Shown: one piece after another, positions 1-64,000 of the stretch
How the letters are laid out: each line of letters begins with the position of its first letter
Numbering within the stretch: position 1 is the stretch's first letter
NCBI GenBank assembly: GCA_963801165.1
Contig: CAWDDT010000010.1
Coordinates: forward strand, 96,001-160,000
Length of the DNA: 64,000 nucleotides
Direction: 5' to 3'
Source of the DNA: an uncultured bacterium
Lineage (GTDB): Bacteria; Actinomycetota; Acidimicrobiia; Spongiisociales; UBA5794
Program-made: the position numbers and the translations under genes
The notes under the pieces: generated by a model
What the model saw: only the letters and a program-made list of their open reading frames with translations
Told to the model about the DNA's origin: nothing
Databases searched by the model: none

Positions 1-10
1 TGGAAATGTC

Positions 11-700
11 TCATGGCTCGAACTTATAGCCAACACCCCACACGGTTGTGATCCACCGTGGATTCTCCTGGTCCGTCTCGAGCTTGCGGCGCAGCCGCCG
101 GACGTGGACCGTCACGGTGGAGGGGTCCTGCCAATCGGCCGACGAATCCCAGACCTGTTCCAGCAGCTGTCCGCGCGAGAACACCTGGCGCGGGGACCGG
201 GCGAGAAACGCCAGGAGGTCGAACTCCTTGGGTGTCATCTCGAGCTCGTTTCCGTCGAGCGTCACCACCCGGGCAGGCTCGTCGATCCGTAGACCGGTGA
301 ACTCGAGAACTTCGGCGGGTTTGTCCGTTGCCGAGGACCGGCGCAACACCGATCGAACGCGAGCGACCAGCTCGCGTGGCGAGAAGGGTTTGACGACATA
401 GTCGTCTGCGCCGAGCTCGAGACCGAGAACCCGATCGGTCTCCTCGGTTCTGGCGGTGAGCAGGATCACCGGGATGTCGCGTTTGCGCCGCAGCTCTGTG
501 AGCACCGAGAAGCCGTCGATTTCGGGAAGCATCACGTCGAGAACGATGAGATCGGGAGGGGATTCCTCGATGCATTTGAGGGCGGCCCGCCCTGTGCCGG
601 CCTCGTCAACATGGAAGCCTTCCCGCTCCAAATAGGCGACGACCACCTCGCGTACCATCGGCTCGTCGTCGACTACCAGTATCTGTTCGTTGTCGGTCAT
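11..700 (-). CDS. OmpR/PhoB-family two-component response regulator
   Basis: Receiver domain (ILVVDDE...LDVMLP...GADDYVVKPFS) plus winged-helix C-terminus (TVHVRRLRRKLE...ITTVWGVGYKF); start taken at MTDNEQ. Confidence 0.93.
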   Translation of the reverse strand: MTDNEQILVVDDEPMVREVVVAYLEREGFHVDEAGTGRAALKCIEESPPDLIVLDVMLPEIDGFSVLTELRRKRDIPVILLTARTEETDRVLGLELGADDYVVKPFSPRELVARVRSVLRRSSATDKPAEVLEFTGLRIDEPARVVTLDGNELEMTPKEFDLLAFLARSPRQVFSRGQLLEQVWDSSADWQDPSTVTVHVRRLRRKLETDQENPRWITTVWGVGYKFEP

Positions 701-861
701 TGTCGGAATCATATGACTTCTAACCAGAATCCTCGGGAGAAACAATCCCAGTTCCTCGAATGTTCACCTCCGAGAGAGCTCGGGAAAACCGGGGTGGTCA
801 TCTGACAACGCGCAAAGTAGTGTGGTGAGTACGAGGCGTATTTGGGCTGAGCGCGGGGGAT

Positions 862-1689
862 ATGGTCTTGGACGAGCGATGTGTGCTTTGCGGCGAAGCC
901 GCTGCAGTGCGTGTGCGGGGGACGAGTTTCTGCGCCGCTTGCGGTTTGGGCCAGTACTCGAATAGTGCGTCATCACCACGCCGCCTGCGCCGCCGGTCAC
1001 GTCGCGCCGCATTCCTCGCCGTTTTCTCTTCCGGTCTGTTCGTGAAGGTCCTGCTGGGCGCCGTTGCCCTGGCCGCGGTGGGGGGAGCGGCAGCAGCAAC
1101 GGTGATAGACAACGAGGTCTCGGAACCGCGCAGCCCGGGGATCGTTGCCGACCAGACGATCCCAACCACGATCCCCGAGACTGCAGCTGCCGGCTCGGCC
1201 GTGGTGGCGCTGACGACGACTGATTCCGTAGCGTCCCCGACGGTAGACGCGGCCGTGGCTGAATACGTGGCGGCTGTTCGGGCGTGGGCAGACTGCATTT
1301 CGGGAGCAGCGTCGACGCACATCGGGACGGGGTTCGATCCCGATATCGTATGTCCCGACACACCGTATCCCGGAGACTTCGGTTTGGCCGGCGACCCCGC
1401 CGATCCGCCCGCTGCCGGGGTGGATCCCGGAGATTCGGAGAATGCGCCCGGTCATGATGGTGTTGGTCCGGGTAACTCGGAGAGTGCGCCCGGTCATGAT
1501 GGTGTTGGTCCGGGTAACTCGGAGAGTGCGCCCGGTCATGATGGTGTTGGTCCGGGTAACTCGGAGAATGCGCCCGGTCATGATGATGCCGGTCCGGGTA
1601 ACTCGGAGAATGCGCCCGGTTTCGGTGATGGCGGCTCAGGCAATTCCGACAAAGCGCCCGGCACCTTCGAGAGTGGCCTCAACGCATAG
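862..1689 (+). CDS. Hypothetical membrane-anchored protein with N-terminal CxxC...CxxC and C-terminal Pro/Gly/Asp/Asn tandem repeats
   Basis: 275-aa ORF: CVLC/CAAC motifs, hydrophobic segment, repeated PGHDGVGPGNSE(S/N)A. Confidence 0.65.
   Translation: MVLDERCVLCGEAAAVRVRGTSFCAACGLGQYSNSASSPRRLRRRSRRAAFLAVFSSGLFVKVLLGAVALAAVGGAAAATVIDNEVSEPRSPGIVADQTIPTTIPETAAAGSAVVALTTTDSVASPTVDAAVAEYVAAVRAWADCISGAASTHIGTGFDPDIVCPDTPYPGDFGLAGDPADPPAAGVDPGDSENAPGHDGVGPGNSESAPGHDGVGPGNSESAPGHDGVGPGNSENAPGHDDAGPGNSENAPGFGDGGSGNSDKAPGTFESGLNA
1435..1620 (+). repeat. 42-bp coding tandem repeat (~4.4 copies)
   Basis: GCGCCCGGTCATGATGGTGTTGGTCCGGGTAACTCGGAGA(G/A)T units starting at 1444, 1486, 1528 and 1570. Confidence 0.9.
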
Positions 1690-1793
1690 GAGCGTGTTGA
1701 ACCACTGCCTGTCGTTCCGGCGCCGCGAAGATGCGGCACCAGCCGGCGGGAGATCCCGGGGGCAAGCCTCTTCATCGGCTACGCTCGCTCTTC

Positions 1794-2621
1794 ATGCCCT
1801 CGTCGCGATGGTCCTCCCATGATGTACTGGCCGATGCCGCAGCAGCTCGGAGCTATCCGAAGATCCCGGTGACCCGTGACCTGCCGCTTGTTCATCGACC
1901 CAGCAGGGTCTCAGGCCGGGTCGTCGCCTTCACGCCCGGTCAGAGAGTCGTTCTCTGTGACGAGGACGGCAATCTTCACGAGTTCAAACCCCATCCGGGT
2001 GTGCTCCTGTACCGAGGCAAGCCTGTTGAGCTGATACCCGGTGAATGGCGTAGCGATGCCCCGTCACGGTTGACCGCATCAGGGTCGATCGATCCCGGTC
2101 GGGTTGCCGCTAAAACGGCCCGCGCCAGCCGGATATGGGTGGAGGGCATCCATGATGCGGAGTTGGTCGAGAAGGTGTGGGGTGACGATCTGCGGGTTGA
2201 GGGGATCGTGGTAGAGCCGTTGCACGGCGCCGATGACGTCGTCGCCGCGGTGCGTGCATTCCAACCGAACCGAACGAGACGGCTCGGCATCTTGCTCGAT
2301 CATCTCGTCGCCGGTTCGAAGGAATCCCGGATCAGCGCGGCAGTGGGCGATAGCAACGTTCTCGTGTGCGGGCATCCATACGTGGACGTGTGGCAGGCGG
2401 TGAAACCCGGCGTCCTCGGTATCCAGAACTGGCCGGAGATACCGCCGGGCAAGCCGTGGAAGGACGGTGTCATCAGCGCCCTCGGGCGTCGCCAGGAACC
2501 CGGCGCGTTCTGGCGGGAAGTCCTCGACCGGGTCGGCTCCTATCGCGACATCGAGACGCCCCTTGTGAACGCGGTTGAGCAGTTGATCGACTTTGTGACG
2601 GTTCCCCGGTCCCCGAAGTGA
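1794..2621 (+). CDS. DUF3097 family protein
   Basis: Actinobacterial motifs RTASGS-like, [27 protein letters not shown] and [13 protein letters not shown]. Confidence 0.8.
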
Positions 2622-2661
2622 CGTTGCGCTTCTGGCGCATCTATGGGGTACATTCGCACCT

Positions 2662-3117
2662 ATGCGCGTCGTGATCCAACGTGTCTCTGAGGCATCTGTC
2701 TCCGTAGACGGCTCTGTCGTCGGTGAGATCGGTCCCGGGCTGCTGGTGCTGCTCGGGGTCGGAGATGGTGACGGCCCCACGGACGCAGCGGCTCTGGTCG
2801 ACAAGATGCTGGATCTCCGCATTTTTCCCGACGAGGAGGGCCGGATGAACCTGTCGGTGGTCGACGTCGGAGGCGCTGTGCTCGTGGTCAGCCAGTTCAC
2901 CCTGCTTGCCGACGTTCGCAAGGGTCGGCGACCTTCATTCACCGCCGCGGCCGCTCCCGAGCAGGCATCCGGTCTGGTGGACGAGGTCGTCGCCCTGATC
3001 ACAGCCAGAGGAGTTCCTGTGGCGACCGGTGAGTTCGGGGCGATGATGCAGGTGAACCTCGTCAACTCCGGTCCGGTCACGATCGTGGTCGACGTTGCGG
3101 GCGGACGTGTTCAGTGA
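2662..3117 (+). CDS. dtd: D-aminoacyl-tRNA deacylase
   Basis: [24 protein letters not shown] and NSGPVT motifs. Confidence 0.95.
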
Positions 3118-6100
3118 GCCGTGAAGGCAGAACCTGCGGGACAGAACTTGATGAAGTCGCAGGAGTAGCACGCCTGTGACGGCGTCTGCGGGTATTCAGG
3201 ACCTGCGGCCTGTCCGAGAAGAGCCTCGAGGTGTCTGCGAGCTGTTGCCAGCCAGGACGCGTCGGCTGCGACGGTCACCTCCTCGAGATCGCCGCCTCCC
3301 AGATAGGCAAACGTGACCCTGATGGCTTGTGGCGGTTCGGGGGATAGCGCCTTGTCGATTGCCGCTACCCCATATGCCTCCAGCTGCACGATGGCTGCCG
3401 GGTTGCCCCTGTTACGGCCGGACTTGAAGTCGACGATCTCCCACACCCCCGGGTGTGGCTCATAGACGGCGTCGATGCGTCCCCTGATCCTGCCCGAAGA
3501 GAGGCCGATGTCAATCGGCGTCTCGACGAAGCGTGGCCGGGCGTCGGCGAACCGGGACGCGAGGTACACGCTATAGGGATCGGGGCCGTTGCCGGGAGGC
3601 TCGTCGGAATCGGTCACGTCATAGAGATCGTCGCTTATCTCGTCGAGCGGCATCTCGCCCCTGCCGTGCAGCTCGATGCGGCGGTGCACCTTGACGCCGC
3701 GTCGCATGGCCGCTGCCTGGCGACGTGGGAGCGGCTCGACCTCGGACCAGTAGAAACGCTGCGGGCACTGGGCAAGCGTCACGAGACCGGTTACAGAGGT
3801 ATCCACACCGGTTTCCTCCGACCGGGGCGGGGGAGGCTCAGGCATGTCGTCGAGGATCATCCGCATCTGGTCCACGGCCGCATCGTAAGACGTCGGATCC
3901 GCCCCGACCAGACTCTCCGGCCACCCGGTGTCGGCGAGCGTTGCCCGCAGCGCGTTCTCCCACCCGGTAGGAAAGAGCGGGTCGGGGGCGCCGGCAGCCG
4001 GCACGATCGACAAAGTCGCAGGGCGTTCCCCCGGATCGGCGGCTCGGACGTTCAGCGTGATCCCCGGGGCTCGGCCCACCGCATCGAGGATAGGGCTCGG
4101 GGGCTTTGGCCTCTGGGCCGTGCCGTACCAGTGTGCACCCGTCAGGTAGAGGCGTCGCTTGGCGCGGGTGACCGCCACATAGGCGGTACGCCATTCCTGC
4201 CGGTCGCGCACCGTACGCAGCGCAACCTGCCGCTCGTCATCGTCCAGCTCGGGATCGACCGGGGCCTCGAGACGCAGCCCGTATGGCACGAATCGAGCCT
4301 TGCTGACGGGATCGTCCAATGTGCCCCTGTCGAACGGGAACACCCCCTTGGCCAGGGTGGGGATGAAGACGGTGTCCCATTCGAGCCCTTTGGCACGGTG
4401 CGCGGTCAATAGCACCACAGCATCCTCTGAGCCGACGTTGGCCGTGTCGAGCTCGGCCGCCGAGCGTTCATCGACGATTAGCTCGAGATAGGCGAGAAAC
4501 GCCTGGAGGGTCGGTCTACCCCGAAGCGGGCTCCACTCCTCGGCGAGGTCGAGGAAGCGGAACAGGTTGACCCGGGCCGTCAACGCCGAGCCCGGATCCC
4601 TGGCTTCCACTTCGTTCCACATCCCTGTCTCGTCGAGAATCCGTCTGCACAGATCGACGAGCGACGAGCCCTGAGCCAGCTCGAGGAACCTCCGGTAGAG
4701 CTTTCGGAACGAGACGAGCCTGCTTCTCGCCTCGGGGCGGATACCGTCGATTTCCTCGAGCTGGTCGATTGCCTCAACAAGCGGCCACCCGAGATCGGGA
4801 TCATCTCCGAGCAGAGCACGATTGGGTCTGATCCAGCGGCTCAGCGGTGCCAGGTCGCGCAACCCGAGACGGTAGGCAGGCCCCAGCAGGATCCGTGCCA
4901 GAGCGATGGAATCCCCCGGTCGGTCGATTGTCCGCAGCCATGCGTGCAGATCGGCCACTTCGGGCAGATCGAGCAGGCCGCCGAGAGAGCCAACCTCGAC
5001 GGGGACGTCGAGTGCCTGGAGAGCGTCGCGCACGAGACCCATGTCACTGTTCTTGCGAAAGATGACGGCCATCTCGTTCCAGGCAACGTGCTCTTCCTCG
5101 TGGAGGCGGACTATTTCCTCGGCGATCCAGTCGGCTTCTGCAACGGTGGTCCTGAAGAATTCGGCAGCGACCGATCCGGGCGGTGCGGTTGCGATCGGAC
5201 GCAGCGGAGCAAACTGCGCGTCCCCGTACAGCTCGACGCGAAGCTCGTGAGCCGCCGCCAGGATTGCCGATCCCGAGCGTCGGTTCTCGGTCAGCGACAG
5301 GGTTGTTGCCGGAGTGCCGTCTTGCTCGGGGAAATGTACGGGGAAGTCGTCGAAGTTGGTGATCGACGCTCCGCGCCACTCGTATATCGTCTGGTCGGTG
5401 TCGCCCACCGCGGTCACCGGGAAACCGTCGCCAAAGACGGCACGGAGCAGCTCACGCTGTGCCGGATCCGTGTCCTGATACTCGTCGAGCAGGGCAACCT
5501 CGTAGCGCTGCCGGACCCGAGATGCGATCTCGAGGTGCCCGGTGAGTAGCTGGTGGGTGAGCCGGATCAGGTCTCCGTAGTCGAGGACCCCGAGCTCGCG
5601 TTTCGCCGCGTCGTAGCGCTGCACGATGCCGGCGAGTTCCAGCCGCTGGAGCGAGACGTCGTCGTCTCCACCCTTTGCAATCAATTCGCTGGCGGTGAGC
5701 AGGTTCCGAGCCAGCTGACCGCTGAGGTCGACAGCGGCATCGACCCGGGCAGGGATCCACGTCAGATCGAGCACTTCGTAGGAGCCTGTGGCGATTGCTT
5801 CATGGAACAGCTGTCTGACATACCCCGGGCCGACCACCTCGGTGTCGCGCTCGACGCCGATGATCGCACCGAACTCCTGAAGGATGCTGTACGCGAAGCC
5901 GTGATAGGTGGTCACCTCGACCTCGCGCCCGGATTCGGCCAGGAGCGATAGCACTTCGCGCAGCCTGCCGGCAAGCTCATCAGCCGCCTTGTTGGTGAAT
6001 GTGATGCCGATGGCGCGCTCCGGGCTGAGACCACCCTCGACCAGGTGAGCCAGACGGTGAACGATGGTGGTGGTCTTGCCGGTGCCTGCCCCGGCAATGA

Positions 6101-6164
6101 CCCGCAACGGCCGGAGCGGATAGCCGATGATCGCCTTCTGTTCTGGAGTCGGGACGAAGTTCAT
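3111..6164 (-). CDS. UvrD-like SF1 helicase with C-terminal RecB-type nuclease (AdnB-like)
   Basis: [38 protein letters not shown]...IVDFKS, four Cys (CPQR...[10 protein letters not shown]); ATGA overlap with upstream gene. Confidence 0.88.
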
Positions 6165-9151
6165 GCGAAACCCGGTCCGCCCTCGGCCCACGCCGGGCAT
6201 ACCTGGCGAAGCGAGCAACGTTCACAGTGGGTGCCCGGTTTCGGTGTCCAATCCTCGGATCGGATGCCTTCGGCGGCCAGCTGCAGGCGAGCTTCGACAT
6301 GGCTGAGAAGACCCATGTCGAACTTGCGTGTGGTGACACCCCTGGTCCCGTGCATCGGGTACCAGAGCTCGGCCCCGACTACCGGCCCGTGTGCATCGAG
6401 ATCCGAGTCGCGGTCGACGGCAAGCGCATAGAAGCCAAGCTGCAGGGATTCAGCGGCTTCTGCGATCTGAACGGGGTGCTTGCTGGTCTTGTAGTCGACA
6501 ATGGTCAAACCACCTGGTCCGCTGTCGATTCGGTCGATGCGACCGGTCCATTTGATGCCACCGACCTCGGCCTCGACGGTTCGCTCGAGGTCGAGGGCGC
6601 GACGCTTCCTGGTGGGCCAATTCTCGTAGAGACGGATCAACCCGTCGTGACCACGGTTCAGCCAGGAGTCGGCAAACGGACGGCCCCCGTAGTCGTTGGG
6701 GTCGAATCGCTCCCCGAGCTCGGTGAGAGCCGCGTCCAGCGTGCTGTGCTCTCGCCCCTGGTCGCGGGCGGTGCGTTCCACCGTCTCGAGAACATCGTGG
6801 ATCAGCGTACCGAAGTCAGCGTGGAGCGACGTGTCGGATCCGACTTTGAGACGGCGCTCGAGGGCATACCGTCGCGGGCAGTCCTCATACATTTGTGCCT
6901 GCGAGGGGGAGAGCACCACCTGGTCACCAATCAGGCCGTCGTCGGGTCCCCGGTCCCGGACACCGTTGAAGTCGGCAGCGGGGCGCAGCCCCCACTCCTC
7001 GCCGATGGCGAGGACTCGAAGGGCGGCGAGACGTGCCGGTCGCGGCGCAGCCACATCGACCAGGCAGCGACGCAGCGCGGCTTCGGCTTCGTGAGCCGTG
7101 ACAGGGAGCCGGCCACCCTCCGCGGGATGCGTTGGAGGGCACACGCTCACCCGGCCGGGTGGTCGGCCCGCATCGACCCCCACCCGGGCGGCGATTGTGG
7201 TGAAGAAGCGGCTGGGGCGGCCGGGTGCCTCGTCGAGACCACGTGCGGTGGCGGTCCAGATGACCCGGCGTCGGGCGCGGGTCATCGCCGTGTACGCCAA
7301 CCGGCTCTCCTCGCGAAGCCGGAAAGTCCGGTACTCCGCGGTATCAGCGGGGACGTGGGGCAACAGGTGTCGTACGCCGAGCAGCGAGTCCCGCGTACGG
7401 AGATCGGGAAATACCCCGTCAACTGCGTCGGCGATGAAGACCACGTCGAGTTCCAGCCCTTTTGCCTGGTGAAGAGTGGTCAGCGTGAGATAGTCGCCCT
7501 CCGGTCGGCGGTAGCTGAGCAGCGGCTGGGCTTCGAAATCCTCGCTCTCGGCGAGGCGGCGGTACTCGAGAAGTGTTCCCTGTGGATTGCGCTCCTCCCA
7601 GCGAACGAGCACCTGGGCCAACGATCGCCACGCCGCTCGCTCCTCAGCAGCCGCGGGGTCGGCAATGAGGCTCTCGACGCCGGGCAGAGTGCTCCACAGT
7701 TGCCACAGTCCATCGACGGCGGGAACGCTGGTGGCCCACCCGGGATCCTCGAGGAGGTCGGCGAGCCGGGACCACCCGGGGAGGGTCTCCCGGATCGCAC
7801 GAGACCAGGATGCGCTGACCCTGGCCTCCCGCTCCAGCGATCGAAACGCGCCGATTGTCAACCCGACTCGCGATCCGAGAAGCACCCGCCGCATTGCATT
7901 CTCCGCGGCGGTCGGCCCGTCGCATCCCGAAGCCGCGACGGCGAGGTCGAGTAGGAAGCGGACTGCGGGCTGGTCGGTGAGCCGGCTACCCGGTAGCTCG
8001 TGCGGTATGTGGCGGCGCTCCAACGCCCGGGAGAGGTCGGCAAGGAGCCGGCGTTTGCTGCGGACGAACACGCCGATTCGGCGGTAGGGGATACCTTCTG
8101 TGAGGTGGAGCCGTTGCGCCTCGGCCGATATCCATTCCGCTTCCTCGACTTGCTGGTCGAACCGGTACGCATCCACGACTCCCCGACCGGGGGCCGGGTG
8201 CACGGTTCCGGTCGCACCGGGAAGATCGCCGGTGGTCACTGCCACTGCCGCATCGAGGATGGCGGCCGGTGTGCGAAACGAGGTCGTCAGCAAGAAGCGG
8301 ATGGCGGGGGTTTCGGACGAGCCGAAATCATCCTCGAACGCGGCGACGTTCTCGACCGTGGCGCCCCGAAAGCTGTATATCGATTGGTAGGGGTCGGCGG
8401 CGGCGAGCGTGTGGCTGCCACCGCGTTGGAGTGCCTGCAGCAGCCGGACCTGGGCCGTCGTCGTGTCCTGGTATTCGTCAACCAGCACGTAGGTCTCAGT
8501 GTGCGCCGCAGCGAGGACGCCCTCTTCGAGCAGCGCGACGGCAGTGGAGATGAGAGTGCCGTAGTCGATGCGCCCCAGCTTGCGCAGCGCCCGTTGGTAT
8601 GTCGCGAGAAACTCCGGCAAACCGCGCCAATCGGCGCGCTCGAAACGGGCGATGGACTCGGGTGTGTTCATCTGCTCGGCTGAGCGCAAAATGAAGTCGG
8701 TCACCTCACCGGCAAAAGTCCGTGTGCCGAGAAGCTCGGCGAAGGCAGGGGACCAGGCGCGGCGGTCATCTTCTACCAGCAGTTCGTGCATCAGCGACAC
8801 CTGCTCGGGACCGGTGAGTATCTGCGGGTTCTCGCCCCATCCAGCGGCGACGCTGTTGATCTCGACCAGACGCGCAGCATAGGAGTGGAAGGTGGCGACA
8901 TCGAGAGCGCCGAGCGTATGGGTGATGCTCTGTCGAATCCGGCTGCGAACCTCGGCAACGCCGCGTCGGGAGAACCCGAGGACGGTGATCTGCTCAGGTC
9001 GTACCCCGGCAGCCGTGAGCAGATGGGTGGCCCGGCGGACCAGAAACTCCGTCTTTCCGGTCCCCGGACCGCCGACTACGAGCTGTGGGCCTGCGATGTG
9101 GGCCACGGCCTCCGGCCAGCCGTCGGGGTCGATCGAGATGGGGTCGTTCAC
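6161..9151 (-). CDS. UvrD-like helicase with C-terminal RecB-type nuclease (AdnA-like)
   Basis: GGPGTGKT, VDEYQD, TLHQAKGLE, YTAMTRAR, RIDRID...VDYKT, CPRR...CERCSLRQVC; GTGA overlap at 9148-9151. Confidence 0.87.
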   Translation of the reverse strand: MNDPISIDPDGWPEAVAHIAGPQLVVGGPGTGKTEFLVRRATHLLTAAGVRPEQITVLGFSRRGVAEVRSRIRQSITHTLGALDVATFHSYAARLVEINSVAAGWGENPQILTGPEQVSLMHELLVEDDRRAWSPAFAELLGTRTFAGEVTDFILRSAEQMNTPESIARFERADWRGLPEFLATYQRALRKLGRIDYGTLISTAVALLEEGVLAAAHTETYVLVDEYQDTTTAQVRLLQALQRGGSHTLAAADPYQSIYSFRGATVENVAAFEDDFGSSETPAIRFLLTTSFRTPAAILDAAVAVTTGDLPGATGTVHPAPGRGVVDAYRFDQQVEEAEWISAEAQRLHLTEGIPYRRIGVFVRSKRRLLADLSRALERRHIPHELPGSRLTDQPAVRFLLDLAVAASGCDGPTAAENAMRRVLLGSRVGLTIGAFRSLEREARVSASWSRAIRETLPGWSRLADLLEDPGWATSVPAVDGLWQLWSTLPGVESLIADPAAAEERAAWRSLAQVLVRWEERNPQGTLLEYRRLAESEDFEAQPLLSYRRPEGDYLTLTTLHQAKGLELDVVFIADAVDGVFPDLRTRDSLLGVRHLLPHVPADTAEYRTFRLREESRLAYTAMTRARRRVIWTATARGLDEAPGRPSRFFTTIAARVGVDAGRPPGRVSVCPPTHPAEGGRLPVTAHEAEAALRRCLVDVAAPRPARLAALRVLAIGEEWGLRPAADFNGVRDRGPDDGLIGDQVVLSPSQAQMYEDCPRRYALERRLKVGSDTSLHADFGTLIHDVLETVERTARDQGREHSTLDAALTELGERFDPNDYGGRPFADSWLNRGHDGLIRLYENWPTRKRRALDLERTVEAEVGGIKWTGRIDRIDSGPGGLTIVDYKTSKHPVQIAEAAESLQLGFYALAVDRDSDLDAHGPVVGAELWYPMHGTRGVTTRKFDMGLLSHVEARLQLAAEGIRSEDWTPKPGTHCERCSLRQVCPAWAEGGPGFA

Positions 9152-9966
9152 GACGTCGCGGGTTGGCCCGGATCGGTTGCAAAAGCCGGGCACCGATCCT
9201 GGAACTGGCACCAGTTGCACAGCTTGCCCGGTCTTGCGGGGAAGTCGTTGTTGATGATGGCCCGGTTTATGGCCGCCCAGAGTGCCTCGAGCTTGCGCCG
9301 GGTTGCGTCGAGTTGCTGGTCGCTAACCGGGATCTCGTACACCGTGGGCCGGCCCAGGTACATGAGCCGCAAACGTACCGGGGTGCGCCCGGTGCGCGCC
9401 CTGATGAGCAGCGCGTAGATCTTCAATGCGAAGAAGGCGGGAATGGCGTACCGCTCGGGTGGGGCCGAGCCGGTCTTGTAATCGGTGATGACCAGACCGT
9501 CCGGTTCCTCTTCCATCCGATCGAGAATGCCGCGGATGGTTATCTCGCCGAGCTCCTCGGTCATGTCGAGCTCCCGATCGACCGGATCAAACGAGGTTGG
9601 ATCCTCGATCACGAAGTAGTTGGCGAGCACCGACAGACTATCGATGCCCCAGGCTCGCTCCTCCTCGACGGTGTCGAAGAGACCGGGGAACTCCTCGTCG
9701 CGCAGCTCGACCCATGCCTTGCGAAACAGCTCGTAGAGCGTTTCCGGGGTGCGGTTCTTCGGGGCGAGATCGAACAGCCGCTGCAGGGCGAGGTGAGCGG
9801 TCGTACCCCGGGCCTGATACACGGTGGGGGGCACCTCGATCTTGTCGATTGCCTTGTACTTGAACAGAAGCGGGCACACTTTGAAGTCCCCGGCCCGCGA
9901 GGGAGACAGCGTTTCGAGGATCGGAGCCGCAATTGTCTGTGTCGTGGTGTGATTTGTAGCTGTCAT
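9148..9966 (-). CDS. Stand-alone RecB-family PD-(D/E)XK nuclease with 4-Cys (Fe-S) motif
   Basis: LSPSRAGDFKVCPLLF, GILDRME, ITDYKTG, LKIYAL, LCNWCQFQDRC; start at MTATNH, preceded by TATAGT. Confidence 0.85.
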   Translation of the reverse strand: MTATNHTTTQTIAAPILETLSPSRAGDFKVCPLLFKYKAIDKIEVPPTVYQARGTTAHLALQRLFDLAPKNRTPETLYELFRKAWVELRDEEFPGLFDTVEEERAWGIDSLSVLANYFVIEDPTSFDPVDRELDMTEELGEITIRGILDRMEEEPDGLVITDYKTGSAPPERYAIPAFFALKIYALLIRARTGRTPVRLRLMYLGRPTVYEIPVSDQQLDATRRKLEALWAAINRAIINNDFPARPGKLCNWCQFQDRCPAFATDPGQPATS

Positions 9967-10044
9967 CGCCTTTCGACTATACGCCGCGCCACCGACAAGA
10001 ACCACACGCGTGTAGTTATCGCGTGTAGTTATCGACAGGGAGAT

Positions 10045-10119
10045 CGCGAAATATTTGCCGAATTCGCGAAAACGAACCAGCCATCCAACTTGACTGCACA
10101 AAGCGGTCGGGCGTACGTT
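10045..10119 (+). promoter_or_regulatory. SigA-type promoter with upstream CGCGAAA direct repeats (drives RNA-1)
   Basis: CGCGAAA at 10045 and 10065; TTGACT 10090-10095; 18-nt spacer; TACGTT 10114-10119. Confidence 0.7.
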
Positions 10120-10124
10120 ATCGG

Positions 10125-10876
10125 TCCTCGAGGCTCCGACCATGGCGGAGTGGTTCTCGGAAGGAAAGGGATTGGGAAACCGGCCCTCTCCGGCACCGGG
10201 AACAACGGGATGGATACATCCCGAAGGGCACCCGGTCCCCCGGCGGAACTCCGGTTCCGGCGGAACCGAGGGTCCACGTCCGAGAGGCTTCGGCCTCGAA
10301 GACAACAGGTTGAACGGGTTTCGGCCCGGGAAACCGACAGGGCTCCGGCTCTGTCACCCGCCCTGCTACGGCAGAGCAAACCGGGAGGGCTTCGGCCCGA
10401 CCAGAAGGCCTCGGAGGGTGAAATCCTCCGAAGCAACGGGCGGCCTTCGGGCCACCCGGTCCTCCGAGTGAGGCGCACCGCCGCTGCGGTTGGGACTACG
10501 GTCTCACCACAGCGGGCAGACGTAACACGAAGGTGGACGAAACGCCGAGGCAATCGGCGGGACGAGGGTTTCCTCGGTGAGGGCAACGCCCGATCCGAGA
10601 AGGCTGCCGGGTCAAACCGAGCGGCAAGCCCTCCGACCAAGGGTTGCAGCGGTTTCCCCTGGTGGGAGCTTCGGCGCCCGCTAGCGGAGACGGCACGGCC
10701 GGCTGTACCGGGCTTCGGTCCGGTGACGACCGGGCGGGCCGGTGGGTGTCCTAACGGCCATCTACAAAGCAGCGGCTGGAAGCGGCCCGACTCCTCACGG
10801 AGAAGGTGCCCGACCAGAAGCGAGGATCCCCGAGAGGGTGGCGACTCCGGTCAAAACTCCCTCGGGGTTTCCTTTT
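10125..10876 (+). ncRNA. Putative large (~750 nt) highly structured non-coding RNA, family unassigned (RNA-1)
   Basis: No credible CDS. About 11 UNCG-capped hairpins plus GAAA/GATA/GGCAA loops and a GGGTGAAATCC T-loop-like hairpin. Long-range helices 10226-10232/10805-10811 and 10462-10473/10793-10802. Promoter upstream; hairpin plus U-tract downstream. Confidence 0.8.
10823..10876 (+). terminator. 3' terminal hairpin / intrinsic terminator of RNA-1
   Basis: CCCCGAGAGGGT...ACTCCCTCGGGG stem followed by TTTCCTTTT. Confidence 0.7.
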
Positions 10877-11000
10877 GTCACGAGGTTTGTCACGAGGTTT
10901 GTCACGAGGTTTGTCACGAGGTTTGTCACGAGGTTTGTCGCGAGGTTTGTCGCGAGGTTGTCGCGAGGGTTGCCGCGGAGGTTGCCGCGGAGGGTTGTCG
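10874..11000. repeat. 12-bp tandem repeat TTTGTCACGAGG, 5 perfect copies then progressively degenerate
   Basis: Perfect units at 10874, 10886, 10898, 10910 and 10922; variants TTTGTCGCGAGG x2, then TTGCCGCGGAGG-type units. Confidence 0.9.
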
Positions 11001-11022
11001 AGAGGGCTCGAAGCCTGTCGTT

Positions 11023-11679
11023 TCAGGTACACCCATCGAGCGGCTGGAGCAGCGTCACGGTGTCGTTGTCGTCCGACCCGCTCAGCAGACCCCGGAAGCC
11101 GGCAGAGACGGCCCGAAACGACCACACATCGAGTACCGCGTCTCCCTCGACCACCATATCGGCGCCGAATGCACTGCGGAGCGCGGCGACGGTCGTTCCG
11201 AGCCCAACGCCCTGTTCGGTCGTCAGGTCTAGACCACGCGGATCGATGCCGCCCTCGTTCTCGGAGAAGTCGTAACCGTAGGTATACGTGTAGAAGTATC
11301 CACCGAGGTCGGGAGCGCCGTCGTCGATGAAGATGGTCACGAGGCTACCCCAGCCGATGGCCCGCATCGTCGAGCCGGGGCACGAGCCATAGGCGTTCGG
11401 CTCCGACGGTATCCAGCCGCTATCCAGATCGGGGCCACCGACGAGTGCGGCGATGTCGTCCACGACCGTGTCAGGAGCGAGCCCGAAGCTCACCTCGCCG
11501 AGACCGTCGGGGGAGAGGGCTAGCTTCACCAGCGGGGCCGGGACCGTCGTTGTCGAATCCTGCGCGGCTCCGCATCCAGTGAGAAGGACGCACATGAGCA
11601 TCGCCGCGACTCGACGTCCCGCCGCCGGTCGAGCCCGGGCTGCCCGGGTGCACCCGACGATCCGCTTCTCTCGAGCCAA
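11023..11679 (-). CDS. Putative lipoprotein of unknown function
   Basis: TTG start 6 nt after GGAGG; basic N-region, hydrophobic stretch, lipobox LTG-C, Thr-rich linker. Confidence 0.75.
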   Translation of the reverse strand: MAREKRIVGCTRAARARPAAGRRVAAMLMCVLLTGCGAAQDSTTTVPAPLVKLALSPDGLGEVSFGLAPDTVVDDIAALVGGPDLDSGWIPSEPNAYGSCPGSTMRAIGWGSLVTIFIDDGAPDLGGYFYTYTYGYDFSENEGGIDPRGLDLTTEQGVGLGTTVAALRSAFGADMVVEGDAVLDVWSFRAVSAGFRGLLSGSDDNDTVTLLQPLDGCT

Positions 11680-11765
11680 CTAGTACCTCCGGCGAGGACA
11701 CTACACCGGGACCCGGAAGGTCCCCTGCGCACGGGCTCTGGGCCGGATCGGGACCCCGGGGCACA

Positions 11766-11804
11766 TGAGTTCGGTGAGTGAATTCGGCGAGTGAGTTCGG
11801 CGAG
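11766..11804. repeat. 13-bp tandem repeat TGAGTTCGGCGAG x3 (imperfect)
   Basis: Units at 11766, 11779 and 11792. Confidence 0.7.
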
Positions 11805-11870
11805 TGATAAGGAGGATTCGGTCGACTATTCGCGCCTGATCCGGGTATCGGAGCGGCGCCACGATCGGGT

Positions 11871-11945
11871 CGCGAAACAAAGCGGGAAAGCGCGAAATCA
11901 AGACACGGTTTTGGCTTGACCGCGGCATGGGCTACGCACTAACTT
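11871..11945 (+). promoter_or_regulatory. SigA-type promoter with upstream CGCGAAA direct repeats (drives RNA-2)
   Basis: CGCGAAA at 11871 and 11891; TTGACC 11916-11921; 18-nt spacer; TAACTT 11940-11945. Confidence 0.7.
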
Positions 11946-11951
11946 GGCTTT

Positions 11952-12220
11952 AGTCGATGAGGCGGGAAACCGCAGCAGAGACTCCAGGCCTCGCAAGGGG
12001 TTCTGGGATCTGGACGAGTCACCGGGCCGCGAGGTCGGGTGGCGACACCGCAAGGAAAGTCCGGGGACGAGCCCCAGTGGTTCGGCCTCACGGGCTGCGA
12101 AGGATCGCTGATCGGGACTTCGGTCCTGAGAGGCATCTCGGTTGAGCCGCAAGGTTCCGACCGAGAAGAGAGCCCCGAGAGGGTCGACGCTTCGGCGAGA
12201 ACTTTCTCGGGGTTTCTCGC
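11952..12220 (+). ncRNA. Putative ~270-nt structured non-coding RNA, family unassigned (RNA-2)
   Basis: Series of hairpins: GCGG-GAAA-CCGC, C-GCAA-G, GGCC-GCGA-GGTC, CC-GCAA-GG, TCGGGAC-TTCG-GTCCTGA, GAGCC-GCAA-GGTTC, CGC-TTCG-GCG; own promoter; 3' hairpin near-identical to RNA-1. Confidence 0.72.
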
Positions 12221-12336
12221 GTCCGTAGTGGGCCGGACGACCAAAAACGCCGGCATCTGGCTCAAGGAATCGAGCGATCCGAAAATCTGCAAGCGGTGAT
12301 TGCGCGCGGCCAGGTCGAACGTCGTATCATTGCGCC

Positions 12337-12969
12337 ATGGCTTTTCCAGAGAACATCCTCACGGAAGATGAGACGATCGTCAGTCAGTTTCGACCGCACT
12401 GGAGGATGCTCGCCATCCCTGTGCTGTGGTTTATCGCCGGCATTGTTGCCATAGTCCTCGTGTCGGTCTATTCCTGGCTCGACGACTATTCGATCATCCG
12501 CTGGATCCTGATCGCAGCGCTAGTGCTTGCTTTGTTCCCGCTGGTGGTAAGCCCCGTTCTCCGGTGGGTGTTCACGTCCTACGTTCTCACCAGCGAGCGG
12601 CTGATGACGAGGACCGGGATGATCGCTCGCAGCGGCATCGAGTTGCCGCTGGCCAGCATCAACGACGTGCGCTTTCACCAGACGGTTCTCGAGCGTGTGC
12701 TGAAGTCGGGCGACCTCGTAATCGAGTCGGCAGGTGAGAGCGGGCAGAGCAGGTTCACCGATATCCCGCGCCCTGAGGAGTTCCAATCGCTGCTGTACCG
12801 GACCCGGGAACAGCAGCAACACAACAGCGCCGTAGAGCAGTCGGCAAAGGCCGCCGAAGTGACCCGCGACCCAACCGAGGAGTTGGAGAGAGCTGCCCGA
12901 CTACGCGATGACGGGGTGCTCTCTGAGGAGGAGTTCCAAGCCATGAAGCAGCGCATCCTCGGGACGTAG
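12337..12969 (+). CDS. Membrane protein with bacterial PH domain and C-terminal SHOCT domain
   Basis: RPHWRML, two TM helices, YVLTSERL...GDLVIESAGE, C-terminal LRDDGVLSEEEFQAMKQRIL. Confidence 0.85.
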   Translation: MAFPENILTEDETIVSQFRPHWRMLAIPVLWFIAGIVAIVLVSVYSWLDDYSIIRWILIAALVLALFPLVVSPVLRWVFTSYVLTSERLMTRTGMIARSGIELPLASINDVRFHQTVLERVLKSGDLVIESAGESGQSRFTDIPRPEEFQSLLYRTREQQQHNSAVEQSAKAAEVTRDPTEELERAARLRDDGVLSEEEFQAMKQRILGT

Positions 12970-13128
12970 CGCTGCCGAGCCCAAACCGGGTTCGGGCTAT
13001 TCGTGGTCACCCGCAACCTGTACATTGTCTCCAGGAGACTGCGGAGCACATGTCGTGGCCGCGTGCCGCGCCATCGCCGCGCGTGACCAGAACCGGCATC
13101 GCTCAGCAGACCAATAGGAGGACGATGC

Positions 13129-13593
13129 ATGTCTGCTGAAAAGCTTCGTGAGTACCTCCTGACCCGCGGTGTGCCCTACGAGGTGCACGAGCACCCTCTC
13201 GCCTTCACGACGTCCCGCGTCGCGGAAGTCGAGCACATTCCCGGCAAGGACATTGCCAAGCCGGTCATCCTCATGGCCGACGACCACTTCGTGATGGCAG
13301 TTGTCCCGGGCCACAAGCACGTCGATCTCAACAAGGCGAGGTCTGCCCTCGGCTGTGAGAGCGTGCGGCTGGCAGAGGAATCAGAGTTCGCCGCTGCGTT
13401 CGCCGACTGCGAGCGCGGTGCCGAGCCACCGCTCGGGCATCTCTACGGCATGGAGACCGTCGTTGATCTGCGTCTCGATGCACCAAGGATCACGTTCCGT
13501 GGTGGGAGCCACACCCAGACGATCACGATGGGGATGGAGGACTACAGGACGGCCGCAAACGCCGTCATGGGTGACGTCGCGGCCGGTCGCTGA
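13129..13593 (+). CDS. YbaK/EbsC-family aminoacyl-tRNA deacylase
   Basis: IAKPVIL, LAEESEFAAAFADCERGAEPPLG, GGSHTQTI; GGAGG RBS. Confidence 0.85.
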   Translation: MSAEKLREYLLTRGVPYEVHEHPLAFTTSRVAEVEHIPGKDIAKPVILMADDHFVMAVVPGHKHVDLNKARSALGCESVRLAEESEFAAAFADCERGAEPPLGHLYGMETVVDLRLDAPRITFRGGSHTQTITMGMEDYRTAANAVMGDVAAGR

Positions 13594-13639
13594 CCGGCAC
13601 GCTACGACCGGGGTGAGCGGGGACTGTTTTAGCGCGTCG

Positions 13640-14863
13640 CTACGTGCGATCGAACCGTGCGACGCATTCGATATGGAAGGTCTGCGGGAACATGTCGACC
13701 GGCGTGACAGTCGACAGCTCGTAGCCGGCCGCAGCCAGGAGCGCGGTGTCTCTGGCGAGGCTGGCCGGGTCACAGGAGACATAGACGAGGGTGCGCGGTT
13801 CCGCCGCGGTGACCGCTGCGATCCCGGTTTCGCCGAGACCCTTGCGCGGTGGGTCGGCGATGGCGACGTCCCAGTACTCGCCGATCCCCTCGATGGCACG
13901 TTCGAGGGTGTCGCCGATCACCCGGTAGTCCGCGACTCGGGCGCGGTTCAGGTTGGCCTGGAGGTCATGTGCAGCCGTCTCGTCGACCTCGACGGCGACG
14001 ACCCGGCCTGCGCTTCGCCCGACCGCCGCGGCAAAGAGGCCTCCGCCGGCGTACGTATCGAGCAGCGTGTCGTCGGAGCCGACGCCGGCGGCGGTATCAA
14101 CAAGGCGTACGAGCTCTTCCGCCCCGGCGGTGTTGTTCTGGAAGAACGAGAGGCCCGTGACGCGAAAGGGGAGCCCGGCAACGGTCTCCTCGAGCACGGG
14201 CTCGCCGTGTACGGCCCGGAGCCGCCCGTCCTCGACGACGGCGACGCGACATCCCCACGATGACGCCTGAGGCGGCAGCGGGCCGGTCACGATCGCCAGC
14301 GTTTCCCCTGTCGTCGTTGCGGTGCGCAGCGTTATCGCGGTTGCAGCACCGAGGTCACCGAGGTCGACGAAAAGCGATGCGAGGGCGGGGTCGAGTAGCG
14401 AGCACTCGTGCAGGGGGACCAGCCGGCGCGAACCTCGTGCGTACAGCGCCGGCCGCCCGCCAACCACCCGGTAATCCATACGGTTGCGATAGCCGTAGGG
14501 CGGACCGGGAGCAACCGTAGGCGAGACGGGTGGGTCGGGATGGCGGCCCAGGTGAGCCAGCTGACCGATCACGACCGAGCGTTTCCATTCGAGTTGTGCA
14601 GCGTAGGCGCCGTGCTGCCACTGACAACCCCCGCACTCGCCGAAATGCCGACACCGCGGCGTCACCCGATCCGGTGAGGGCTCGTCGACGGTGGTCAACC
14701 TGATCGTGCCCCACGACGGTTTGTCGCGCTCGATCGAGCCGGTGATCGTTTCTCCCGGAAGGGCACCATCGACGAAATACGTTTTGCCGTCGACGCGGGC
14801 GACAGCCGAGCCGCCGTGAGCCATATCGGTCGTCCTCGTATGTATCTGGTCGCCGATGCTCAC
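13640..14863 (-). CDS. TRAM-domain RNA (uracil-5)-methyltransferase (RlmD/TrmA family)
   Basis: CRHFGECGGCQWQH, SFFQNN, LDTYAGGG, DPPRKG, YVSCDPASLARD, DMFPQTFHIE. Confidence 0.9.
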   Translation of the reverse strand: MSIGDQIHTRTTDMAHGGSAVARVDGKTYFVDGALPGETITGSIERDKPSWGTIRLTTVDEPSPDRVTPRCRHFGECGGCQWQHGAYAAQLEWKRSVVIGQLAHLGRHPDPPVSPTVAPGPPYGYRNRMDYRVVGGRPALYARGSRRLVPLHECSLLDPALASLFVDLGDLGAATAITLRTATTTGETLAIVTGPLPPQASSWGCRVAVVEDGRLRAVHGEPVLEETVAGLPFRVTGLSFFQNNTAGAEELVRLVDTAAGVGSDDTLLDTYAGGGLFAAAVGRSAGRVVAVEVDETAAHDLQANLNRARVADYRVIGDTLERAIEGIGEYWDVAIADPPRKGLGETGIAAVTAAEPRTLVYVSCDPASLARDTALLAAAGYELSTVTPVDMFPQTFHIECVARFDRT

Positions 14864-14898
14864 TCCTGTCGCTGCGAAGGCAGACTACCCTCCGTCCG

Positions 14899-15255
14899 AT
14901 GCTTGCCTTTCATCATGCGTGGTTTTTCGTCGCGGTGATCACGACCGGTGTGGTCGGTCTGTGGGGAACCGTCCTCGGCTTCGCCAAACGCCCGGCACCC
15001 CCGCTGTTCCGGTACGCCCGCTGGGCCGCGTTCGGAACAATGGGGATCCAGGTGTCGGCCGGTCTGGTCCTGTACGGCAGGGGGCTCCGGCCCCAGAACG
15101 CATTTCACGTCTTCTACGGTGTGGTGATCGTCTTCACCTTCGCCATCGCCTACATATACCGCGTCCAGCTCGACCGAAGGCCCGAACTGTTCTACGGTTT
15201 GTTGCTTCTTTTTGTCATGGGCCTGGGCCTGCGGGCATGGGCGAACGTGCACTGA
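14899..15255 (+). CDS. Hypothetical integral membrane protein (4 TM)
   Basis: Four hydrophobic segments; TACCCT -10 element 7 nt before ATG. Confidence 0.75.
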   Translation: MLAFHHAWFFVAVITTGVVGLWGTVLGFAKRPAPPLFRYARWAAFGTMGIQVSAGLVLYGRGLRPQNAFHVFYGVVIVFTFAIAYIYRVQLDRRPELFYGLLLLFVMGLGLRAWANVH

Positions 15256-15321
15256 TCAGAAAAGACCGCCGTTCCCTGAGTACGATGCGGTCCTGTTCCA
15301 GATCGGCCCTGAGGAGGCGCA

Positions 15322-16107
15322 ATGCTGCTCGAAGGAAAACGACTCGTAATCACCGGTGTGCTAACCGATGACTCAATCGCGTTCCACACGGCACGAGTCG
15401 CTCAGGAACAGGGTGCGAAGCTCGTTCTGACCGGGTTCGGACGAGCCATGCGGCTGACCCAGCGCGCCGCCAAACGGCTGCCCGTCCCGCCCGACGTCCT
15501 CGAGCTCGACATCAACAGCGAGGACGACATGAAGAGCCTCGTTGCCGATCTGACGACACGGTGGGGCGCCGTCGACGGTGCACTCCATGCGATCGCATAT
15601 GCGCCCGGCGATGCCCTCGGCGGCAACTTCATGACCACGCCGGCTGAGAGCGCGGCTACGGCGTTTCTCACATCTGCCTTCTCGTACAAGACCCTTGCCG
15701 TCGGCCTTCGCCCGCTGCTCCAGGCTGCAGGCGGGGGATCGCTTGTCGCCCTCGATTTCGACAACACCCAGGCGTGGCCGCTCTACGACTGGATGGGCGT
15801 CGCCAAGGCCGGTCTCCAGGCGGTGACCCGATACCTCGCACGGTACCTGGGCCCCGACGACATCCGGGTGAACGCCGTTGCGGCCGGGCCGCTCAGCACC
15901 GTCGCCGCAAAATCGATCCCACATTTCGAGGTGTTCGAAAGGGAGTGGGCGGTGCGTGCTCCGCTGGGCTGGGACGTCGCCGACGCGACTCCGGTAGCTC
16001 AGATGGTTGCGGTCCTACTGTCGGACTGGTCGGCGATGACCACCGGCGAGGTCGTTCACGTCGACGGCGGCTTTCACGCGATAGCGGCGGGTTCCGAGCC
16101 CTCGTAG
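15322..16107 (+). CDS. fabI: Enoyl-ACP reductase (FabI/InhA)
   Basis: ITGVLTDDSIAF, YDWMGVAK, VAAGPL, TTGEVVHVDGG. Confidence 0.92.
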   Translation: MLLEGKRLVITGVLTDDSIAFHTARVAQEQGAKLVLTGFGRAMRLTQRAAKRLPVPPDVLELDINSEDDMKSLVADLTTRWGAVDGALHAIAYAPGDALGGNFMTTPAESAATAFLTSAFSYKTLAVGLRPLLQAAGGGSLVALDFDNTQAWPLYDWMGVAKAGLQAVTRYLARYLGPDDIRVNAVAAGPLSTVAAKSIPHFEVFEREWAVRAPLGWDVADATPVAQMVAVLLSDWSAMTTGEVVHVDGGFHAIAAGSEPS

Positions 16108-17879
16108 CGGACCCGGGCGTTCTTGGCCAGTGCCACGGTGAAGGTGGCGCCGCCGCCCGAGGTGGGCTGGAACCAGACCCGTCCCCCGATAACCTCGGAG
16201 AGGCCACGAACGATCGACAACCCAAGTCCGGTACCGCCGGCCGACCTGGTGTAGTGAGGGGCGAGCTGAGTGAACCGATCGAAGATGTGATCGTGTAACT
16301 CGTACGGGATTCCCTCGCCGTGATCGATCACCGAGATCCAGATTTCGTTTCCGTTGAGCATTGCGATGATGTCGATCGGGCTCCCCGGTGCATATTTGAG
16401 CGCGTTGCCGACGAGATTCACAAGGATCCGCTGTAGGTGATCGGGATCGGTCTCCACCGAATCCACACCCGGGCCCATCTGCACGTAGGTGACCTCGGCG
16501 GCGTCCGGGATGTGGGCGACGGTGTCCTCGATGAAGTCCTGGAGGTGAATGAGCTCGGGGCGGACGGGCAAGGCCTTGTTGTCGAGCCGGGAAACAACGA
16601 GGAGGTCTTCGATCAACGATCTGAGCCGGTTCGCCTGGCGGCTGGCCGTGTCGATCAACTGCTGAGCGCTCGGATCCGGGTGAGCGAGCTGGGGGCGTTG
16701 CAGCGTGCTGAGAGAGCCGATGATGGCAGTCAACGGCGTGCGCAGCTCGTGGCTGACCACACTGACGAAGTCGGTCTTCAGCTGGGCGAGCTCCATTGCC
16801 TTCTGGCTCGTCTCCTGAGCCTCCTCGTAGCGAGCCAGCTGGTTGAGCACGAGCGCAGACGGTCCTGCCAGAGACTCCAGGAGGGCGAGATCGCCGACGG
16901 TGAAATGGCTGTCGCGCTTCTCGGCGGTTATCAGCACGCCGATGGGTCGGGACTCGATGCGCAAAGGAACGGCGGCGATCTCGTGGCTGCCGAGCTCGAG
17001 CAGGAAGGCGTCCGCCTCGTCCGCGTTCTCCTCGAGGTTGGTGAACACAGCCGGCTCACCGCTCGTGAACACCTTCTGGGCGATGCTCGGCTGAGTCAGC
17101 GGCAGCGAGTAACCCTCGGCGCGCAACGTCTGGCCGGCCACCCAGATCGGGGACATCACTTCCAACGCCTCCTGATCGCGCCGGTACAGCAGTACGACGC
17201 CCACCCTGGCCTCGACCGCATTGGCTACGCGTCCCACCAGCTCGGGGAGTACCTCTGACAGGTTGCTGCCGATGCCGATCGTCCGGGAGACGTCGTACAG
17301 CCGCTGCAGCTCCTGTTCCTGTTCGGACAGGTACATCTCACGCGCCTCGAACGTGAAAACCCGCCGGGCGGCTTCCTCGACGTGGCGATGCAGGTTGCCG
17401 GCGCCGACGGCGACCAGGGTTGCGGCGATGGAGAACGCGACGATCCGCCACAGCCGTGTGTCCGAGCTGATGTCCGCTGCTCCTGTGATGAGCGCAAAGG
17501 CACCGGTCGCGGCGATGGCGACTCCGGCGACGTAGACCCCGCGGAGAGAGATCAAGGCAGGGAGGATGGTCGCGGCGAGGATAGCGATGGCGACGACCGT
17601 GGCGTCTGCGTTGGCGCCGAGCAGCACCACGGCCATGACGATCAGGAACGACCAGAAGAGAATGGTGAGGTCCGCCACGATCGACCGCAAGATCCGGGGC
17701 CAGGGAGCGATGGTGAGCAACACGAGCGCGACCCCGAATGCGGGAAAGCTGGCTCCGAGCAGCGACTTGTCCGCACGGCTGCGGGCGACGCCGACCGCGA
17801 TGTACGCAATCCAGTTGAGGGCGAGAACGATGTAGACCGCACGCACCCTGTGCCTGATTGGGGGTATCTCCGATGTCAA
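16074..17879 (-). CDS. Membrane-bound GAF-domain sensor histidine kinase
   Basis: N-terminal TM helices, GAF domain, SHELRTPLT, NLVGNALKY, DHGEGIP, GGTGLGL; start uncertain. Confidence 0.88.
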   Translation of the reverse strand: MTSEIPPIRHRVRAVYIVLALNWIAYIAVGVARSRADKSLLGASFPAFGVALVLLTIAPWPRILRSIVADLTILFWSFLIVMAVVLLGANADATVVAIAILAATILPALISLRGVYVAGVAIAATGAFALITGAADISSDTRLWRIVAFSIAATLVAVGAGNLHRHVEEAARRVFTFEAREMYLSEQEQELQRLYDVSRTIGIGSNLSEVLPELVGRVANAVEARVGVVLLYRRDQEALEVMSPIWVAGQTLRAEGYSLPLTQPSIAQKVFTSGEPAVFTNLEENADEADAFLLELGSHEIAAVPLRIESRPIGVLITAEKRDSHFTVGDLALLESLAGPSALVLNQLARYEEAQETSQKAMELAQLKTDFVSVVSHELRTPLTAIIGSLSTLQRPQLAHPDPSAQQLIDTASRQANRLRSLIEDLLVVSRLDNKALPVRPELIHLQDFIEDTVAHIPDAAEVTYVQMGPGVDSVETDPDHLQRILVNLVGNALKYAPGSPIDIIAMLNGNEIWISVIDHGEGIPYELHDHIFDRFTQLAPHYTRSAGGTGLGLSIVRGLSEVIGGRVWFQPTSGGGATFTVALAKNARVRYEGSEPAAIA

Positions 17880-17934
17880 GTGAGACCTTCCCACAGTATT
17901 CGATGTAGCCCTCTCGCCACGGTAACCTCTTTGC

Positions 17935-18954
17935 ATGGCTCGTGTGCTTCTGTTGTTCGGCGGCAGGTCGGCCGAACATGAGGTTTCATGTGTATCGGCT
18001 GTCGCTGTCCTGAACGCCCTGCGTGACGCAGGGCACCAGGTTATATCGGTTGGGATCGATCATTCGGGATCCTGGTTCCTCGCCGACGATGGCCGCAACC
18101 CGATGGTGGCTGCCGGGCGGCCCGTCTCGTTCCGGGTTCCCGAAGGAAGACTGCTCGTGGGCAACGACGAGATCCTCTTCGATATTGCCTTTCCGGTGCT
18201 GCACGGTCCATACGGCGAGGATGGTTCGATCCAGGGCATGTTCGAGATGTCCGGCACGGCGTTTGTCGGCTGCGGGGTGACCGCATCGGCGCTGGCAATG
18301 GAGAAGGACTTCGCCAAACAGATCTTCACCCAGCAGCGCATCCCAACAGCTAGATGGCTGGCGTTCACCGCAGATGACTTTGCCAATCCGGCCGCCGTTG
18401 TCGCGTCGGTGACGCGGCACCTCGGGTTGCCGGTGTTCGTCAAGCCTGCCGAGTTGGGGTCCTCGGTCGGCGTGAGTAAGGCCAGCACCGAGGGAGATCT
18501 CAAGGACGGCATCAGGGAAGCGCTCCGCTACGGCTCCAAGGTGGTTGTGGAGGAATCCGTGGACGGGCGCGAGATCGAAGTCGCCGTTCTCGGCGGTCAG
18601 GCGTCGGTGCCGGGTGAGATCAGGATCGAGACTGAGTGGTACGACTACAACACGAAGTACAACGATGACACCAGCGAGTTCGTTGCCCCGGCACGGTTGA
18701 CCCCGCCGCAATCGACCACGGTCCGGGAGATGGCTGAACGGGCCTACGCCGCTCTCGGCTGTAAAGGTTTGGCCAGGGTCGATTTCTTCTTCGAGGAGCG
18801 GGGGCGCGGGTTCTTGATCAACGAGGTGAACACCATGCCCGGATTCACACCCATCTCCGGGTTTCCGACGATGTGGCAAGCGACCGGGATGAGCTACGAA
18901 GAACTCTGCGACGAACTGGTGCAACTCGCCCTCCGCGGCGAATCGCGGACATAG
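17935..18954 (+). CDS. ddl: D-alanine--D-alanine ligase
   Basis: FGGRSAEHEVS, LHGPYGEDG, KPAELGSSVG, NEVNTMPGFT. Confidence 0.95.
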   Translation: MARVLLLFGGRSAEHEVSCVSAVAVLNALRDAGHQVISVGIDHSGSWFLADDGRNPMVAAGRPVSFRVPEGRLLVGNDEILFDIAFPVLHGPYGEDGSIQGMFEMSGTAFVGCGVTASALAMEKDFAKQIFTQQRIPTARWLAFTADDFANPAAVVASVTRHLGLPVFVKPAELGSSVGVSKASTEGDLKDGIREALRYGSKVVVEESVDGREIEVAVLGGQASVPGEIRIETEWYDYNTKYNDDTSEFVAPARLTPPQSTTVREMAERAYAALGCKGLARVDFFFEERGRGFLINEVNTMPGFTPISGFPTMWQATGMSYEELCDELVQLALRGESRT

Positions 18955-18975
18955 CTCAATCCCGGACACTCAGGC

Positions 18976-19209
18976 TCAGAGCCGCACAACCGGGCAGGTC
19001 AGAGTTCTGGTGATGCCCTCCACAGCTTGGATCCGGGCTACGACGAGCTTCCCGAGCGAATCGACGTCTTCCGCCTGGGTATGGACGACCGCATCGTAGG
19101 GACCGGTCACTGCCTCGCTCGCGATGACTCCTGGAATCTCGCCAATCCGCTGTGCTACTTCTGCAGCTTTGCCGACCTCGGTTTGGATCAGGACGTAAGC
19201 CTCAACCAC
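18976..19209 (-). CDS. Lrp/AsnC ligand-binding-domain protein
   Basis: AYVLIQTEVGK...VTGPYD...ITRTLTCPVV. Confidence 0.88.
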   Translation of the reverse strand: MVEAYVLIQTEVGKAAEVAQRIGEIPGVIASEAVTGPYDAVVHTQAEDVDSLGKLVVARIQAVEGITRTLTCPVVRL

Positions 19210-19331
19210 GGGCCCTCCTCGTGAAGTGGTCTACAAACATGATACCCACGATCGCACTGGTGCACAGGCCCGGATTTGTGTGCCGCCGGGCGGCACATTG
19301 CAGTTTCCTGCGGAAACTGCCGGTCCGCGGC

Positions 19332-19541
19332 TCACCTACCGTCGGCGCCGAACCGGAGGTTGTTTGCCACCAATGCCCCGTCGACATCGTTGGCGTCGAA
19401 AACGACTCGCTGTCCCTGCCGGAGCATGCGGAACGGAGAACCTTGGAGCGATCCGGGTCGAAGCTCGACCTCGTCGCCGTCATCACGACGGATAACACCG
19501 ATTCCGCTGGCGGGATCGTATGCCTTGACCACACCTTGCAT
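19332..19541 (-). CDS. Cold-shock-domain-like small protein
   Basis: MQGVVKAYDP...LRQGQRVVFD resembles a CSD OB fold; starts 2 nt after the rpmB stop. Confidence 0.7.
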   Translation of the reverse strand: MQGVVKAYDPASGIGVIRRDDGDEVELRPGSLQGSPFRMLRQGQRVVFDANDVDGALVANNLRFGADGR

Positions 19542-19543
19542 GG

Positions 19544-19732
19544 TCAGGCCTTCTGTACTTTCCCGGCCTTGAGACACGACGTGCAAACTCGCACCCGTTT
19601 GGAATTGCTGCCGTGCTTGACCCGGACACGCTGGATGTTGGGCAGCCAACGCCGGCTCGACCGTTTGTGAGAGAAGCTGACTTGTTTGCCGACCCACGGC
19701 TCTTTGCCGCAGACCTCGCATCGATATGCCAT
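19544..19732 (-). CDS. rpmB: 50S ribosomal protein L28 (Zn-binding form)
   Basis: CEVCGK...SFSHKRSSRRWLPNIQ...VCTSCLKAGKV. Confidence 0.95.
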   Translation of the reverse strand: MAYRCEVCGKEPWVGKQVSFSHKRSSRRWLPNIQRVRVKHGSNSKRVRVCTSCLKAGKVQKA

Positions 19733-19878
19733 GACGGGGAAACCTCCTGAGGCGGCGGGCGAGTGTACCAGCGTTTTACCTCGATCCCGAATGCCGCGGC
19801 CCGGTTATGGGTACACCAGAGAACACCCCGGGGACGAGATGCACATGAACCATACCAAATGCTGATACGTTCTCAACC

Positions 19879-22071
19879 ATGGCAGGCAGATCCCTCTCAT
19901 ATCTATCCGGGATACCGGTCGAGCGGGTCAAGGACATCGGGCCGGCGACCGTCAAGAAGCTGAACAAGGCGGGGATCCGGTCTGTGACCGATCTCTTGTT
20001 CCACGTGCCTCGCCGCTACCTCGACCGGTCGCAGCTGTTCGATCTCTCTGACGTCCCACTCGACGAAGAGGTTACGGTCGGCGGGACCGTGACCAAGGTC
20101 GACCAACGCCGGCTGTCGAAGAACCGTCTGATGACCAAGGCCTTGATCACCGACGGCACGAACGTGATCACCTGCACCTGGTTTCGCAAGTACATGAAAC
20201 TGAACCAGGGAGCCGTCATACTGCTCTCAGGCAAGGTCGAGCGGTGGCAGGGCCTGCTGCAGATGAAGAACCCGGATTTTGAGTTCTGGGGGACCGACGA
20301 TGCCCTGGTGACCGGGCGCATCGTTCCGGTACATCCCCAGGTGGGCGGGTATCGGCCCTGGCAGATGAGACAGGCGATCGACAACGCACTGAAGCGCTCC
20401 CAGCCGATCACCGAGGTGCTCCCGCTGGAGATCCTGGCCCGGGTGGGCCTGATGGATCGGGACGCAGCATTCAGTGCCATCCATTTCCCGGACTCGTGGG
20501 ACGAGGCGAAGCAGGCGCGCCGTCGTCTCGTCTTCGACGAGCTGTTCCGTCTCGAGATCTCGCTGGCAATGCAAAAGCAGCAACAGATCGCCGACGCAAC
20601 CGGCATCAGACACGATCCGGCCCGCGAGACGGTGGGACAGTTCGTATCTGCCCTGCCCTACGAGCTCACCGGCGCCCAGACGAGGGCTATCGGTGAGATT
20701 CAGAAAGATATGGCAGCGCCGCATCCGATGCACCGGCTGCTACAGGGCGAGGTTGGCTCGGGCAAGACAGTGGTGGCGGTCACGGCCCTCCTAACCGCGG
20801 TGCAGAGCGGGTACCAGGGTGCGGTGATGGCTCCTACCGAGGTTCTGGCAGAGCAGCACTATCTCGGGATTCGTGACCTCCTCGAAGCCGCCGGGCTGGC
20901 GCCGGGTTACGTGGATCCGGCCGGCAGCGCAGGGACGGAGAGTCTGTTTGCGCCGGACACGGCGGGCGAGACCGCCGATATGCCGATGGTCAAGCTAGCG
21001 TTGCTGACTTCCAACAGCGCCGAGGTCAACTACCTGCCGCCGGGGAAGGCGACACGCTCCGATGTGCTGGCGGGGATTGCCCGTGGCGAGGTCGATCTGG
21101 TCGTCGGGACACACTCGCTGATTCAGGAAGGCGTGGCGTTCTACCGGCTCGGGCTCGCCGTCGTCGATGAACAGCACCGGTTTGGCGTCTATCAGCGTGT
21201 GCAACTGCGTGAGAAGGCGGCCGACTACGACCCGGATCTGCTCATCATGACCGCAACGCCGATTCCGCGGACGCTGTCGATGACTCTGTACGGCGATCTC
21301 GACGTATCCGTGCTCGACGAGATGCCCCCGGGCCGGATCCCGGTGCGAACAGTCCATGTGACGCGAACGGGCCCGGCGCTGGCGCAGGTGTACGACCTGG
21401 TGCGATCTCAGGTGGGTGCCGGGCGCCAGGCGTTCGTGGTGTGCCCGCTCGTGGAGGAAAGCGAGAAACTCGAAGTGAAGTCGGCCACCGAGGAGCACGA
21501 ACGGCTGCGCGGGATCTTCCCCGATCTCAGGTTGGGGTTGATCCACGGTCAGCTGCGTCCCGCCGAGAAGGACGATGTGATGCATCGATTCCGGGAGGGC
21601 GAGGTCGACGTCCTGGTGGCGACGACGGTCATCGAGGTCGGCATCGACATCCCGAACGCCACTCTCATGATCATCGAGGACGCGGATCGGTTCGGGCTCA
21701 GCCAGCTGCACCAGCTCCGGGGCCGGGTCGGGCGGGGCGAGCACGCTTCCACGTGTGTCTTGATCGCCGGGCCGACCACGCCGCAAGGCGAGGAGAGGAT
21801 CAAGGCGATGGTGGCTACGACCGACGGCTTTCGGCTCGCCGAGGAGGATCTGCGAATCAGGGGTCAGGGCACGGTTTTTGGTGAGCGGCAGGCGGGGATG
21901 AAGGATCTGAGGTTGGCCGACATCTTGCGCGATGCCGACCTGTTGGTGCAGGCTCGTGCCGAGGCATTCGATCTCGTCGCGGGCGACCCGAAGCTGGATC
22001 GGCATCAGCCGATACGTGACGAGGTCGTGGCGATGTTGGGTGACGATGTCGAGTGGTTGTTCCGATCATGA
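19879..22071 (+). CDS. recG: ATP-dependent DNA helicase RecG
   Basis: RLLQGEVGSGKT, DEQHRFG, MTATPIPRTL, QLHQLRGRVGRG. Confidence 0.96.
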   Translation: MAGRSLSYLSGIPVERVKDIGPATVKKLNKAGIRSVTDLLFHVPRRYLDRSQLFDLSDVPLDEEVTVGGTVTKVDQRRLSKNRLMTKALITDGTNVITCTWFRKYMKLNQGAVILLSGKVERWQGLLQMKNPDFEFWGTDDALVTGRIVPVHPQVGGYRPWQMRQAIDNALKRSQPITEVLPLEILARVGLMDRDAAFSAIHFPDSWDEAKQARRRLVFDELFRLEISLAMQKQQQIADATGIRHDPARETVGQFVSALPYELTGAQTRAIGEIQKDMAAPHPMHRLLQGEVGSGKTVVAVTALLTAVQSGYQGAVMAPTEVLAEQHYLGIRDLLEAAGLAPGYVDPAGSAGTESLFAPDTAGETADMPMVKLALLTSNSAEVNYLPPGKATRSDVLAGIARGEVDLVVGTHSLIQEGVAFYRLGLAVVDEQHRFGVYQRVQLREKAADYDPDLLIMTATPIPRTLSMTLYGDLDVSVLDEMPPGRIPVRTVHVTRTGPALAQVYDLVRSQVGAGRQAFVVCPLVEESEKLEVKSATEEHERLRGIFPDLRLGLIHGQLRPAEKDDVMHRFREGEVDVLVATTVIEVGIDIPNATLMIIEDADRFGLSQLHQLRGRVGRGEHASTCVLIAGPTTPQGEERIKAMVATTDGFRLAEEDLRIRGQGTVFGERQAGMKDLRLADILRDADLLVQARAEAFDLVAGDPKLDRHQPIRDEVVAMLGDDVEWLFRS

Positions 22072-22610
22072 GGATCATCGCCGGGTCGGCGCGCAGCCGG
22101 CGGTTGCAGGCACCACAGGGGCAGACGACCCGTCCGATGACCGATCGTGTCCGCGAATCGCTGTTCTCGTCGATCGCCGCCTGGATTCCGGGCAGTGTCG
22201 TTTTCGACCTCTACGCCGGGACGGGGGCGATGGGGCTCGAGGCGCTGAGCCGCGGGGCTGCTGCGGTCACGTTCGTCGAACGCGACCGGCGTGCGCTTGG
22301 CGCACTTCGTAGCAACATTGAGGTGGTCGGGCTCGGCGGTTCGGTCGTTGCGGGTGACGTCGACGTTTTTTTGGACGGGACCAAAGAGGTATGCGACCTG
22401 GCGTTCGTTGACCCCCCATATGCCGTAACGCTACCGTCGCTCGTGGAGACGGTCACGAGGCTGCCTCGAGTGATGGCGTACGGTGGGTTGGTGATCGTGC
22501 ATCGTCGGTCCGGGGAGCAGCCACCGGCCGGTATCGCCTCACTCAACCTGGTGGAGGAGCGGTCATACGGAAGTGCCGTACTCTGGCGGTATACAAAGGA
22601 GCGGCCTTGA
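22068..22610 (+). CDS. rsmD: 16S rRNA m2G966 methyltransferase
   Basis: MRIIAG, TRPMTDRVRESLF, DLYAGTG, DPPY. Confidence 0.92.
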   Translation: MRIIAGSARSRRLQAPQGQTTRPMTDRVRESLFSSIAAWIPGSVVFDLYAGTGAMGLEALSRGAAAVTFVERDRRALGALRSNIEVVGLGGSVVAGDVDVFLDGTKEVCDLAFVDPPYAVTLPSLVETVTRLPRVMAYGGLVIVHRRSGEQPPAGIASLNLVEERSYGSAVLWRYTKERP

Positions 22611-22640
22611 AAGCGAAGCGGCTTTGAAAGCGAGGCGACC

Positions 22641-23120
22641 GTGATAGCGGCGTTGGTTCCCGGAAGTTTTGATCCCCCGACCAAGGGTCATCTCGACGTC
22701 ATAGAGCGGTGTGCTGGTCTATTCGATCGGGTCCTCGTCGCCATTGTCGAGAACCCGGCCAAAGCACCGATGTTCACCACCGAGGAGCGGGTCGAGATGC
22801 TCGAGAAGTGCGTGGCGAGCTGGCCAAATGTCGAGGTCGGCTCGTTCTCCGGGCTGCTTGTCGACTATTGCGCTCAGGAGGGCATCGATGTCATCGTGAA
22901 GGGTCTGCGGGCGATGACCGACTTCGACTACGAGTTCCAGATGTCACAGATGAACCGTCATTTGAGCGGAATTGTGACGCTTTTCGTGGCAACTAAGGCA
23001 GAATACGGGTATCTATCGTCGTCTCTGGTGAAGCAGGTTGCCGAGCTGGGGGGTGCGGTCGACAAGCTCGTGCCGCCGATCGTGGTCGCAGCAATAGAAG
23101 AACGGTTAGCGAATGAGTGA
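22641..23120 (+). CDS. coaD: Pantetheine-phosphate adenylyltransferase
   Basis: PGSFDPPTKGH, KGLRAMTDFDYE, SSSLVK. Confidence 0.96.
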   Translation: MIAALVPGSFDPPTKGHLDVIERCAGLFDRVLVAIVENPAKAPMFTTEERVEMLEKCVASWPNVEVGSFSGLLVDYCAQEGIDVIVKGLRAMTDFDYEFQMSQMNRHLSGIVTLFVATKAEYGYLSSSLVKQVAELGGAVDKLVPPIVVAAIEERLANE

Positions 23121-23694
23121 CCAACCGCAAACAGATCCGCCGCCCATTCCGGGTGACGTGCTCGATCTGGTAGAGCAGACACAGGGTGACGTCAGGGCAG
23201 CCCTCGATCAGCTGATCGTCGAGGTGGAGGCAGCGAAGAACGTGCCGCTTTCCAACAGCGTCATGCTTCCCCGCGAGGAGTTCATCGAGCGGATGCGCTC
23301 CATCCGGTCGGCAGTCGATCGGATGCTGGGCGACGCGGTCGTCGGCATGCCCGAGGAGCTACGGGCCGCCCGCTGGATGGTGCGCGAGCGTGAGGCCTAC
23401 ATCGCCCGTACCAACGAGAGTGCCCGCGAGATGATCGCCAAGGCGAAACAGCGCAGCGAGGACCTCGTCTCGGAGAGCTACATAGTCGCCGAGGCGGTGG
23501 AGGAAGCCAACACCCTGGTACGTAATGCCGAGAAGCAGGCGGAGCGAATCCGGCTCGAGGCCGAGGATGTGGCCGAACGCTCGCTTTCCGAGGCCGAGAC
23601 GGTGCTGGGCGAGTTGCTCCGGTATGTACACGAGTCGCGGGCGGCGCTACACGAGCCGCTGCCACCAGCAGACGACGTTCCCATCTCGCAGTGA
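23113..23694 (+). CDS. Coiled-coil protein (SepIVA/Rv2927c-like)
   Basis: AKNVPLSNSVM, PEELRAARW; conserved position between coaD and yceD. Confidence 0.75.
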   Translation: MSDQPQTDPPPIPGDVLDLVEQTQGDVRAALDQLIVEVEAAKNVPLSNSVMLPREEFIERMRSIRSAVDRMLGDAVVGMPEELRAARWMVREREAYIARTNESAREMIAKAKQRSEDLVSESYIVAEAVEEANTLVRNAEKQAERIRLEAEDVAERSLSEAETVLGELLRYVHESRAALHEPLPPADDVPISQ

Positions 23695-24197
23695 GGGACC
23701 AGCCGTTCGAGTTCCACCTCGGCGATCTACGCTCCGGCAGGTCCGCACCACGCACGCTCAGTGGCCGGGTTGCCGTCGACTGGCGTGTCGAGCTGTCACG
23801 GGTCCTCACCGAACCGCCTTTATTCTTCGAGCTCGAGGTGGCGCAGGTCCCCGGTGGCATGTCTGTGTCCGGCGTCATCGAGGCGGCGCTGGCGCATAGC
23901 TGCTACCGCTGCCTCACTGAATGGACCGAAGAGGTCGTCCGCGATGTTGCCCAGATGCTGGTCAGCGGGGGCGATGAGGACGACGACTACCGGATCACAA
24001 GTGACACATACGACTTCGAGGATATGATCCGTGACGAGTTGATGTTGTCGCTTCCAATCGCCCCACTATGCGGTCCCGATTGTGAGGGACTTGTTGTGGA
24101 GGCGGGAAGCGACTTGAATACGAATCTCTCCGAAGACGAGGCTGTTTCCGGCTCGCCCTTTTCGGTTCTCAAAGATCTATTGGATAGTGGGGAATGA
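23691..24197 (+). CDS. yceD: YceD/DUF177 family protein
   Basis: CYRCL, LPIAPLCGPDCEGL, PFSVLKDL; upstream of rpmF. Confidence 0.85.
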   Translation: MRDQPFEFHLGDLRSGRSAPRTLSGRVAVDWRVELSRVLTEPPLFFELEVAQVPGGMSVSGVIEAALAHSCYRCLTEWTEEVVRDVAQMLVSGGDEDDDYRITSDTYDFEDMIRDELMLSLPIAPLCGPDCEGLVVEAGSDLNTNLSEDEAVSGSPFSVLKDLLDSGE

Positions 24198-24218
24198 TCC
24201 CCGAAGGACGAGGCTCCC

Positions 24219-24392
24219 ATGGCGGTCCCAAAGAAGAAGATGTCGCGCTCCCGTACCCGGCGGCGTAAGGCCGAATGGAAGGTGACTGCGCCCGCCACCG
24301 TCGCATGTCAGCGGTGTGGCTCACAGCACCTTCCGCACCGGGTGTGCCCTAACTGCGGCACCTACGATGGGCGCGAGGTAATCGAGACCTAG
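24219..24392 (+). CDS. rpmF: 50S ribosomal protein L32 (57 aa; not in ORF track)
   Basis: Hand translation MAVPKKKMSRSRTRRRKAEWKVTAPATVACQRCGSQHLPHRVCPNCGTYDGREVIET. Confidence 0.96.
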   Translation: MAVPKKKMSRSRTRRRKAEWKVTAPATVACQRCGSQHLPHRVCPNCGTYDGREVIET

Positions 24393-24408
24393 ACAGGACG
24401 CAGATACC

Positions 24409-25392
24409 GTGGCCACCATCGCTATCGATGCCATGGGCGGCGACAACGCCCCCGAGGAGATCGTCCACGGTGGTGTCGATGCGTCGGCTCGCGGTCATGA
24501 CGTTGTGCTCGTCGGCGACCGTGCCCGGATCGAGCCGATTCTGACCGCGGCGGGCGCGGACATTCGCATCGTTCACGCCAGCGAGATGATCGAGATGTCG
24601 GACGATCCCGCGGTGGCGATCCGGGAGAAACGCGACGCATCGATTTCGGTCTCGGCCCGGCTCGTCAAGACGGGTGAAGTCGACGGTCTGGTCTCGGCAG
24701 GCTCGACCGGGGCCGCGCTCGCAGCGGCAACTTTCATGATCGGGAGGCTCCCGGGTGTCTCCCGTCCCGCAATTGCCTCGTATTTCCCGTCCGGCTCCGT
24801 CGTCATCGACATGGGCGCCAACCTCTCGGTGCGACCCACCGATCTCGTTCAGTTTGCGGTGATGGGCGCCGCGCTCGCCCGGGCTCACTACGGCGTTGCC
24901 GAGCCGACCGTAGGTCTGCTCAATATCGGTTCCGAGGCCGGCAAAGGGCGAGTCCTCGAGAAGGACGCGTACGTCTTGCTCGAGAAATTCCCGGGTCTGG
25001 ACTTCATCGGCAACGTAGAGGGGACAGATCTGGCCAAGGCCAGATGCAACGTGATCGTCTGCGACGGCTACACGGGTAACGTCCTGCTGAAGACCGCCGA
25101 AGGCGTCGCCCGTATGGTTCTCGCGCTGGTCCTCGAGGCCGTGTCCGGTCCCGAGTACGCCGAGGCCGTACAGACCCTCGCTCCGGCCGTGTTCGGGTTA
25201 CGCGAGCGACTGAACCCCGAGAGACACGGCGGCGCACATCTGCTCGGTGTCAAGGGTGTCGTGGTGATCACGCACGGCTCTTCGACACGGGTGTCGATCA
25301 CCCATGCGGTCGATACCGCGGTGGAAGCAGCCGAGGGCAAGGTACCGGATATGATCGCTGCCGACCTGGCCGCCGGCCGGGGCTCGCAGTGA
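24409..25392 (+). CDS. plsX: Phosphate acyltransferase PlsX
   Basis: IAIDAMGGDNAP, SAGSTGA, GLLNIGSE, GNVEG, HGSS. Confidence 0.95.
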   Translation: MATIAIDAMGGDNAPEEIVHGGVDASARGHDVVLVGDRARIEPILTAAGADIRIVHASEMIEMSDDPAVAIREKRDASISVSARLVKTGEVDGLVSAGSTGAALAAATFMIGRLPGVSRPAIASYFPSGSVVIDMGANLSVRPTDLVQFAVMGAALARAHYGVAEPTVGLLNIGSEAGKGRVLEKDAYVLLEKFPGLDFIGNVEGTDLAKARCNVIVCDGYTGNVLLKTAEGVARMVLALVLEAVSGPEYAEAVQTLAPAVFGLRERLNPERHGGAHLLGVKGVVVITHGSSTRVSITHAVDTAVEAAEGKVPDMIAADLAAGRGSQ

Positions 25393-26069
25393 CGGGCCCG
25401 ACCGAGCTCGAAACGGCGCTTGGCTACCGGTTCGCATCGAGCGACCTCGCCGCACTGGCGTTGACCCACCGATCGTATGCCGCAGAGCATGGGCTCGATG
25501 TCTCCTACGAGCGTCTCGAGTTTCTCGGCGATGCCGTCCTCCAGCTGGCGGTGACCCGACATCTGTACGACACCTATCCGCAGCTCGCCGAGGGCGAACT
25601 GGCCAAGGTACGGGCGGCGGTGGTCAACCAGAAGGCGCTTGCGATGATCGCCAGGCAGCTCGGCCTTGGGGACCATCTCCTGCTTGGTCAGGGCGAGATG
25701 CATTCCGGGGGGCGCGACAAGGACTCGATACTGGCCGATGTCGTCGAGTCGCTGCTTGGCGCCATCTACCTCGACGGTGGTTATCTGCCGGTCGCCACGA
25801 TCGTGCTCGATCTTCTGGTCCCGCAGATTGAGGAACGGGCGGCTGCGCCGGGCGAACTCGACTTCAAGACCCGACTGCAGGAGGAGCTTGCGCAGCAAGG
25901 TTTGCAGCCACGATATGAGATCAGTGAGAGCGGGCCCGACCATGCCAAGGAGTTCACTGCAGCGCTGTGGATCGACGGTGAGCTGGTAGCCAACGGCAGC
26001 GGGACGTCCAAGAAACGGGCGGAGCAGGCCGCCGCCGAGGTGGCCTCCGAGAAGTTGCACAGGGCCTGA
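25389..26069 (+). CDS. rnc: Ribonuclease III
   Basis: ALTHRS, ERLEFLGDAVL, dsRBD DFKTRLQE...SKKRAEQ. Confidence 0.96.
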   Translation: MTGPTELETALGYRFASSDLAALALTHRSYAAEHGLDVSYERLEFLGDAVLQLAVTRHLYDTYPQLAEGELAKVRAAVVNQKALAMIARQLGLGDHLLLGQGEMHSGGRDKDSILADVVESLLGAIYLDGGYLPVATIVLDLLVPQIEERAAAPGELDFKTRLQEELAQQGLQPRYEISESGPDHAKEFTAALWIDGELVANGSGTSKKRAEQAAAEVASEKLHRA

Positions 26070-26072
26070 GCC

Positions 26073-26903
26073 GTGCCGGAGCTACCCGAAGTCGAGACGA
26101 CTCGTCGCAGTCTCGTACCAGTGCTGGAAGGTGCCGAGATCTCGGCCGTGGTGGTGGGGAGGCCCCGTATGGTCCGTCGGCAGGACAACGCTGATGATTT
26201 CGCACGGCGGTTGCTCGGGCAGCGGATCGAATCGGTCGGCAGACATGGGAAGTTCCTGCTGACCGACCTCGGTAACGGCATGATCTGGGTCACACATCTC
26301 GGTATGTCCGGTCGTATCAGCCTGGTCGATCACGATGCGCCCGTCGTCAAGCACTCGAATGTGATCGTGGCGCTTTCCGGTGGAACCGACTTTCGATTCG
26401 TTGATCCGCGCACCTTCGGATTCGTTGCCGTCTTCACTCCCGAAGAGCTGGCCGAGTCGTCGATGGGGAGGCTGGGACGCGATGCCCTCACTGATCTGCC
26501 CACGAGTCGCGAGCTCGCGGCGATGCTGGCCGGGAGGCAGGCGCCGATGAAGGCGCTGCTGCTCGACCAATCGTTGCTTGCGGGTATAGGCAACATCTAT
26601 GCCGACGAAAGCCTGCATCGAGCTGCGATCTCGCCGCTGCGAGCGGGAGGCGAACTCGACCGCGATGAGGTTGCACGCCTGCGCCGCGCGATAGCCACGA
26701 CCCTGCAGAACGCCCTGAGGTCGGGTGGTACCTCCCTCGACGATCTCGCCTACCTGCTTCCCGACGGGCGCACCGGGGACTACATGGCCCGGTTGCGCGC
26801 CTACGGCAGGGAAGGGGATCGGTGCCGCCGCTGTGGTGGGGAGATCGTCCGCACCCTCGTTCGTGCTCGGAGTTCGTTCTGGTGCCCGCAGTGCCAGACA
26901 TGA
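26073..26903 (+). CDS. mutM: Formamidopyrimidine-DNA glycosylase
   Basis: MPELPEVE, HLGMSG, GIGNIYADE, C-terminal zinc finger. Confidence 0.96.
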   Translation: MPELPEVETTRRSLVPVLEGAEISAVVVGRPRMVRRQDNADDFARRLLGQRIESVGRHGKFLLTDLGNGMIWVTHLGMSGRISLVDHDAPVVKHSNVIVALSGGTDFRFVDPRTFGFVAVFTPEELAESSMGRLGRDALTDLPTSRELAAMLAGRQAPMKALLLDQSLLAGIGNIYADESLHRAAISPLRAGGELDRDEVARLRRAIATTLQNALRSGGTSLDDLAYLLPDGRTGDYMARLRAYGREGDRCRRCGGEIVRTLVRARSSFWCPQCQT

Positions 26904-26968
26904 CCGATGCCGGTGAATGGCATGTGGTAATCACATTCGTGTGATTCGGTTGGTAAGCTCACGACACC

Positions 26969-29900
26969 GTGTTTCTCAAGACTCTATCTCTGGCCGGCTT
27001 CAAGTCCTTTGCCAATCGCACCCGTCTCGATTTCGAGGAGGGTGTGAACGTCGTGGTCGGGCCCAATGGCTCGGGCAAGTCAAACCTCCTCGACGCACTC
27101 GCCTGGGTGATGGGAACCCAGGCGACAAGGGCGCTGCGCACCGAGAAGATGGAAGACGTGATCTTCGCCGGGACCGCTACCCGGCCCGAGTTGGGCAGAG
27201 CCGAGGTCACGGTGACCTTCGACAACTCGGACGGTTTCCTTCCCATCTCGCTCAGCGAGGTCAGGATGACCCGTCGGTTGTTCCGCGATGGGAGCTCGGA
27301 GTACGAGCTGAACGGGGCCCCGTGCCGGCTTCTCGATCTCCATGAGCTGCTGTCGGATGGCGGCGTCGGCCGGAGCCAGCACGTCCTTGTCGGGCAGGGT
27401 CAAATCGGGTCGATCCTCAACGCCCGCCCTCTCGAGCACAGGGCGGTCATCGAAGAGGCGGCAGGCGTCACCAAACACAAGAACAGGCGGGATCGAGCGG
27501 TGCGCCGACTCGAGCAGACCGAGGTCGACCTGAACCGGCTCAACGACATACTCGATCAGCAGCGCTCCCGGTTGCGGCCGTTGAAACGACAAGCGAACGC
27601 TGCCGAGCGACACGGGTCGGTGAAGGCGGAGATAAGGGCGTTGCACCTGTGGATCGGGGCCGAGAAGTTGCGCACGCTGCGCCGGCGTAAGGCGGGTGCG
27701 TCCGCCGAGCATGCCACGCTCACCGCCGAGAGCGAGACCGACGGTGCCGAGCTACGCACGCTGCGTGACGAGCTCGGCGCGCTTCAGGGTGAGGCTACCG
27801 GGGTGGGCCGGGCACTCGAGCGTGATACCTCAGCGGCGGCGCGTCTAGAGACCGTGTTGGAGCGGTTCTCCCGGATCGCCATGGTCGCCCGGGAGCGCCG
27901 TCTCAGCCTGGAGAGCAGACAGCGCGGGGCCGGAGAGCGGCGCACCGACCTCATGCTGGAGGTCCGGCAACTCGAAGAGGACATCAAGACAACACGGGCC
28001 GCTGCCGAGAGCGCCGCGGCGCTCTCGGATGGCAGGGAATCCGCGCTGCGTCAACTCGAGGACGAGGAGCGCTCGCTTGCCGAGCAGATCCAGCTGCCGG
28101 CCGAGGGCGTTGTCGCCAACCTGCGGGGCGACCTGCGTTCCCTCGAGACCGCAGCAGAGCGTGATGCCCGCGAGGCAGAGGCGCTCGGCCGAAGGCGCGA
28201 GTTCATCGTGGCCCGCCTGGCCGAGGAGGAGACCGACGCCGACACCCTGATCGCTTCGATCCACGAAACCGACGCCGCGGTTACCGGAGCCCAGCGGGCC
28301 TATGCGGCGGCGAGCGAGGCTGCGGCAGCGAGCCGGGAGCGGCTCGAGAACCTGGATGGTATGCGGCGCGAGATGCAGATCGCGGTTGCCGGGGCGCGCG
28401 CTCACGTAGAGGCGTTGGAATCGGCGTTGGAGGGGCTGATTGACCCGGCGGCCCGGGAGCGAGCCAGCGGCGCGGATGGGGTGACGGGCACCCTGGTCGC
28501 CCGTCTAGACGTCCCGGTCGAACTGGCGCACGCGGTCGACGGTGCGCTCGGCCAGTGGCGGGACGCTCTCGCCATCCGCGATCGTTCATCGCTGCAGGAG
28601 GCCGTCTCCGGTTTGAAGGCCGAAGGACTGGGAGGTGTCGGTTTCGTCGTGAGCGGCGACGGTGCGCTAGCGCCGGCTCGGGCGGTTGCCGCGGAATGGG
28701 GTGTTGACGCCCTCGTCGACCTCCTCGGAGGGAACGCCGACATCGCGCTCGCGATCGGGTTGCTGGGCGATGTGGTGGTGGCCGAAGGTTGGTCGTCCGC
28801 CTGGGGCATCGTCTCGCGACACCCCGACGTGCGTGCCGTCACGCCTGAAGGTGACGTAATCACCGAGCGGGGGATGTGGCTGGCTCAGCCCGACGGGGCC
28901 GGCCCGGCGGCGCTCGAAGCCGCGGGCGTGAATCTCGAGGGAGCCGAGTTCGAACTGGCCCGCGCCGGGGCTCGTAGTGTTTCAGCCCAGCGGGAGTTCG
29001 ACGATCTCCGGCAGCGGGAGAGGAGCGCTCTCGAGGCCCTCGAGGAGCTCGAGGCGAGGCTGGCCGGGCACACCGAGGCTCTGGCACTGAACGAGCGGGC
29101 TCGGGCTGCAAGCGGTGAGGAACTCGAGCGAGTAGACGCCCGATCGGCCGCCATCGCTGCGGCCGAAACAGCCCGCATCGAGCGTCTCACTGAGTTGCGT
29201 AACCGGATCGAGGAGTTCGAGGGTGAGGAGCGGTCCCGCCAGCAGGCCTGGGAGGCCCTCACCCGGCGTCGCGACGAGGTCGCCAGACGTCGCGACGATG
29301 CCAGGCGGCTCAGTGAAGAAGTCACTCGTGAGCATGCCGGCGCCGTCGAGCGTCTTCGTATGCTGGAGAACCGGCTGGCGACCGCGCGCTCCGAACTGGC
29401 CGCGGCGGATGACAGCCCGATCGATCCCGACCACATCACCCGGTTGGACCGGATCGAAGCAGACGCCAAGCGCGCCATGGACGTTGTGCGCTCCCACGTG
29501 GCGGCGTTGCGGGGGCGGCAACTGGCGCTGCGCAGCGAGATGGGCGAGGCCGACGAGCGGCTGGCCGCGGCGTATGAGCGGCAGACCGAGCTCGAGACAC
29601 GCGTGACGACTGCGAGAGAGCGGATGTCGGCGCTCTCGATCGAACTGGCCGAGATAGCGGTGCGCGACGAGTCCGTGGCCGAGGGTCTCCGGCGTGACGC
29701 CGACGCCGGCGAAGATGTGGCTCTGGCGGCGCCCCGGCCCGACCTCGAAGATGAGGCGACGGCACAGGACAGGTTGCAGTCTTTGGAGGCACAGTTGCGG
29801 CGCATGGGGCCGATCAACCCCCTGGCCGCACAGGAGTATGAGGAGCTGGCTGCACATGTCGAGTTGCTCGAAAGTCAGCTCGGGGATCTCGAGGACTCTC

Positions 29901-30409
29901 GAGCCGAGCTTCGGAAGGTTATCAGGGCGCTCGATGACGAGATGGCAACGTTGTTCCATGAGGCGTATGAAGAGATCTCTGCCTTCTATGAGGAGAACTT
30001 CTCCCTTGTGTTCCCGGGCGGGAAGGGTCGGCTGACGCTCACGGATCCGGGAGAGCTCCTGGAGACCGGGGTCGACATCCAGGCCCAGCCGATGGGGAAG
30101 AAGGTGGGCAAGCTGAGCTTGCTGTCGGGTGGTGAGAAGTCCCTGGCGGCGCTGGCCTTCCTCTTTGCCGTGTTCCGCGCCCGCCCCTCGCCGTTCTACG
30201 TCCTCGATGAGGTCGAGGCTGCGCTGGATGACGCCAACCTGAGACGTTTCCTGCGGTTGGTCGACACCCTCAGGGAGAGCGCCCAGGTGATCATCATCAC
30301 CCACCAGCAGCAGACCATGCAGTCTGCCGACATCCTCTATGGCGTGACCATGGAGCCCGGTGAATCATCCAAGGTCATCGCCAAACGCCTCCACGAGCAT
30401 TCCACATAG
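26969..30409 (+). CDS. smc: Chromosome segregation protein SMC
   Basis: GFKSFA, GPNGSGKSN, hinge, LSGGEK, LDEVEAALD. Confidence 0.95.
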   Translation: MFLKTLSLAGFKSFANRTRLDFEEGVNVVVGPNGSGKSNLLDALAWVMGTQATRALRTEKMEDVIFAGTATRPELGRAEVTVTFDNSDGFLPISLSEVRMTRRLFRDGSSEYELNGAPCRLLDLHELLSDGGVGRSQHVLVGQGQIGSILNARPLEHRAVIEEAAGVTKHKNRRDRAVRRLEQTEVDLNRLNDILDQQRSRLRPLKRQANAAERHGSVKAEIRALHLWIGAEKLRTLRRRKAGASAEHATLTAESETDGAELRTLRDELGALQGEATGVGRALERDTSAAARLETVLERFSRIAMVARERRLSLESRQRGAGERRTDLMLEVRQLEEDIKTTRAAAESAAALSDGRESALRQLEDEERSLAEQIQLPAEGVVANLRGDLRSLETAAERDAREAEALGRRREFIVARLAEEETDADTLIASIHETDAAVTGAQRAYAAASEAAAASRERLENLDGMRREMQIAVAGARAHVEALESALEGLIDPAARERASGADGVTGTLVARLDVPVELAHAVDGALGQWRDALAIRDRSSLQEAVSGLKAEGLGGVGFVVSGDGALAPARAVAAEWGVDALVDLLGGNADIALAIGLLGDVVVAEGWSSAWGIVSRHPDVRAVTPEGDVITERGMWLAQPDGAGPAALEAAGVNLEGAEFELARAGARSVSAQREFDDLRQRERSALEALEELEARLAGHTEALALNERARAASGEELERVDARSAAIAAAETARIERLTELRNRIEEFEGEERSRQQAWEALTRRRDEVARRRDDARRLSEEVTREHAGAVERLRMLENRLATARSELAAADDSPIDPDHITRLDRIEADAKRAMDVVRSHVAALRGRQLALRSEMGEADERLAAAYERQTELETRVTTARERMSALSIELAEIAVRDESVAEGLRRDADAGEDVALAAPRPDLEDEATAQDRLQSLEAQLRRMGPINPLAAQEYEELAAHVELLESQLGDLEDSRAELRKVIRALDDEMATLFHEAYEEISAFYEENFSLVFPGGKGRLTLTDPGELLETGVDIQAQPMGKKVGKLSLLSGGEKSLAALAFLFAVFRARPSPFYVLDEVEAALDDANLRRFLRLVDTLRESAQVIIITHQQQTMQSADILYGVTMEPGESSKVIAKRLHEHST

Positions 30410-30480
30410 GCCAGCACACTCCGGTTTCATGCGGACACTCGACGCCGCCGCGGCAGCCGATATCCGGAGTCCGATGGTGA

Positions 30481-30825
30481 TCAGGAGGTTCTGTCGCCCA
30501 TCGCGAGTGCGTCGCGCAGCACCGCCACCCGCTCTGGTACCACGCTGAACCAGGCCCACTTGCCGCGCTGTTCACGCTCGAGCAATCCGGCGTCGGCCAG
30601 GATCGAGAGATGGTGCGACACGGTGGGCTGGCTGCGTCCTACGGGTGTCGGGAGATCACAGGCGCACATCTCACCACCCGGTGCGCTGGCGATGAGACTG
30701 AGCAAGCGCAGCCGGATGGGATCGGAAAGGACCTTGAACGCGGCCGCGAGGTCATCGGCCTCGGCGGCGCCGACCGCGGTGACGAGCACCGGCTCGCAGC
30801 ATGGTTGGATCACGTTGACGTCCAT
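30481..30825 (-). CDS. ArsR/SmtB-family transcriptional repressor
   Basis: FKVLSDPIRLRLL, EMCACDL, SQPTVSHHL; divergent from arsM. Confidence 0.9.
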   Translation of the reverse strand: MDVNVIQPCCEPVLVTAVGAAEADDLAAAFKVLSDPIRLRLLSLIASAPGGEMCACDLPTPVGRSQPTVSHHLSILADAGLLEREQRGKWAWFSVVPERVAVLRDALAMGDRTS

Positions 30826-30895
30826 GGCATCCACCTTACCAGACGTATTGACGAACGTCGATGTGTCTGTTAACTTCATATCGAAGGTCATCTAT

Positions 30896-31081
30896 ATGAG
30901 GAGGCAATCATGCGACTGCTTGCACGGACCGGACAACGGATGGCATCGGCGAAACTCGAGCGCGGAGTTCGGCGAAGCGTATGGCCAGGTGTGCGACTCG
31001 ACCTGCCGGGCCAACGCCCGCCGCGATGCCTGGATGACGGATGCCGCCCGGATCAGCGGCACCTATTCGAGGACGGTCTGA
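30896..31081 (+). CDS. Small Cys-containing hypothetical protein upstream of arsM (start uncertain, possibly frameshifted)
   Basis: 3' part GEAYGQVCDSTCRANARRD has good GC3 codon bias; its stop overlaps the arsM ATG (TGATG). Confidence 0.45.
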   Translation: MRRQSCDCLHGPDNGWHRRNSSAEFGEAYGQVCDSTCRANARRDAWMTDAARISGTYSRTV

Positions 31082-31827
31082 TGGCCGACTCGGGGCGACC
31101 CACCATCGACGACGTGAGGGAACGGTATGCAGACGCCGCAAACCGCGCCACCGACTCCTGCTGTGGCGACGATTGTTGTGCCGGTGACGAGGACTTCGGC
31201 TCCCGTCTCTACCGCGCCGAGGACATAGCGACCCTGCCGCGGAACGCGACGAACGCAAGCCTTGGTTGCGGCAATCCGATCGCCGTGGCCGAGCTACGCG
31301 AAGGGGAGACGGTGCTCGATCTCGGTTCGGGCGGAGGCATCGATGTTCTGCTGTCGGCGCGACGAGTCGGGCCGACGGGTTTCGTATACGGTCTCGACAT
31401 GACCGACGAGATGTTGGAGTTGGCTCGACACAACCAGCGTGACTCTGGCGTGGAGAATGTCGAGTTTCTGAAGGGCGTCATCGAGGAGATACCTCTTCCC
31501 AAGGACTCTGTCGACGTGGTGATCTCCAACTGCGTTATCAACCTCTCTCTGGACAAGCCGAAGGTCCTTGCCGAGATGGCGCGTGTGCTTCGTCCCGGGG
31601 GCCGAATCGGCATCACCGACGTGGTTGCGGACAATGGCCTCACCGATGCCGATCGCCGGGAGCGGGGGGACTGGGTCGGGTGCATTGCCGGAGCCCTGTC
31701 TTTCGAGGAGTACGAGAACGGGCTGCGCACGGCGGGATTCACCGACATCACGGTTGAGTCGTCCCACGTCGTCGCCGATGGCATGCACTCCGCAATCGTG
31801 CGCGCCGTGCGCCGTCCCCACGACTGA
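31081..31827 (+). CDS. arsM: Arsenite S-adenosylmethionine methyltransferase
   Basis: VRERYA...CC...CC, SLGCGNP, VLDLGSGGGID, SNCVINL, WVGCIAGAL. Confidence 0.92.
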   Translation: MADSGRPTIDDVRERYADAANRATDSCCGDDCCAGDEDFGSRLYRAEDIATLPRNATNASLGCGNPIAVAELREGETVLDLGSGGGIDVLLSARRVGPTGFVYGLDMTDEMLELARHNQRDSGVENVEFLKGVIEEIPLPKDSVDVVISNCVINLSLDKPKVLAEMARVLRPGGRIGITDVVADNGLTDADRRERGDWVGCIAGALSFEEYENGLRTAGFTDITVESSHVVADGMHSAIVRAVRRPHD

Positions 31828-31934
31828 GGCTACGTCGCTCTCTCCTGTGCGGGGCGGAAATGCTGCGCGAGACTCTGCTCGGACGATTCCGGGTAATCTG
31901 CAGGCGAGTCTGATCTGCCCCGGAGGGCCTATCA

Positions 31935-32954
31935 ATGGAGTGGTACTACGTCGTCGTCGCGCTCGCCCTGGTCGCGCTGGTCGCGTTCTTTGTCGTCCGC
32001 GGCCGCGGTCGGGGAGAAGCACCGCCGCCGACCGTTGCCCCCGCCGAGCGTGCCACAACGGCAGCGCCGCCCCGAAGTCTCCGCGAACGCCTCGCCAAGA
32101 CGAGACAGGCGCTCTCGGGCCGTCTCACCGGGGTCCTCAGCCGACCGGGGTTCGACGATGACTTCTGGACCGATATCGAGGACTCGCTGGTTGCCGCCGA
32201 TGTCGGTGTGAAGGCGGCGGGTGCCGCTGTGGCGGCAGTGCGCAAGGCCGGCCCCGATGAGCCGGCAGCCGTGCGCCAATTGCTGGCGACCGAGCTAGTG
32301 GCACAGCTCGCGAACGTCGACCGCCATCTCGAGACCGGCGGTAGCCCGGCGGTGATTCTCGTCGTCGGGGTCAACGGGAGCGGCAAGACGACGACGATCG
32401 CCAAGCTCGCCCAGCAACTCAACACAGTGGATCATCCTGTGCTCCTGGGGGCGGCAGACACCTTCCGGGCAGGGGCAGCCGAGCAGCTGAAAGCCTGGGC
32501 GAATCGGGTTGGTGTCGACATAGTCGCCGGCGACAGTGGGGCGGACCCGGCGTCGGTTGCGTACGACGCCTACCACGCCGCCAGGGCACGCGGAGCCGGG
32601 GTAGTGCTGGTCGACACCGCAGGCCGGCTCCACTCGAAGTCCAACCTGATGGAAGAATTGGGCAAGGTGGCCCGGGTGTTGCGCCGGGAGGCTGGTGCGA
32701 TCGATGAGGTACTGCTCGTCCTCGACGGCACCACCGGTCAGAACGCCATCGGCCAGGCGCGAGCATTCACCGACCTCGTTGGTGTTACCGGGATCGTGCT
32801 CACCAAGCTCGACGGTACCGCCCGCGGGGGTGTCGCCATCGCCGTCGAACGTGAGTTGGGGATACCGGTCAAGTACATCGGAGTCGGGGAAGGCGTCGGA
32901 GACCTGATACCGTTCGAGCCGGAGGCATTCGTCGACGCCCTCCTCGGAACATGA
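31935..32954 (+). CDS. ftsY: SRP receptor FtsY
   Basis: GVNGSGKTTTIAKL, DTFRA, DTAGRLH, TKLDGTARGG. Confidence 0.96.
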   Translation: MEWYYVVVALALVALVAFFVVRGRGRGEAPPPTVAPAERATTAAPPRSLRERLAKTRQALSGRLTGVLSRPGFDDDFWTDIEDSLVAADVGVKAAGAAVAAVRKAGPDEPAAVRQLLATELVAQLANVDRHLETGGSPAVILVVGVNGSGKTTTIAKLAQQLNTVDHPVLLGAADTFRAGAAEQLKAWANRVGVDIVAGDSGADPASVAYDAYHAARARGAGVVLVDTAGRLHSKSNLMEELGKVARVLRREAGAIDEVLLVLDGTTGQNAIGQARAFTDLVGVTGIVLTKLDGTARGGVAIAVERELGIPVKYIGVGEGVGDLIPFEPEAFVDALLGT

Positions 32955-33361
32955 CTGACACCGCCCATCTCTACGCTCGGGCCCGGGAAGTGGCCGCCCA
33001 CGCCTATGCCCCATACTCGGGATTTCACGTGGGCGCTGTCGTTGTTGCCGCCGACGGCAGGGTCTTCTCGGGCTGCAATGTCGAGAACGCGGCATACGGA
33101 TCGGCCATCTGCGCCGAGGGAAATGCCATTAGCTCGGCGGCGGCGGCAGGTGTCAGGAAGATCGATACGGTTGTCGTCGCATGTCTCGACGGCGGTGAGT
33201 GCTACCCGTGTGGAAACTGCCGCCAGCTGATGCGGGAGTTCGCGGTGGACATCGTCGTGGTCCAGGACGGGGACGGATCGCTCCGCACCCACGACTTTGC
33301 GGACATCCTGCCTCATGCGTTTGGTCCCGATTCACTAGATTCCGGCGGCAGAAAACGCTAA
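32951..33361 (+). CDS. cdd: Cytidine deaminase
   Basis: AYAPYS, NVENAAY, CAE, PCGNCRQ. Confidence 0.94.
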   Translation: MTDTAHLYARAREVAAHAYAPYSGFHVGAVVVAADGRVFSGCNVENAAYGSAICAEGNAISSAAAAGVRKIDTVVVACLDGGECYPCGNCRQLMREFAVDIVVVQDGDGSLRTHDFADILPHAFGPDSLDSGGRKR

Positions 33362-33392
33362 GTAGCCGGTGTCGCGCACCGATATTTGTCGG

Positions 33393-33668
33393 ATGGGAAA
33401 CCGACGCGACCTCGCCGAGGGCTGGCTCAGCCCCTTATCTCGCAATGTGATGCTCATCTTCGGGTACGGGTTGGCATTCGGCAGCCTGCTCGTCATCCGG
33501 TTCGGATTCGCCTCCGGCAGTGCCGTGGCGATCGTCGCCGGTGTCGCCTGCGGATTCGTGGGGTGGCTGATCTCCGCACTCGTTCCCGATCCCGTGCCGG
33601 CGCCACGCAAGTCACTGCGTCGTCGGGCCGAGATGCTGGCAAGGGTCGGCGGCCACCAGCTTCCCTAA
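33393..33668 (+). CDS. Small hypothetical membrane protein
   Basis: Two hydrophobic segments; start uncertain (33369 GTG is an alternative). Confidence 0.55.
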   Translation: MGNRRDLAEGWLSPLSRNVMLIFGYGLAFGSLLVIRFGFASGSAVAIVAGVACGFVGWLISALVPDPVPAPRKSLRRRAEMLARVGGHQLP

Positions 33669-33680
33669 GGAGCTCGTGTC

Positions 33681-33736
33681 GACAAAGTCGGCGGGATAAA
33701 GTCGGCGAGATAAAGTCAGCGGGATATCGTCGGCGG
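33681..33736. repeat. 14-bp tandem repeat GA(T/C)AAAGTCGGCGG x4 (imperfect) immediately upstream of the GNAT start
   Basis: Units at 33681, 33695, 33709 and 33723. Confidence 0.75.
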
Positions 33737-33737
33737 T

Positions 33738-34282
33738 GTGTTCACCGTCACCAATATCACCGTCCTGCCTGAAGATGTCCTGCCTGAAGATGTCCTGCCT
33801 GAAGATGTCCTGCCTGAAGATGTCCTGCCTGAAGATGTCCTGCCTGAAGATGTCCTGCCTGAAGATGTCCTGCCTGAAGATATCGACTCTCTGGCAGACA
33901 CTGCCGGCGACGAGGGCCACGCCATGGTCGCCCGCCTCGCCGCGGACTTCCGAAGCGGCGAGAACCGGTTCGAGCCCCTGGAGAGGGTTTGTGGGAGGCG
34001 AGGGTCGGGACGAATCTCGTGGGTGTATGCGGGCTCAACCGCGACCCGTTCGCGACACCGGCCGAGAAAGCAGGACGAGTGCGGCGGCTATACGTGATCG
34101 CCGAGTTCCGGCGGCAGGGGATCGCCAGCGCCCTCTTGGAGAACGTGATTGCGGTCGCCCGCCTCCATTTCTCGCTTGTCAATGCGTTCACGACAAACCC
34201 GGCGGCGATCCGCTTCTACACAGCTCGGGGCTTTCGAACGGTGGCGGGTGTAGAGAGGCGCTCGGTCGAGCTTCCGCTGTGA
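33738..34282 (+). pseudogene. GNAT-family N-acetyltransferase, frameshifted (or sequencing indel)
   Basis: 5' frame ...ARLAADFRSGENRFE continues in another frame as PGEGLWEARVGTNLVGVCGLNRDPF...RRLYV...RRQGIAS; break at CCCC 33975-33978. Confidence 0.75.
33762..33881 (+). repeat. 15-bp perfect tandem repeat GTCCTGCCTGAAGAT x8 (VLPED)
   Basis: Eight identical in-frame units. Confidence 0.95.
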
Positions 34283-35227
34283 CTACCGGTTGGAGAGGGC
34301 CTCGAGCAGCGCCGGCATAACCTTGTGGACGTCGCCGACCACGCCGAGGTCGGCGACCCCGAAGATCGGTGCCTCCGGGTCTTTGTTAATGGCGATGATC
34401 GTCCCGGCGTCTTTCATGCCGACGAGGTGCTGCATTGCACCGCTGATGCCACAGGCGATGTATACCGAAGGCTTCACCGTCTTGCCCGTCTGCCCGACCT
34501 GGAGTGCATAGGGCACCCAGCCGGCGTCGACGACCGCCCTACTAGCCCCGACCGCACCTCCGAGACGTTTGGCCAGCTTGACAACGAGATCCCACTTCTC
34601 GTCCGGACCTCCCATCCCGCGGCCGCCACTGACGACGATGGCTGCGGCTTCGAGATCCGGGCCTTCGCTCTCCTCGACATGCTTCTCGAGCACCACGGCC
34701 GCCCCCGCATGACCCACGTCGGGAGCCGTCACTGCAACTATCTCCGGGGTGGCTCCGTCGCCCGGCTCGGCGGGAAAGGCCTTGGGCCGGGTCACCACGA
34801 TCACCGGACCTGCCATTGCCTCCGTCGTGACCCGGGTCGTACCTCCCAGGATCTCGTTGGTGACGATGATCCGGTCGCCGGTCGTGTCGATGGCGACGGC
34901 ATTGGAGAGCAGGGGAGCGCTTCGCCGGGCGCTGAGCCGGCCGGCAACGTCGCGGTCGGTGTTGCCGGTGCCGAACAGCACCAGGTCATCGTCTGCGACG
35001 AGGTCGGCGAGAGCCGCTGCGGCCGGCGCCGCCGCCAGGCTGGTGCCGGGATCGAGTTGGTAGATGCGGGAGGCACCGTGTGCGCCAAGAGCTGCATAGA
35101 CCGCCTCCGAACCGGGCCCCACGTAGAAGACCTCGACGTCACCCCACGTGCGAGCCTTGCTGGTCATCTCTAGCGCCGAGGCGCTGGCGCTTCCAGATTG
35201 TTCCTCGCAGAAGACCCAGGTCGTCAT
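34283..35227 (-). CDS. etfA: Electron transfer flavoprotein alpha subunit
   Basis: [44 protein letters not shown]. Confidence 0.94.
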
Positions 35228-35997
35228 CACAGCACCTTCAGTTCTTCGAGCTTCTCGATGATTCTCAGATAGGCCTCGCCCTCGTCCTCGACGATCTCGC
35301 CCGCCTGTCTCGCCGGGATCGGCTCGACGGACCTGATCGTCTGTTGCACAGCCGGGGTGATCCCGAGGTCGGCGCACGTCCTGGTGTCGACCGGCTTCTT
35401 CTTGGCCTGCATGATCCCCTTGAAGTTCGGGTACCGCGGCGCGACAACACCCGAGGTCACGGTCAGCAGCGCCGGTAGCGGGGCCTCGACGATGTCGTAA
35501 CCGGCCTCGGTCTGGCGTTCGATCCTGATCTTGTCTCCGTTGTGCTCGACCTTGCGGGCGAAGGTGAGCGAGGGCATCCCGAGTAGCTCGGCGAGTTGCT
35601 GGGGCATAACGCCTGCGGAGCCGTCGGTGGATTCGGTCCCGGCGATGACCAGGTCGAACGGCTCTCCGTCCTGTTGCAGGGCCCGGGCGAGCACGTTGGC
35701 AGTGGTCAGGGCATCCGCACCCCGGAGGGAGGTGTCGTCTACGACGATGGCCCGATCCACCCCCATTGCCAGCGCCTGGCGTATCCCTGCGAGGTTGCCG
35801 GACGGCGTCATCGAAACCAGGGTCAGAGACGATCCGTCTCCGATTTCCTCGACGAGCTGTAGCCCCACCTCGACACCGTAGCGATCGGTGTCGTCGAGAA
35901 CCTGGTCATCGGGGCGCACGACAAAACTCGTCTCCGGGTCCAGTGAATACGGCGTGGCCGGATCCGGTATCTGCTTGGCGCAGACGGCAATCTTCAT
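35227..35997 (-). CDS. etfB: Electron transfer flavoprotein beta subunit
   Basis: MKIAVCAKQIPD, ALAMGVD, PRYPNFKGIMQAKKK. Confidence 0.94.
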   Translation of the reverse strand: MKIAVCAKQIPDPATPYSLDPETSFVVRPDDQVLDDTDRYGVEVGLQLVEEIGDGSSLTLVSMTPSGNLAGIRQALAMGVDRAIVVDDTSLRGADALTTANVLARALQQDGEPFDLVIAGTESTDGSAGVMPQQLAELLGMPSLTFARKVEHNGDKIRIERQTEAGYDIVEAPLPALLTVTSGVVAPRYPNFKGIMQAKKKPVDTRTCADLGITPAVQQTIRSVEPIPARQAGEIVEDEGEAYLRIIEKLEELKVL

Positions 35998-36046
35998 AGC
36001 TGAATTCTCCTCATGAACTCGTCAGGCGATGTTAACCGGGTCTTGT

Positions 36047-36889
36047 CTACTGCTCTTCGGCCGGGACGGTGACCAGCCGGGGCAGCAGGCCGTCGATGAG
36101 ATGGCTGAACTTGGTGCGCGCCTGCGCCGCTGCAATCTGGACCTCCTCGTGGCTCACCGGTTCCGCCGAAGTGCCCGCCGCCATGTTGGTCACCAGCGAG
36201 ATGGCGCCCACCCGGCGCCCCATATGAGCCAGAGCAATGGCCTCGGGCACCGTCGACATACCCACCAGGTCGCCACCGATCCGGCGCACCATCTCGATCT
36301 CGGCCGGGGTCTCGTAGCTGGGGCCGGTGAACCAGGTGTAAACACCCTCCTTGTAGGGGATGCCGCTCTCCTCGAACACCACACGCATGTCGTGGCGCAG
36401 CCGGCTGCTGTAGGCGTGGCTGATATCAGGGAACCGTGGTCCCAGGCGCTCGTCGTTGGCGCCGATCAACGGGTTGCGGCCGGTCAGGTTGATGTGGCCA
36501 CGGATGGCGACCAGATCGCCCACCGACAGGCCGCGGCTGACCCCGCCGCAGGCGTTGGTGAGTAGGACCGTGTGGCAACCGGTGAGGGCGGCGGTGCGGA
36601 CGGCGAAAACAACGTCAAACAGATCCCATCCCTCGTAGAAGTGGACCCGGCCGGAAAAAACAAGCGCGGCTCGGTCACCAACGGCGACCGAGTAGAGAGT
36701 GCCGGCGTGGCCCTGCACTCTCGGTGTCGGGAAGTGTGGGATGTCGTCGTACCGGATTGCGACGGCTCCGGGAAGCGACGCGGCGTAATCGCCGAGCCCG
36801 GATCCCAGGACCAGCGCCGCATCGTGGTGCGGTCTCCCGGACATCTCTGCGACCGCGGAGGCCGCCTCCACCAGTTTCTCGTAGCCCAC
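36047..36889 (-). CDS. Purine-nucleoside phosphorylase (trimeric type)
   Basis: LGSGLG, GRVHFYEG, GPSYETPAE, GMSTVPE, VTNMAAG. Confidence 0.93.
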   Translation of the reverse strand: MGYEKLVEAASAVAEMSGRPHHDAALVLGSGLGDYAASLPGAVAIRYDDIPHFPTPRVQGHAGTLYSVAVGDRAALVFSGRVHFYEGWDLFDVVFAVRTAALTGCHTVLLTNACGGVSRGLSVGDLVAIRGHINLTGRNPLIGANDERLGPRFPDISHAYSSRLRHDMRVVFEESGIPYKEGVYTWFTGPSYETPAEIEMVRRIGGDLVGMSTVPEAIALAHMGRRVGAISLVTNMAAGTSAEPVSHEEVQIAAAQARTKFSHLIDGLLPRLVTVPAEEQ

Positions 36890-36952
36890 GTCAGCCTCCG
36901 TGCCTGTTACTCACCCGCACTCGGGAGAATACTCACCGGGGGCATGAGGGCT

Positions 36953-38308
36953 TCAGGCGACCTGACCGATTACCAGTTCGGGCGTGGGTTGCGGTGCGCC
37001 GATTACAAAGGCTCGCTCCAGCAGCGGCAAGGCGCTCTCCAGACGCTCCTGGTCGCGATAGGTCACGACGGCGAGGATGTCACCGCGGTCGACCCGACTG
37101 CCGATCTTGGCGGCGAGGGAGATGCCGACGCCGGGATCGATGTCGTCTTCCTTGCGGCTCCTACCGGCACCGAGACGGACCGCGGCGACGCCGATGTCGT
37201 AGGCATCGCAGCCGGTGATATGGCCTGTCTCTGGTGCGGTGACCTCGTACCGGAGCGGCGCGGTCGGCAAGAGCGACCGATCCTCGGCCACGGCCGGGTT
37301 GCCGCCCTGAGCGACGATGACCTCCTGGAACTTCTCCATGGCGGCTCCCGACGAGACCGCGTTGTGCAGCGAGGCGAGCGCCTCGTCGCGGTCGGCAGCG
37401 ATCCCGCCCAGTAGGAGCATGTCCGCACCGAGGTGGTAGGTGAGTTCGACGACGTCGTCGGGGCCGGCGTCGGCGAGCACGTCGAGCGACTCGTTGATCT
37501 CATTGCCATTGCCGATCTCACGGCCGAGGGGTTGGTCCATGGCAGTGAGGGTCGCCACGACCCTGGTCCCGTGCGCCGCTCCGATATCGACCATGGTTTC
37601 AGCCAGTGCTCTTGCCGAGGCCTCGTCCTTCATGAAAGCGCCGGTGCCCGTCTTGATGTCGAGAACGAGACCGTCGATACCCTCGGCCAACTTCTTAGAC
37701 ATGATCGATGAGGCAATCAGCGGCAGTGAAGGAACCGTTCCCGTGCTGTCGCGCAGCGCATAGATCCTGCGGTCGGCGGGGGCGAGGGACTCGGATTGAC
37801 CGCCGAGGACCAAGCCGTGTTGCTCGACGATGGCGATGAACTCGTCCCTGTCGAGACGGGTCCGGAATCCGGGGATGGACTCCAGCTTGTCCAAAGTGCC
37901 CCCGGTATGGCCGAGACCCCGACCTGACATCATCGGCACGGCAACGCCGCAGGCGGCCACCATCGGGGCCAGCGGGATGCTGATCTTGTCTCCGACCCCC
38001 CCCGTTGAGTGCTTGTCGACCTTCGGCATCGGGATGTGGTCGAGGTTGAGCACCTCGCCCGAGAGCAGCATTGCCTCGGTCCACGTCGCCAGCTCCTGAC
38101 GAGAGAGACCCCTGATGAAGATGGCCATCAGCAGCGCCGACATCTGGTAGTCGGGGATGCGGTCCGCGGTGTATTCCGAGATAACCCATCGGAGCTCATC
38201 GGACGACACGGCGTGACCATCACGCTTGCGTTCGATGATCTCTGTGATCGAGTGGTGTTTCATCGAGTGGTGTTTCATCGAGTGGTGTTTCATCGAGTGG
38301 TGTTTCAT
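36953..38308 (-). CDS. deoA: Thymidine/pyrimidine-nucleoside phosphorylase
   Basis: DKHSTGGVGDK, SGRGLGHTGGTLDKLESIPG, SIMSKK. Confidence 0.93.
   Translation of the reverse strand: MKHHSMKHHSMKHHSMKHHSITEIIERKRDGHAVSSDELRWVISEYTADRIPDYQMSALLMAIFIRGLSRQELATWTEAMLLSGEVLNLDHIPMPKVDKHSTGGVGDKISIPLAPMVAACGVAVPMMSGRGLGHTGGTLDKLESIPGFRTRLDRDEFIAIVEQHGLVLGGQSESLAPADRRIYALRDSTGTVPSLPLIASSIMSKKLAEGIDGLVLDIKTGTGAFMKDEASARALAETMVDIGAAHGTRVVATLTAMDQPLGREIGNGNEINESLDVLADAGPDDVVELTYHLGADMLLLGGIAADRDEALASLHNAVSSGAAMEKFQEVIVAQGGNPAVAEDRSLLPTAPLRYEVTAPETGHITGCDAYDIGVAAVRLGAGRSRKEDDIDPGVGISLAAKIGSRVDRGDILAVVTYRDQERLESALPLLERAFVIGAPQPTPELVIGQVA
38249..38308 (-). repeat. 15-bp tandem repeat ATGAAACACCACTCG x4 containing the start codon
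   Basis: Encodes MKHHS x4. Confidence 0.95.
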
Positions 38309-38354
38309 CGTCTGATTATCGCCGTCCGTGCGGAAGATCGCATTTCGCGAGCTG

Positions 38355-38636
38355 TCAGCCCGGGCGCTTCACCTTGCCGTTGACCACCCTGACCCCTTCG
38401 GCTCGCAGCAGCCGGGCCTGCTTCTGCTCGCCTCCCGGAACCAGCCGGCCGCCGGCCGTGACGACTCGCCACCACGGCAGTCCCGGCACGGTGCGGAGCA
38501 GGTTTCCCACTGCCCGCGCCGCTCCCGGGTAGCCGGCCTCCGTCGCGACTTCGCCGTATGCCATCACGTCGCCCGGCTCCAGTGCTTCGAGCACTCTGAT
38601 CACCGCTTCAGTGAAGTCTGCGCGCTGTTCGGTCAC
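38355..38636 (-). CDS. MGMT-family / alkyltransferase-like (ATL) protein
   Basis: YGEVA...GAARAVG, PWWRV (Trp in place of the catalytic Cys). Confidence 0.88.
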   Translation of the reverse strand: MTEQRADFTEAVIRVLEALEPGDVMAYGEVATEAGYPGAARAVGNLLRTVPGLPWWRVVTAGGRLVPGGEQKQARLLRAEGVRVVNGKVKRPG

Positions 38637-38658
38637 GGTGCGTCCTAACGGTGGCCGC

Positions 38659-39681
38659 TCACCCCGTTACGACGAGCTTACCGACAGAGTGGCCTTCACT
38701 GAGATAGCGGATCCCCTCTGGCACGCGGGCCAGCGGGTAGGTGCGTTCGATCATCGGGGTCACCACCCCCGTGGCGAGGAAGTGGCCGAGGGTCTCGACA
38801 TCCTCGCGCTTCATGTGTGCCGTGAGCCAGGCAAACCGGCGGCTGTCGAACCGCGAGGCCACCTTGCGGAACACGAACAGGCGGATCGGTCCCATCACCC
38901 GGTATTTCGGCCCGGTGATGGTCACCTGGGTTCCCCTCTGGCTGAGGACGCGCTTTGTTTCCGACCAGGGCCGATTGCCGGCGTTGTCGAGCAGCAGGTC
39001 GTAGTCGTGGAGCTTCTCGGTGTAGTCCTGTCTCGTGTAGTCGACGACGTGATCTGCGCCGAGCGAGCGCACGATGTCCACCTTGGTTGTGCTACAAACC
39101 GCGGCAACCTCGGCACCGAGCGCCTTGGCGATCTGGACGGCAAACGTGCCCACCCCGCCGGAAGCACCGTTGATCACGACGCGCCGGCCGGATTGGAGGC
39201 CACCGACGTCGCGCAGCGCCTGTAGGGCGGTTGTCCCGGCGAGGGGAATCGACGCAGCGTGCTCGAAGCTGACCGAATCGGGCTTGTGGGCGAGGTTCTT
39301 TGCGCCGGCGACCGCATACTCGGCGAACGAGCCGCTGCCGATGGCGCCAAAGACGGCGTCGCCGGGAGCGAAATCGGTGACATTGGCCCCGACCTGAGCG
39401 ACGACGCCGGCCAGGTCTGAGCCGGGGACCGGGTTTTTGGGTCTGACCAGACCGGCACTGACACGGGCCAGCAAGGGCAGCCCGGTCGTCAGGTGGACGT
39501 CGTACATGTTGAGCGACGAGGCCACAATTCGTATCAGAACACGATCTTCGAGGGGTACGGGTGTGTCGATCTCACGCAGTTTCAGGACGTCGGCGTTCCC
39601 GTACCTGTCCTGGACGATCGCCCGCATCTTGCCGGGGACGCTCTTCTCGTCGGTCGCCCCGGCACGTTGTACTTCTGTCAT
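38659..39681 (-). CDS. NAD(P)-dependent MDR-family oxidoreductase (quinone reductase-like)
   Basis: MRAIVQDRYG, VPGSDLAG, INGASGGVG, GKLVV; GGAGGA RBS. Confidence 0.88.
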   Translation of the reverse strand: MTEVQRAGATDEKSVPGKMRAIVQDRYGNADVLKLREIDTPVPLEDRVLIRIVASSLNMYDVHLTTGLPLLARVSAGLVRPKNPVPGSDLAGVVAQVGANVTDFAPGDAVFGAIGSGSFAEYAVAGAKNLAHKPDSVSFEHAASIPLAGTTALQALRDVGGLQSGRRVVINGASGGVGTFAVQIAKALGAEVAAVCSTTKVDIVRSLGADHVVDYTRQDYTEKLHDYDLLLDNAGNRPWSETKRVLSQRGTQVTITGPKYRVMGPIRLFVFRKVASRFDSRRFAWLTAHMKREDVETLGHFLATGVVTPMIERTYPLARVPEGIRYLSEGHSVGKLVVTG

Positions 39682-39696
39682 GTCTCCTCCTTCTTT

Positions 39697-39750
39697 CTTA
39701 CGTTGTAAGGTAACCATACGACGTAAGGCTGTCAAGCCTTACCGTGTACG
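39697..39750. promoter_or_regulatory. Three CTTAC-N3-GTAAG-type palindromes, probable TetR operators
   Basis: CTTACGTTGTAAG 39697-39709, CATACGACGTAAG 39715-39727 and CTTACCGTGTACG 39738-39750, between divergent oxidoreductase and TetR genes. Confidence 0.7.
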
Positions 39751-39767
39751 GTATGGTGTCGAACACG

Positions 39768-40463
39768 ATGGATCAGCTCACGGAATCGGATCCCGGGCAG
39801 CGGCCGCCGCTGAGCAGGGAGCGTCTCTTCCAAGCGGCAATAGATCTCGCCGACCGGCGGGGCATCGAGGCCGTGACCATGCGCAACCTTGCCGCAGACC
39901 TCGGTGTCGAGGCCATGTCGCTGTATCACCACGTCGCCAATAAGCAGGCACTGCTCGACGGGGTCGTGGACGGTGTCGTCGCCGACATAGAGACCGAGCT
40001 CGGTGGGTTCGACGTGGTTGCCGACCCCCACTCGTGGCGGAAGGTCCTGCGTGACCGCATCCTCACCGCTCGTCGCGTCATGCTGCGGCACCCCTGGGCG
40101 CCGGCGGTGATCGAGACTCGAACGATCACGACTCCCACCACTCTGCGCTACATGGACACGCTACTCGGCATCCTGCTCCAGGGCGGATTCTCTTACGATC
40201 TCGCCCACCACACCATGCACGCAATCGGGAGCCGGGCACTCGGTTTCAGCCAGGAGCTGTTCCAACCAAACCCGGACGACGACACCGGCAGCAACGACAC
40301 GCTCGCAGCAATGGCTATCGAATTGCCCAACATCGTCGGGATGCTGTCCACGATCGTTCACGACGATCCCGACACGACCCTCGGTTGGTGCGACGACCAA
40401 ACGGAGTTCGAATTCGGGATCGACGTGCTGCTCGACGGTCTCGAGAGACGTCTCGGCGGCTGA
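39768..40463 (+). CDS. TetR-family transcriptional regulator (TetR_C type)
   Basis: LSRERL...TMRNLAADLGVEAMSLYHHVANK, FEFGIDVLLDG; ATG at 39753 is an alternative start. Confidence 0.92.
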   Translation: MDQLTESDPGQRPPLSRERLFQAAIDLADRRGIEAVTMRNLAADLGVEAMSLYHHVANKQALLDGVVDGVVADIETELGGFDVVADPHSWRKVLRDRILTARRVMLRHPWAPAVIETRTITTPTTLRYMDTLLGILLQGGFSYDLAHHTMHAIGSRALGFSQELFQPNPDDDTGSNDTLAAMAIELPNIVGMLSTIVHDDPDTTLGWCDDQTEFEFGIDVLLDGLERRLGG

Positions 40464-40464
40464 A

Positions 40465-41079
40465 TCATGCCCTCGCGAGGGTCAGCACCTGGGCGTGAAG
40501 CCCGTCGGCGTCGTCGGTGTCCTGGAATTCGCAACCGACCCGGCTAAAACCGGGGGTGGGTAGTAGGGCGAAGTCATCGTCTGTATACAACGCGAAGAAG
40601 CGGGGGGGATCCGTCCATTCGTCCTCCAACGTGCCTTCGTGGTTGATCCCGCCGTATACGGTGATCGATGCGATGCCACCAAGCCTCAGCGACCGGTGGA
40701 TGATTGCCAGCGTCTGCGCAAACAACCGCTTCGGGACGTGGAGCAGGGAGTTCATCGCAAATACGCCGTCGAACTCGCCCATGAAGAAATCCGGATCGGT
40801 GAAGTCGGCGACGTGTGCGTCCACGCCGCGGGCTCGGGCCAGCTTCACGTTCGCCGGCGAGAGATCGACCGCGGTCACCACGAAGCCCTTGGCAGCGACG
40901 TATGCGGTGCCCTGCCCGGCTCCGCCGCCCAGCTCCAACACCGAAGCGCCCGGTTCGAGTCGACGCAGGAATCCGTCGACGATCTCGGATCGCCAGCCCC
41001 CGAATACATTGTTGTTGCGACGGGGCGCATCGAAGTCGTAGGCCGCCCGAAGCGTCTCGGAATGCTCGTTGGGTCTCAT
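40465..41079 (-). CDS. Class I SAM-dependent methyltransferase
   Basis: VLELGGGAG, AVDLS, FDGVFAMNSLLHVP. Confidence 0.85.
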   Translation of the reverse strand: MRPNEHSETLRAAYDFDAPRRNNNVFGGWRSEIVDGFLRRLEPGASVLELGGGAGQGTAYVAAKGFVVTAVDLSPANVKLARARGVDAHVADFTDPDFFMGEFDGVFAMNSLLHVPKRLFAQTLAIIHRSLRLGGIASITVYGGINHEGTLEDEWTDPPRFFALYTDDDFALLPTPGFSRVGCEFQDTDDADGLHAQVLTLARA

Positions 41080-41712
41080 TTACAGCGGCGGGCGGTCGAT
41101 CGTCCCAAAGAGCCGGTCACCCATGTCCCCGAGACCGGGGACGATGTAGAAGGCATCATTGAGCCCGACATCCTGGGTGGCTGCGACGATCCGGACGTCG
41201 GGGTGATCCTTGTACATCCGAGCCACCCCCTCGGGGGCGGTGACCACACAGAGAGCGGTGATGTCGGTTGCGCCCTTCTCCTTGGCCTTGTCGACCGCCC
41301 ACGACAACGATCCGCCGGTGGCGAGCATCGGCTCGAGAATCAGGACAGAGGCCGTGTCAACCTGCGGAAGGTTCACGTAGTACTCAACCGGCTCCGCCGT
41401 CTGCTCATCCCGCTGCAGGCCGGCAAAGCCAACCTTGACGTTTGGCAATAGGTCGACGACCGCATCGAGCATGCCGAGACCGGCCCGGAGCACGGCGACC
41501 GCCACCACATCGGCGAGGACATCACCGGTCGTGGTTCCCATCGGGGTTGTCACCGGTGTCTCGATCGTCGGCACCGCCCTGGTCGCTTCCAGGACGAGGA
41601 CGTTGGTGAGGCGTCGGGCCGCGGCCCGGAAACTCTCGTTCCCGGTCGATTCGTCACGGAGCGTGGTGAGGTAGTGCCGGGCGAGGGGGTGGTCGACGAT
41701 GGTCAGGTTCAC
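41080..41712 (-). CDS. upp: Uracil phosphoribosyltransferase
   Basis: VLRAGLGM, EPMLATGGS, YIVPGLGDMGDRLFGT. Confidence 0.95.
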   Translation of the reverse strand: MNLTIVDHPLARHYLTTLRDESTGNESFRAAARRLTNVLVLEATRAVPTIETPVTTPMGTTTGDVLADVVAVAVLRAGLGMLDAVVDLLPNVKVGFAGLQRDEQTAEPVEYYVNLPQVDTASVLILEPMLATGGSLSWAVDKAKEKGATDITALCVVTAPEGVARMYKDHPDVRIVAATQDVGLNDAFYIVPGLGDMGDRLFGTIDRPPL

Positions 41713-41822
41713 TGCAGACTCCTCCGAGACGGACTGGGAGAACGTTAGCGGCTGTTGAGCGGCGTCCGGAAGCAGCGTGTCGCGCAGCGACACGCAGCGA
41801 CAACGCCTATTCTCCGGGCCAT

Positions 41823-43160
41823 ATGTTCGACACGATCAGCGATAGGTTCAGCGACGTCTTCGTCCGGTTGCGCGGCAAGGGCCGGCTTTCGGAGTCCGAT
41901 GTCGACGCTGCGTTGCGCGAGGTGCGGTTGGCGCTTCTCGAGGCCGACGTCAACGTCGGCGTGGTCAAGTCGTTCCTGGCACGGGTCAAGGAGAGGGCCC
42001 TGGGCATCGACGTTGCCAAGAGCCTCACGCCGGGCCAGCAAGTCATCAAGATCGTCCACGAGGAGCTTATCAACACCCTTGGCGAGGAAGTGCCGCTGAA
42101 ACGCCCGTCCGCACCTCCTCTGGTAATTCTCATGGCAGGTCTCCAGGGCTCGGGTAAGACGACGTCGGCGGCCAAGCTGGCCCGGCTCCTGAAGGCGAAG
42201 GGAAGGCGCCCGCTCCTGGTGGCCGCCGATCTGCAACGCCCTGCGGCCATCGACCAGCTCGAGACGCTCGGCAAGAGGGTCGGGGTACCCGTCTACGTGG
42301 ACAGGAAGGCCAAGGCTCCGAAACTCGCCAAGGCCGCTCTCAAGCATGCCCGGCAGGAGGGCCACAACGTCGTGATCATCGACACCGCCGGCCGACTCCA
42401 GATCGACGACGACCTGATGAAGGAGCTGGCGGCGGTCAGGAAGGCCGCCGAGCCGGACGAGACTCTGCTCGTGGTCGACGCCATGACCGGTCAGGAAGCG
42501 GTCAACGTTGCCAAGGGCTTTCTCGACTACACGGAGCTGACGGGGCTCGTGATGACGAAGCTGGATGGTGACGCGCGGGGCGGAGCCGCCATCTCCGCTC
42601 GCGAGGTGACGGGTTGCCCGATCAAGTTCGTCGGTCTTGGCGAGGGTCTCGATGATCTCGATGTCTTCTACCCCGAGCGGATGGCGTCCCGGATCCTCGG
42701 CATGGGCGACGTGCTGACCCTCATCGAGAAGGCGGAGACCGCCTACAACGAGGAGGAAGCCCAGAAGGCAGCCGAGAAGCTGCGTACCGCCAGCTTCGAT
42801 CTCGAGGACTTCCTCGAGCAGTTCCAGCAGCTGAGAAAAATGGGCCCGCTGCAAAACCTGATTAGTATGCTGCCGGGCGCCGGACAGGCGCTTCGTGACG
42901 TCGAGGTCAACGAGAAGGACCTCGGCCGCGTTGAGGCCATCATCAGATCGATGACCTCGACGGAGCGCCACGATCCGAAAACCATCAACGGGAGTCGGAA
43001 GCGGCGCATCGCGGCCGGATCGGGAACCCGGCCGCAGGATGTCAACGCCGTCCTCAAACAGTTCTCGGAAGCACAGAAGATGATGAAGATGATCGCTGGT
43101 GGGAAGAGCCCGATACCGGGGCTGAGCCTGCCGGGGATCGGTCGCAACAAGAAGAGGTGA
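41823..43160 (+). CDS. ffh: Signal recognition particle protein Ffh
   Basis: LLEADVN, GLQGSGKTT, DTAGRL, RILGMGD, SRKRRIAAGSG. Confidence 0.97.
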   Translation: MFDTISDRFSDVFVRLRGKGRLSESDVDAALREVRLALLEADVNVGVVKSFLARVKERALGIDVAKSLTPGQQVIKIVHEELINTLGEEVPLKRPSAPPLVILMAGLQGSGKTTSAAKLARLLKAKGRRPLLVAADLQRPAAIDQLETLGKRVGVPVYVDRKAKAPKLAKAALKHARQEGHNVVIIDTAGRLQIDDDLMKELAAVRKAAEPDETLLVVDAMTGQEAVNVAKGFLDYTELTGLVMTKLDGDARGGAAISAREVTGCPIKFVGLGEGLDDLDVFYPERMASRILGMGDVLTLIEKAETAYNEEEAQKAAEKLRTASFDLEDFLEQFQQLRKMGPLQNLISMLPGAGQALRDVEVNEKDLGRVEAIIRSMTSTERHDPKTINGSRKRRIAAGSGTRPQDVNAVLKQFSEAQKMMKMIAGGKSPIPGLSLPGIGRNKKR

Positions 43161-43165
43161 AGTAG

Positions 43166-43672
43166 ATGTCGGTCAAGATCCGCCTGACGCGGATGGGCAA
43201 GAAGAAGCAACCGTCGTACCGCGTCGTTGTGGTGGACTCGCGCAGGCCGCGCGACGGAGCCTATATCGAGCAGATCGGTTTCTACGATCCCCGCTCCGAG
43301 CCCTCGCGCGTCGACATCGACAACGAGCGAGCACTCGATTGGTTGCACAAGGGCGCCCAGCCAACAGAGCGTGCCAAGAAACTTCTGGAGATCTCGGGCG
43401 CCTGGACTCGCTTCGCCATCGATCGTGGCGACATTCACACCATCGGCGGTCCCGCTCCCAAGCCCCAGGCCGAGCCGGCGCCAAAGGTCAAGCCGAAGCC
43501 GGTGGCTGAGGTGGCGGCCGAGGTGGAGCCGGTTGCTGAGGTGGTGGCCGAGGTGGAGCCGGTTGCTGAGGTGGTGGCCGAGGTGGAGCCCGCATCCGAG
43601 GTGGTGGCCGAGGTGGATGCGGTCGTGGAATCCGACAGTGAGCAAGCAACCGAAGTCTCCAAGGACGAATAG
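43166..43672 (+). CDS. rpsP: 30S ribosomal protein S16 with acidic repetitive C-terminal tail
   Basis: VKIRLTRMGKKKQPSYRVVV, GAQPT; tail of (VAEVVAEVEP)n. Confidence 0.95.
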   Translation: MSVKIRLTRMGKKKQPSYRVVVVDSRRPRDGAYIEQIGFYDPRSEPSRVDIDNERALDWLHKGAQPTERAKKLLEISGAWTRFAIDRGDIHTIGGPAPKPQAEPAPKVKPKPVAEVAAEVEPVAEVVAEVEPVAEVVAEVEPASEVVAEVDAVVESDSEQATEVSKDE

Positions 43673-43923
43673 TGGAACAGGGACAGATTGTTGACAAGGT
43701 CGTCAGGTATGTCACCGAGCAGATTGTCGACGACGCCTCGAGCGTCGAGGTCGAGGTGGTCAGCGACGGTGAAGACTCCGTAGTCGCCGAGGTGCGTACG
43801 GCCAAGAAGGACATGGGTCGGGTCATCGGCAGACGTGGGCGTGTCGCCCGGGCAATCCGGGCCGTGGCGCGAGCGGCAGGTGACGAAGAGGGTCTCGACG
43901 TTCAGGTCGAGTTTCTCGATTAG
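43672..43923 (+). CDS. khpA: KH-domain RNA-binding protein KhpA
   Basis: DMGRVIGRRGRVARAIR; lies between rpsP and rimM. Confidence 0.9.
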   Translation: MEQGQIVDKVVRYVTEQIVDDASSVEVEVVSDGEDSVVAEVRTAKKDMGRVIGRRGRVARAIRAVARAAGDEEGLDVQVEFLD

Positions 43924-44022
43924 TCGAATGCCCGCCGAGGTTCATGGCGTCTCGCATGGTGGGCGCTATCGAGTTGGCGTCGCCCTGCCGGTCCGGGTGA
44001 CCCCGATGCCCGGCATCGAGCG

Positions 44023-44532
44023 ATGAGCGCGAACCAGGAGGGTTTCGTCAAGGTCGGGTACCTCAGGCGCGCTCACGGCATCAAGGGCGCCGTCATCGTC
44101 GCGGTACTCGGTGATGAGACCGGGCAGTTCAGGCGGGAGCGTGTGCTCGGCACCGACCGGGACGGGCTCCCGCGGCTCACCGTGTTGGCAGCTAGCCCCC
44201 ACCGGGACGGTCTTCTCGTCACATTTGCTGAAATCTCCGAGCGTGATCGCGCCGAGGAGCTTCGGGGCACGTCGCTGTTGGTCGCCGCCGCCGACAGGAG
44301 GGTGCTCGAAGAAGACGAATACCGGCCCGAGCAACTGATCGGTCTGGATGTCATCGGCAGCGACGGCGCGCACATCGGCGAGGTGACGGGGTTGGTAACT
44401 GGTCCCCAGGACCGCCTGGTCGTGACTACAGGCGACGGCGAGCGTGAGGTACCGTTTGTGGCGGCGATCGTTACCGAGGTCGACCTCCGCTCGGGCTTCG
44501 TGGTCCTCGATCCACCCGACGGTTTGCTCTAG
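44023..44532 (+). CDS. rimM: Ribosome maturation factor RimM
   Basis: VGYLRRAHGIKG, REVPFV...DPPDGLL. Confidence 0.92.
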   Translation: MSANQEGFVKVGYLRRAHGIKGAVIVAVLGDETGQFRRERVLGTDRDGLPRLTVLAASPHRDGLLVTFAEISERDRAEELRGTSLLVAAADRRVLEEDEYRPEQLIGLDVIGSDGAHIGEVTGLVTGPQDRLVVTTGDGEREVPFVAAIVTEVDLRSGFVVLDPPDGLL

Positions 44533-44540
44533 GCCTCGAG

Positions 44541-45458
44541 CTATTGCTGGGGTGGTTCGGCCGGATTTGAAGAGGTGGCGTCGATGGCGACGGTCACCGC
44601 CTCCTCAGCGTCACCATCGGGCGTGACGACGAGATCGAGCGGGACGGCCGGGACGTCGTGGAAGGTCGTCGCAAACTCGCGCCACAGCCCGTTGCCCGGC
44701 AGCGGCGATGCCGTCCCCGTGGCTGCGACGTTCTGGTCCCCCCGGCCGATGAGATCGACGGTCACGGTCTGATACGACCCCTTGACGTATCCGGAGACTA
44801 GAAGCGGGCTGTCCACCGGTCCCGCCGGCGGGCTCACCACAACTACCGTCGCGCCTGTGGCGGCCCCGAGCACCGGCTGTGCGTCCGGCTGTTCCATGAC
44901 GTCGATCACGATCCGGCTGGGAGAGTCGACCTCGTAGGCGCGTAAGGCATACGACCGACCCGCGGCGAGGTGCATGTCGATGGCGAGATTGGTCGCGGTG
45001 GCCACTACGTAAGCGCGTTTCACCAGGTTGCCATCGAGCAACGAATCGGCAACAGCGGAGCGGTTGATGTCGGCGGGCAGGCTCACCCGGACAACACCGG
45101 TAGGGGCGTCATACTCGACGCCGACGGGGTCGAGCCGGCCCGCCGGAGCCCCATCTGCCGTCAGGAAATCCACCATCACCTGCTCGCACCCCGGATAGCT
45201 CGTCCAGCGGATTCCGGAGATCTGTGTGGCGTCACCATCCGCACCACCAAAGGCGGATATCAGCCCGTCGCGGGCGAACGGCCGGTTGCCGGTCGAACAA
45301 GGCGAGTCCCCCGGGAGTGTGGTCGCAGGAGCTGTAGTCGCGATTCCGGTCCCTGCGGCCTCAGTGGTAGTCGTGGTCGTTGTAGACGACTCGGGTTCCA
45401 GATACGAGCAACCGGCGATGAGGCCAACGAGGGCGACGAGAAGCAGGTGACGGAACAT
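44541..45458 (-). CDS. Putative lipoprotein (AMIN-like domain)
   Basis: Lipobox IAG-C, Thr-rich linker, PSRIVIDV. Confidence 0.7.
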   Translation of the reverse strand: MFRHLLLVALVGLIAGCSYLEPESSTTTTTTTEAAGTGIATTAPATTLPGDSPCSTGNRPFARDGLISAFGGADGDATQISGIRWTSYPGCEQVMVDFLTADGAPAGRLDPVGVEYDAPTGVVRVSLPADINRSAVADSLLDGNLVKRAYVVATATNLAIDMHLAAGRSYALRAYEVDSPSRIVIDVMEQPDAQPVLGAATGATVVVVSPPAGPVDSPLLVSGYVKGSYQTVTVDLIGRGDQNVAATGTASPLPGNGLWREFATTFHDVPAVPLDLVVTPDGDAEEAVTVAIDATSSNPAEPPQQ

Positions 45459-45581
45459 CGCAGCGAGCTTACCGAGCTGGGCGTTTTGGGGGGCCGACGG
45501 CCGGCGATTCGCTAATTCCAGCCGTGCAGCAGCCGACCGGGGGGAGTGGTACGGGTGTACCAGTGACGCCGACTAGGGGCC

Positions 45582-47426
45582 ATGATGAGAAAACTGCTCA
45601 ACTGGAAGAAGACGATCTCGTTCAAGATGTGGATCTCGCCTGTGATCGCCATGGTGGTGATCGCGGGAATCATCGCGATTGCGGTGCAGCACCAGCACAC
45701 CCTGGTGCAGGTCAACCTCGAGTCCAAGACGAGAGAACACGTCGAGACCGCCATGAGCGTGGTCGAGGCGGCGTATGCGTCCGAGCAGAGTGGGGAGAAG
45801 ACCCGCGAAGAGGCGCAAGCAGACGCGCTCAGCACGATCGCCGCTATGCGCTACGACGGGTCTCAGTACTTCTGGATCAACGACCACACCCCGACGGTCA
45901 TCATGCATCCGATCAAGCCAGAGCTGGACGGCACCGACGTCTCCGGCATGGAAGACAGCAACGGCGTGAAGATCTTCGTCGAATTCACGAAGACCGTTGA
46001 AGCCAATGGCGCCGGATTCGTATCCTACCTCTGGCCAAAGCCCGGTCAGGATGCGCCCGAAGCGAAGATCTCGTACGTTGCCGGCTTCGAACCGTGGGGC
46101 TGGATCATCGGCACCGGGATCTACGAGAGCGACGTTGCCGGGTTGGTCTCGGAGGAAGTGAACTCCGGGACGACAGTCCTGCTGCTGATGGCTCTCGGCG
46201 CTCTTCTTCTCATTGCACCCGTCACGTGGTGGATCAGCCGCCGCATTTCGCGGTCGCTCAAGGCGATGTCGCAGACCGCCGAGCAACTGGCGACGACCGA
46301 CCTGGTCGAGCTGCGCGATGCCGCCGACGCCATCGCCGGCGGTGACCTGACCCGGTCCGTCACCGTAAACGCAGCGCGCCTCGACGTGCGCTCAGATGAC
46401 GAGATCGGCGCAACCCAGCGATCTTTCAACGACATGCTCGACCGCATCACCGAAGCGGGCGGAGCGATGGATCGGATGACCAAGTCGCTGCGCGACCTCG
46501 TAAGGAGCGTCAGTGCGATCGCCAGCGAGGTCGACGCCGGATCCGAAGGGCTGGCGAGCGCCTCCGATGAGGGTGCCAGGGCAGCGGCGGGGGTGGCAAC
46601 CTCCATCACCGATGTGGCGACTGCGGCGTCAAGCAACGCCGATACCAGTCGTGAGGTCGACAACGCAGTCCGCACCATCACCGAAGAGCTCGCGTCCGCG
46701 CTGCCGGCTATCTCGGCTGTTTCCGAAGCGTCCCAGAAGGCCGAGCTGCGCACCGCCGAGGGGGAGCAGCGGGTGGCTGAGGCTGTGAGCACAATGGACA
46801 CGATCGCCGACTCGATCACCAGGATCTCGGACCGTGTGCTCGAAATGGGGGCCCATTCCCAGAAGGTAGAGCAGATCGTCGATGTGATTCGCGCGATTGC
46901 CGAGCAGACCAATCTCCTTGCCCTGAACGCCGCCATTGAGGCTGCGCGGGCAGGTGAGCATGGGCGCGGGTTCTCGGTTGTGGCCAGCGAGGTCAAGACG
47001 CTGGCTGAGGAGTCGGCCGCTTCGACCGACCAGATCGCCGACATCGTCCTTCAGATAAAGACCCTCCTCGACGGGCTCGTCCAGGAGATGAGCTCCGGCC
47101 GGGAAGGAGTATCCGCCGGTGCCGAGGTCGTCGCGTCGGCCGGTGCGGCGTTCTCGTCGATCGCCGAGTCGGTACGAGAGATCTCTGCGCGCGTAGCAGC
47201 GGTCGACAACTCGGCGAAGGGGATACAGCTCGCAACCGAGATGATTGGTGAGCGGGCGGGCTCGCTTGTCGGGCTCGCCGACGAGACATCCACTTCCTCG
47301 GAGATGGTGGCGGCCGCGGCCGAGGAATCGGCGGCCACGTCTCAGGAGATCGGCGCCACGGCCGAGGTGCTCTCGACGGCAGCAGCCCGGTTGCAGGACA
47401 GCCTCACCCGGTTCCGCGTCGACTGA
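45582..47426 (+). CDS. Methyl-accepting chemotaxis protein with Cache sensor and HAMP domains
   Basis: YFWIND...HPIKPELDG...YLWPKPG...[43 protein letters not shown]. Confidence 0.93.
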
Positions 47427-47517
47427 CGCGATCATTCTTTGCCGACGGTTGTCCCTGACCTAACGATCCCTTGACTCTGGCGGTGCCATGCTCGCGGCAT
47501 CGACAGAAAGGATCGCA

Positions 47518-47781
47518 ATGGTCACGGTGTGGATCGATCCGACCGAGTGCATGGGCGCAGGAACCTGCGAGCAGCTCGTCCCCGAGGTATTTGTCGCCAG
47601 GACGGACGGCCTCTGGGCCGTCAAAGAAGCCGGCGAGTTCTTTGGCCGCGAGCGGGTGTTCGACGGTGCGCAGTCGCCCCAAGGCAGTGACGGGAGGGCG
47701 CGTGTGCCCGAGGATCTCGTCGAGTTCGTCGTGGATGCCGCAGAGCAGTGTCCCGGTGAGTGCATCTATCTCGAAGGGTGA
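47518..47781 (+). CDS. Ferredoxin (3Fe-4S type)
   Basis: CMGAGTC...CPGECI. Confidence 0.88.
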   Translation: MVTVWIDPTECMGAGTCEQLVPEVFVARTDGLWAVKEAGEFFGRERVFDGAQSPQGSDGRARVPEDLVEFVVDAAEQCPGECIYLEG

Positions 47782-47849
47782 CGGCCTCGAAGGGTGACGG
47801 CCTCGAAGGGTGACGGCCTCGAAGGGTGACGGCCTCGAAGGGTGACGGC
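47770..47849. repeat. 16-bp tandem repeat CTCGAAGGGTGACGGC x5 containing the ferredoxin stop codon
   Basis: Five identical units. Confidence 0.95.
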
Positions 47850-47927
47850 CCCGCAGGGCGCGCAGTTCCGGTCGCGTTCGATACGACCGTCGTCGTAGTT
47901 CGAGCCGGCCGGTGATAGCGTTGCGCC

Positions 47928-49070
47928 ATGCCGTTTCCATCCCCAGATCCCGACCTGGCGGTTGCGTTCGTAGCCGGGCACCGCGATCCGGTGCCGTTGT
48001 TCGCACAAGCGCGGCGTCTCCGCGACGAGGGCAAAGGCAAGACCGTGACGTATTCCCGCAAGGTTTTCGTCCCGGTCACGACGCTGTGCCGTGACACTTG
48101 CTCTTATTGCACGTTCGCCAAACCGCCCGGCGCCGGGGGCCAGTACCTGACACCGGAAGACGCGCTGGCGATTGTCACCGCAGGCGCCTCCTACGGGTGC
48201 ACCGAGGCACTGCTCACCCTCGGCGACAACCCGGAGCAGCGATGGCCACAGGCGAGGGAGTTCCTCGGCAGCGTCGGTGCTCAATCCACGGTCGACTACG
48301 TAAGAATGCTCAGCGAGATGATCGTCCGGGAGACGCCGCTGTTTCCGCACGCCAATCCCGGTCTTCTCGACGATGCGGCCATTCGTGCGCTTCGCCCCAG
48401 CAACCCGTCGATGGGGCTCATGTTGGAGAACGTCTCGCCGCGACTTCTCGAGCCGGGGATGCCCCACCACAACTGTCCCGACAAGGATCCGGTGCTGAGG
48501 CTGGAGACAATCGCCGCGGCAGGTAGGCAACGTGTGCCCTTCACAACGGGTGTCCTCGTTGGGATCGGCGAGACCGCAGAGGAGTTGGTCGACTCGCTGT
48601 TTGCCATCGCCGCCATGCACAGCCGCTATGGCTCGATTCAGGAGGTGATCGTCCAGAACTTCCGGGCCAAAGCCGACACTCTGATGCGGCGCAGCGCCGA
48701 GCCCACGGTTCAGTTCTTTGCGCGGGTGGTGGCGGTCGCGAGGTGGATCCTCGGTGCAGAGATGAATCTCCAGGTACCGCCGAACCTCACCGAGGATTTC
48801 GGGGTGTATCTCGATGCCGGTATCAACGACTGGGGTGGCGTTTCCCCGCTCACGATCGACTGGGTCAACCCGGAGGCGCCCTGGCCTCATCTCGAGAAAC
48901 TGGCCAGGGTCACCGAGGACAAGGGGTTCACTCTAAAGCCACGTCTCCCCGTCTATCCCGAGTTCATCGACGAGGAGTGGATCGACCCGGGGCTTCTCGC
49001 GAGAGTGCGCGCCGTGGTGGATGACGAGGGCTACGCTCGCGTACCTCAACTGCAGGAGTGGCCAACATGA
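47928..49070 (+). CDS. cofG: FO synthase subunit CofG (radical SAM, F420 biosynthesis)
   Basis: VTYSRKVFVP, CRDTCSYC, PHANPG, GINDWGGVSP. Confidence 0.92.
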   Translation: MPFPSPDPDLAVAFVAGHRDPVPLFAQARRLRDEGKGKTVTYSRKVFVPVTTLCRDTCSYCTFAKPPGAGGQYLTPEDALAIVTAGASYGCTEALLTLGDNPEQRWPQAREFLGSVGAQSTVDYVRMLSEMIVRETPLFPHANPGLLDDAAIRALRPSNPSMGLMLENVSPRLLEPGMPHHNCPDKDPVLRLETIAAAGRQRVPFTTGVLVGIGETAEELVDSLFAIAAMHSRYGSIQEVIVQNFRAKADTLMRRSAEPTVQFFARVVAVARWILGAEMNLQVPPNLTEDFGVYLDAGINDWGGVSPLTIDWVNPEAPWPHLEKLARVTEDKGFTLKPRLPVYPEFIDEEWIDPGLLARVRAVVDDEGYARVPQLQEWPT

Positions 49071-50956
49071 GAGAGTCAATCACGTTTCTCCGGTTGCGAC
49101 CGGCGAGTGTCGTCAACGAGCTGTGGGCGGCCACCCGGCGTCGCGAAGGGACGACCGCCGTTGAGGTGGAGCACCTCGATGAGGCTACGAGGGCGTCGGC
49201 GCTCGGTGGGGGCCTCGCTCCTGTTTCCCTGGGCCCGGCAGACGCGGAGCCCATGGCCTGGGTGCTCGAACCCGGTGACGTCGCCGCCCTGGTCAAGCAG
49301 GGCGCGAACGGGTGGCGGATCACCGTGGTCGACAACTCAGATCGCGCTGCGGTCCTCGATGCACTGGCGCGTAGCCGGGCGGCGTTTGTCAGAACCGGCC
49401 GTAGCCGTGTCGAGGAGATCGCCGAGCTGGTTGGTCTGCCCGGCATCGCGGCCCGGGTTTCGGTGTTCGTCGACACACCGGCCGAGGCGGTGCGTGCTGT
49501 GGTCGCCGGTGCCCGCGATCTGCTGTTGCGAGGTTGGACGACTGATGCGCTCGGCGAGATGCGATTGGCGCTCGAAGGCTACGAGTTGATCGAGCGTGGA
49601 GCGCTCCCGATCGGGGTGACGGTCGACGAGGCACGCTCGGTGCTGCCCGGCGAGCTGTTCACTGCCTATCTGCACCAGATCGACGGCTCGGGTGCGATCC
49701 GCCCCCGCTACGAATGGGCCCCGGGCATGGATGTACCGGCACCGGTCCCCGACGGCCGTCTGTCTGCGCAGTGGGCCGATGAAGCCTGGGTCGATTCCGA
49801 GTTCACTCTCGACATGGACACACTCGATTCCGAGCTGGCGGGGATTCTGGAGCGTTCCCTGGATGGGTCGGCGCCGACCCGTGACGAGGTGGAGCGTTTG
49901 TTCCGCGCCCGCGGCGACGAGGTTGACGCCATCGCGGTAGTAGCCGATCGGCTCCGGGAGCGGGCGAACGGTGGGGTGGTGACCTACGTCGTCAACCGGA
50001 ACATCAATTACACGAACCAATGCACGTTCCGGTGCGGCTTCTGTGCGTTTTCGAAGGGCCCCAGGTCGCTGAATCTGAGAGGCGAGCCCTACCTGATGTC
50101 GATTCCCCAGGTCGTGGAGAGGGCCGTCGAGGCCTGGGACCGGGGGGCTACCGAGGTGTGTCTCCAGGGCGGTATCCATCCCGACTTCACCGGCGACTTC
50201 TACGTGACGGTCGTCGAGTCGATCAAGGAATACCTCCCCGGCATGCACATTCACGGGTTCACGCCACTCGAGGTGTGGCAGGGCGCCGAGACACTCGCTG
50301 TCCCGGTGCGCGATTTCCTCACCCGGCTCCGCGACGCCGGGCTGGGGACGCTGCCGGGCACGGCCGCAGAGATTCTCGACGACACCGTGCGTGTCCATCT
50401 GTGCCCCGACAAGATCCGTACCGCCCAGTGGGCGGAGGTGATGATCACGGCTCACGAGTTGGGTCTGCGCTCGACCGCAACGATCATGTTCGGACACATC
50501 GACTCGCCTGCAGCGTGGGCGAACCACTTTGACGTGTTGCGGGCGATCCAGCGGCGCACCGGTGGCATCACCGAAATCGTTCCGCTCCCGTTCGTCCACA
50601 TGGGCGCACCGATCTACCTGCGCGGTGGTGCCCGGCCGGGACCCACCTGGGACGAGGTCGTTCTGATCCACAGCGTGGCCCGGATCGCTTTCGACGGGCT
50701 TGTCGACAACATCCAGGCATCGTGGGTCAAGCTAGGTCTCGACGCCGGCGCCCGGCTGCTGCAGGCGGGGTGCAACGATCTGGGCGGCACGATCATGGAC
50801 GAGACGATCTCACGTTCTGCGGGGGCGGCCCACGGCACATCCGTCGAGGCCGGGGACCTGGAGGCGATCATTCGGTCGATCGGCCGGATCCCCGCCAGAC
50901 GCAACACGGTGTACGACATCCTGGAGACGTCACCCGTCGCTGAGCGGCAGGTCTGA
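49067..50956 (+). CDS. cofH: FO synthase subunit CofH with long N-terminal extension
   Basis: VTYVVNRNINYTNQCTFRCGFCAFSK, PGTAAEILDD, NIQASWVK, GCNDLGGT; ATGA overlap with cofG. Confidence 0.88.
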   Translation: MRESITFLRLRPASVVNELWAATRRREGTTAVEVEHLDEATRASALGGGLAPVSLGPADAEPMAWVLEPGDVAALVKQGANGWRITVVDNSDRAAVLDALARSRAAFVRTGRSRVEEIAELVGLPGIAARVSVFVDTPAEAVRAVVAGARDLLLRGWTTDALGEMRLALEGYELIERGALPIGVTVDEARSVLPGELFTAYLHQIDGSGAIRPRYEWAPGMDVPAPVPDGRLSAQWADEAWVDSEFTLDMDTLDSELAGILERSLDGSAPTRDEVERLFRARGDEVDAIAVVADRLRERANGGVVTYVVNRNINYTNQCTFRCGFCAFSKGPRSLNLRGEPYLMSIPQVVERAVEAWDRGATEVCLQGGIHPDFTGDFYVTVVESIKEYLPGMHIHGFTPLEVWQGAETLAVPVRDFLTRLRDAGLGTLPGTAAEILDDTVRVHLCPDKIRTAQWAEVMITAHELGLRSTATIMFGHIDSPAAWANHFDVLRAIQRRTGGITEIVPLPFVHMGAPIYLRGGARPGPTWDEVVLIHSVARIAFDGLVDNIQASWVKLGLDAGARLLQAGCNDLGGTIMDETISRSAGAAHGTSVEAGDLEAIIRSIGRIPARRNTVYDILETSPVAERQV

Positions 50957-50969
50957 GCGGGAGGGCGCC

Positions 50970-52106
50970 TCAGCGCCGGAGTTGTGGCGGGTCGCGGTCG
51001 CTTGTCCCGTGTCCGGATTTTGAGAGGCGGCGACGTTTCCGGTCGCGCGCGGTCTTGGCGACATGGCAGGGGTGGCAGCGGTTGGGGAGGTTGGCGAGCG
51101 ACGTAGGGCCGTGTTCGGAGTAGGGGCGCTCGTGGTCGTGCTCCAGCCGGTACTGGTTGCCGCAGTCGACGCAGCGGGGACCGTCGAACTCGGGCGGTGA
51201 CCCGAGCCTGAGGGCGAGCTTGATTTCGACGGGGATGTGACGAGTCCATCGGCGCATCTGGCGCAGGTCCTTGCCATCACAGACGACGCCGGTGATGAAT
51301 GCATCTTGCGCCAGATCCCTGGCGAGGTCCGGATCGATTGGTCCCACTCCGGGGATGTGACAGATCTCGCCGGACTCAACCGTGCTCCAGCCCCGGGTGG
51401 CGACCTCGTGGCTCACCACCACGACGACCTCCGGTTTGGGGGAGCGGCCGCCCTCGGGGCGGTTGAAGCAGGAGGCAAAGGCATCTGCGAGGTGGGCCTG
51501 CCACGGGGTCTGTGGTGAATCGGCAGCTGCCGCAAGCCGCTTGGCCGCGGTCTCGATCCGCTCCACGATCGGCGTTCCGACATGGGGTTCGAGGTCGGCC
51601 TCGATGTGGACCATCCCGAGCGGGGTGATGTGGTGGGCGCCACGACGGGCGGCGTGCTGACGTTGTCTCAGACCCTCCCGGTTGGACTCGAGGACCGCGG
51701 TGCGCGCCTGCGCTCGCAGCACGTGAAATGGCTCGCGTTGTGCCACCTGGACCAGAGCGTCTGCACATCCAGGTGCCGCTGTTTCCGCCCCGGCGATCTC
51801 GGAGGCCTGGTCGAGTGACAGCGCCCCGCCGCGAACCGCGGCGGCCAGTGCGGGTGTGTCGTGGATTCGCTCCGAGAGGGCGACGATGGCTCGGGCCTTG
51901 CCGACAGAAGTGCCCGACTCGCGGGCTAGGACCCGGGGATCGCCGACCCGTCGGGCAAGCACGGCGGTGGCCCCGGCGCATGCCCGCTCACCTCGAGCGA
52001 ACAGTGACATCAACCGGTGGGCAACGCCAGGATCGACGAGGTCGGCGTCGAGGCTCAGCACCGCGGTCTCGAGGACCTCAACAGCGGACTTGACATCGGT
52101 TTCCAT
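50970..52106 (-). CDS. DUF222-type protein with C-terminal HNH endonuclease
   Basis: CVDCG...LEHDH...GPTSLANL...CHPCHVAKT. Confidence 0.82.
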   Translation of the reverse strand: METDVKSAVEVLETAVLSLDADLVDPGVAHRLMSLFARGERACAGATAVLARRVGDPRVLARESGTSVGKARAIVALSERIHDTPALAAAVRGGALSLDQASEIAGAETAAPGCADALVQVAQREPFHVLRAQARTAVLESNREGLRQRQHAARRGAHHITPLGMVHIEADLEPHVGTPIVERIETAAKRLAAAADSPQTPWQAHLADAFASCFNRPEGGRSPKPEVVVVVSHEVATRGWSTVESGEICHIPGVGPIDPDLARDLAQDAFITGVVCDGKDLRQMRRWTRHIPVEIKLALRLGSPPEFDGPRCVDCGNQYRLEHDHERPYSEHGPTSLANLPNRCHPCHVAKTARDRKRRRLSKSGHGTSDRDPPQLRR

Positions 52107-52241
52107 ACCAGCATCATGCCGGCCGGGTATGACACGTTTTCCACGATGCCGGTGGTCTCATTGCGGTGACGCAGTGCCGCCCGGGCGCGCTCGAATCTCT
52201 CGTTGCGCAGAGGCAAAGACCGTTGTGCGTGCTGTCCCGCA

Positions 52242-53018
52242 CTACCCCGCTCGGTGCCGCTCGATCAGTGCCTCGCGTAGTTGCTCGAAGTCGGTGTCGT
52301 TGAGTGCGACGGGGGAAAGGGAACCACCTGTTGCGTTTCCGGGAACCCAGATGACCACAAGGTCACCGCTCACAACCGGGGGCTCTCCAACGCTCCAACC
52401 GCAAAGCCGTATAACGTGTGCGCCCTTGTCCATGCCGATTGCAGCGATAGAGGTCGCGTTGTCTGTTCCTGGAAAAGTAGTCCACAATTGTTGGCCGGTT
52501 CCCGGTGTGTCGCATGGATCGCTGTCGAAGCTGAGCCAGACAAGACCGTCTGCGTAGTCAGTCAATGTGGGCGAAGCGAATGACACCGACCCGGTCGCCT
52601 GGATCGCACCATCACCGGGTGCCGACAGATTCAGCGTTGCCAGAGTGACAGTGGCGCCGTCTGGAATGGTGTCGGCGCCGGCGTACGCGTGGTAGACGGT
52701 CGCTTGAGCGCCTGTGGCCATCAGGTCGTCGGCGCTGAGCCCTCCGACGGTCGCAGCATCGACCACTCGGGCCGTTGCGAGTCGATGGAGGAACGCAGCC
52801 ATTTGCCCTCGTGTAACCGGTTCTCCTGGGCAAAACTGATCGTTTGCTGGCGGATTGCAGCCCCGGGTGACACCAGAATCGGCCAGCCAGGCGACGTCAT
52901 CGTAAAAGACATTCTCCGATGGGACATCAGTGAAGCGGTCGATAGCGGCAGCACCGATTGGCACCAGGAGCACCACAAGGAGACCACCCACCAAAAGGGA
53001 CATTGCTCGTCTGAACAT
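52242..53018 (-). CDS. Secreted S-layer-homology (SLH) domain protein
   Basis: Signal peptide; FTDVP...WLADSGVTRGCNPPANDQFCPGEPVTRGQMAAFLHR. Confidence 0.8.
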   Translation of the reverse strand: MFRRAMSLLVGGLLVVLLVPIGAAAIDRFTDVPSENVFYDDVAWLADSGVTRGCNPPANDQFCPGEPVTRGQMAAFLHRLATARVVDAATVGGLSADDLMATGAQATVYHAYAGADTIPDGATVTLATLNLSAPGDGAIQATGSVSFASPTLTDYADGLVWLSFDSDPCDTPGTGQQLWTTFPGTDNATSIAAIGMDKGAHVIRLCGWSVGEPPVVSGDLVVIWVPGNATGGSLSPVALNDTDFEQLREALIERHRAG

Positions 53019-53326
53019 GACACCTTCCATTCGTACAATCCGCCGTGCGACGGGGCGCTGATACCACTCTCCCTTAGCTCGCACCACCGCTGACATCACC
53101 CGCCAGCCGAGTCGAGCCCAAATCCAGAGAACATAATATGGGCGATATCGCACCTTGGCGCCAACCCCGCAGAGCGGCACGTATCCGCATGGGGGATCGG
53201 CCACTCAGCGTAACGAAGGCGGATAGACGAAACTGTTGTGTTTCGCCCATCTGATGCGGGGACTCTCTTTGGGCTGCCGCGCGCGGTGAGCCGCCACCTG
53301 GCGTGTAGGTCACTCGATCTCGGCGA

Positions 53327-53680
53327 CTACTCGCGGCTTTGGCACCATGCGGCGACGATAGCGAGAAGTTCCGCCCTGGCGGACTTGACGTCCTCGATGT
53401 CGGCGAACTTCACGTAGCGGGCTGTATCGCCGCCGCCTTTCATCCGTGGGTGCGTGCCCGGGATGGCGGCACCGCTATGGAACATGAGGCTTACGTGGGC
53501 CTTGGCTCGCGGATTGATGCTCGCCATGTTGCCTTTGTACATGAACGTCGGGCTCTTCCATTTGATTGTCTCGGTCATTCGATCGTCCGAGAGCACGATC
53601 TGGCGCACCAGCTGCATCGCATCGAGCAGCGGATGCTCGAAATCTTCAAACCAAGCATCGACATCTGGGTTTGTATTCAC
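53327..53680 (-). CDS. DUF1801 (YdhG-like) protein
   Basis: ETIKWKSPTF, LMFHSGA, AW near the C-terminus. Confidence 0.82.
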   Translation of the reverse strand: MNTNPDVDAWFEDFEHPLLDAMQLVRQIVLSDDRMTETIKWKSPTFMYKGNMASINPRAKAHVSLMFHSGAAIPGTHPRMKGGGDTARYVKFADIEDVKSARAELLAIVAAWCQSRE

Positions 53681-53911
53681 GCTACAGACCCTATCGACGG
53701 CTCAGCGTGGATCGCCGAGTACGGCGCAGGGACGAGCACGTCGTCGAGTCACCGGAAATGGCACGCCCGAATCCGCCCCCCAAGCCGCCAATATCGCGTG
53801 CACATCGCTAGACATGCCGGCAATCACCTGGAGGTTTGCCATGATCCGGGAACGTGTTGCTGAGACCGCTCGGAACCGGCACTGCTTGGGTGCTGGGTGC
53901 CGATACGGGTC

Positions 53912-54643
53912 CTAGCGCGCCTTTTCCTGAAGCGTCACCGCGGTTCCCGACATGGTGATGAGCATCCGTGTCCCGATGGACGTGTATTGCATCGTGACTC
54001 CGATCACGGCGTGAGCACCGCGCTCGACCGCCTCGTCAACCAGACCCTCGAGGCCTACCTGGCGTCCCTTGGCCAGGGTGGCGCCCACCTGGCGTAGATC
54101 ACCGCCGGGCGCTTCGACGGCAACCTCGGCGGTGACCACGCCCAGGTAGGTGTGTACGTCCCAGTTGGCGAGCTCCTGGGTGGTAGTGACAACGGGCCGC
54201 CAGGTTGCCCGGCCGTCTGCGGCAGTGACCCAGCCCTGGGCGGAACGCTGCCAATCGGCTCCCCAACGTCTGCCCAACCCGTAGTCCGCCTCCCGGATGG
54301 CGGGCATCGGCCCTGGAATCCGATCGGCGTCAGGGCGCAGGTCGACCACGACGTGTGATGACGGCTCGGTGGGCTGCTCGGTACGGACGATTTCGGGCTG
54401 TCGGGCAGCACCCCACTCGCTTGTCTCGGTATCGGTGCGGGCCGCCCGAACGCTGGTGGCGATCTGTTTGCCGGCCTCGATACGCTTCTGGGCGACCGTC
54501 ATCGCCTGGTCGAGCCGGGAGCGTGCCCGGAACCTGTCATCACCAAACCGACCTCCGCCGGATGATGCATCACCGGCAGCGGCCGGGGCAGCCCACTCGG
54601 AGCCGTCTGCCGGTGTTCCTGCAGGTCTGATAGGTTCCGCCAA
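53912..54643 (-). CDS. Protein with C-terminal YbjQ-like (heavy-metal-binding) domain
   Basis: VTTTQEL...YLGVVTAE...GAHAVIGV...SGTAV. Confidence 0.7.
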   Translation of the reverse strand: MAEPIRPAGTPADGSEWAAPAAAGDASSGGGRFGDDRFRARSRLDQAMTVAQKRIEAGKQIATSVRAARTDTETSEWGAARQPEIVRTEQPTEPSSHVVVDLRPDADRIPGPMPAIREADYGLGRRWGADWQRSAQGWVTAADGRATWRPVVTTTQELANWDVHTYLGVVTAEVAVEAPGGDLRQVGATLAKGRQVGLEGLVDEAVERGAHAVIGVTMQYTSIGTRMLITMSGTAVTLQEKAR

Positions 54644-54687
54644 CTCTCAATCACCCCTGTACCCGGGAATCAGAATACCCTGTCCCC

Positions 54688-55371
54688 GTGCGAATCAACG
54701 TAATCACAATTTTTCCGGAGTTCTTCGACTCCCCATTGCAGGTCAGCCTCATTGGTAGGGCGCAGCAGGATGGTGCGCTCGACGTTGTGATCATCGATCT
54801 GCGTCAATATGGCAAGGGCTTCCACAGACAGCTCGATGACGCCCCGTTCGGGGGTGGACCGGGCATGGTGATGATGATCGAGCCGCTCGACCACGCGCTC
54901 GCCCCGCTGGCCGGGTCGCACCGCGTGCTGCTGGCGGCTGCCGGGAACCCGCTGACTCAGGATCGGCTAGACGAATGGGCTCACCTCGAGGCTCTGACGC
55001 TGGTGTGTGGCCGGTACGAGGGTGTCGATCAGCGGGTGGCGGACCATCTGGTCGATGAGGAGATCTCCATGGGCGATTACGTCATGCTCGGGGGCGAGGT
55101 GGGCGCTCTTGCCATCATCGAGGGCGTGACCCGTCTCCTGCCCGGAGTGGTCGGCAACCCCGAGTCGATCTCGGCGGAGAGCTTCCGGGACGGATTTCTC
55201 GAGGAGCCTCAATACACGAGGCCCGCCGGATACCGGGGATGGAGCGTCCCCGATGTACTCCTGTCGGGTGATCACGGCCGGGTCGCCGCCTGGCGTCTCG
55301 AACAACGGCTGCGTCGAACAAGGGAGCGTCGACCCGACCTCCTCGATGGCGACTCGAGCGACTCCAGGTAG
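54688..55371 (+). CDS. trmD: tRNA (guanine-N1)-methyltransferase
   Basis: DDAPFGGGPGMVM, CGRYEGVDQR, SMGDYVMLGGE, VLLSGDH. Confidence 0.96.
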   Translation: MRINVITIFPEFFDSPLQVSLIGRAQQDGALDVVIIDLRQYGKGFHRQLDDAPFGGGPGMVMMIEPLDHALAPLAGSHRVLLAAAGNPLTQDRLDEWAHLEALTLVCGRYEGVDQRVADHLVDEEISMGDYVMLGGEVGALAIIEGVTRLLPGVVGNPESISAESFRDGFLEEPQYTRPAGYRGWSVPDVLLSGDHGRVAAWRLEQRLRRTRERRPDLLDGDSSDSR

Positions 55372-55453
55372 CATCCCGGAGCTGGCGCAAGAACCAGAGT
55401 GTGGTTAGACTCTCGGCTTCGAGTTTCCCTTTTCCCTCATTCGGAGGAATCCC

Positions 55454-55798
55454 GTGAATACGGTCGATCAAATCGAGTCCGCATACGTGCGCGACGACGT
55501 GCCGGACTTTGCCCCGGGCGACACGGTGCGGGTGAACGTGCGTGTTGTCGAGGGCGGCCGTGAGCGTGTCCAGATCTTCGAGGGCGTTGTCATCGGTCGC
55601 AACGGCAGGGGCGCCCGTGCGTCATTCACCGTTCGCAAGCTGAGCTTCGGTGTGGGCGTGGAGCGCATCTTTCCGTTGCACGCCCCGATCATCCACTCCA
55701 TCGAAGTCGTGCGGCGCGGCGACGTGCGCCGGGCCAAGCTCTACTACCTGCGTGATCGCGTCGGTAAGGCGGCTCGCATCAAGGAGAAGCGGGACTGA
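55454..55798 (+). CDS. rplS: 50S ribosomal protein L19
   Basis: [31 protein letters not shown]. Confidence 0.97.
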
Positions 55799-55834
55799 GT
55801 GCACACGCACGAGGGTCCGCAGCCCATTCCTGCG

Positions 55835-56515
55835 ATGAGCGACTATCCCGGAGATAGCCCGGATCCGGAAGAGCTGCTCGAAGAGCCCGCGAACGGGGGC
55901 GGCGGGGAAGAAGTCGACGCCGAGCCGGACGAGAAGCGGTCGGAGGCTGTCGCCTTTCTCAAAGAGCTCCCGTTCCTCATCGTCGGCGCTCTCATCGTCG
56001 CGGTCATCGTCAAGTCTTTCCTCGTCCAGGTGTTCTGGATTCCTTCCGGCTCGATGGAGGAGACCCTCCAGATCGGCGACAGGGTCATCGTCAACAAGCT
56101 CGCTTACCGGATAGGTGATCCGAGTCGTGGCGACGTCGTCGTCTTCGAGCCGGTGACGTTCGAGCAGGAATCGGTGGTTCGCAAGGTATCTCGCAACTTG
56201 CTCGAATCGATCGGGCTGCGTACCCCCCAGTCCGACCTGATCAAGCGTGTTATCGGCCTTCCCGGGGAGACGGTCGAAATCCGTGACAACTCGATATACG
56301 TCGACGGTACGCCCATCGATGAGCCGTATCTCCGCGTCGATCTCGTCATGGCGGATCAGGGGCCGTGGTCGGTGCCGGAGGGGCACTACTTCGTCATGGG
56401 TGACAACCGCAACAGCAGCAACGACAGCAGGGTGTTCGGGGCGATCGAGCGAGACAGGATCGTCGGACGCGCCTTTTCGGTTGTGTGGCCACCGGGTCGC
56501 TGGGGCGGGCTCTGA
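55835..56515 (+). CDS. lepB: Signal peptidase I
   Basis: IPSGSMEETL, LIKRVIGLPGE, MGDNRNSSNDSR. Confidence 0.94.
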   Translation: MSDYPGDSPDPEELLEEPANGGGGEEVDAEPDEKRSEAVAFLKELPFLIVGALIVAVIVKSFLVQVFWIPSGSMEETLQIGDRVIVNKLAYRIGDPSRGDVVVFEPVTFEQESVVRKVSRNLLESIGLRTPQSDLIKRVIGLPGETVEIRDNSIYVDGTPIDEPYLRVDLVMADQGPWSVPEGHYFVMGDNRNSSNDSRVFGAIERDRIVGRAFSVVWPPGRWGGL

Positions 56516-57141
56516 CGCGTCTCGTCGAGGCGAGTCTCCAACAGGGCGTCGCCGCTCTGGCGGCGCAAGACCCCGGGCTTGCCCGCCTCGCCGATCGCAA
56601 TGGTGTCCCACCTCTGTGGCCTCGTCCCCCCGGGTTCGCCACCCTTGTCAGGATCGTGCTCGAGCAGCAGGTATCCCTGGAGAGCGCGGCCGCCGCGTTT
56701 GCCAATCTGGAAGAGAGGCTCGGTACCGTCGAGCCTCGTCCGTTTCTCGAAATCGGTGACGCAGAGCTGAAACGCATCGGCTTCTCTAGACAGAAGACCG
56801 GCTATTGCCGCGGTATCGCCACAGGACTGATCGAGGGGCGGATCGATCTCGACGAGCTGGAGGGGTTGCCCGACGCCGCGGCGCGGCACCGGCTGACGGA
56901 GGTTCGCGGCATCGGTCCGTGGACGGCCGACGTGTACTTGCTGTTTGTCATGCGCCGACCAGACGTCTGGCCGGTCGGTGACCGGGCGCTCGTCGTGTCT
57001 ATGGCAGAGCATCTCGAGCTCGATGAGGTTCCCGAATACGACCGCGCCGCACGGATCGCCGAATCCTGGTCCCCGTGGCGAGCCGTCGCCGCCCGGATGC
57101 TGTGGCACGCCTATCTGGTACGTCGGGGAAGGGCGCTCTAG
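56485..57141 (+). CDS. DNA-3-methyladenine glycosylase (AlkA/HhH-GPD family)
   Basis: IVLEQQVS, GIGPWTA, WPVGD, WSPWRAVAARMLWHAY; start uncertain. Confidence 0.87.
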   Translation: MATGSLGRALTRLVEASLQQGVAALAAQDPGLARLADRNGVPPLWPRPPGFATLVRIVLEQQVSLESAAAAFANLEERLGTVEPRPFLEIGDAELKRIGFSRQKTGYCRGIATGLIEGRIDLDELEGLPDAAARHRLTEVRGIGPWTADVYLLFVMRRPDVWPVGDRALVVSMAEHLELDEVPEYDRAARIAESWSPWRAVAARMLWHAYLVRRGRAL

Positions 57142-57282
57142 GAGCCGAATCGGCAAGGCGCCCACCGCAAATGTCAGTGGGTCAGTTCATACTCACATTG
57201 GGTGCCAAAGAAAAAAGAAGATCGCCGTACCGGCCGCCGTGTGCTTAGTATGCAGCTCCGCTGGGGGAGGGCAGGAGAGGCT

Positions 57283-57579
57283 ATGGGTGAAGAGGACCTC
57301 GAGCGTTACGAAACCGATGTCGAGCTGAACATCTACAAGGAGTATCGCGACATACTCCCGATGTTCCGGTACGTCATCGAGACTGAGCGCCGCTTTTACC
57401 TGGCCAATGAGGTCGAGATGCACACCAGGCGGTCGGATGGGTCGGTCTACTTCGAACTGGAGTTGAACGACGCATGGGTATGGGACATGTACCGGCCGGC
57501 CCGCTTCGTCAAGAGCGTCAAAGTGATGACGTTCCGCGACGTCAACATCGAGGAGCTGGAGCCCTCCTCGGCTCTCTAG
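57283..57579 (+). CDS. DUF2469 family protein
   Basis: EDLERYE...YKEYRD...TERRFYLAN...DAWVWDMYRPARFVK. Confidence 0.9.
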   Translation: MGEEDLERYETDVELNIYKEYRDILPMFRYVIETERRFYLANEVEMHTRRSDGSVYFELELNDAWVWDMYRPARFVKSVKVMTFRDVNIEELEPSSAL

Positions 57580-57911
57580 ATACCCCCGATTCGAGACGCA
57601 AAGCACTCGGGGCCTTCGGCGAGTACATCGCCGCTCGTTTTCTCGCCGCCCGTGGAGCCCGAATTGTCGAGCGCAACAAACGTGTTGGCAGGGGAGAGCT
57701 GGATCTGATCGTGGCAATCGACGGGGTACGGGTTGCCGTAGAGGTCAAGACCGGCACCGGCGACGTAGACCCTGTCCATCACCTAGACGAGGGCAAGCTC
57801 GCACAGGTTCGGTCACTGGCGGCGCAATGCGGTGTCCACAGGGTCGACTACGTCGGCGTGGCCGTGTCCCGGCGCGGCGTCCTTGTACGGTGGCTACCGG
57901 CTTTCGACTGA
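57474..57911 (+). CDS. YraN-family predicted endonuclease (start unclear)
   Basis: ALGAFGE...GELDLI...VEVKT. Confidence 0.8.
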   Translation: MGMGHVPAGPLRQERQSDDVPRRQHRGAGALLGSLDTPDSRRKALGAFGEYIAARFLAARGARIVERNKRVGRGELDLIVAIDGVRVAVEVKTGTGDVDPVHHLDEGKLAQVRSLAAQCGVHRVDYVGVAVSRRGVLVRWLPAFD

Positions 57912-58115
57912 GTACGCACCGGATCGTCGCATCTCCTTGAACCAGCAGCCACGATGCCAGTGCCGACGTCTATCCGGGTCGTACTCGGGAACCACCACCA
58001 GGTGTCCTTCGCCGGCGCCGATGTCACCGTTGCAACCGGGGCAGGCGTATTTCTTGCGCGCCTGGTAGGGCTGGATCGGGGTCACGACTAGCGGACCGAA
58101 TGGCGAATCCTCCAC
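57894..58115 (-). CDS. Small conserved actinobacterial-type Zn-finger-like protein
   Basis: KKYACPGC...HLVV...RRHWHRGCW. Confidence 0.7.
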   Translation of the reverse strand: MEDSPFGPLVVTPIQPYQARKKYACPGCNGDIGAGEGHLVVVPEYDPDRRRHWHRGCWFKEMRRSGAYSVESR

Positions 58116-58116
58116 G

Positions 58117-58230
58117 TCAACCGCCCACCAAGGCCCAGATGACGACGAGCACGATGATGATGAGAAAGATGGCGACAATGATGACATCGGTTGCCGTCTT
58201 CTCTTGCTGGCGGAATGGATTGAAGCCCAC
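58117..58230 (-). CDS. 37-aa single-pass membrane microprotein (not in ORF track)
   Basis: Hand translation MGFNPFRQQEKTATDVIIVAIFLIIIVLVVIWALVGG; TACCCT 7 nt upstream of GTG; stop lies 1 nt before the next GTG. Confidence 0.7.
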   Translation of the reverse strand: MGFNPFRQQEKTATDVIIVAIFLIIIVLVVIWALVGG

Positions 58231-58280
58231 GACGCCGAGGGTAGTGCGCGCCGGGGGATGCGAACTGTATTGTCACATCG

Positions 58281-59069
58281 ATGACTGACACGCCATTTGT
58301 CCTCGTCACCGACACGGGCCCGGTGCGCTGGATCACTCTCAATCGACCCGATCGCAAGAACGCGGTCCCGCTGGAGGGATGGGCAGAGCTTGCCGGCGCT
58401 TTCGATGATTTCGCAGGTTCGGTCCAGCGTGTCGTCGTGCTCCGTGGTGCCGGAGAGGACTTCTGTGCCGGCGCCGATCTCCATTTCGACACCGTGGACG
58501 AGTTGCGCAGCCCTGCGGTGGGTCGCGCCTACATGCGGGCACCGGGGCGGGCGGTCACCGCTCTGTACCGGTTGGCGAAGCCATCGCTGGCCGCCGTTGA
58601 CGGGGTAGCGGCCGGGGGTGGGATGAATCTCGCCCTTGGTTGCGACATCGTGGTCGCCACCGAGCAGGCACGGTTCTCGGAGATCTTCGTCAAGCGAGGT
58701 CTGACCGTCGACCTCGGTGGCACCTGGCTGCTGCCTCGCATCGTGGGGATGGCCCGGGCACGAGAGCTGGCGCTGACCGGTCGCACCGTTGCCGCCACCG
58801 AGGCGCTGGAGATCGGGATGGTGAGCCGGGTAGTGCCCGTCGGCGAGCTCGTCGCGGTGGTGCAGCAGCTCGCGGAGGAGATCGCGGAGGGGGCCCCGCT
58901 GGCGCAGAGCTTCATCAAGAAGGCCCTGTCCCGCTCGATGGAGATGACCTTCGAGCAGGCCCTCGCCTCCGAGGCGCAGGCGCAGGCGGCGCTGCTCGCC
59001 TCCGACGACGTACGGGAAGGGGTGGCTGCGTTCCTCGAGCGCAGGGACCCGCGTTTCGAGGGGAAGTAG
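58281..59069 (+). CDS. Enoyl-CoA hydratase/isomerase family protein
   Basis: ITLNRPDRKNA, FCAGAD, AAGGG, EGVAAFLERR. Confidence 0.92.
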   Translation: MTDTPFVLVTDTGPVRWITLNRPDRKNAVPLEGWAELAGAFDDFAGSVQRVVVLRGAGEDFCAGADLHFDTVDELRSPAVGRAYMRAPGRAVTALYRLAKPSLAAVDGVAAGGGMNLALGCDIVVATEQARFSEIFVKRGLTVDLGGTWLLPRIVGMARARELALTGRTVAATEALEIGMVSRVVPVGELVAVVQQLAEEIAEGAPLAQSFIKKALSRSMEMTFEQALASEAQAQAALLASDDVREGVAAFLERRDPRFEGK

Positions 59070-59072
59070 CCC

Positions 59073-60443
59073 TCACTCCACCGTGAGCTGGTATGCCCCC
59101 GGTCCCGTCAGGAAGTCGTCGCTGACGATGACCAGATAGGTTTTGGTCTCCTCCGCCGTGTACACGAGGCGCGGGTTCGTACCAAATGTTCCGCCACCGG
59201 AGTTGTCGTCGTAGGCGAGGCTGAAGTCGCTCGGATTGTCGAGCGAGTCGATGTAGAGGGCCGTGTCTACGGTGACACTGTCCACGCTGAGCGTGATCGA
59301 TTGGCCGTCGCCGAGCTCGACCCAGTACCAGTCGATGTCGCCGGGAAAATCGAGGTTCCCGTAGAGTTTGTCCGGCTTGTGGAGAACCTGCCCGTCGTCG
59401 GGGTCGTCCCAAGGGATCATTTTCACCGAGCCGACGACGAGCTCGTCGACGGGTTCCGGGGCGTACGAGGTGATCACAGCGAGGTGCAGTCCGGCGAAGG
59501 TGACCTGGCCGACCGCCGTCTCGCCACCTTTGAGGTTGTCGTCGGCATATGCCATCGGGAACCCGTCGATCGACATGAGCTGGATGGCCGTGTCGGCATT
59601 TGTGTTGGTTGACACCTCGACCTCGGTGAAGAGCGGTGCCTCGAACACGAGCACCTGCTGGTCCCAGAAATGTTCGACTGTGATCTGTTGCGTCTTGTCC
59701 GCCCCGGAGTTGGGCGGAATTCGATCGCCGAGGCCGTAGCGGTCCGTCCCGCTCCGCATGGCCTCGATGCGGGCGGCAGCGTCGGAGATCGAACCGGAGA
59801 GACCGTACTCGGTGGCGAGCTGGAAGTTGGTCACGCCGATGACTTCGCCGGCAGCGTCGACGAGGGCACCCCCGCTCTGGCCACCCACCACGGCGGCATC
59901 GGATTGCAGAAAGGTCCAATCCTGATTACGCCACTCCCGGAGCCGGGAGAGGATGCCCTGGGAGATGGTCGGTGTCGGATTTCGCTCCGGCTCGGCCGGG
60001 TAGCCGACCATGTAGACGGTGCTGCCGATAGGGAGAGCCTCACCGTCACCCATCGTGACCGGTTCGGGCTGGCGGACGATGTTGCTGACATCGATCAGCG
60101 CCAGGTCCGCCAGAGGGTCGGTGCCGATCACCGGGGCCGAGTCTGTGTACTCGCCGCTCGGGAAGACGACCCTGACCTCGCGGCTCGGCCAGACGACGTG
60201 GGCTGCGGTCAGCAGAAGATCCCGGTCGATGAGAATCCCGCTCCCGGTGGCGATGTCGGTTGCGACGAAGGCGATCGCAGGTGACACCTCATCGAACACT
60301 GCGATGGCATCGGGCGTGGTCGTGGTGGTTGTCGGGGGATCTGTCGTCGGCGGAACCGACGCCTGCAGTGCCGAACCACCGGAGGTGCACGCCGTGGCGG
60401 CGAGTACGGCGATGACCACTGTGGTCGTGAGCCGGAGATGCAC
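59073..60443 (-). CDS. Lipoprotein trypsin-like serine protease with C-terminal PPC-like domains
   Basis: Lipobox ATA-C, LTAAHVV, DLALI, GQSGG; DIDWY...YDDNSGGG. Confidence 0.83.
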   Translation of the reverse strand: MHLRLTTTVVIAVLAATACTSGGSALQASVPPTTDPPTTTTTTPDAIAVFDEVSPAIAFVATDIATGSGILIDRDLLLTAAHVVWPSREVRVVFPSGEYTDSAPVIGTDPLADLALIDVSNIVRQPEPVTMGDGEALPIGSTVYMVGYPAEPERNPTPTISQGILSRLREWRNQDWTFLQSDAAVVGGQSGGALVDAAGEVIGVTNFQLATEYGLSGSISDAAARIEAMRSGTDRYGLGDRIPPNSGADKTQQITVEHFWDQQVLVFEAPLFTEVEVSTNTNADTAIQLMSIDGFPMAYADDNLKGGETAVGQVTFAGLHLAVITSYAPEPVDELVVGSVKMIPWDDPDDGQVLHKPDKLYGNLDFPGDIDWYWVELGDGQSITLSVDSVTVDTALYIDSLDNPSDFSLAYDDNSGGGTFGTNPRLVYTAEETKTYLVIVSDDFLTGPGAYQLTVE

Positions 60444-60551
60444 TGTGTCCCCTTTGGAATGGTCCCGGTGCAGTCTGTCCCGGCGGAGCCCGCCTGGCAA
60501 GTCGAGGTGGCTGCCCGGGTTTGTGTCACAGCGGTCCCATACGTTGTGATC

Positions 60552-62024
60552 ATGCTTTCATGTGTCATATCTGTTGTTCTCGTCGGCGCCGAACCGCGCC
60601 GGGTCGACGTTGAGGTGTTTGTCGGGGGCGGCGGTCCCCACTTCCAGATCGTCGGGCTTCCCGACACCGCCGTGCGGGAGGCCAAGCAACGCGTCATGGC
60701 CGCCATCAAGGCGTCAGGATGGTCGTTCCCGGGGCGGCGGGTCATCGTCAACCTTGCCCCGGCGGACGTGCCCAAGGGCGGCTCAGCGTATGACCTGCCG
60801 ATTGCGCTCGGTGTTCTGGTCGCTTCGACTGCCGTACCGAAAGGCGCAGGCAATGTGGTGGCGCTCGGCGAGCTGGCGCTGAATGGTCAGGTTCGCTCGG
60901 TGCGTGGTGGCCTGGGGGCCGCTCTGGTTGCAGAGAGGATCGGTCTGCGGTGTCTGCTACCGCCCGATTCGGCTGCGGAGGCGGGTGCGCTGGGCGGTAT
61001 GTCCTCGGTGACCGCGGTCCGCCATCTGCGGGAGGCGGTCGAGGTTGCCCTCGGGCAAGGTGACGGTGCGCCGATTCCCGAGCTCGCAGCGCCACCGGGT
61101 CTTGTCGCGGATCTGGGCGAGGTACGGGGCCAGGCGCTGGCTCGACGCGCTCTCGAGATTGCCGCTGCGGGCGGCCACCACGTGCTGATGACCGGGCCAC
61201 CGGGTGGTGGCAAGACGATGATGGCACGTTGTCTGCCGGGGATCCTGCCCCGTCTCGCCGGACCGGATGTCGGGGAGACTGCGCTCACCTGGGCCGCGGC
61301 GGGTATGGCGCGACCCGATCCCACCCTGGCCCCGTTCCGCTCACCACACCACTCGGCGTCGCTCGCTGCCCTCATCGGTGGTGGCTCGGGGATTCCGGTG
61401 CCGGGAGAGATCGCCCTGGCGCACCACGGCGTCTTGTTCCTCGACGAGTTGGGGGAGTTTCCGGTCGGTCATCTCAATGCGTTGCGGCAGCCGATGGAGG
61501 AAGGTCATGTAGTCGTCGCCCGCAAGGGTGCCTCGGTGCGATTCGACACGGCGTTCCAGTTGGTGGCGGCCACCAATCCATGTCCGTGCGGGTATGAGGG
61601 GGATCGGATCCGGCAATGCTCCTGCCCGCCGGGGGCGCTGGCGAAGTACCAGAGGCGTCTGTCTGGTCCGCTGATCGACCGTTTCGACATTGTGGTGCGG
61701 GTACCGCGGGTAGAGGCCGCCGAGATGGCGGGCGCTCGGGGGGAGGCGAGCGCCGACGTAGCGCACCGGGTGGCCGCGGCCAGAAAGCGGCAGATGGCCC
61801 GGGGGAGGCGCAACGCCCGGCTGCGTCGGGCGGATCTGGATCTGCTGGCTTGGGACGAGCCTGTGGCAGGGATGCTGGAGCAGGCAATGCGCCGGTCGGC
61901 GTTGACGGCACGGGGGTGGGACCGGGTACGCCGGGTGGCGGCGACCATCGCCGACCTCAACGAGTCCGAGGTGATTCTCGGGTCGCACGTCGCTGAGGCT
62001 CTCGCCTACCGGGGTCAGCGATGA
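60552..62024 (+). CDS. comM: YifB/ComM-family Mg-chelatase-like AAA+ ATPase
   Basis: VGLPD, NLAPAD, GPPGGGKT, PHHSAS, LFLDE, NPCPCG. Confidence 0.92.
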   Translation: MLSCVISVVLVGAEPRRVDVEVFVGGGGPHFQIVGLPDTAVREAKQRVMAAIKASGWSFPGRRVIVNLAPADVPKGGSAYDLPIALGVLVASTAVPKGAGNVVALGELALNGQVRSVRGGLGAALVAERIGLRCLLPPDSAAEAGALGGMSSVTAVRHLREAVEVALGQGDGAPIPELAAPPGLVADLGEVRGQALARRALEIAAAGGHHVLMTGPPGGGKTMMARCLPGILPRLAGPDVGETALTWAAAGMARPDPTLAPFRSPHHSASLAALIGGGSGIPVPGEIALAHHGVLFLDELGEFPVGHLNALRQPMEEGHVVVARKGASVRFDTAFQLVAATNPCPCGYEGDRIRQCSCPPGALAKYQRRLSGPLIDRFDIVVRVPRVEAAEMAGARGEASADVAHRVAAARKRQMARGRRNARLRRADLDLLAWDEPVAGMLEQAMRRSALTARGWDRVRRVAATIADLNESEVILGSHVAEALAYRGQR

Positions 62025-63085
62025 ACGACGCCAAACTCCAGGTGGCGTTCGGTGGGCTCCATCCGGATCGGGTGGCCACCCTCTACGAGCGCTACGGTCC
62101 CGCAGGGGTGCGCAAACGCATCATGTCGGGAGCCATCGAGACAACGGAGCGCGTTCGACGCGCGGTAGGTGTCCCAGCAGGAGAGCGGCGTGCCGAGCTA
62201 ACTCGGGCCGGGATCGAGGTGGTCGGAAAGGGTGAGGAGGTGTACCCGGCGCATCTGGGAGAGCTCCCTGATGCCCCGGAGCTGCTGTTTGTTCGGGGGA
62301 GCCTTCCCGGGTTACCGGGGGTGGCCATCGTGGGTACCAGACGATGCACCGCATACGGCAGGCGGATCGCCGGCGACTACGGCCGGGCGGTGGCCGCTGC
62401 CGGGTGGGTGGTTGTCAGCGGTCTGGCGCGGGGTGTCGATGGTGCGGCGCACCGGGGCACGGTGGCCGGCGGCGGAGTCGGTGTTGCCGTGCTCGGGTCG
62501 GGCATCGACGTCATGTACCCGCGAGAGCACGCCGGGCTGGCCCGGCAGCTCATCACCGGTGGTGGCGCCGTGATCAGCGAGTCGCCTCCCGGTACTCCTC
62601 CTGAGGCCTGGCGGTTCCCGCCGAGGAACCGGATCATCAGTGGTTTGGCGGGTGCTGTGGTTGTCGTAGAGGCGACTGTGAAAGGTGGTGCTCTCATTAC
62701 GGCCGAGACTGCGTTGCGTCAGGGACGCCAGGTGTTCGCCGTTCCCGGTGATATCGATCGGGCCTCGTCGGCGGGGTGCAACCTGCTGATCCGTGACGGT
62801 GCCTTTCCGGTGCTGGACCCCGACGATCTCATCGAATCACTCCAGCTGGTGCTCGGCCCGGCGCCGGGCATCGCGTCGCAGGTGGCCGCCTGCGATCTGG
62901 GCGACGACGACGCCCGGTTGGTAGAGCTGATTCGTTCCGGTGCCGATGACCTCGATGCCCTGATGGGACACGGGCTGGGCGCCCCCGGTGAGATCCTGGC
63001 GGCGCTAGGTCGTCTCGAGCTGAACGGTGTGCTGCGGACGGACGGACCGGGGAGGTACGCCGTGACCCATAGGGTCGGTCGTTGA
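62021..63085 (+). CDS. dprA: DNA-processing protein DprA
   Basis: AIVGTR, VSGLARGVDGAAH, FPPRNRIISGL, GALITA. Confidence 0.94.
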   Translation: MNDAKLQVAFGGLHPDRVATLYERYGPAGVRKRIMSGAIETTERVRRAVGVPAGERRAELTRAGIEVVGKGEEVYPAHLGELPDAPELLFVRGSLPGLPGVAIVGTRRCTAYGRRIAGDYGRAVAAAGWVVVSGLARGVDGAAHRGTVAGGGVGVAVLGSGIDVMYPREHAGLARQLITGGGAVISESPPGTPPEAWRFPPRNRIISGLAGAVVVVEATVKGGALITAETALRQGRQVFAVPGDIDRASSAGCNLLIRDGAFPVLDPDDLIESLQLVLGPAPGIASQVAACDLGDDDARLVELIRSGADDLDALMGHGLGAPGEILAALGRLELNGVLRTDGPGRYAVTHRVGR

Positions 63086-63119
63086 CGAGGCGTGGTCGAG
63101 CGGCCACGATGGAGGGTCA

Positions 63120-64000
63120 ATGGAGGACACGCCCACCATCGCCGATGCGGCCGCCGACTTCATCCACCGGGCGGCGGTTGAGCGCGGGCTTTCGCCACAC
63201 ACCCTGGCTGCCTACGAGCGGGACCTGGCACAGTTTGCCGATTTCTGCGAACAGTGCGACGTTATCGAGCTGGATGCCGTGAACCGACGGCTGGTGCGAC
63301 GCCATGTCTCCCAGCTCTCGGTGCAGGGATACGCCAGGAGGTCCGTCGCCAGAAAGATGTCGGCGGTCCGCTCGTTCTTCACCGATGCGGCGAGACGAGG
63401 TCTGGTGTTGGCGAACCCGGCGAACGGGATCCGGCAACCGAAGCTTCCCGCTTCACTTCCGAAAGCGTTGTCGGCACGGGCCGTCGCCGGTGGGCTCGAT
63501 GCCATCTCGGGGGATGGTCCGGTCGACCTTCGCGATCGCGCCATGCTCGAGCTTCTTTATTCTTCAGGGCTGAGGGTCTCCGAGCTCGCCGGGCTACAGG
63601 TCGGGGACGTGGAACACGGTGATATGTTGCGGATTGTCGGGAAGGGAGGCAAGACCCGAGTGGTTCCGGTAGGCAGAACCGCACAGGGCGCGGTGAGACG
63701 CTACGTGGTGGAAGGTCGTCCCCGACTCGCCGGGGATCAGGCATACTCTGCATTGTGGGTCGGCGTGCGCGGCGGTCCATTGGATACGAGAGGAGTCAGA
63801 AGAGTGGTGCGAAATCGGCTGGGGACGTTCCCGCATGCTCTGAGGCACTCGTTTGCGACCCATCTCCTCGAAGGGGGAGCCGACCTCCGCTCCGTCCAGG
63901 AGTTGCTCGGGCACGTTGAACCCGCCACCACCCAGATTTACACTGCTGTCTCCCGCCGGCATCTTCGGTCAACCTACGAAAGAAGCCATCCGCGTGCTTG
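63120..64000 (+). CDS. xerC: Tyrosine recombinase XerC (stop codon cut by window edge; not in ORF track)
   Basis: Hand translation MEDTPTIADAA...SPHTLAAYERDL...ELLYSSGLRVSEL...GKGGKTR...PHALRHSFATHLLEGGADLRSVQELLGH...TTQIYT...HPRA. Confidence 0.9.
   Translation, partial: MEDTPTIADAAADFIHRAAVERGLSPHTLAAYERDLAQFADFCEQCDVIELDAVNRRLVRRHVSQLSVQGYARRSVARKMSAVRSFFTDAARRGLVLANPANGIRQPKLPASLPKALSARAVAGGLDAISGDGPVDLRDRAMLELLYSSGLRVSELAGLQVGDVEHGDMLRIVGKGGKTRVVPVGRTAQGAVRRYVVEGRPRLAGDQAYSALWVGVRGGPLDTRGVRRVVRNRLGTFPHALRHSFATHLLEGGADLRSVQELLGHVEPATTQIYTAVSRRHLRSTYERSHPRA

Follow-up and report, generated by a model that had tools for sequence, protein, structure and literature searches.

Two structured RNA genes of an uncultured member of the Acidimicrobiia, here called RNA-1 and RNA-2, were found to share a promoter layout in which two CGCGAAA boxes stand at fixed distances from the -35 and -10 hexamers. 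The box is not specific to the RNA genes, as it also marks dnaA, nrdJ and a whiB3-like gene. The motif, its regulon and the RNA family are real, conserved and uncatalogued, and amount to a new regulon of known promoter logic together with a new RNA family. Judged from sequence comparisons, CGCGAAA is probably bound by one clade-specific activator, which would co-induce the RNAs, dnaA, nrdJ and the whiB3-like gene with DNA replication.

Promoter layout of RNA-1 and RNA-2

Analysis of the window (the whole 64,000 nt stretch of DNA under study) revealed the following features at and around the two RNA genes:

9148..9966, - strand: PD-(D/E)XK nuclease gene (PF12705); the usual flank, in 46/63 loci of at least 2 kb
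10000..10017, no strand: McdR (Rv1830)-like palindrome, AATnACAnnnnTGTnATT of PMC9040748 with two changes
10045..10051, + strand: distal CGCGAAA box of RNA-1, approximately -81 to -75 relative to the predicted start
10065..10071, + strand: proximal CGCGAAA box of RNA-1, approximately -61 to -55 relative to the predicted start
10090..10095, + strand: -35 hexamer TTGACT of RNA-1, preceded by C
10114..10119, + strand: -10 hexamer TACGTT of RNA-1
10126..10875, + strand: RNA-1, a branched hairpin RNA of approximately 750 nt (start predicted; fold z -8.0 against shuffles)
10823..10873, + strand: conserved 3′ hairpin/terminator of RNA-1, common to the RNA family
11023..11601, - strand: gene between the RNA genes, its 192-aa product outside any Pfam family; homologues in 16/63 loci
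11871..11877, + strand: distal CGCGAAA box of RNA-2
11891..11897, + strand: proximal CGCGAAA box of RNA-2
11916..11921, + strand: -35 hexamer TTGACC of RNA-2, preceded by C
11940..11945, + strand: -10 hexamer TAACTT of RNA-2
11952..12220, + strand: RNA-2, a structured RNA of approximately 270 nt (start predicted; fold z -5.4 against shuffles)
12168..12218, + strand: conserved 3′ hairpin/terminator of RNA-2
12337..12969, + strand: bPH_2/SHOCT membrane protein gene, the usual downstream flank; present in 31/63 loci

An earlier note on this DNA had located the boxes, -35 and -10 hexamers of both promoters, and all eight positions were exact. Its geometry was also correct, with a repeat distance of 20 bp, 25 bp from the start of the second box to the -35 and an 18-nt spacer, so that the full pattern before both RNAs reads CGCGAAA-N13-CGCGAAA-N18-TTGAC-N19-TAnnnT. 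A search of the 4.55 Mb genome for CGCGAAA-N13-CGCGAAA-N18-TTGAC returned two occurrences, the RNA-1 and RNA-2 promoters only, against approximately 5e-6 expected per genome for the box pair plus TTGAC from the genome's own word counts. When a matrix was made from 36 homologous promoters, with this genome's own sites left out, the RNA-1 and RNA-2 sites topped the genome ranking (59 and 53 bits); the third-ranked site, at C9:406034, scored 26 bits and all others in the whole genome scored below 16 bits. A sigma-70 promoter scanner run on the window returned no promoters, which reflects the limits of the scanner (spacer of at most 18 nt, 9/12 matches).

The bases between the elements had been described as differing between the two promoters. 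This holds in so far as 17/49 bases outside the four elements were identical, but the N18 segment between box and -35 is constrained, with A(+1), C(+2), A(+4), A(+8) and T(+13) kept in 29–32 of the 36 homologous promoters. A TAnnnT -10 sat 41–42 nt past the box in 120/125 homologous RNA units, and the distal box was found in 118/124 units, a set partly selected on the motif itself. The CGCG part of the box was invariant in genomes of 64% GC and of approximately 31% GC alike.

Recovery and structure of the RNAs

Evidence of transcription came from metatranscriptome contigs, which carry no strand, start or level information, in eight RNA runs (2020 salt-marsh libraries chosen for holding the stretch and maybe from one campaign). 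RNA-1 was mostly covered by near-identical contigs in 8/8 runs, spanning up to 10134–10831, and contigs within 11963–12181 of RNA-2 were present in 5/8 runs. The left ends lay at 10134–10146 for RNA-1, with one at 10181, and at 11963–11966 for RNA-2, with one at 12006; the contigs begin 8–20 nt inside the predicted starts at approximately 10126 and 11952. The intervals 9700–10103 and 10912–11921 had no RNA contig in four runs, although holes between contigs prove nothing. The recovery of both RNAs as RNA-library contigs bears out the view, put forward in the earlier note, that they are real transcription units.

RNA-1 and RNA-2 are tandem paralogues with a common 3′ hairpin. Covariation was apparent in RNA-1, where 62/176 consensus pairs showed compensatory change (12 of 14 homologues). 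Across the order the RNA units were multi-copy hairpin arrays of approximately 50–830 nt. Their bodies differed, whereas the type of 5′ hairpin and the 3′ hairpin were common to them. A nuclease, PH-domain or helicase gene of the kind seen here flanked the RNAs in 59/63 long loci, and no conserved regulator gene was found beside the RNA clusters among 517 ORFs from 110 loci.

The McdR-like palindrome adjoins the distal box, in the interval that separates the RNA-1 promoter from the divergently oriented nuclease gene, and would by its sequence be another regulator's site. Such a palindrome was found upstream of 21/123 RNA units. McdR-like sites both adjoin this locus and lie over a second nrdJ promoter.

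Range of the layout in the order

The two-box pattern was present in 256/301 genomes of the order (inferred to be UBA5794), mostly as 1–5 clustered copies, and in none with the reversed control, although counts over related genomes overstate significance because kin are not independent. Five genomes marked as unpublished (G063, G074, G201, G233 and G258) are inside this count, and G063 and G074 are also inside the dnaA, nrdJ and whiB3-like counts below; no conclusion rests on these five. The pattern was found in 0/139 Acidimicrobiia genomes outside the order. An exact-pattern scan gave 125 loci, 79 of which were labelled Acidimicrobiia or actinobacterial; most of the others were chance matches that failed the full matrix. 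Family f10 carried the strict pattern in just 6/25 genomes, and two patterns searched against viral contigs gave no matches.

Loci retrieved by RNA sequence similarity alone provided a non-circular test of motif conservation, as box-N18-TTG was upstream in 29/29 of them. Taken with the 256/301 genomes and an invariant CGCG in 12/12 genomes of approximately 31% GC, this agrees with the earlier suggestion of selection, and the comparisons support a layout under selection.

The layout in the sister order

Ca. Actinomarina is placed as the sister order of UBA5794 in PMC12008989. In 12/12 AT-rich genomes of approximately 1 Mb and 31% GC, which we infer to be Ca. Actinomarina from the size and GC content given in PMC7771536, CGCGAAA-N18-TTGC occurred in 1–3 copies (27 sites; control 0). 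The proximal box stands alone in these RNA promoters and heads a two-hairpin RNA of approximately 85 nt. Alignment of 20/25 copies of this RNA showed 98% of cells paired and five pairs changed on both sides, with a covariation score above 500/500 shuffles. Additionally, 102/117 sites on marine metagenome contigs had the same 3′ hairpin.

The Actinomarina RNA model matched the 3′ ends of UBA5794 RNAs at E 0.002–0.02 in 4/28 loci; it matched neither RNA-1 and RNA-2 of the window nor three Ms1 loci. A UBA5794 hairpin model found Actinomarina hairpins at E of approximately 0.01 on both strands, against 0.055 for the best control. From these weak sequence matches, common descent of the Actinomarina and UBA5794 RNAs is likely, though not proven, and the shared promoter is a stronger tie between them than RNA homology.

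Comparison with known RNAs

No real Rfam match was obtained for the window, at either gathering or E-value thresholds, or for five Actinomarina-type loci. Assignment of RNA-1 or RNA-2 as RNase P, tmRNA or SRP RNA was rejected, as genes for the first two and for an SRP-like RNA lie elsewhere in the genome. The models of Ms1 RNA (RF02566) and 6S RNA (RF00013) found no match in this genome, so that the 6S/Ms1 role may be vacant here. Listings of open-access literature yielded no description of the motif, the regulon or the RNA family, and PMC5069720 contained nothing on these RNAs.

Like Ms1 (MTS2823/scr3559) and 6S, the RNAs of this order are structured RNAs of the Actinomycetota that have genes of their own and sigma-A-like promoters, and Ms1, 6S and CoRP are the RNA-polymerase-binding RNAs used for comparison (PMC4191392, PMC9130861, PMC11077062). 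Ms1, a single-copy RNA, is described as a long hairpin that has a bubble at its centre and a HAD hydrolase gene next to it (PMC4191392, PMC9130861), whereas the UBA5794 RNAs are multi-copy branched hairpin arrays flanked by nuclease and PH-domain genes. Our best guess, a tentative one drawn by analogy, is that the RNAs may be stable, bind protein and target the transcription machinery in place of 6S/Ms1. The promoters also differ: four Ms1 promoters carried a palindrome of the CRP type, called with what we take to be the CRP consensus, and had no box pair.

Box-bearing protein-coding genes

Sites away from the RNA genes were first surveyed in 60 regions, where dnaA and nrdJ recurred and were therefore tested directly. 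Upstream of dnaA, at least one box was present in 28/30 genomes of the order and a pair in 18/30. Outside the order the dnaA pair was found in 1/28 scorable regions, belonging to an Actinomarina-type genome of 1.1 Mb and 31% GC; exactly one 20-bp box pair was found in 5/5 Actinomarina-type genomes, its position upstream of dnaA being read in 1/5. Reading of 23 loci by hand placed the proximal box in the interval that separates the dnaA promoter from the divergent rpmH promoter, 128, 137–142 or 149–153 bp upstream of the dnaA -35; these spacings keep phase with the 25-bp register, with R 0.61 for a 10.5 bp turn.

The box was present at nrdJ, which encodes a class II ribonucleotide reductase, in 25/30 genomes of the order compared to 1/30 in a control stretch, and also in the Actinomarina-type loci L339 and L341. 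It lay 41–44 nt before a -10-like hexamer in 21/30, even where the -35 was degenerate. Several nrdJ promoters had an inverted box overlapping the -35 position.

A whiB gene, which we presume to be of the whiB3-like subfamily, carried the box in 7/14 and 3/3 cases in the order (10/17 together) and in 4/4 Actinomarina-type genomes, as against 0/14 best matches outside the order, three of which are perhaps not orthologues. Its -10 in the order was often 49–52 nt from the box, one turn (approximately 10 bp) further out than at the RNA genes. Boxes were missing from 7/14 whiB3-like genes and from nrdJ in 5/30 genomes of the order. Among unrelated genes, the box was seen once at dnaB, at an RcpC-family operon in two genera and at a LexA-box gene in this genus; dnaB of the present genome had no box. 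A check of rRNA and tRNA promoters, which the earlier note had named as possible further carriers, went against it, as the single 16S promoter lacked the box and just 1/49 tRNA/tmRNA genes had one within 250 bp, out of register.

How the box may act

If CGCGAAA is the site of a clade-specific activator, a sequence-specific protein would bind each 7–8 bp box as a unit. A single box would suffice at nrdJ, at whiB and in Actinomarina, and the RNA genes and dnaA would be activated more strongly by a tandem pair whose members, spaced by 20 bp, face the same side of the helix. The factor would activate sigma-A RNA polymerase in class I mode, probably via the alpha-CTD, and its regulon of initiator, class II ribonucleotide reductase and WhiB factor would form a growth or replication-entry programme in which the RNAs would probably be made. 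The fixed -10 register, the long-range phasing, a non-palindromic 7-mer used singly or in tandem and the retention of CGCG at 31% GC make a class I activator the best fit, and a fixed, helix-phased position upstream of the -35/-10 was found at the RNA genes, nrdJ and dnaA. Like class I sites, as in the geometry of CRP and Fis, and like UP elements, the boxes stand at approximately -60 and -80 in a fixed helical register with the -35. They differ from these in the invariant CGCG half, the non-palindromic 7-mer, the restriction to two orders and the absence from rRNA/tRNA promoters.

The box could instead be a factor-independent extended UP element, with alpha-CTDs on the A-tracts at -57 and -77 yielding strong constitutive promoters, but this is unlikely. 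The earlier note had called the element UP-like, and the part of that description that stood is the register: with -36 assumed as the start of the -35 hexamer, the A-tract of the box falls in register with the distal UP subsite of E. coli, its AAA(A) ending 18 nt before TTG, and the second box lies two turns upstream. The N18 segment between box and -35 in Actinomarina was also A/T-rich, like a classical UP element. The UP consensus, however, has A-tracts at -57 to -54 and/or -44 to -41 with a distal subsite (PMC5664571) and needs A/T alone, without a G/C requirement, whereas CGCG was invariant even at approximately 31% GC. The DNA-binding segments of the alpha-CTD (SERPRNCL, NFGQKS) were identical in lineages with and without the box (30 genomes), which goes against the UP-like description and on which a clade-specific alpha-CTD was also rejected. 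The dnaA box pairs, 130–150 bp from the -35, and the rRNA promoter without a box likewise argue against a UP element.

The distance of the dnaA boxes also bears on activation itself, as boxes 130–150 bp from the promoter might instead be repressive, control rpmH or function at the origin. A repressor or a chromosome-organising or origin protein that blocks or tunes transcription would suit the position of the dnaA pair far upstream in the rpmH-dnaA interval, and repression would suit the nrdJ promoters with an inverted box over the -35. This reading is quite improbable given that the boxes of the RNA genes and of most nrdJ promoters end upstream of the -35 and keep a constant distance to the -10, as is typical of activators, and that the RNAs were recovered as contigs.

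Sibling sRNAs are driven by one response regulator in the cases of CiaR and the csRNAs and of GacA and the rsm RNAs (rsmXYZ), and the present RNAs resemble these in having several RNA genes under one upstream direct-repeat layout. A two-component response regulator dedicated to the RNAs, for which dnaA and nrdJ would be secondary targets, would be in keeping with the tandem direct repeats just upstream of the -35, the multi-copy RNA genes and the 17 full-length OmpR-family regulators of this genome. Unlike the CiaR and GacA systems, core replication genes belong to the regulon and no dedicated OmpR-type regulator was found in the sister order, where the sole universal OmpR-family protein of the Actinomarina-type genomes was a glnA-linked GlnR orthologue (3/3), a PhoB-like protein being present in 2/3. 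OmpR sites are pairs of half-sites, whereas a single box would suffice here. PMC7771536 reports no identifiable two-component systems in Ca. Actinomarina. On these grounds, with the OmpR family as the one searched, a dedicated response regulator is very unlikely.

That the shared promoter is a relic of gene duplication without a common regulator is hardly credible and largely refuted, for although the RNA genes are tandem paralogues with a shared 3′ hairpin, their spacers have diverged (17/49 identical) while the boxes have stayed invariant in both orders and recur at unrelated genes.

Candidate factors

The yeast SCB and animal E2F elements, CGCGAAA, lie upstream of ribonucleotide reductase and replication genes and have the same seven letters as the box. 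No KilA-N/APSES domain was found in this genome, and the likeness was treated as coincidence; a KilA-N/APSES factor was rejected with 0 candidates in the 98%-complete genome. A C5 methylase was rejected as the conserved factor, being found in 1/5 genomes, although CGCG is depleted in this genome (O/E 0.70), and a BldC-like HTH_17 protein was rejected as the sole match in four Actinomarina-type genomes was HspR. A dedicated OmpR regulator was a poor fit, with GlnR alone universal in three sister-order genomes. Comparison of 36 short Actinomarina ORFs with Pfam revealed a MerR (McdR-like) and a DksA-like protein and no new candidate.

McdR itself was rejected as the box factor, its motif being the AATnACAnnnnTGTnATT palindrome compared to CGCGAAA for the box. 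McdR (Rv1830) forms a cell-cycle loop with WhiB2 in mycobacteria, binding palindromic AATnACA-N4-TGTnATT and repressing at the start site (PMC9040748). The box regulon resembles this loop as a case of Actinomycetota cell-cycle regulation touching a whiB gene, and differs from it in the motif, in the whiB paralogue and in the loop's repression at the start site.

Biological meaning

Ca. Actinomarina are among the smallest free-living cells. A broader reading, which we consider doubtful, is that one new DNA-binding protein runs a cell-cycle programme of dnaA, ribonucleotide reductase, the WhiB factor and the structured RNAs. The 85-nt core RNA, kept at 1–3 copies in the 1 Mb genomes of Ca. Actinomarina and so presumably needed, would have been expanded to 800 nt in the sediment relatives, and the RNAs might serve as a replication timer through feedback on RNA polymerase or the activator. 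For an RNA family that has no catalogue match, the box offers a way into its regulation and makes the link to replication testable. It unites two sets of RNAs, the large ones from UBA5794 of sediment and soil and the 85-nt ones from marine Actinomarina, as one system with a minimal version. Regulators are very few in Actinomarina, which makes the factor findable.

Two-box promoters at other genes

Beyond those of the two predicted structured RNA genes, a third full two-box promoter (two CGCGAAA boxes 20 bp apart, then the -35 and -10) was found in the source genome (G000):

G000 C9:406036-406944, third full two-box promoter and its gene

The downstream gene, of 269 aa, belonged to no clear family, and a LexA-type box overlies the -35; the arrangement of promoter, LexA-type box and gene in genome G005 matched this one. 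In two genera, a two-box promoter headed a small gene and an RcpC/CpaB-family operon (loci L164, L165 and L248). Divergent back-to-back pairs of box-led units, with adjoining box pairs, were present at L174:2516-2534 (G172) and G083 C1:21829-21916. At G000 C11:291867, in an intergenic region far from dnaA, several clustered DnaA-box-like sequences came after a single box.

In ten nrdJ promoters (L259, L260, L262, L264, L271, L272, L275 and L278-L280), the box in inverted orientation (TTTTCGCG) took the place of the -35, so that this copy and the proximal box make up a spaced palindrome. The word CACTTCCCC recurred shortly past the -10 in many dnaA (L183-L212) and nrdJ (L253-L282) leaders, where it is possibly a further regulator site. 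The G000 open frames of NrdJ (2,020 aa; C11:317993) and DnaB (878 aa; C5:387156-389792) were far longer than those of their relatives, which suggests that both contain inteins.

Repeats, riboswitch and McdR-like palindromes

Further features were located as follows:

Window 10000-10017, McdR (Rv1830)-like palindrome, beside the nuclease/RNA-1 promoters
Window 10007-10032 and 11766-11807, shorter 13-bp repeats
Window 10874-10990, 12-bp unit TTTGTCACGAGG repeated in tandem, about nine decaying copies, directly after the RNA-1 terminator
L406:2861-2953, SAM-I/IV riboswitch, close to an RNA copy in an Actinomarina-type (sister-order) genome

McdR (Rv1830)-like palindromes also preceded dnaX, smc and a whiB2-like gene (G000 positions: C9:121011, C10:122929), and overlay a second nrdJ promoter at the nrdJ loci (L253-L282). 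Their placement at nuclease/RNA-1, dnaX, smc, the whiB2-like gene and nrdJ suggests an McdR regulon in this class.

Follow-up and report, generated by a model that had tools for sequence, protein, structure and literature searches.

What is encoded by a stretch of about 750 nt, packed with hairpins and lying between a nuclease gene and a lipoprotein-like gene, in an uncultured member of the Acidimicrobiia? This class of bacteria is common in soil, sediment and sea and poorly studied. To our knowledge, few bacterial RNAs this large lack an assigned function, and hardly any of them is known from the Actinomycetota. A preliminary description of the 64,000-nt DNA under study (the whole stretch is called the window here) had read positions 10125-10876 as a stand-alone, structured non-coding RNA of the + strand with its own promoter and terminator, RNA-1, and had offered two identities for it, an undescribed class of large RNAs or a distant relative of GOLLD and ROOL. 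We asked whether RNA-1 is real, what it is related to and what it might do. The locus contains the following features:

9148-9966, − strand: PD-(D/E)XK nuclease gene, divergent neighbour of RNA-1
10045..10071, + strand: double box CGCGAAA-N13-CGCGAAA of RNA-1, separated by 18 nt from the −35 hexamer downstream
10090..10119, + strand: promoter TTGACT-N18-TACGTT, conserved in the genus; the same architecture precedes family members elsewhere
10125..10876, + strand: RNA-1 transcript, about 750 nt (folding, homologues, covariation, lack of codon bias, RNA contigs)
10854-10870 and beyond, + strand: terminator-like hairpin followed by a T run
11023-11679, − strand: lipoprotein-like ORF of 218 aa without a family match, convergent and next downstream of RNA-1
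11871..12221, + strand: RNA-2, a smaller sibling, including its upstream elements (transcript about 11951-12221, with the same 3′ module at its end)
11871-11897, + strand: double box of RNA-2
11916-11945, + strand: RNA-2 promoter TTGACC-N18-TAACTT
12337-12969, + strand: bPH_2/SHOCT gene (Pfam)

Folding distinguished the two strands of the region. On the + strand, positions 10125-10876 reach a minimum free energy (MFE) of −415.5 kcal/mol (z −7.70; none of 20 shuffles was equally good), compared with −375.9 kcal/mol (z −4.19) on the reverse strand. All 14 hairpin strings quoted earlier were found on the + strand, between 10206 and 10852. Within 10125-10876 there are 12 C(UNCG)G loops on the + strand and two on the − strand, whereas either strand has about 1.3 such loops per 752 nt in the rest of the window; a scan of both strands showed at least five such loops per 400 nt nowhere else in the window. 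The hairpin loops of RNA-1 are UUCG, GAAA, UCCG and similar, and UUCG closes 102 hairpins in single-sequence folds of RNA-1 and its homologues (14 sequences). We also counted as strand evidence the G-U pairs that are invariant in 14/14 sequences and that would become A/C mismatches if the other strand were transcribed.

Long mechanical ORFs span the region, for example one of 715 aa at 9085-11232 (+), and RNA-1 itself holds a 109-aa ORF that starts at a conserved ATG. Codon-position GC bias, which is strong in the flanking genes, is absent from 9901-10981. The frame opened by this ATG, the only conserved one, varies from 31 to 227 aa across the 14 homologues, and indels shift it. We therefore rejected a protein-coding gene, in agreement with the earlier statement that no credible protein is present.

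RNA-1 is transcribed. In three salt-marsh metatranscriptomes, single contigs with one differing letter each cover 10137-10831, 10143-10831 and 10146-10831 at word depths of 177, 72 and 415, respectively, whereas the depth in the same three runs is zero in all bins of the flanking genes (8500-10002 and 10838-12006). A DNA run covered 29/30 bins of the region at a depth of about 5. Metatranscriptomes made up 13 among the 20 runs listed, and 64-83% of the sampled RNA-1 words were present in these. RNA-1 is thus abundant in salt-marsh environmental RNA as judged by contig word depth, a measure that gives neither the strand and ends of the molecule nor its true abundance. The common stop of the contigs at 10831 is an assembly effect and not the 3′ end, because a module common to related RNAs begins there. 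RNA-2 was represented in the RNA runs only by short pieces within 12059-12168 that carry 2-4 differing letters and come from relatives.

Homologues of the RNA-1 body, 656-859 nt long, were found in 13 genomes of the genus besides its own; a fourteenth (82% complete; G010) has the 3′ module only, with no match to the body. In the alignment of 14 sequences, 78 of the 191 consensus pairs show compensatory (double) changes, as against 41.0 ± 4.0 in shuffles, none of 500 of which reached this number, and 20-25 in slid controls. Paired cells make up 96.0% of 2515, compared with 89.2 ± 0.3 in shuffles. The fold, a row of roughly 30 mostly local hairpins, is maintained through compensatory change; the 5′ and 3′ ends of the molecule are not paired with each other in it. 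Helix 1 and a few long-range pairs stand on invariant columns without covariation, and a covariation search for further long-range or pseudoknot helices, for which 14 sequences have little power, returned only promiscuous G/U-rich matches. We are practically certain that RNA-1 is a real RNA: it is a genuine non-coding RNA of the + strand, about 750 nt long, and it is stand-alone because the next downstream gene is convergent. Folding energy on each strand, covariation among homologues and transcription all support the RNA of the preliminary description.

We placed the 5′ end, by inference, close to 10125 (±3) and the 3′ end within the U-rich run past the terminator stem. Between them, the transcript is composed of the following parts:

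10125..10150, + strand: 5′ terminal hairpin (UCCUC...GAGGA type), helix 1; 98% of cells paired
10153..10203, + strand: long hairpin with an invariant GAAA loop (..CGGGAAACCG..), helices 3-5; 4 pairs with double changes
10206..10223, + strand: hairpin with a GNRA-type loop, helix 6; 4/6 pairs doubly changed, 100% of cells paired
10224..10435, + strand: hypervariable array of short UUCG/UCCG/UACG-capped hairpins, helices 7-14; many double changes
10436..10819, + strand: genus-conserved 3′ domain, helices 15-33; about 12 helices and invariant single-stranded blocks
10820..10876, + strand: family 3′ module (extended terminator stem), helices 34-35; 68.5 bits with model R1

Good conservation within the genus extends over about 430 nt, namely 100 nt at the 5′ end and 330 nt at the 3′ end, which include many invariant unpaired blocks. 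The 5′ terminal hairpin contains an invariant CCAUGG (14/14) and the palindrome CCUCGAGG, in place of which one genome has CCUUAAGG and two have CCUUGAGG; helix 1 has no double changes, and two alternative pairings of it suit different genomes. The loop at 10206..10223 is GAUA in RNA-1 and GAGA, GUGA, GCGA, GAAA or GCAA in the homologues. In the 3′ module the stem GAGGA-U-CCCCGAG-A-GGGU ... ACUC-C-CUCGGGG-UU-UCCUU encloses a small covarying UNCG hairpin (3/3 pairs with double changes) and contains an internal loop rich in purines as well as an A/C mismatch; RNA-1 exactly matches the pattern CCCCGAGAGGG - small hairpin - YYCUCGGGG with an extended stem. The central third of the molecule varies within the genus. 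In the hypervariable array, which corresponds to columns of about 130-498 of the genus alignment, individual hairpins are present or absent between species. The T-loop-like hairpin CGGAGG-GTGAAAT-CCTCCG that had been singled out earlier belongs to this hypervariable part and did not hold up as a conserved element, being missing or carrying another loop in most homologues. Tandem repeats occur in two homologues (54 nt × 3.2 in L138 and 19 nt × 1.9 in G009). Comparison across genomes shows that hairpins with UNCG caps are gained, lost and duplicated in tandem as the body of the large members evolves.

The promoter and the downstream hairpin with its U-tract were both located as described earlier, at 10090-10119 and at 10854-10870 and beyond. 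A strict sigma-70 consensus scan called no promoter at RNA-1, whose −10 hexamer TACGTT matches TATAAT at 3/6 positions. Both CGCGAAA boxes are conserved in 14/14 RNA-1 promoter sequences of the genus, and only five copies of the double box occur in the bacterium's own genome, two of them at RNA-1 and RNA-2. In other genomes the double box stands at 54/61 predicted family promoters, and its distance from the −35 hexamer is exactly 18 nt in 43 of the 45 promoters listed. We presume that it is the binding site of a transcription activator.

RNA-1 very probably belongs to an order-wide family of RNA genes. Model R1, built on the 3′ module, matched 43/44 genomes of the order and 3/105 elsewhere; the exact module was found in 66/76 genomes of the order and 1/224 elsewhere, and only twice in the 4.55-Mb genome that carries RNA-1. 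Genomes have one to six of these genes, 150-860 nt long and mostly small (150-350 nt), usually in tandem, with a conserved PD-(D/E)XK nuclease gene on one side and a bPH_2 gene on the other. By tblastn over 144 loci, the nuclease gene is near 88 and the bPH_2 gene near 70. The members share the double box CGCGAAA-N13/14-CGCGAAA, a TTGACN-N18-TANNTT promoter, a GNRA-capped 5′ hairpin (10153..10203 in RNA-1, and also present in the 150-nt and 230-350-nt classes) and the near-invariant 3′ module; the 150-nt class has in addition a conserved 10-nt loop (..GGCCCGCUUU..). RNA-2 (fold z −4.89; R1 match 71.7 bits) has orthologues in two loci (L037 and L016) and lies directly upstream of the bPH_2/SHOCT gene.

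Large forms of 498-671 nt with the same 5′ start, YCCUCRA followed by a hairpin, occur in other genera too. When the large RNAs were compared between genera, no conserved core emerged apart from the two ends: the body is unalignable, and the 3′ domain 10436..10819 is unrecognisable beyond the genus save for the last 50-160 nt. In 20 genomes of 19 other families from other orders, the gap upstream of the nuclease gene is short and, by eye and by composition, holds no comparable arrangement of promoter, RNA and module; one genome (G045) has a single weak R1 match beside the nuclease gene. These comparisons place RNA-1, in much enlarged form, in a family of RNA genes that is undescribed and nearly confined to one order of Acidimicrobiia. 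The earlier suggestion of an undescribed large RNA class therefore stands in part: no Rfam family covers RNA-1, but it is not a one-off, for most RNAs of its family are small and RNA-1 is an enlarged one. The genes around the locus have housekeeping roles (adnAB-like helicase-nucleases, tRNA editing and deacylase, methyltransferase, Ddl, GAF histidine kinase), and the neighbours of RNA-1 offered no hint of function.

Known RNA classes were searched at several levels. With Rfam 15, whose families include GOLLD, ROOL, OLE, HEARO, raiA, RNase P, tmRNA, group I/II introns and 6S, the whole window gave no match at gathering score, in line with the earlier statement that no signature of rRNA, tmRNA, RNase P or group I/II introns is seen. 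At E ≤ 10 the best match within 9900-11100 was dauA with 22.4 bits (gathering score 45; E 0.7). Eighteen related loci (132 kb) gave no Rfam match, nor did four loci at E ≤ 0.5. We found no published description of an Acidimicrobiia RNA of this kind; the supplementary tables of the Ms1 survey might cover Acidimicrobiia.

Our best explanation as a whole, to which we assign nearly even chances, is that RNA-1 is an inducible, stable, trans-acting family RNA with a protein partner. The fixed double box suggests that one dedicated activator would switch on all family genes together. Capped ends and hyperstable loops would make the RNA long-lived. The sequence-invariant 3′ module, together with the genus-conserved 5′ and 3′ domains of RNA-1, may form the recognition platform for the protein partner, which RNA-1 would bind or sequester in trans, and the expandable hairpin array may set capacity or spacing. 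The specific claim that RNA-1 is a trans-acting protein-binding or sequestering RNA we regard as possible, with distinctly less than even confidence. No short motif is enriched in RNA-1 (GGA occurs 21 times against 25 ± 3 expected), which counts against protein binding, and the failure of the body to align between genera could as well be a sign that it is largely dispensable.

As one form of protein binding, RNA-1 might associate with RNA polymerase and fill the role of 6S or Ms1, which we consider improbable. RNA-1 is abundant, stable and structured, and it comes from an actinobacterial lineage without detectable 6S RNA: RF00013 gave no match in its own genome at E ≤ 1, the control being detected in 5/14 known genomes. 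Actinobacteria are reported to use Ms1 rather than 6S, and Ms1 has been found by synteny, between HAD hydrolase and oxidoreductase genes (PMC9130861). The consensus fold of RNA-1 has no 6S-type end-to-end rod with a central bubble, its genes are multi-copy and of very different sizes, and it is flanked by PD-(D/E)XK nuclease and lipoprotein-like genes, unlike Ms1, with which the comparison is by synteny. Similarly poor are the chances that RNA-1 adopts a defined tertiary or quaternary structure and works like GOLLD, ROOL or OLE, which are reported to form RNA-only multimers (PMC12286853). RNA-1 resembles these in its size class (600-900 nt), its many stable tetraloops, its unassigned function and its stand-alone gene; its GNRA loops are conserved by type and not by sequence, and either the invariant CCAUGG or the CCUCGAGG palindrome could mediate self-association. 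However, the large RNAs found in other genera do not keep the palindromes, gain and loss affect a third of the molecule even within the genus, and the body turns over fast. The consensus is a string of local hairpins, like beads on a string, without supported multi-way junctions, pseudoknots or long-range helices, and no model of these classes matched at E ≤ 10. RNA-1 also differs in being chromosomal and syntenic, not associated with phages or mobile elements, and in coming from a different phylum. We therefore found no support for a GOLLD/ROOL/OLE-type architecture, nor for the suggested distant GOLLD/ROOL-like membership.

A base-pairing regulatory RNA or RNA sponge, in which at least one conserved single-stranded segment of RNA-1 would base-pair with mRNAs or with the small sibling RNAs and the remainder would only stabilise the molecule, is unlikely, if less so than the two preceding readings. 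Sibling sRNA sets such as Qrr consist of RNAs of about 100 nt with a shared seed and a chaperone. The family resembles them in its tandem or clustered paralogues, the shared regulator site and the common protective hairpins at the 5′ and 3′ ends, and by our own reading of the sequences the loop of the 150-nt class would suit purine-rich ribosome-binding sites. By contrast, RNA-1 has 750 nt with about 96% of the consensus pairs formed and little single-stranded sequence, and Hfq and ProQ, the chaperones of known type, were not found in its own genome (98% complete). A duplex of RNA-1 with RNA-2 reached −203 kcal/mol, compared with −195 ± 7 for shuffled RNA-2, and thus gave no signal, although an unconstrained duplex fold of two long GC-rich RNAs is a poor test. 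The body might also be a largely non-functional expansion, such that a small family RNA (ends and promoter) is functional and the long body is tolerated hairpin duplication. Gain, loss and recent tandem duplication of hairpins agree with this, as does a body that is not conserved between genera; yet the conservation of about 430 nt within the genus, with its invariant unpaired blocks, and the 78 doubly changed pairs that maintain pairing indicate selection on the RNA-1 body, and we think this reading improbable too. Least probable by far is that RNA-1 is protein-coding or a leader that regulates in cis, as a riboswitch or attenuator. In each array the final RNA, here RNA-2, stops 40-120 nt short of the bPH_2 gene, which has the same orientation, so that RNA-2 could also act as a leader, and the 109-aa ORF speaks for coding. 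For RNA-1 both versions are already contradicted, the coding one by the lack of codon bias and the shifting frame and the leader one by its own terminator and the − strand orientation of the next gene.

Returning to a trans-acting RNA with a protein partner, we compared RNA-1 with the Csr/Rsm RNAs (CsrB, RsmX/Y/Z). These exist as several paralogues, sometimes in tandem, whose sizes vary with the number of hairpins, and they have a common upstream activator site, a strong promoter, an intrinsic terminator and high abundance. The likeness, that of several paralogues which differ in the number of their hairpins and share a conserved activator site upstream, is one of design and not of membership: RNA-1 shows no sequence or model similarity to them, and GGA motifs are neither enriched nor placed in loops. 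A CsrA sponge found no support, as GGA, AGGA and AAGG are unenriched relative to dinucleotide shuffles in 14/14 homologues (20-36 GGA in each RNA, shuffled means 20-32); a weak enrichment of GAAG is limited to some homologues. CsrA (PF02599) is encoded in the genome that carries RNA-1, but in only 7/44 genomes of the order, in contrast to the RNA family (43/44), and in 34/105 elsewhere, which argues against a link between CsrA and the family.

With Hfq and ProQ not found and CsrA mostly absent, the family may point to a new mode of RNA-based regulation. We tentatively consider, at somewhat under even chances, that one order of Acidimicrobiia possesses a new RNA system, with a dedicated locus of 1-6 tandem genes under a shared activator site, in which the large members, RNA-1 among them, would be a new class of abundant sequestering or scaffold RNA and the partner and regulator would be new to bacteria. 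The putative activator site, family-wide and at a fixed distance from the promoter, provides an experimental handle, and the invariant 3′ module looks like a candidate protein-binding site. Three questions thereby become testable: which partners the RNAs have, which signal induces them and how small RNAs grow into large ones. For the last of these, one homologous family offers natural variants whose sizes span 150 to 860 nt.

RNA-1, the candidate non-coding RNA, occupies a gap between two minus-strand genes, and a smaller sibling, RNA-2, lies downstream.

Features of the RNA-1 locus (window coordinates; double box, CGCGAAA-N13/14-CGCGAAA)
9966, minus strand: end of the 5' part of a PD-(D/E)XK nuclease gene (PF12705, E 6e-34)
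10045-10071: double box of RNA-1
10090-10119: promoter, TTGACT-N18-TACGTT
10125-10876, plus strand: RNA-1
10854-10870 and beyond: terminator-like hairpin, then a T run
11023-11679, minus strand: 218-aa ORF with a lipoprotein-like N-terminus (..LLTGCGA..)
11871-12221, plus strand: RNA-2, a structured RNA of ~270 nt (fold z -4.89) with double box (11871-11897), promoter type and 3' module as in RNA-1

The promoter, the terminator and all the hairpin strings named in the preliminary description were found at these places, the hairpins within 10125-10876. A strict sigma-70 scan called 0 promoters at RNA-1 because its -10 element is TACGTT. The claim that the region encodes no protein also held: the codon-position GC bias that marks the neighbouring genes is absent, and the frame from the single conserved ATG is shifted by indels and measures 31-227 aa among the homologues, so that RNA-1 contains no conserved protein. 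Six other window stretches lack this bias (721-1501, 24061-24541, 45121-45601, 52261-52801, 52981-53461 and 57961-58441), none with a high density of UNCG loops or an Rfam match. The 218-aa ORF has no Pfam or NCBIfam match; its relatives occur in 23 of 144 related loci, several immediately downstream of large family RNAs.

Compared with 20 dinucleotide shuffles, the plus strand folds with unusual stability (-415.5 kcal/mol, z -7.70; minus strand, z -4.19). It carries 12 C(UNCG)G loops, versus 2 on the minus strand and a background of ~1.3 per 752 nt; elsewhere in the window, every 400-nt stretch contains fewer than five. The sequence is single-copy in its own 4.55-Mb genome, and BLAST gave a match in each of the 14 remaining genomes of the genus. 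The body is matched in 13 of these, at 68-77% identity over the alignable parts; in G010 (82% complete) the match is confined to the last 43 nt. For the resulting 14 sequences (656-859 nt), RNAalifold gave a consensus of 191 pairs in 35 helices. Standard pairs fill 96.0% of cells, compared with 89.2±0.3% in shuffled and 34-53% in slid controls, and 78 pairs changed on both sides, compared with 41.0±4.0 (0 of 500 shuffles reached 78) and 20-25, respectively. Relatedness alone can beat shuffles without any structure; the slid controls preserve relatedness, which answers this objection. Every one of the 14 sequences keeps the same two G-U pairs, and many other pairs pass through G-U, which fixes the strand of RNA-1.

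Among the 20 public runs listed as containing RNA-1 sequence, 13 are salt-marsh metatranscriptomes, each with its own study code, and they contain 64-83% of the sampled RNA-1 words. We compared three of them with one DNA run over window positions 8500-13500. Each RNA run yielded one RNA-1 contig, with a single differing letter: 10137-10831 in X4 (word depth 177), 10143-10831 in X5 (72) and 10146-10831 in X9 (415). Depth was 0 in all bins over both flanking genes in these runs, whereas the DNA run covered 29 of 30 bins at a depth of ~5. This contrast argues strongly that RNA-1 is made as a discrete, abundant transcript, although the contigs by themselves cannot prove its strand, ends or level. 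The X4 and X5 contigs are preceded by letters typical of sequencing adapter, and the fragments therefore begin 12-18 nt past the predicted start. All three contigs stop at 10831, the point from which RNA-1 and related RNAs are identical in sequence.

The RNA proposed in the preliminary description is thus real, and it is undescribed. The whole window had no match to Rfam 15 at gathering scores; in the RNA-1 region, matches at E<=10 were no better than chance (the best scored 22.4 bits, with a cut-off of 45). A set of 22 related loci was also without a match, and full-text literature searches listed no account of such an RNA in Acidimicrobiia. The suggested likeness to GOLLD or ROOL was not borne out, given the lack of an Rfam match and an architecture that we picture as a string of hairpins rather than a compact ornate fold. 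From 5' to 3', RNA-1 comprises a 5' hairpin, a long hairpin capped by GAAA, a further hairpin whose loop is of GNRA type, a series of short UNCG hairpins (~210 nt here) that are gained and lost between species, a genus-conserved 3' domain (~380 nt) that combines a dozen helices with invariant unpaired segments, and the family 3' module. The 14 sequences, which have little power for pseudoknots, support no long-range helix except a short one within the 3' domain, and this rests on invariant columns. In the 14 single-sequence folds UUCG caps 102 hairpins. Hairpin units are tandemly duplicated in the large family RNAs of L138 (L138:5816-5989, 54 nt x3.2, 98% matches) and G009 (L008:2039-2075, 19 nt x1.9), both recent events.

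The family and its regulatory architecture are a more interesting finding than RNA-1 alone. The only other copy in its own genome of the 3'-terminal 50 nt of RNA-1 lies 1.3 kb downstream, where it ends RNA-2. With one genome scanned per species, the module turned up in at least 117 stretches; among the matches listed, 67 of 80 are labelled Acidimicrobiia or Actinomycetota, and several of the remainder have the same neighbouring genes as the window locus and so are probably mislabelled bins. The exact module is present in 66 of 76 genomes of the order (one family's count takes in an unpublished genome) and 1 of 224 from other orders of the class, there in a different form; R1, a covariance model derived from 68 modules, matched 43 of 44 and 3 of 105, the latter all weakly. 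In G045, from another order, R1 matched weakly (C77:46806-46866, E 8.7e-6) at a distance of 25 nt from the nuclease gene start and on the same strand, an arrangement unlike that of the window's order. We counted 145 modules in 117 loci, with at least two on 34 locus strands (spacing 245-2815 nt). By tblastn with the window proteins, 88 of 144 loci have the nuclease gene and 70 have the bPH_2/SHOCT gene, which places the RNA arrays in one conserved gap. The nuclease gene occurs throughout the class (87 of 91 genomes), and the gap beside it in 20 genomes of other orders is short, with no comparable RNA seen.

Upstream of the modules, 61 genes have a TTGAC(G/C/T)-N17-19-TA...T promoter, 54 of them with the double box; among the cases listed, 43 of 45 have precisely 18 nt between the end of the box and the -35 element. 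Both boxes are kept in all 14 RNA-1 genes of the genus, and the whole own genome holds only five double boxes. The third, outside the window (contig C9, ~406036-406950), stands 18 nt before TTGCGA-N17-TAGGGT, and an ORF of ~268 aa with codon bias starts near 406135; this could be a protein-coding gene of the same regulon, or chance. The family RNAs have predicted lengths of ~150 nt (27 sequences), 185-360 nt (20 sequences) or more, and a GNRA-capped hairpin opens RNAs of all three groups; RNA-1 retains this element (..CGGGAAACCG.., invariant) behind an additional 5' hairpin. In other genera, large RNAs that share its YCCUCRA-hairpin start (574, 502, 498, 497, 537 and 671 nt) adjoin the nuclease gene, and their bodies align neither to RNA-1 nor to one another beyond both ends.

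RNA-1 is a stand-alone, abundant and structured RNA, and the family to which it belongs shares an upstream motif at constant spacing and shows rapid hairpin turnover. A leader or coding sequence is contradicted for RNA-1; RNA-2, which ends 116 nt upstream of the bPH_2/SHOCT gene (12337-12969), might be a leader as well as an sRNA. Tentatively, and at rather less than even confidence, we read RNA-1 as a trans-acting RNA that binds or sequesters protein, with the hairpin array as its expandable body. This preference rests on three suppositions: that one activator, acting through the double box, would switch on the whole RNA locus; that the capped ends and UNCG loops would confer a long half-life; and that the 3' module is, judging from its sequence, probably a protein-binding site, because its conservation exceeds the needs of termination (its arms are invariant across the order, and the inner hairpin merely covaries). 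On rival readings RNA-1 would act by base-pairing, form an RNA-only assembly, bind polymerase or be a largely dispensable expansion. The overall design resembles that of the Csr/Rsm RNAs; membership of that group failed every specific test. Hfq and ProQ were not found in the own genome. A CsrA homologue is encoded there (C11:429832-429987, 92.9 bits), and 42 of the 150 Acidimicrobiia genomes sampled have CsrA, with a patchy distribution among families.

Both flanks of RNA-1 carry repeats. A 12-nt tandem repeat (TTTGTCACGAGG type; 10874-11005, 11 copies, 91-96% matches) begins within the U-run of the terminator; the downstream flanks differ in the 13 other genus sequences, and L130 has a different microsatellite after a family terminator. 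On the other side, the gap 9967-10044 holds the divergent promoter region of the nuclease gene, where a direct repeat of 13 nt (x2.2) spans 10007-10034; 8 of 14 genus sequences have the DnaA-box-like TTATCCACA at the matching place.

Follow-up and report, generated by a model that had tools for sequence, protein, structure and literature searches.

Soils, sediments, seawater and wastewater commonly harbor Acidimicrobiia, and to our knowledge almost nothing is known of the RNA biology of this class. A literature search on small RNAs of Acidimicrobiia found no report except for raiA. The stretch of DNA analyzed here (64,000 nt, referred to as the window) carries on its plus strand, shortly before a bPH_2/SHOCT gene, a segment that folds into a row of hairpins. 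Is this segment the leader of the downstream gene or an RNA gene in its own right, and what could such an RNA do in the cell? The first-pass annotation had favored an independent small RNA, termed RNA-2, and had considered it a possible short paralog or partner of a longer structured RNA (RNA-1) on the same strand. RNA-2 is a conserved, structured RNA gene that is present in RNA libraries and belongs to a family of such RNAs.

Promoter and Upstream Boxes of RNA-2

The RNA-2 promoter (11916 to 11945, plus strand) consists of a -35 box TTGACC (11916-11921), an 18-nt spacer and a -10 box TAACTT (11940-11945). This is the promoter that had been read by eye in the first-pass annotation, and CTTGACC and TAnnTT are found at constant spacing in 15 aligned genomes. 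A generic sigma-70 scan called no promoter site for RNA-2, because TAACTT fits TATAAT at only three of six positions; the promoter call therefore rests on conservation. The RNA-2 terminator was likewise not called by the generic scan (its tail has four T, not five). The predicted transcript runs from 11952 to 12220 on the plus strand and is approximately 265 to 270 nt long. Both ends are predictions: the start was placed at 11952 because of the position of the -10 box and the end at 12220 because of the final stem followed by UUUCUC.

A double box, CGCGAAA-N13-CGCGAAA, is located further upstream (11871 to 11897, plus strand). Sequence conservation among 15 same-genus sequences sets in abruptly at the first CGCGAAA box. 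A pattern count found five double-box sites in the own genome, two of them at RNA-1 and RNA-2, versus none for a reversed-pattern control. In related loci the double box is present upstream of 135 of 169 copies of the 3' module described below. The double box probably serves the RNA-2 promoter as a binding site for a regulator or as a UP-like element. The CGCGAAA box points to an undescribed regulator, and it may also act upstream of dnaA.

Hairpins and the 3' Module

RNA-2 contains eight hairpins in both the minimum-energy fold and the RNAalifold consensus, in agreement with the earlier count of about eight, mostly with GNRA or UUCG caps. The loop order along the RNA is GAAA, GCAA, GCGA, GCAA, CCAGU, UUCG, GCAA and UUCG. 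The two 5' hairpins P1 (GAAA loop) and P2 (GCAA loop) occupy positions 11952 to 12006 and are seen in the fold, in the consensus and by covariation; two pairs are altered on both sides in each of their helices (helices 2 and 4). One member of the genus has an extra 21-nt hairpin between P1 and P2 in the alignment. A junction helix of five pairs (12007-12011 with 12102-12106) encloses P3 (GCGA loop), P4 (GCAA loop) and P5 (CCAGU loop). This part of the RNA (12007 to 12106, helices 5 to 8) is supported by consensus and covariation, and the P4-P5 segment is almost invariant inside the genus. P6 (UUCG loop) and P7 (GCAA loop) follow at 12107 to 12166 and covary, with five and four pairs altered on both sides in helices 9 and 10, respectively. 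The two hairpins quoted earlier as examples were read in this region, TCGGGAC-TTCG-GTCCTGA near 12112-12129 and TCTCGGTTGAGCC-GCAA-GGTTCCGACCGAGA at 12136-12166.

The RNA ends with a 3' module (12168 to 12220, plus strand) that comprises a purine linker, CCCCGAGAGGG (12173-12183), an inner UUCG hairpin, CUCGGGG (12206-12212) and UUUCUC. The module looks like an intrinsic terminator and is the hallmark of the RNA family; its long stem takes even the U-tail into pairing. It occurs exactly twice in the 4.55-Mb own genome, once where RNA-1 ends and once where RNA-2 ends, and the control pattern does not occur. A repeat or mobile element was rejected as an explanation, the body being single-copy and the module present only twice in the own genome. 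Alignment A2, with 149 copies, shows covariation of the inner hairpin; it was built from 147 of 160 distinct module copies at loci with a flanking gene plus the two copies from the window (nine same-genus copies, two near-duplicates and two opposite-strand copies were dropped). The invariance of CCCCGAGAGGG and CUCGGGG in A2 is partly a product of the pattern used for collecting the copies.

Conservation, Covariation and Coding Potential

A full-length RNA-2 homolog was found in all 14 same-genus genomes searched, with 74 to 81% sequence identity. The conserved block extends from the first CGCGAAA box to just beyond the GGGGUUUYUC tail, and conservation stops directly after the terminator-like stem. 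All of these relatives are metagenome-assembled genomes, and as kin they are not independent samples. The plus strand of RNA-2 folds at -146.9 kcal/mol (z = -5.08), an energy equaled by none of 200 shuffled sequences. The minus strand gave a z score of -0.89, with 36 of 200 shuffles equally good. In the consensus of 15 homologs, 97.3% of the cells at paired positions can pair. Changes on both sides of a pair were observed in 20 of 88 pairs versus 10.2 (sd 1.9) in shuffled alignments, and none of 500 shuffles reached 20. When the pairing partners were slid along the same 15 homologs as a control, 2 to 11 such changes were counted. In the 15-homolog alignment, G-U pairs are found in the module at columns 293-316 and 294-315. 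Such pairs work only in the plus-strand RNA, so the constraint acts on the RNA of that strand.

We also considered a small protein encoded within RNA-2. This was rejected: no frame is conserved, and the stop pattern varies among the sequences in all three frames. Insertions and deletions among the homologs are 1 to 2 nt long except for one 21-nt insertion.

RNA-2 in RNA Libraries

Contigs of three RNA-library runs cover RNA-2 at 11964-12181, 11966-12172 and 11963-12180 with no differing letters. The three runs carry three study codes and are all salt-marsh metatranscriptomes of 2020, possibly from one campaign. The RNA-2 contigs pass into adapter letters at both ends and have the identical orientation each time; metatranscriptome contigs cannot give RNA ends, strand or level. 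Contig depth on RNA-2 was 265 to 686, a value that is not usable for ranking genes. RNA-1 is represented by RNA-library contigs over 10134-10836. In the runs examined, the stretches 9900-10133, 10837-11962 and 12182-12357 are contig-free, and uncovered parts carry no evidential weight. One run (X10) has no contig on RNA-2, and another (X2) has a separate contig over 12358-12500. The reading of RNA-2 as an independent small RNA is supported, among other points, by its own conserved promoter and boxes, by conservation that ends directly after the terminator-like stem, and by these contigs.

RNA-1 and an Order-Wide RNA Family

RNA-1 (10126 to 10872, plus strand) has the same build of box, promoter and module, with its module at 10828-10867. 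The suggested paralogy is partly borne out. Both RNAs carry two CGCGAAA boxes, promoter elements in the TTGAC-N18-TAnnTT arrangement, a GNRA hairpin at the 5' end and, at the 3' end, the module CCCCGAGAGGG-hairpin-CUCGGGGUUU; the RNA-2 core model gave no match to RNA-1 (E about 0.5). The suggested partnership found no support in a crude test of pairing: the whole-length duplex of the two RNAs has an energy of -251.7 versus -243.7 (sd 7.2) for shuffled RNA-2, and 29 of 200 shuffles equaled or beat it.

A covariance model of the module (R1) gave matches in 35 of the 36 genomes that were sampled from the same order. Outside the order, weak matches were found in 4 of 114 genomes from other Acidimicrobiia orders. 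RNA-2 scores 79.4 bits and RNA-1 63.1 bits with R1, both being part of its training set. Searched with strict filters against 120 other genomes of the order, a model of the RNA-2 core (R2) had no match; with the filters off, it gave only moderate ones. Conservation throughout the order thus mainly concerns the promoter and the 3' module, and this could reflect signals for expression and termination alone. The module model is ready for annotating genomes of the order.

A family member is built from two CGCGAAA boxes approximately 21 bp apart, a promoter, a 5' GNRA hairpin, a body and the 3' module. RNA-2 has all four family features (the double CGCGAAA box, TTGAC-N17/18-TAnnTT, the 5' GNRA hairpin and the CCCCGAGAGGG...CUCGGGGUUU module). 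The body consists of fast-evolving hairpins with stable tetraloop caps, and whole RNAs range from about 140 to 770 nt. The 3' module is almost invariant across the family, and the bodies vary greatly from genus to genus. One to three signature copies are present in nearly every sampled genome of the order. The copies usually stand one after another, flanked by genes for a PD-(D/E)XK nuclease and a bPH_2 protein, with a spacing of 245 to 2815 nt. In three genomes a further copy was found at loci without either flanking gene. Neither flanking gene is present at 26 of 117 pattern loci, some of which may be chance matches or contig ends. The family is previously undescribed and, among the genomes sampled, is confined to one order of Acidimicrobiia. 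RNA-2 also shows that RNAs of this kind can be discovered from nothing more than raw sequence.

Comparison with Known RNA Families

A scan of the whole 64-kb window with Rfam 15 at gathering thresholds gave no matches, and RNA-2 is accordingly not assigned to 6S, Ms1, raiA, RNase P or SRP RNA. A permissive scan of 8800-12600 gave six matches with a best E value of 2.2, all of which were taken as chance; the sole one inside RNA-2 was to a mammalian lncRNA family (E = 8.6). RNase P RNA (RF00010) had come to mind from a GAAAGUCCGG-like stretch at 12055-12064. It has no match in the window, and the RNase P RNA of the own genome is found on another contig (267.9 bits). The own genome, which is 98% complete, yielded neither Hfq nor TROVE/Ro60. 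The raiA motif RNA (RF03072), which is structured and about 200 nt long, is reported to occur in Acidimicrobiia as well (PMC10861870). With the raiA model, neither the window nor the own genome gave a match (its named-genome control was positive nowhere). In our class sample it matched 5 of 151 genomes, belonging to two families of other orders, and none of 36 genomes of this order.

No 6S RNA (RF00013) was found in the window, in 8800-12600 at E values up to 10, or in the own genome; the genome search detected 6S in only 5 of 14 known control genomes and may thus miss it elsewhere. Like RNA-2, 6S is a small RNA with its own promoter, and it is stable and abundant. 6S forms a closed rod with a central bubble, whereas RNA-2 is made of eight hairpins with its two ends in separate hairpins.

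Rfam is stated to contain Ms1 candidates (PMC9130861), and the Rfam 15 scans of the 64-kb window and of 8800-12600 gave no such match. The Ms1 report describes an abundant RNA of about 300 nt that binds the RNA polymerase core and whose sequence is not conserved between distant lineages (PMC9130861). Like RNA-2, Ms1 of mycobacteria and Streptomyces is an actinobacterial RNA of about 300 nt from a separate gene with its own promoter (PMC9130861). Ms1 folds as a 6S-like rod that has a central bubble and two end hairpins, whereas RNA-2 is a hairpin row with a three-hairpin junction. Ms1 is described beside HAD-IB hydrolase and oxidoreductase genes (PMC9130861), while RNA-2 lies between PD-(D/E)XK nuclease and bPH_2 genes. 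We agree with the first-pass annotation that RNA-2 has no sequence resemblance to Ms1, and structure and gene neighborhood differ as well. CoRP of Corynebacterium is an abundant 516-nt RNA cut into pieces of 318 and 198 nt that binds RNA polymerase core and holoenzyme (PMC11077062). It is, like RNA-1 and RNA-2, a lineage-restricted, long structured actinobacterial RNA in two pieces (PMC11077062). Compared by description only, CoRP has tRNA genes on both sides and arises as a single transcript that is then cut into two, whereas RNA-1 and RNA-2 have separate promoters. The RNA-2 body has neither the closing stem nor the central bubble of 6S-like and Ms1-like RNAs, and this counts against the functional proposal made below.

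Proposed Function of RNA-2

We favor the view that RNA-2 is an independent small RNA, non-coding and about 270 nt in length, whose build makes for stability; it belongs to a new family that is confined, among the genomes sampled, to one order, and it probably binds protein in trans. Judged by its anatomy, RNA-2 would be stable and would bind a protein or sequester it, and the invariant 3' helix may serve as a protein recognition handle as well as a terminator. A factor reading the CGCGAAA boxes would set its transcription. By analogy with 6S, Ms1 and CoRP elsewhere, the leading candidate partner would be RNA polymerase.

A bolder form of this proposal is, in our judgment, rather doubtful. RNA-1 and RNA-2 may represent an unrecognized class of modular, very abundant RNAs that act as an order-wide global regulator. 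A dedicated DNA-binding factor would act on the phased CGCGAAA boxes; the invariant 3' helix, possibly contacted by the GNRA loop of the 5' hairpin, would serve to capture a core cellular protein, likeliest RNA polymerase, and the body would be a nuclease-proof scaffold that evolves freely. If true, this would be a third, structurally unrelated solution besides 6S and Ms1/CoRP.

A sharper version of the favored explanation holds that RNA-2, together with RNA-1, is the functional counterpart of 6S, Ms1 and CoRP in this order and buffers RNA polymerase availability. We regard this as rather unlikely. The own genome gave no 6S match and the window no Rfam family. The RNA-2 family is a candidate for the missing 6S/Ms1-type regulator of the lineage; with the 6S control positive in 5 of 14 genomes, a 6S RNA may nevertheless have been missed. 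The RNA-2 promoter looks strong and regulated. Actinobacterial RNA polymerase binders are lineage-restricted, abundant and varied in size (PMC9130861; PMC11077062). Against the sharper version, RNA-2 forms no rod with a central bubble, and neither the HAD-IB hydrolase/oxidoreductase pair given for Ms1 nor the tRNA genes given for CoRP adjoin it.

The Downstream bPH_2 Gene

The neighbors of RNA-2 encode an ORF without Pfam match, a bPH_2/SHOCT protein, a tRNA_edit protein and a PD-(D/E)XK nuclease. The bPH_2/SHOCT gene (12337-12969, plus strand; Pfam E values 9.9e-17 for bPH_2 and 3e-08 for SHOCT) starts outside RNA-2, and the gap between them is 116 nt. It would be improbable, in our view, that RNA-2 is a cis leader or attenuator of this gene in which transcription would start at the RNA-2 promoter and a regulated fraction would read through the 3' stem. 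Such an arrangement is suggested by the gene order: in 63 of 66 loci, the module closest to the bPH_2 gene has the same orientation as that gene, and 34 of the 63 module-bPH_2 gaps are shorter than 135 nt, so that a cis effect via read-through may occur. The RNAs of the other 3 loci are directed away from bPH_2.

The first-pass annotation had argued against a 5' UTR from a TATCAT located 6 nt before the ATG. This box is indeed found at 12325-12330 ahead of the ATG at 12337 (12325 to 12339 in all). A TAT(C/G)AT box is kept 6 nt before the bPH_2 ATG in 14 of 17 same-genus-level sequences and is variant or unclear in three (L012, L016 and L019). Most same-genus sequences read SYHC.M or AYDW.M in frame ahead of the ATG, so that TAT(C/G)AT stands at a constant distance from it. 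No Shine-Dalgarno sequence was read upstream of the ATG. The kept box agrees with a leaderless bPH_2 mRNA that would be transcribed from its own promoter. Also contrary to a leader, RNAs of the same build are found at loci lacking bPH_2, and the same module ends RNA-1, which is faced by a convergent ORF, and further copies without a co-oriented downstream gene. One plausible anti-terminator pairing was found, between UCUCGG of the 5' strand of P7 and CCGAGA of the module. It is broken in 3 of 15 sequences, and P7 is restored by compensation where the anti-terminator breaks (pair 250-272: GC in 11, AU in three and GU in one).

Other Explanations and a Comparison with CsrB

It is very improbable that RNA-2 is a large-structure RNA whose 3D fold is the function, self-assembling or catalytic in the manner of raiA, OLE, ROOL and GOLLD. 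RNA-2 has many GNRA loops and an invariant G-C helix, and it is present in RNA libraries. An invariant G-C helix could act as a loop receptor for GNRA loops. Outside the genus, conservation of the body is low, in contrast to ornate RNAs, whose core is conserved, and there is no match to raiA or another Rfam family. The least probable of the explanations is a base-pairing small RNA that targets mRNAs via a conserved unpaired stretch: conserved single-stranded linkers are present (e.g., GGAUCYGGAAGGG and GAGAAGGAUC), but they are purine-rich and resemble ribosome-binding sites rather than their complements, Hfq was not found in the own genome, bodies vary between genera from about 140 to 770 nt, and the complementarity to RNA-1 is nothing special.

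In general layout, the protein-binding family proposed here recalls the CsrB/RsmY/RsmZ RNAs, which occur as several paralogs with variable hairpin number and length, an upstream activating box and a factor-independent terminator. The RNA-2 family likewise has paralogs, variable hairpin bodies and lengths, an upstream box and a terminator. A CsrA sponge was rejected. RNA-2 contains 7 GGA versus 11.1 expected, and 493 of 500 shuffles have at least 7; RNA-1 contains 21 versus 25.1 expected. A csrA gene is present in the own genome (92.9 bits). From the translations, it directly follows an ORF that we take to be FliW and lies near one that is presumably a flagellar hook-associated protein. The position of csrA next to the putative fliW is of the protein-antagonist type.

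Structure and conservation of RNA-2

RNA-2 is real and, together with its sister gene RNA-1, belongs to a new small-RNA family with order-wide distribution. The gene couples a regulated-looking promoter to a structured RNA, and this RNA is present in RNA libraries. The promoter, the hairpins and the TATCAT before the next gene are all found where the first-pass annotation placed them. Read from the sequence of the + strand, the -35 box TTGACC (11916-11921) is followed by an 18-nt spacer and the -10 box TAACTT (11940-11945). Folding and the consensus structure give a stretch of about 270 nt with eight hairpins at 11952-12220 (+). The 5' part of the fold holds hairpins P1 (GAAA loop) and P2 (GCAA loop). 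A junction helix of five pairs (12007-12011 with 12102-12106) encloses P3 (GCGA), P4 (GCAA) and P5 (CCAGU), and P6 (UUCG loop) and P7 (GCAA loop) lie between this helix and the long terminal stem, which has an inner UUCG hairpin and is followed by UUUCUC at the 3' end. Both ends are enclosed in hairpins, and the U-tail is paired with the purine linker ahead of the terminal stem (helix 11 of the consensus). The + strand folds at -146.9 kcal/mol (z -5.08), a value equaled by none of 200 shuffles; the z score of the reverse strand is only -0.89.

Homologs covering the entire RNA were found in all 14 same-genus genomes searched (74-81% identity). In the 15-sequence alignment conservation stops directly past GGGGUUUYUC at the 3' side. 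The 5' limit among same-genus sequences is abrupt and coincides with the outer of two CGCGAAA boxes, located about 75 and 55 nt 5' of the predicted start. The spacing of the -35 and -10 boxes is fixed among these homologs. The RNAalifold consensus of the 15 sequences has 88 pairs with 97.3% of cells paired. Two-sided changes occur in 20 of the 88 pairs, a count somewhat favored because the structure was derived from the same 15 sequences. Column-shuffled alignments gave 10.2 (sd 1.9), with 0 of 500 reaching 20, and sliding the partners along the alignment gave 2-11. Indels are of 1-2 nt except for one extra hairpin of 21 nt, and no conserved reading frame was found in the same-genus alignment; RNA-2 is therefore considered non-coding.

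RNA-2 and the downstream bPH_2 gene

The gene after RNA-2 (12337-12969, +) encodes a product with bPH_2 and SHOCT domains, and RNA-2 might be its leader. In 63 of 66 loci the nearest copy of the module (the conserved 3' terminal stem, 12168-12220 in RNA-2) points the same way as the bPH_2 gene, frequently from less than 135 nt away, as a leader would. We nevertheless consider this reading improbable. TATCAT is read 6 nt 5' of the ATG, just upstream of 12337 (+), and most of 17 sequences at the same-genus level keep TAT(C/G)AT at exactly this distance, with no Shine-Dalgarno sequence seen before the ATG, features typical of a leaderless mRNA that has its own promoter. RNA-1, the longer sister RNA (about 10126-10872, +), bears the identical type of 3' module yet faces a convergent ORF, and in 3 of the 66 loci the RNAs are oriented toward the PD-(D/E)XK nuclease gene, the neighbor on the RNA-1 side. 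In three genomes there is an additional short member where both flanking genes are absent. Only one pairing could rival the terminator, and 3 of 15 sequences have lost it, with P7 restored there by a compensating change. The conservation block, the bPH_2 gene's own TAT(C/G)AT and the module copies lacking that gene agree with the earlier suggestion of an independent small RNA, and RNA-2 is very probably a structured small RNA in its own right that belongs to a new family.

Expression in RNA libraries

Parts of window 10050-12350 are contained in 24 salt-marsh metatranscriptome runs, and contigs from 4 of the 24 were aligned to the RNA-1/RNA-2 region. Three runs have contigs on RNA-2 (11964-12181, 11966-12172 and 11963-12180) with zero differing letters; RNA-1 is covered in 4 of 4 runs, with a combined extent of 10134-10836. 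Loose letters at the contig ends come from sequencing adapters, always in one and the same orientation for RNA-1 and RNA-2. Provided that the libraries are of the usual stranded type, this orientation fits + strand RNA; since contigs can show neither ends nor strand, it is only a hint of a + strand transcript. The RNA-2 contigs begin 11-14 nt past the predicted start and end at the base of the highly stable 3' stem. Library chemistry acting on full-length RNA could yield such ends, so processing cannot be judged from them. In two runs a second contig matches RNA-1 at 10190-10227 and 10381-10403 with 124 other letters replacing the 153 between, probably from a related organism whose RNA-1 has another middle hairpin. 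Position 10224 (A) is G in 4 of 4 RNA runs.

Comparison with known RNAs

The family is without counterpart in Rfam 15: the scan proposed in the first-pass annotation gave zero matches at gathering scores in the whole 64-kb window and only chance-level matches at E up to 10 in the RNA-1/RNA-2 region. The RNase P RNA of the source genome sits on a different contig, and model searches of this genome found neither 6S RNA nor raiA. RaiA occurs in 5 of 151 genomes of the class, in two other families, and in 0 of 36 in this order. The lack of resemblance to Ms1 noted from sequence extends to shape and neighborhood, as Ms1 is a rod with a bubble and adjoins a HAD-IB hydrolase gene (PMC9130861). In the openly accessible full-text literature searched, no such RNA is reported for Acidimicrobiia; the sole related item found is raiA.

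CsrB-like sponges are alike in architecture (paralogs, variable hairpin bodies, an upstream activating box); we reject such a sponge on GGA content, and csrA here is of the protein-antagonist type. The csrA gene (92.9 bits) is on contig 11 of the source genome (L161 1067-1728). We take the ORF directly before it to be fliW and a nearby one to code for a hook-associated protein of the flagellum, so that an actinobacterium here has a flagellar CsrA-FliW pair.

Distribution of the family

Scanning one genome per species, we found the module in at least 117 stretches. By a hand count of record titles among the 117 listed, 83 name Acidimicrobiia, -ales or -aceae, 18 merely Actinomycetota, Actinobacteria or Actinomycetes, and 5 merely "bacterium"; 9 carry the label Acidobacteriota, although several of these have the same genes alongside, and 2 are from other taxa. 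Both the PD-(D/E)XK nuclease and a window-like bPH_2 gene are present in 44 of these stretches, the bPH_2 gene alone in 22, the nuclease gene alone in 25 and neither in 26. R1, a covariance model of the module trained on 149 copies, matches 35 of 36 sampled same-order genomes; outside the order it matches just 4 of 114 genomes of the class, each weakly. Strong matches are mostly two per genome, in some one or three.

A double box CGCGA[AT]A-N10-18-CGCGA[AT]A lies 5' of 135 of the 169 modules with enough sequence; among these 135, most of the 40 examples inspected have TTGAC-like and TAnnTT-like boxes, then a GNRA-loop hairpin. Judging from the distance between box and module, the RNAs would be roughly 140 to 770 nt long. 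Under strict filters R2, a covariance model of the RNA-2 core, had no match among 120 further same-order genomes; switching the filters off gave hits immediately 5' of a module in three other genera (E 3.5e-7, 4e-4 and 1.4e-3). With few relatives found by R2 and the module and promoter kept, the RNA-2 body evolves fast while both ends are held.

The short member, estimated at about 170 nt, is found in three other genomes of the order (L163, L164 and L165). It starts with CCGGAUCGGGGG-(C/U/G)-RAC-CCCG and has the 3' module of RNA-2. A CGCGAAA box precedes it in L164 and L165; none is within the 420 nt shown for L163.

Possible function

Across the order, the alignment of 149 copies shows no variation in the two strands of the 3' stem; the inner hairpin covaries freely. 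The invariance is partly imposed by the search pattern, and R1 and BLAST, free of that demand, recover the same copies. Such a sequence-specific constraint on a helix suggests that a protein recognizes the helix or that it makes a tertiary contact. RNA-2 may be a stable RNA acting in trans through protein binding, a proposal we find, overall, somewhat favored. The hairpin-locked ends and paired U-tail would shield it from end-dependent nucleases. Function by protein binding, taken singly, is slightly short of an even chance. RNA polymerase would be the most attractive candidate partner, since 6S RNA was not detected in the source genome and other actinobacteria have lineage-specific RNAs for RNA polymerase, Ms1 and the 516-nt CoRP (PMC11077062). 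The RNA-2 fold, however, is unlike that of 6S or Ms1; this more specific role is rated as unlikely.

RNA-1 and CGCGAAA boxes

RNA-1 has two CGCGAAA boxes 21 nt apart (10045-10071), a TTGACT-N18-TACGTT promoter and an early GAAA hairpin, and its 3' end is 76% identical to that of RNA-2 across about 60 nt. The pattern CCCCGAGAGGG-N14-30-YYCYCGGGG occurs at exactly two sites in the 4.55 Mb genome, the ends of RNA-1 and RNA-2 (reversed control, 0), so it is not a general terminator there. The idea that RNA-2 is a short paralog of RNA-1 thus holds for boxes, promoter geometry, GAAA hairpin and 3' end, but not for the bodies, for which the RNA-2 core model detected no relatedness at the level testable. 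The alternative of a pairing partner gained no support from a duplex test, which found no special complementarity.

Immediately 3' of the RNA-1 terminator are 11 copies of a 12-nt tandem repeat (TTTGTCACGAGG / TTTGTCGCGAGG; 10874-11005). Related loci have other short repeats with TCGCGA or CGCGAC at the equivalent position (e.g., L031, minus strand); these repeats may represent degenerate CGCGA-box arrays. Tandem repeats of 13 nt at 10007-10034 (2.2 copies) and 11766-11807 (3.2 copies) are positioned 40-60 nt 5' of the RNA-1 and RNA-2 double boxes. Between the two RNAs a 218-aa ORF (11023-11679, -), convergent with RNA-1, has no Pfam match; its N-terminus (...LLTGCGAAQ...) resembles what we take to be a lipoprotein signal. 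Relatives (tblastn, 27-57% identity) lie near modules at the RNA locus in 14 other loci. Divergent from RNA-1 (6161-9966, -) are a UvrD-helicase + PD-(D/E)XK protein of 1019 aa and, as a second ORF, a PD-(D/E)XK protein of 272 aa; the listed ORFs share 9148-9220, and the two are retained beside the RNA locus in many loci of the order.

The reversed-pattern control for CGCGAAA-N13-CGCGAAA gave 0 sites in the source genome. A third double box is at L155 1500-1527 (contig 5), about 330 nt 5' of an ORF that we read as dnaA, with TGTGGATAG- and TGTGGATGG-like boxes in between. A fifth (L156) lies about 300 nt 5' of a TGA stop. The fourth (L157) precedes an ORF with a weak DUF4349 match, and TTGCGA-N17-TAGGGT follows its boxes.
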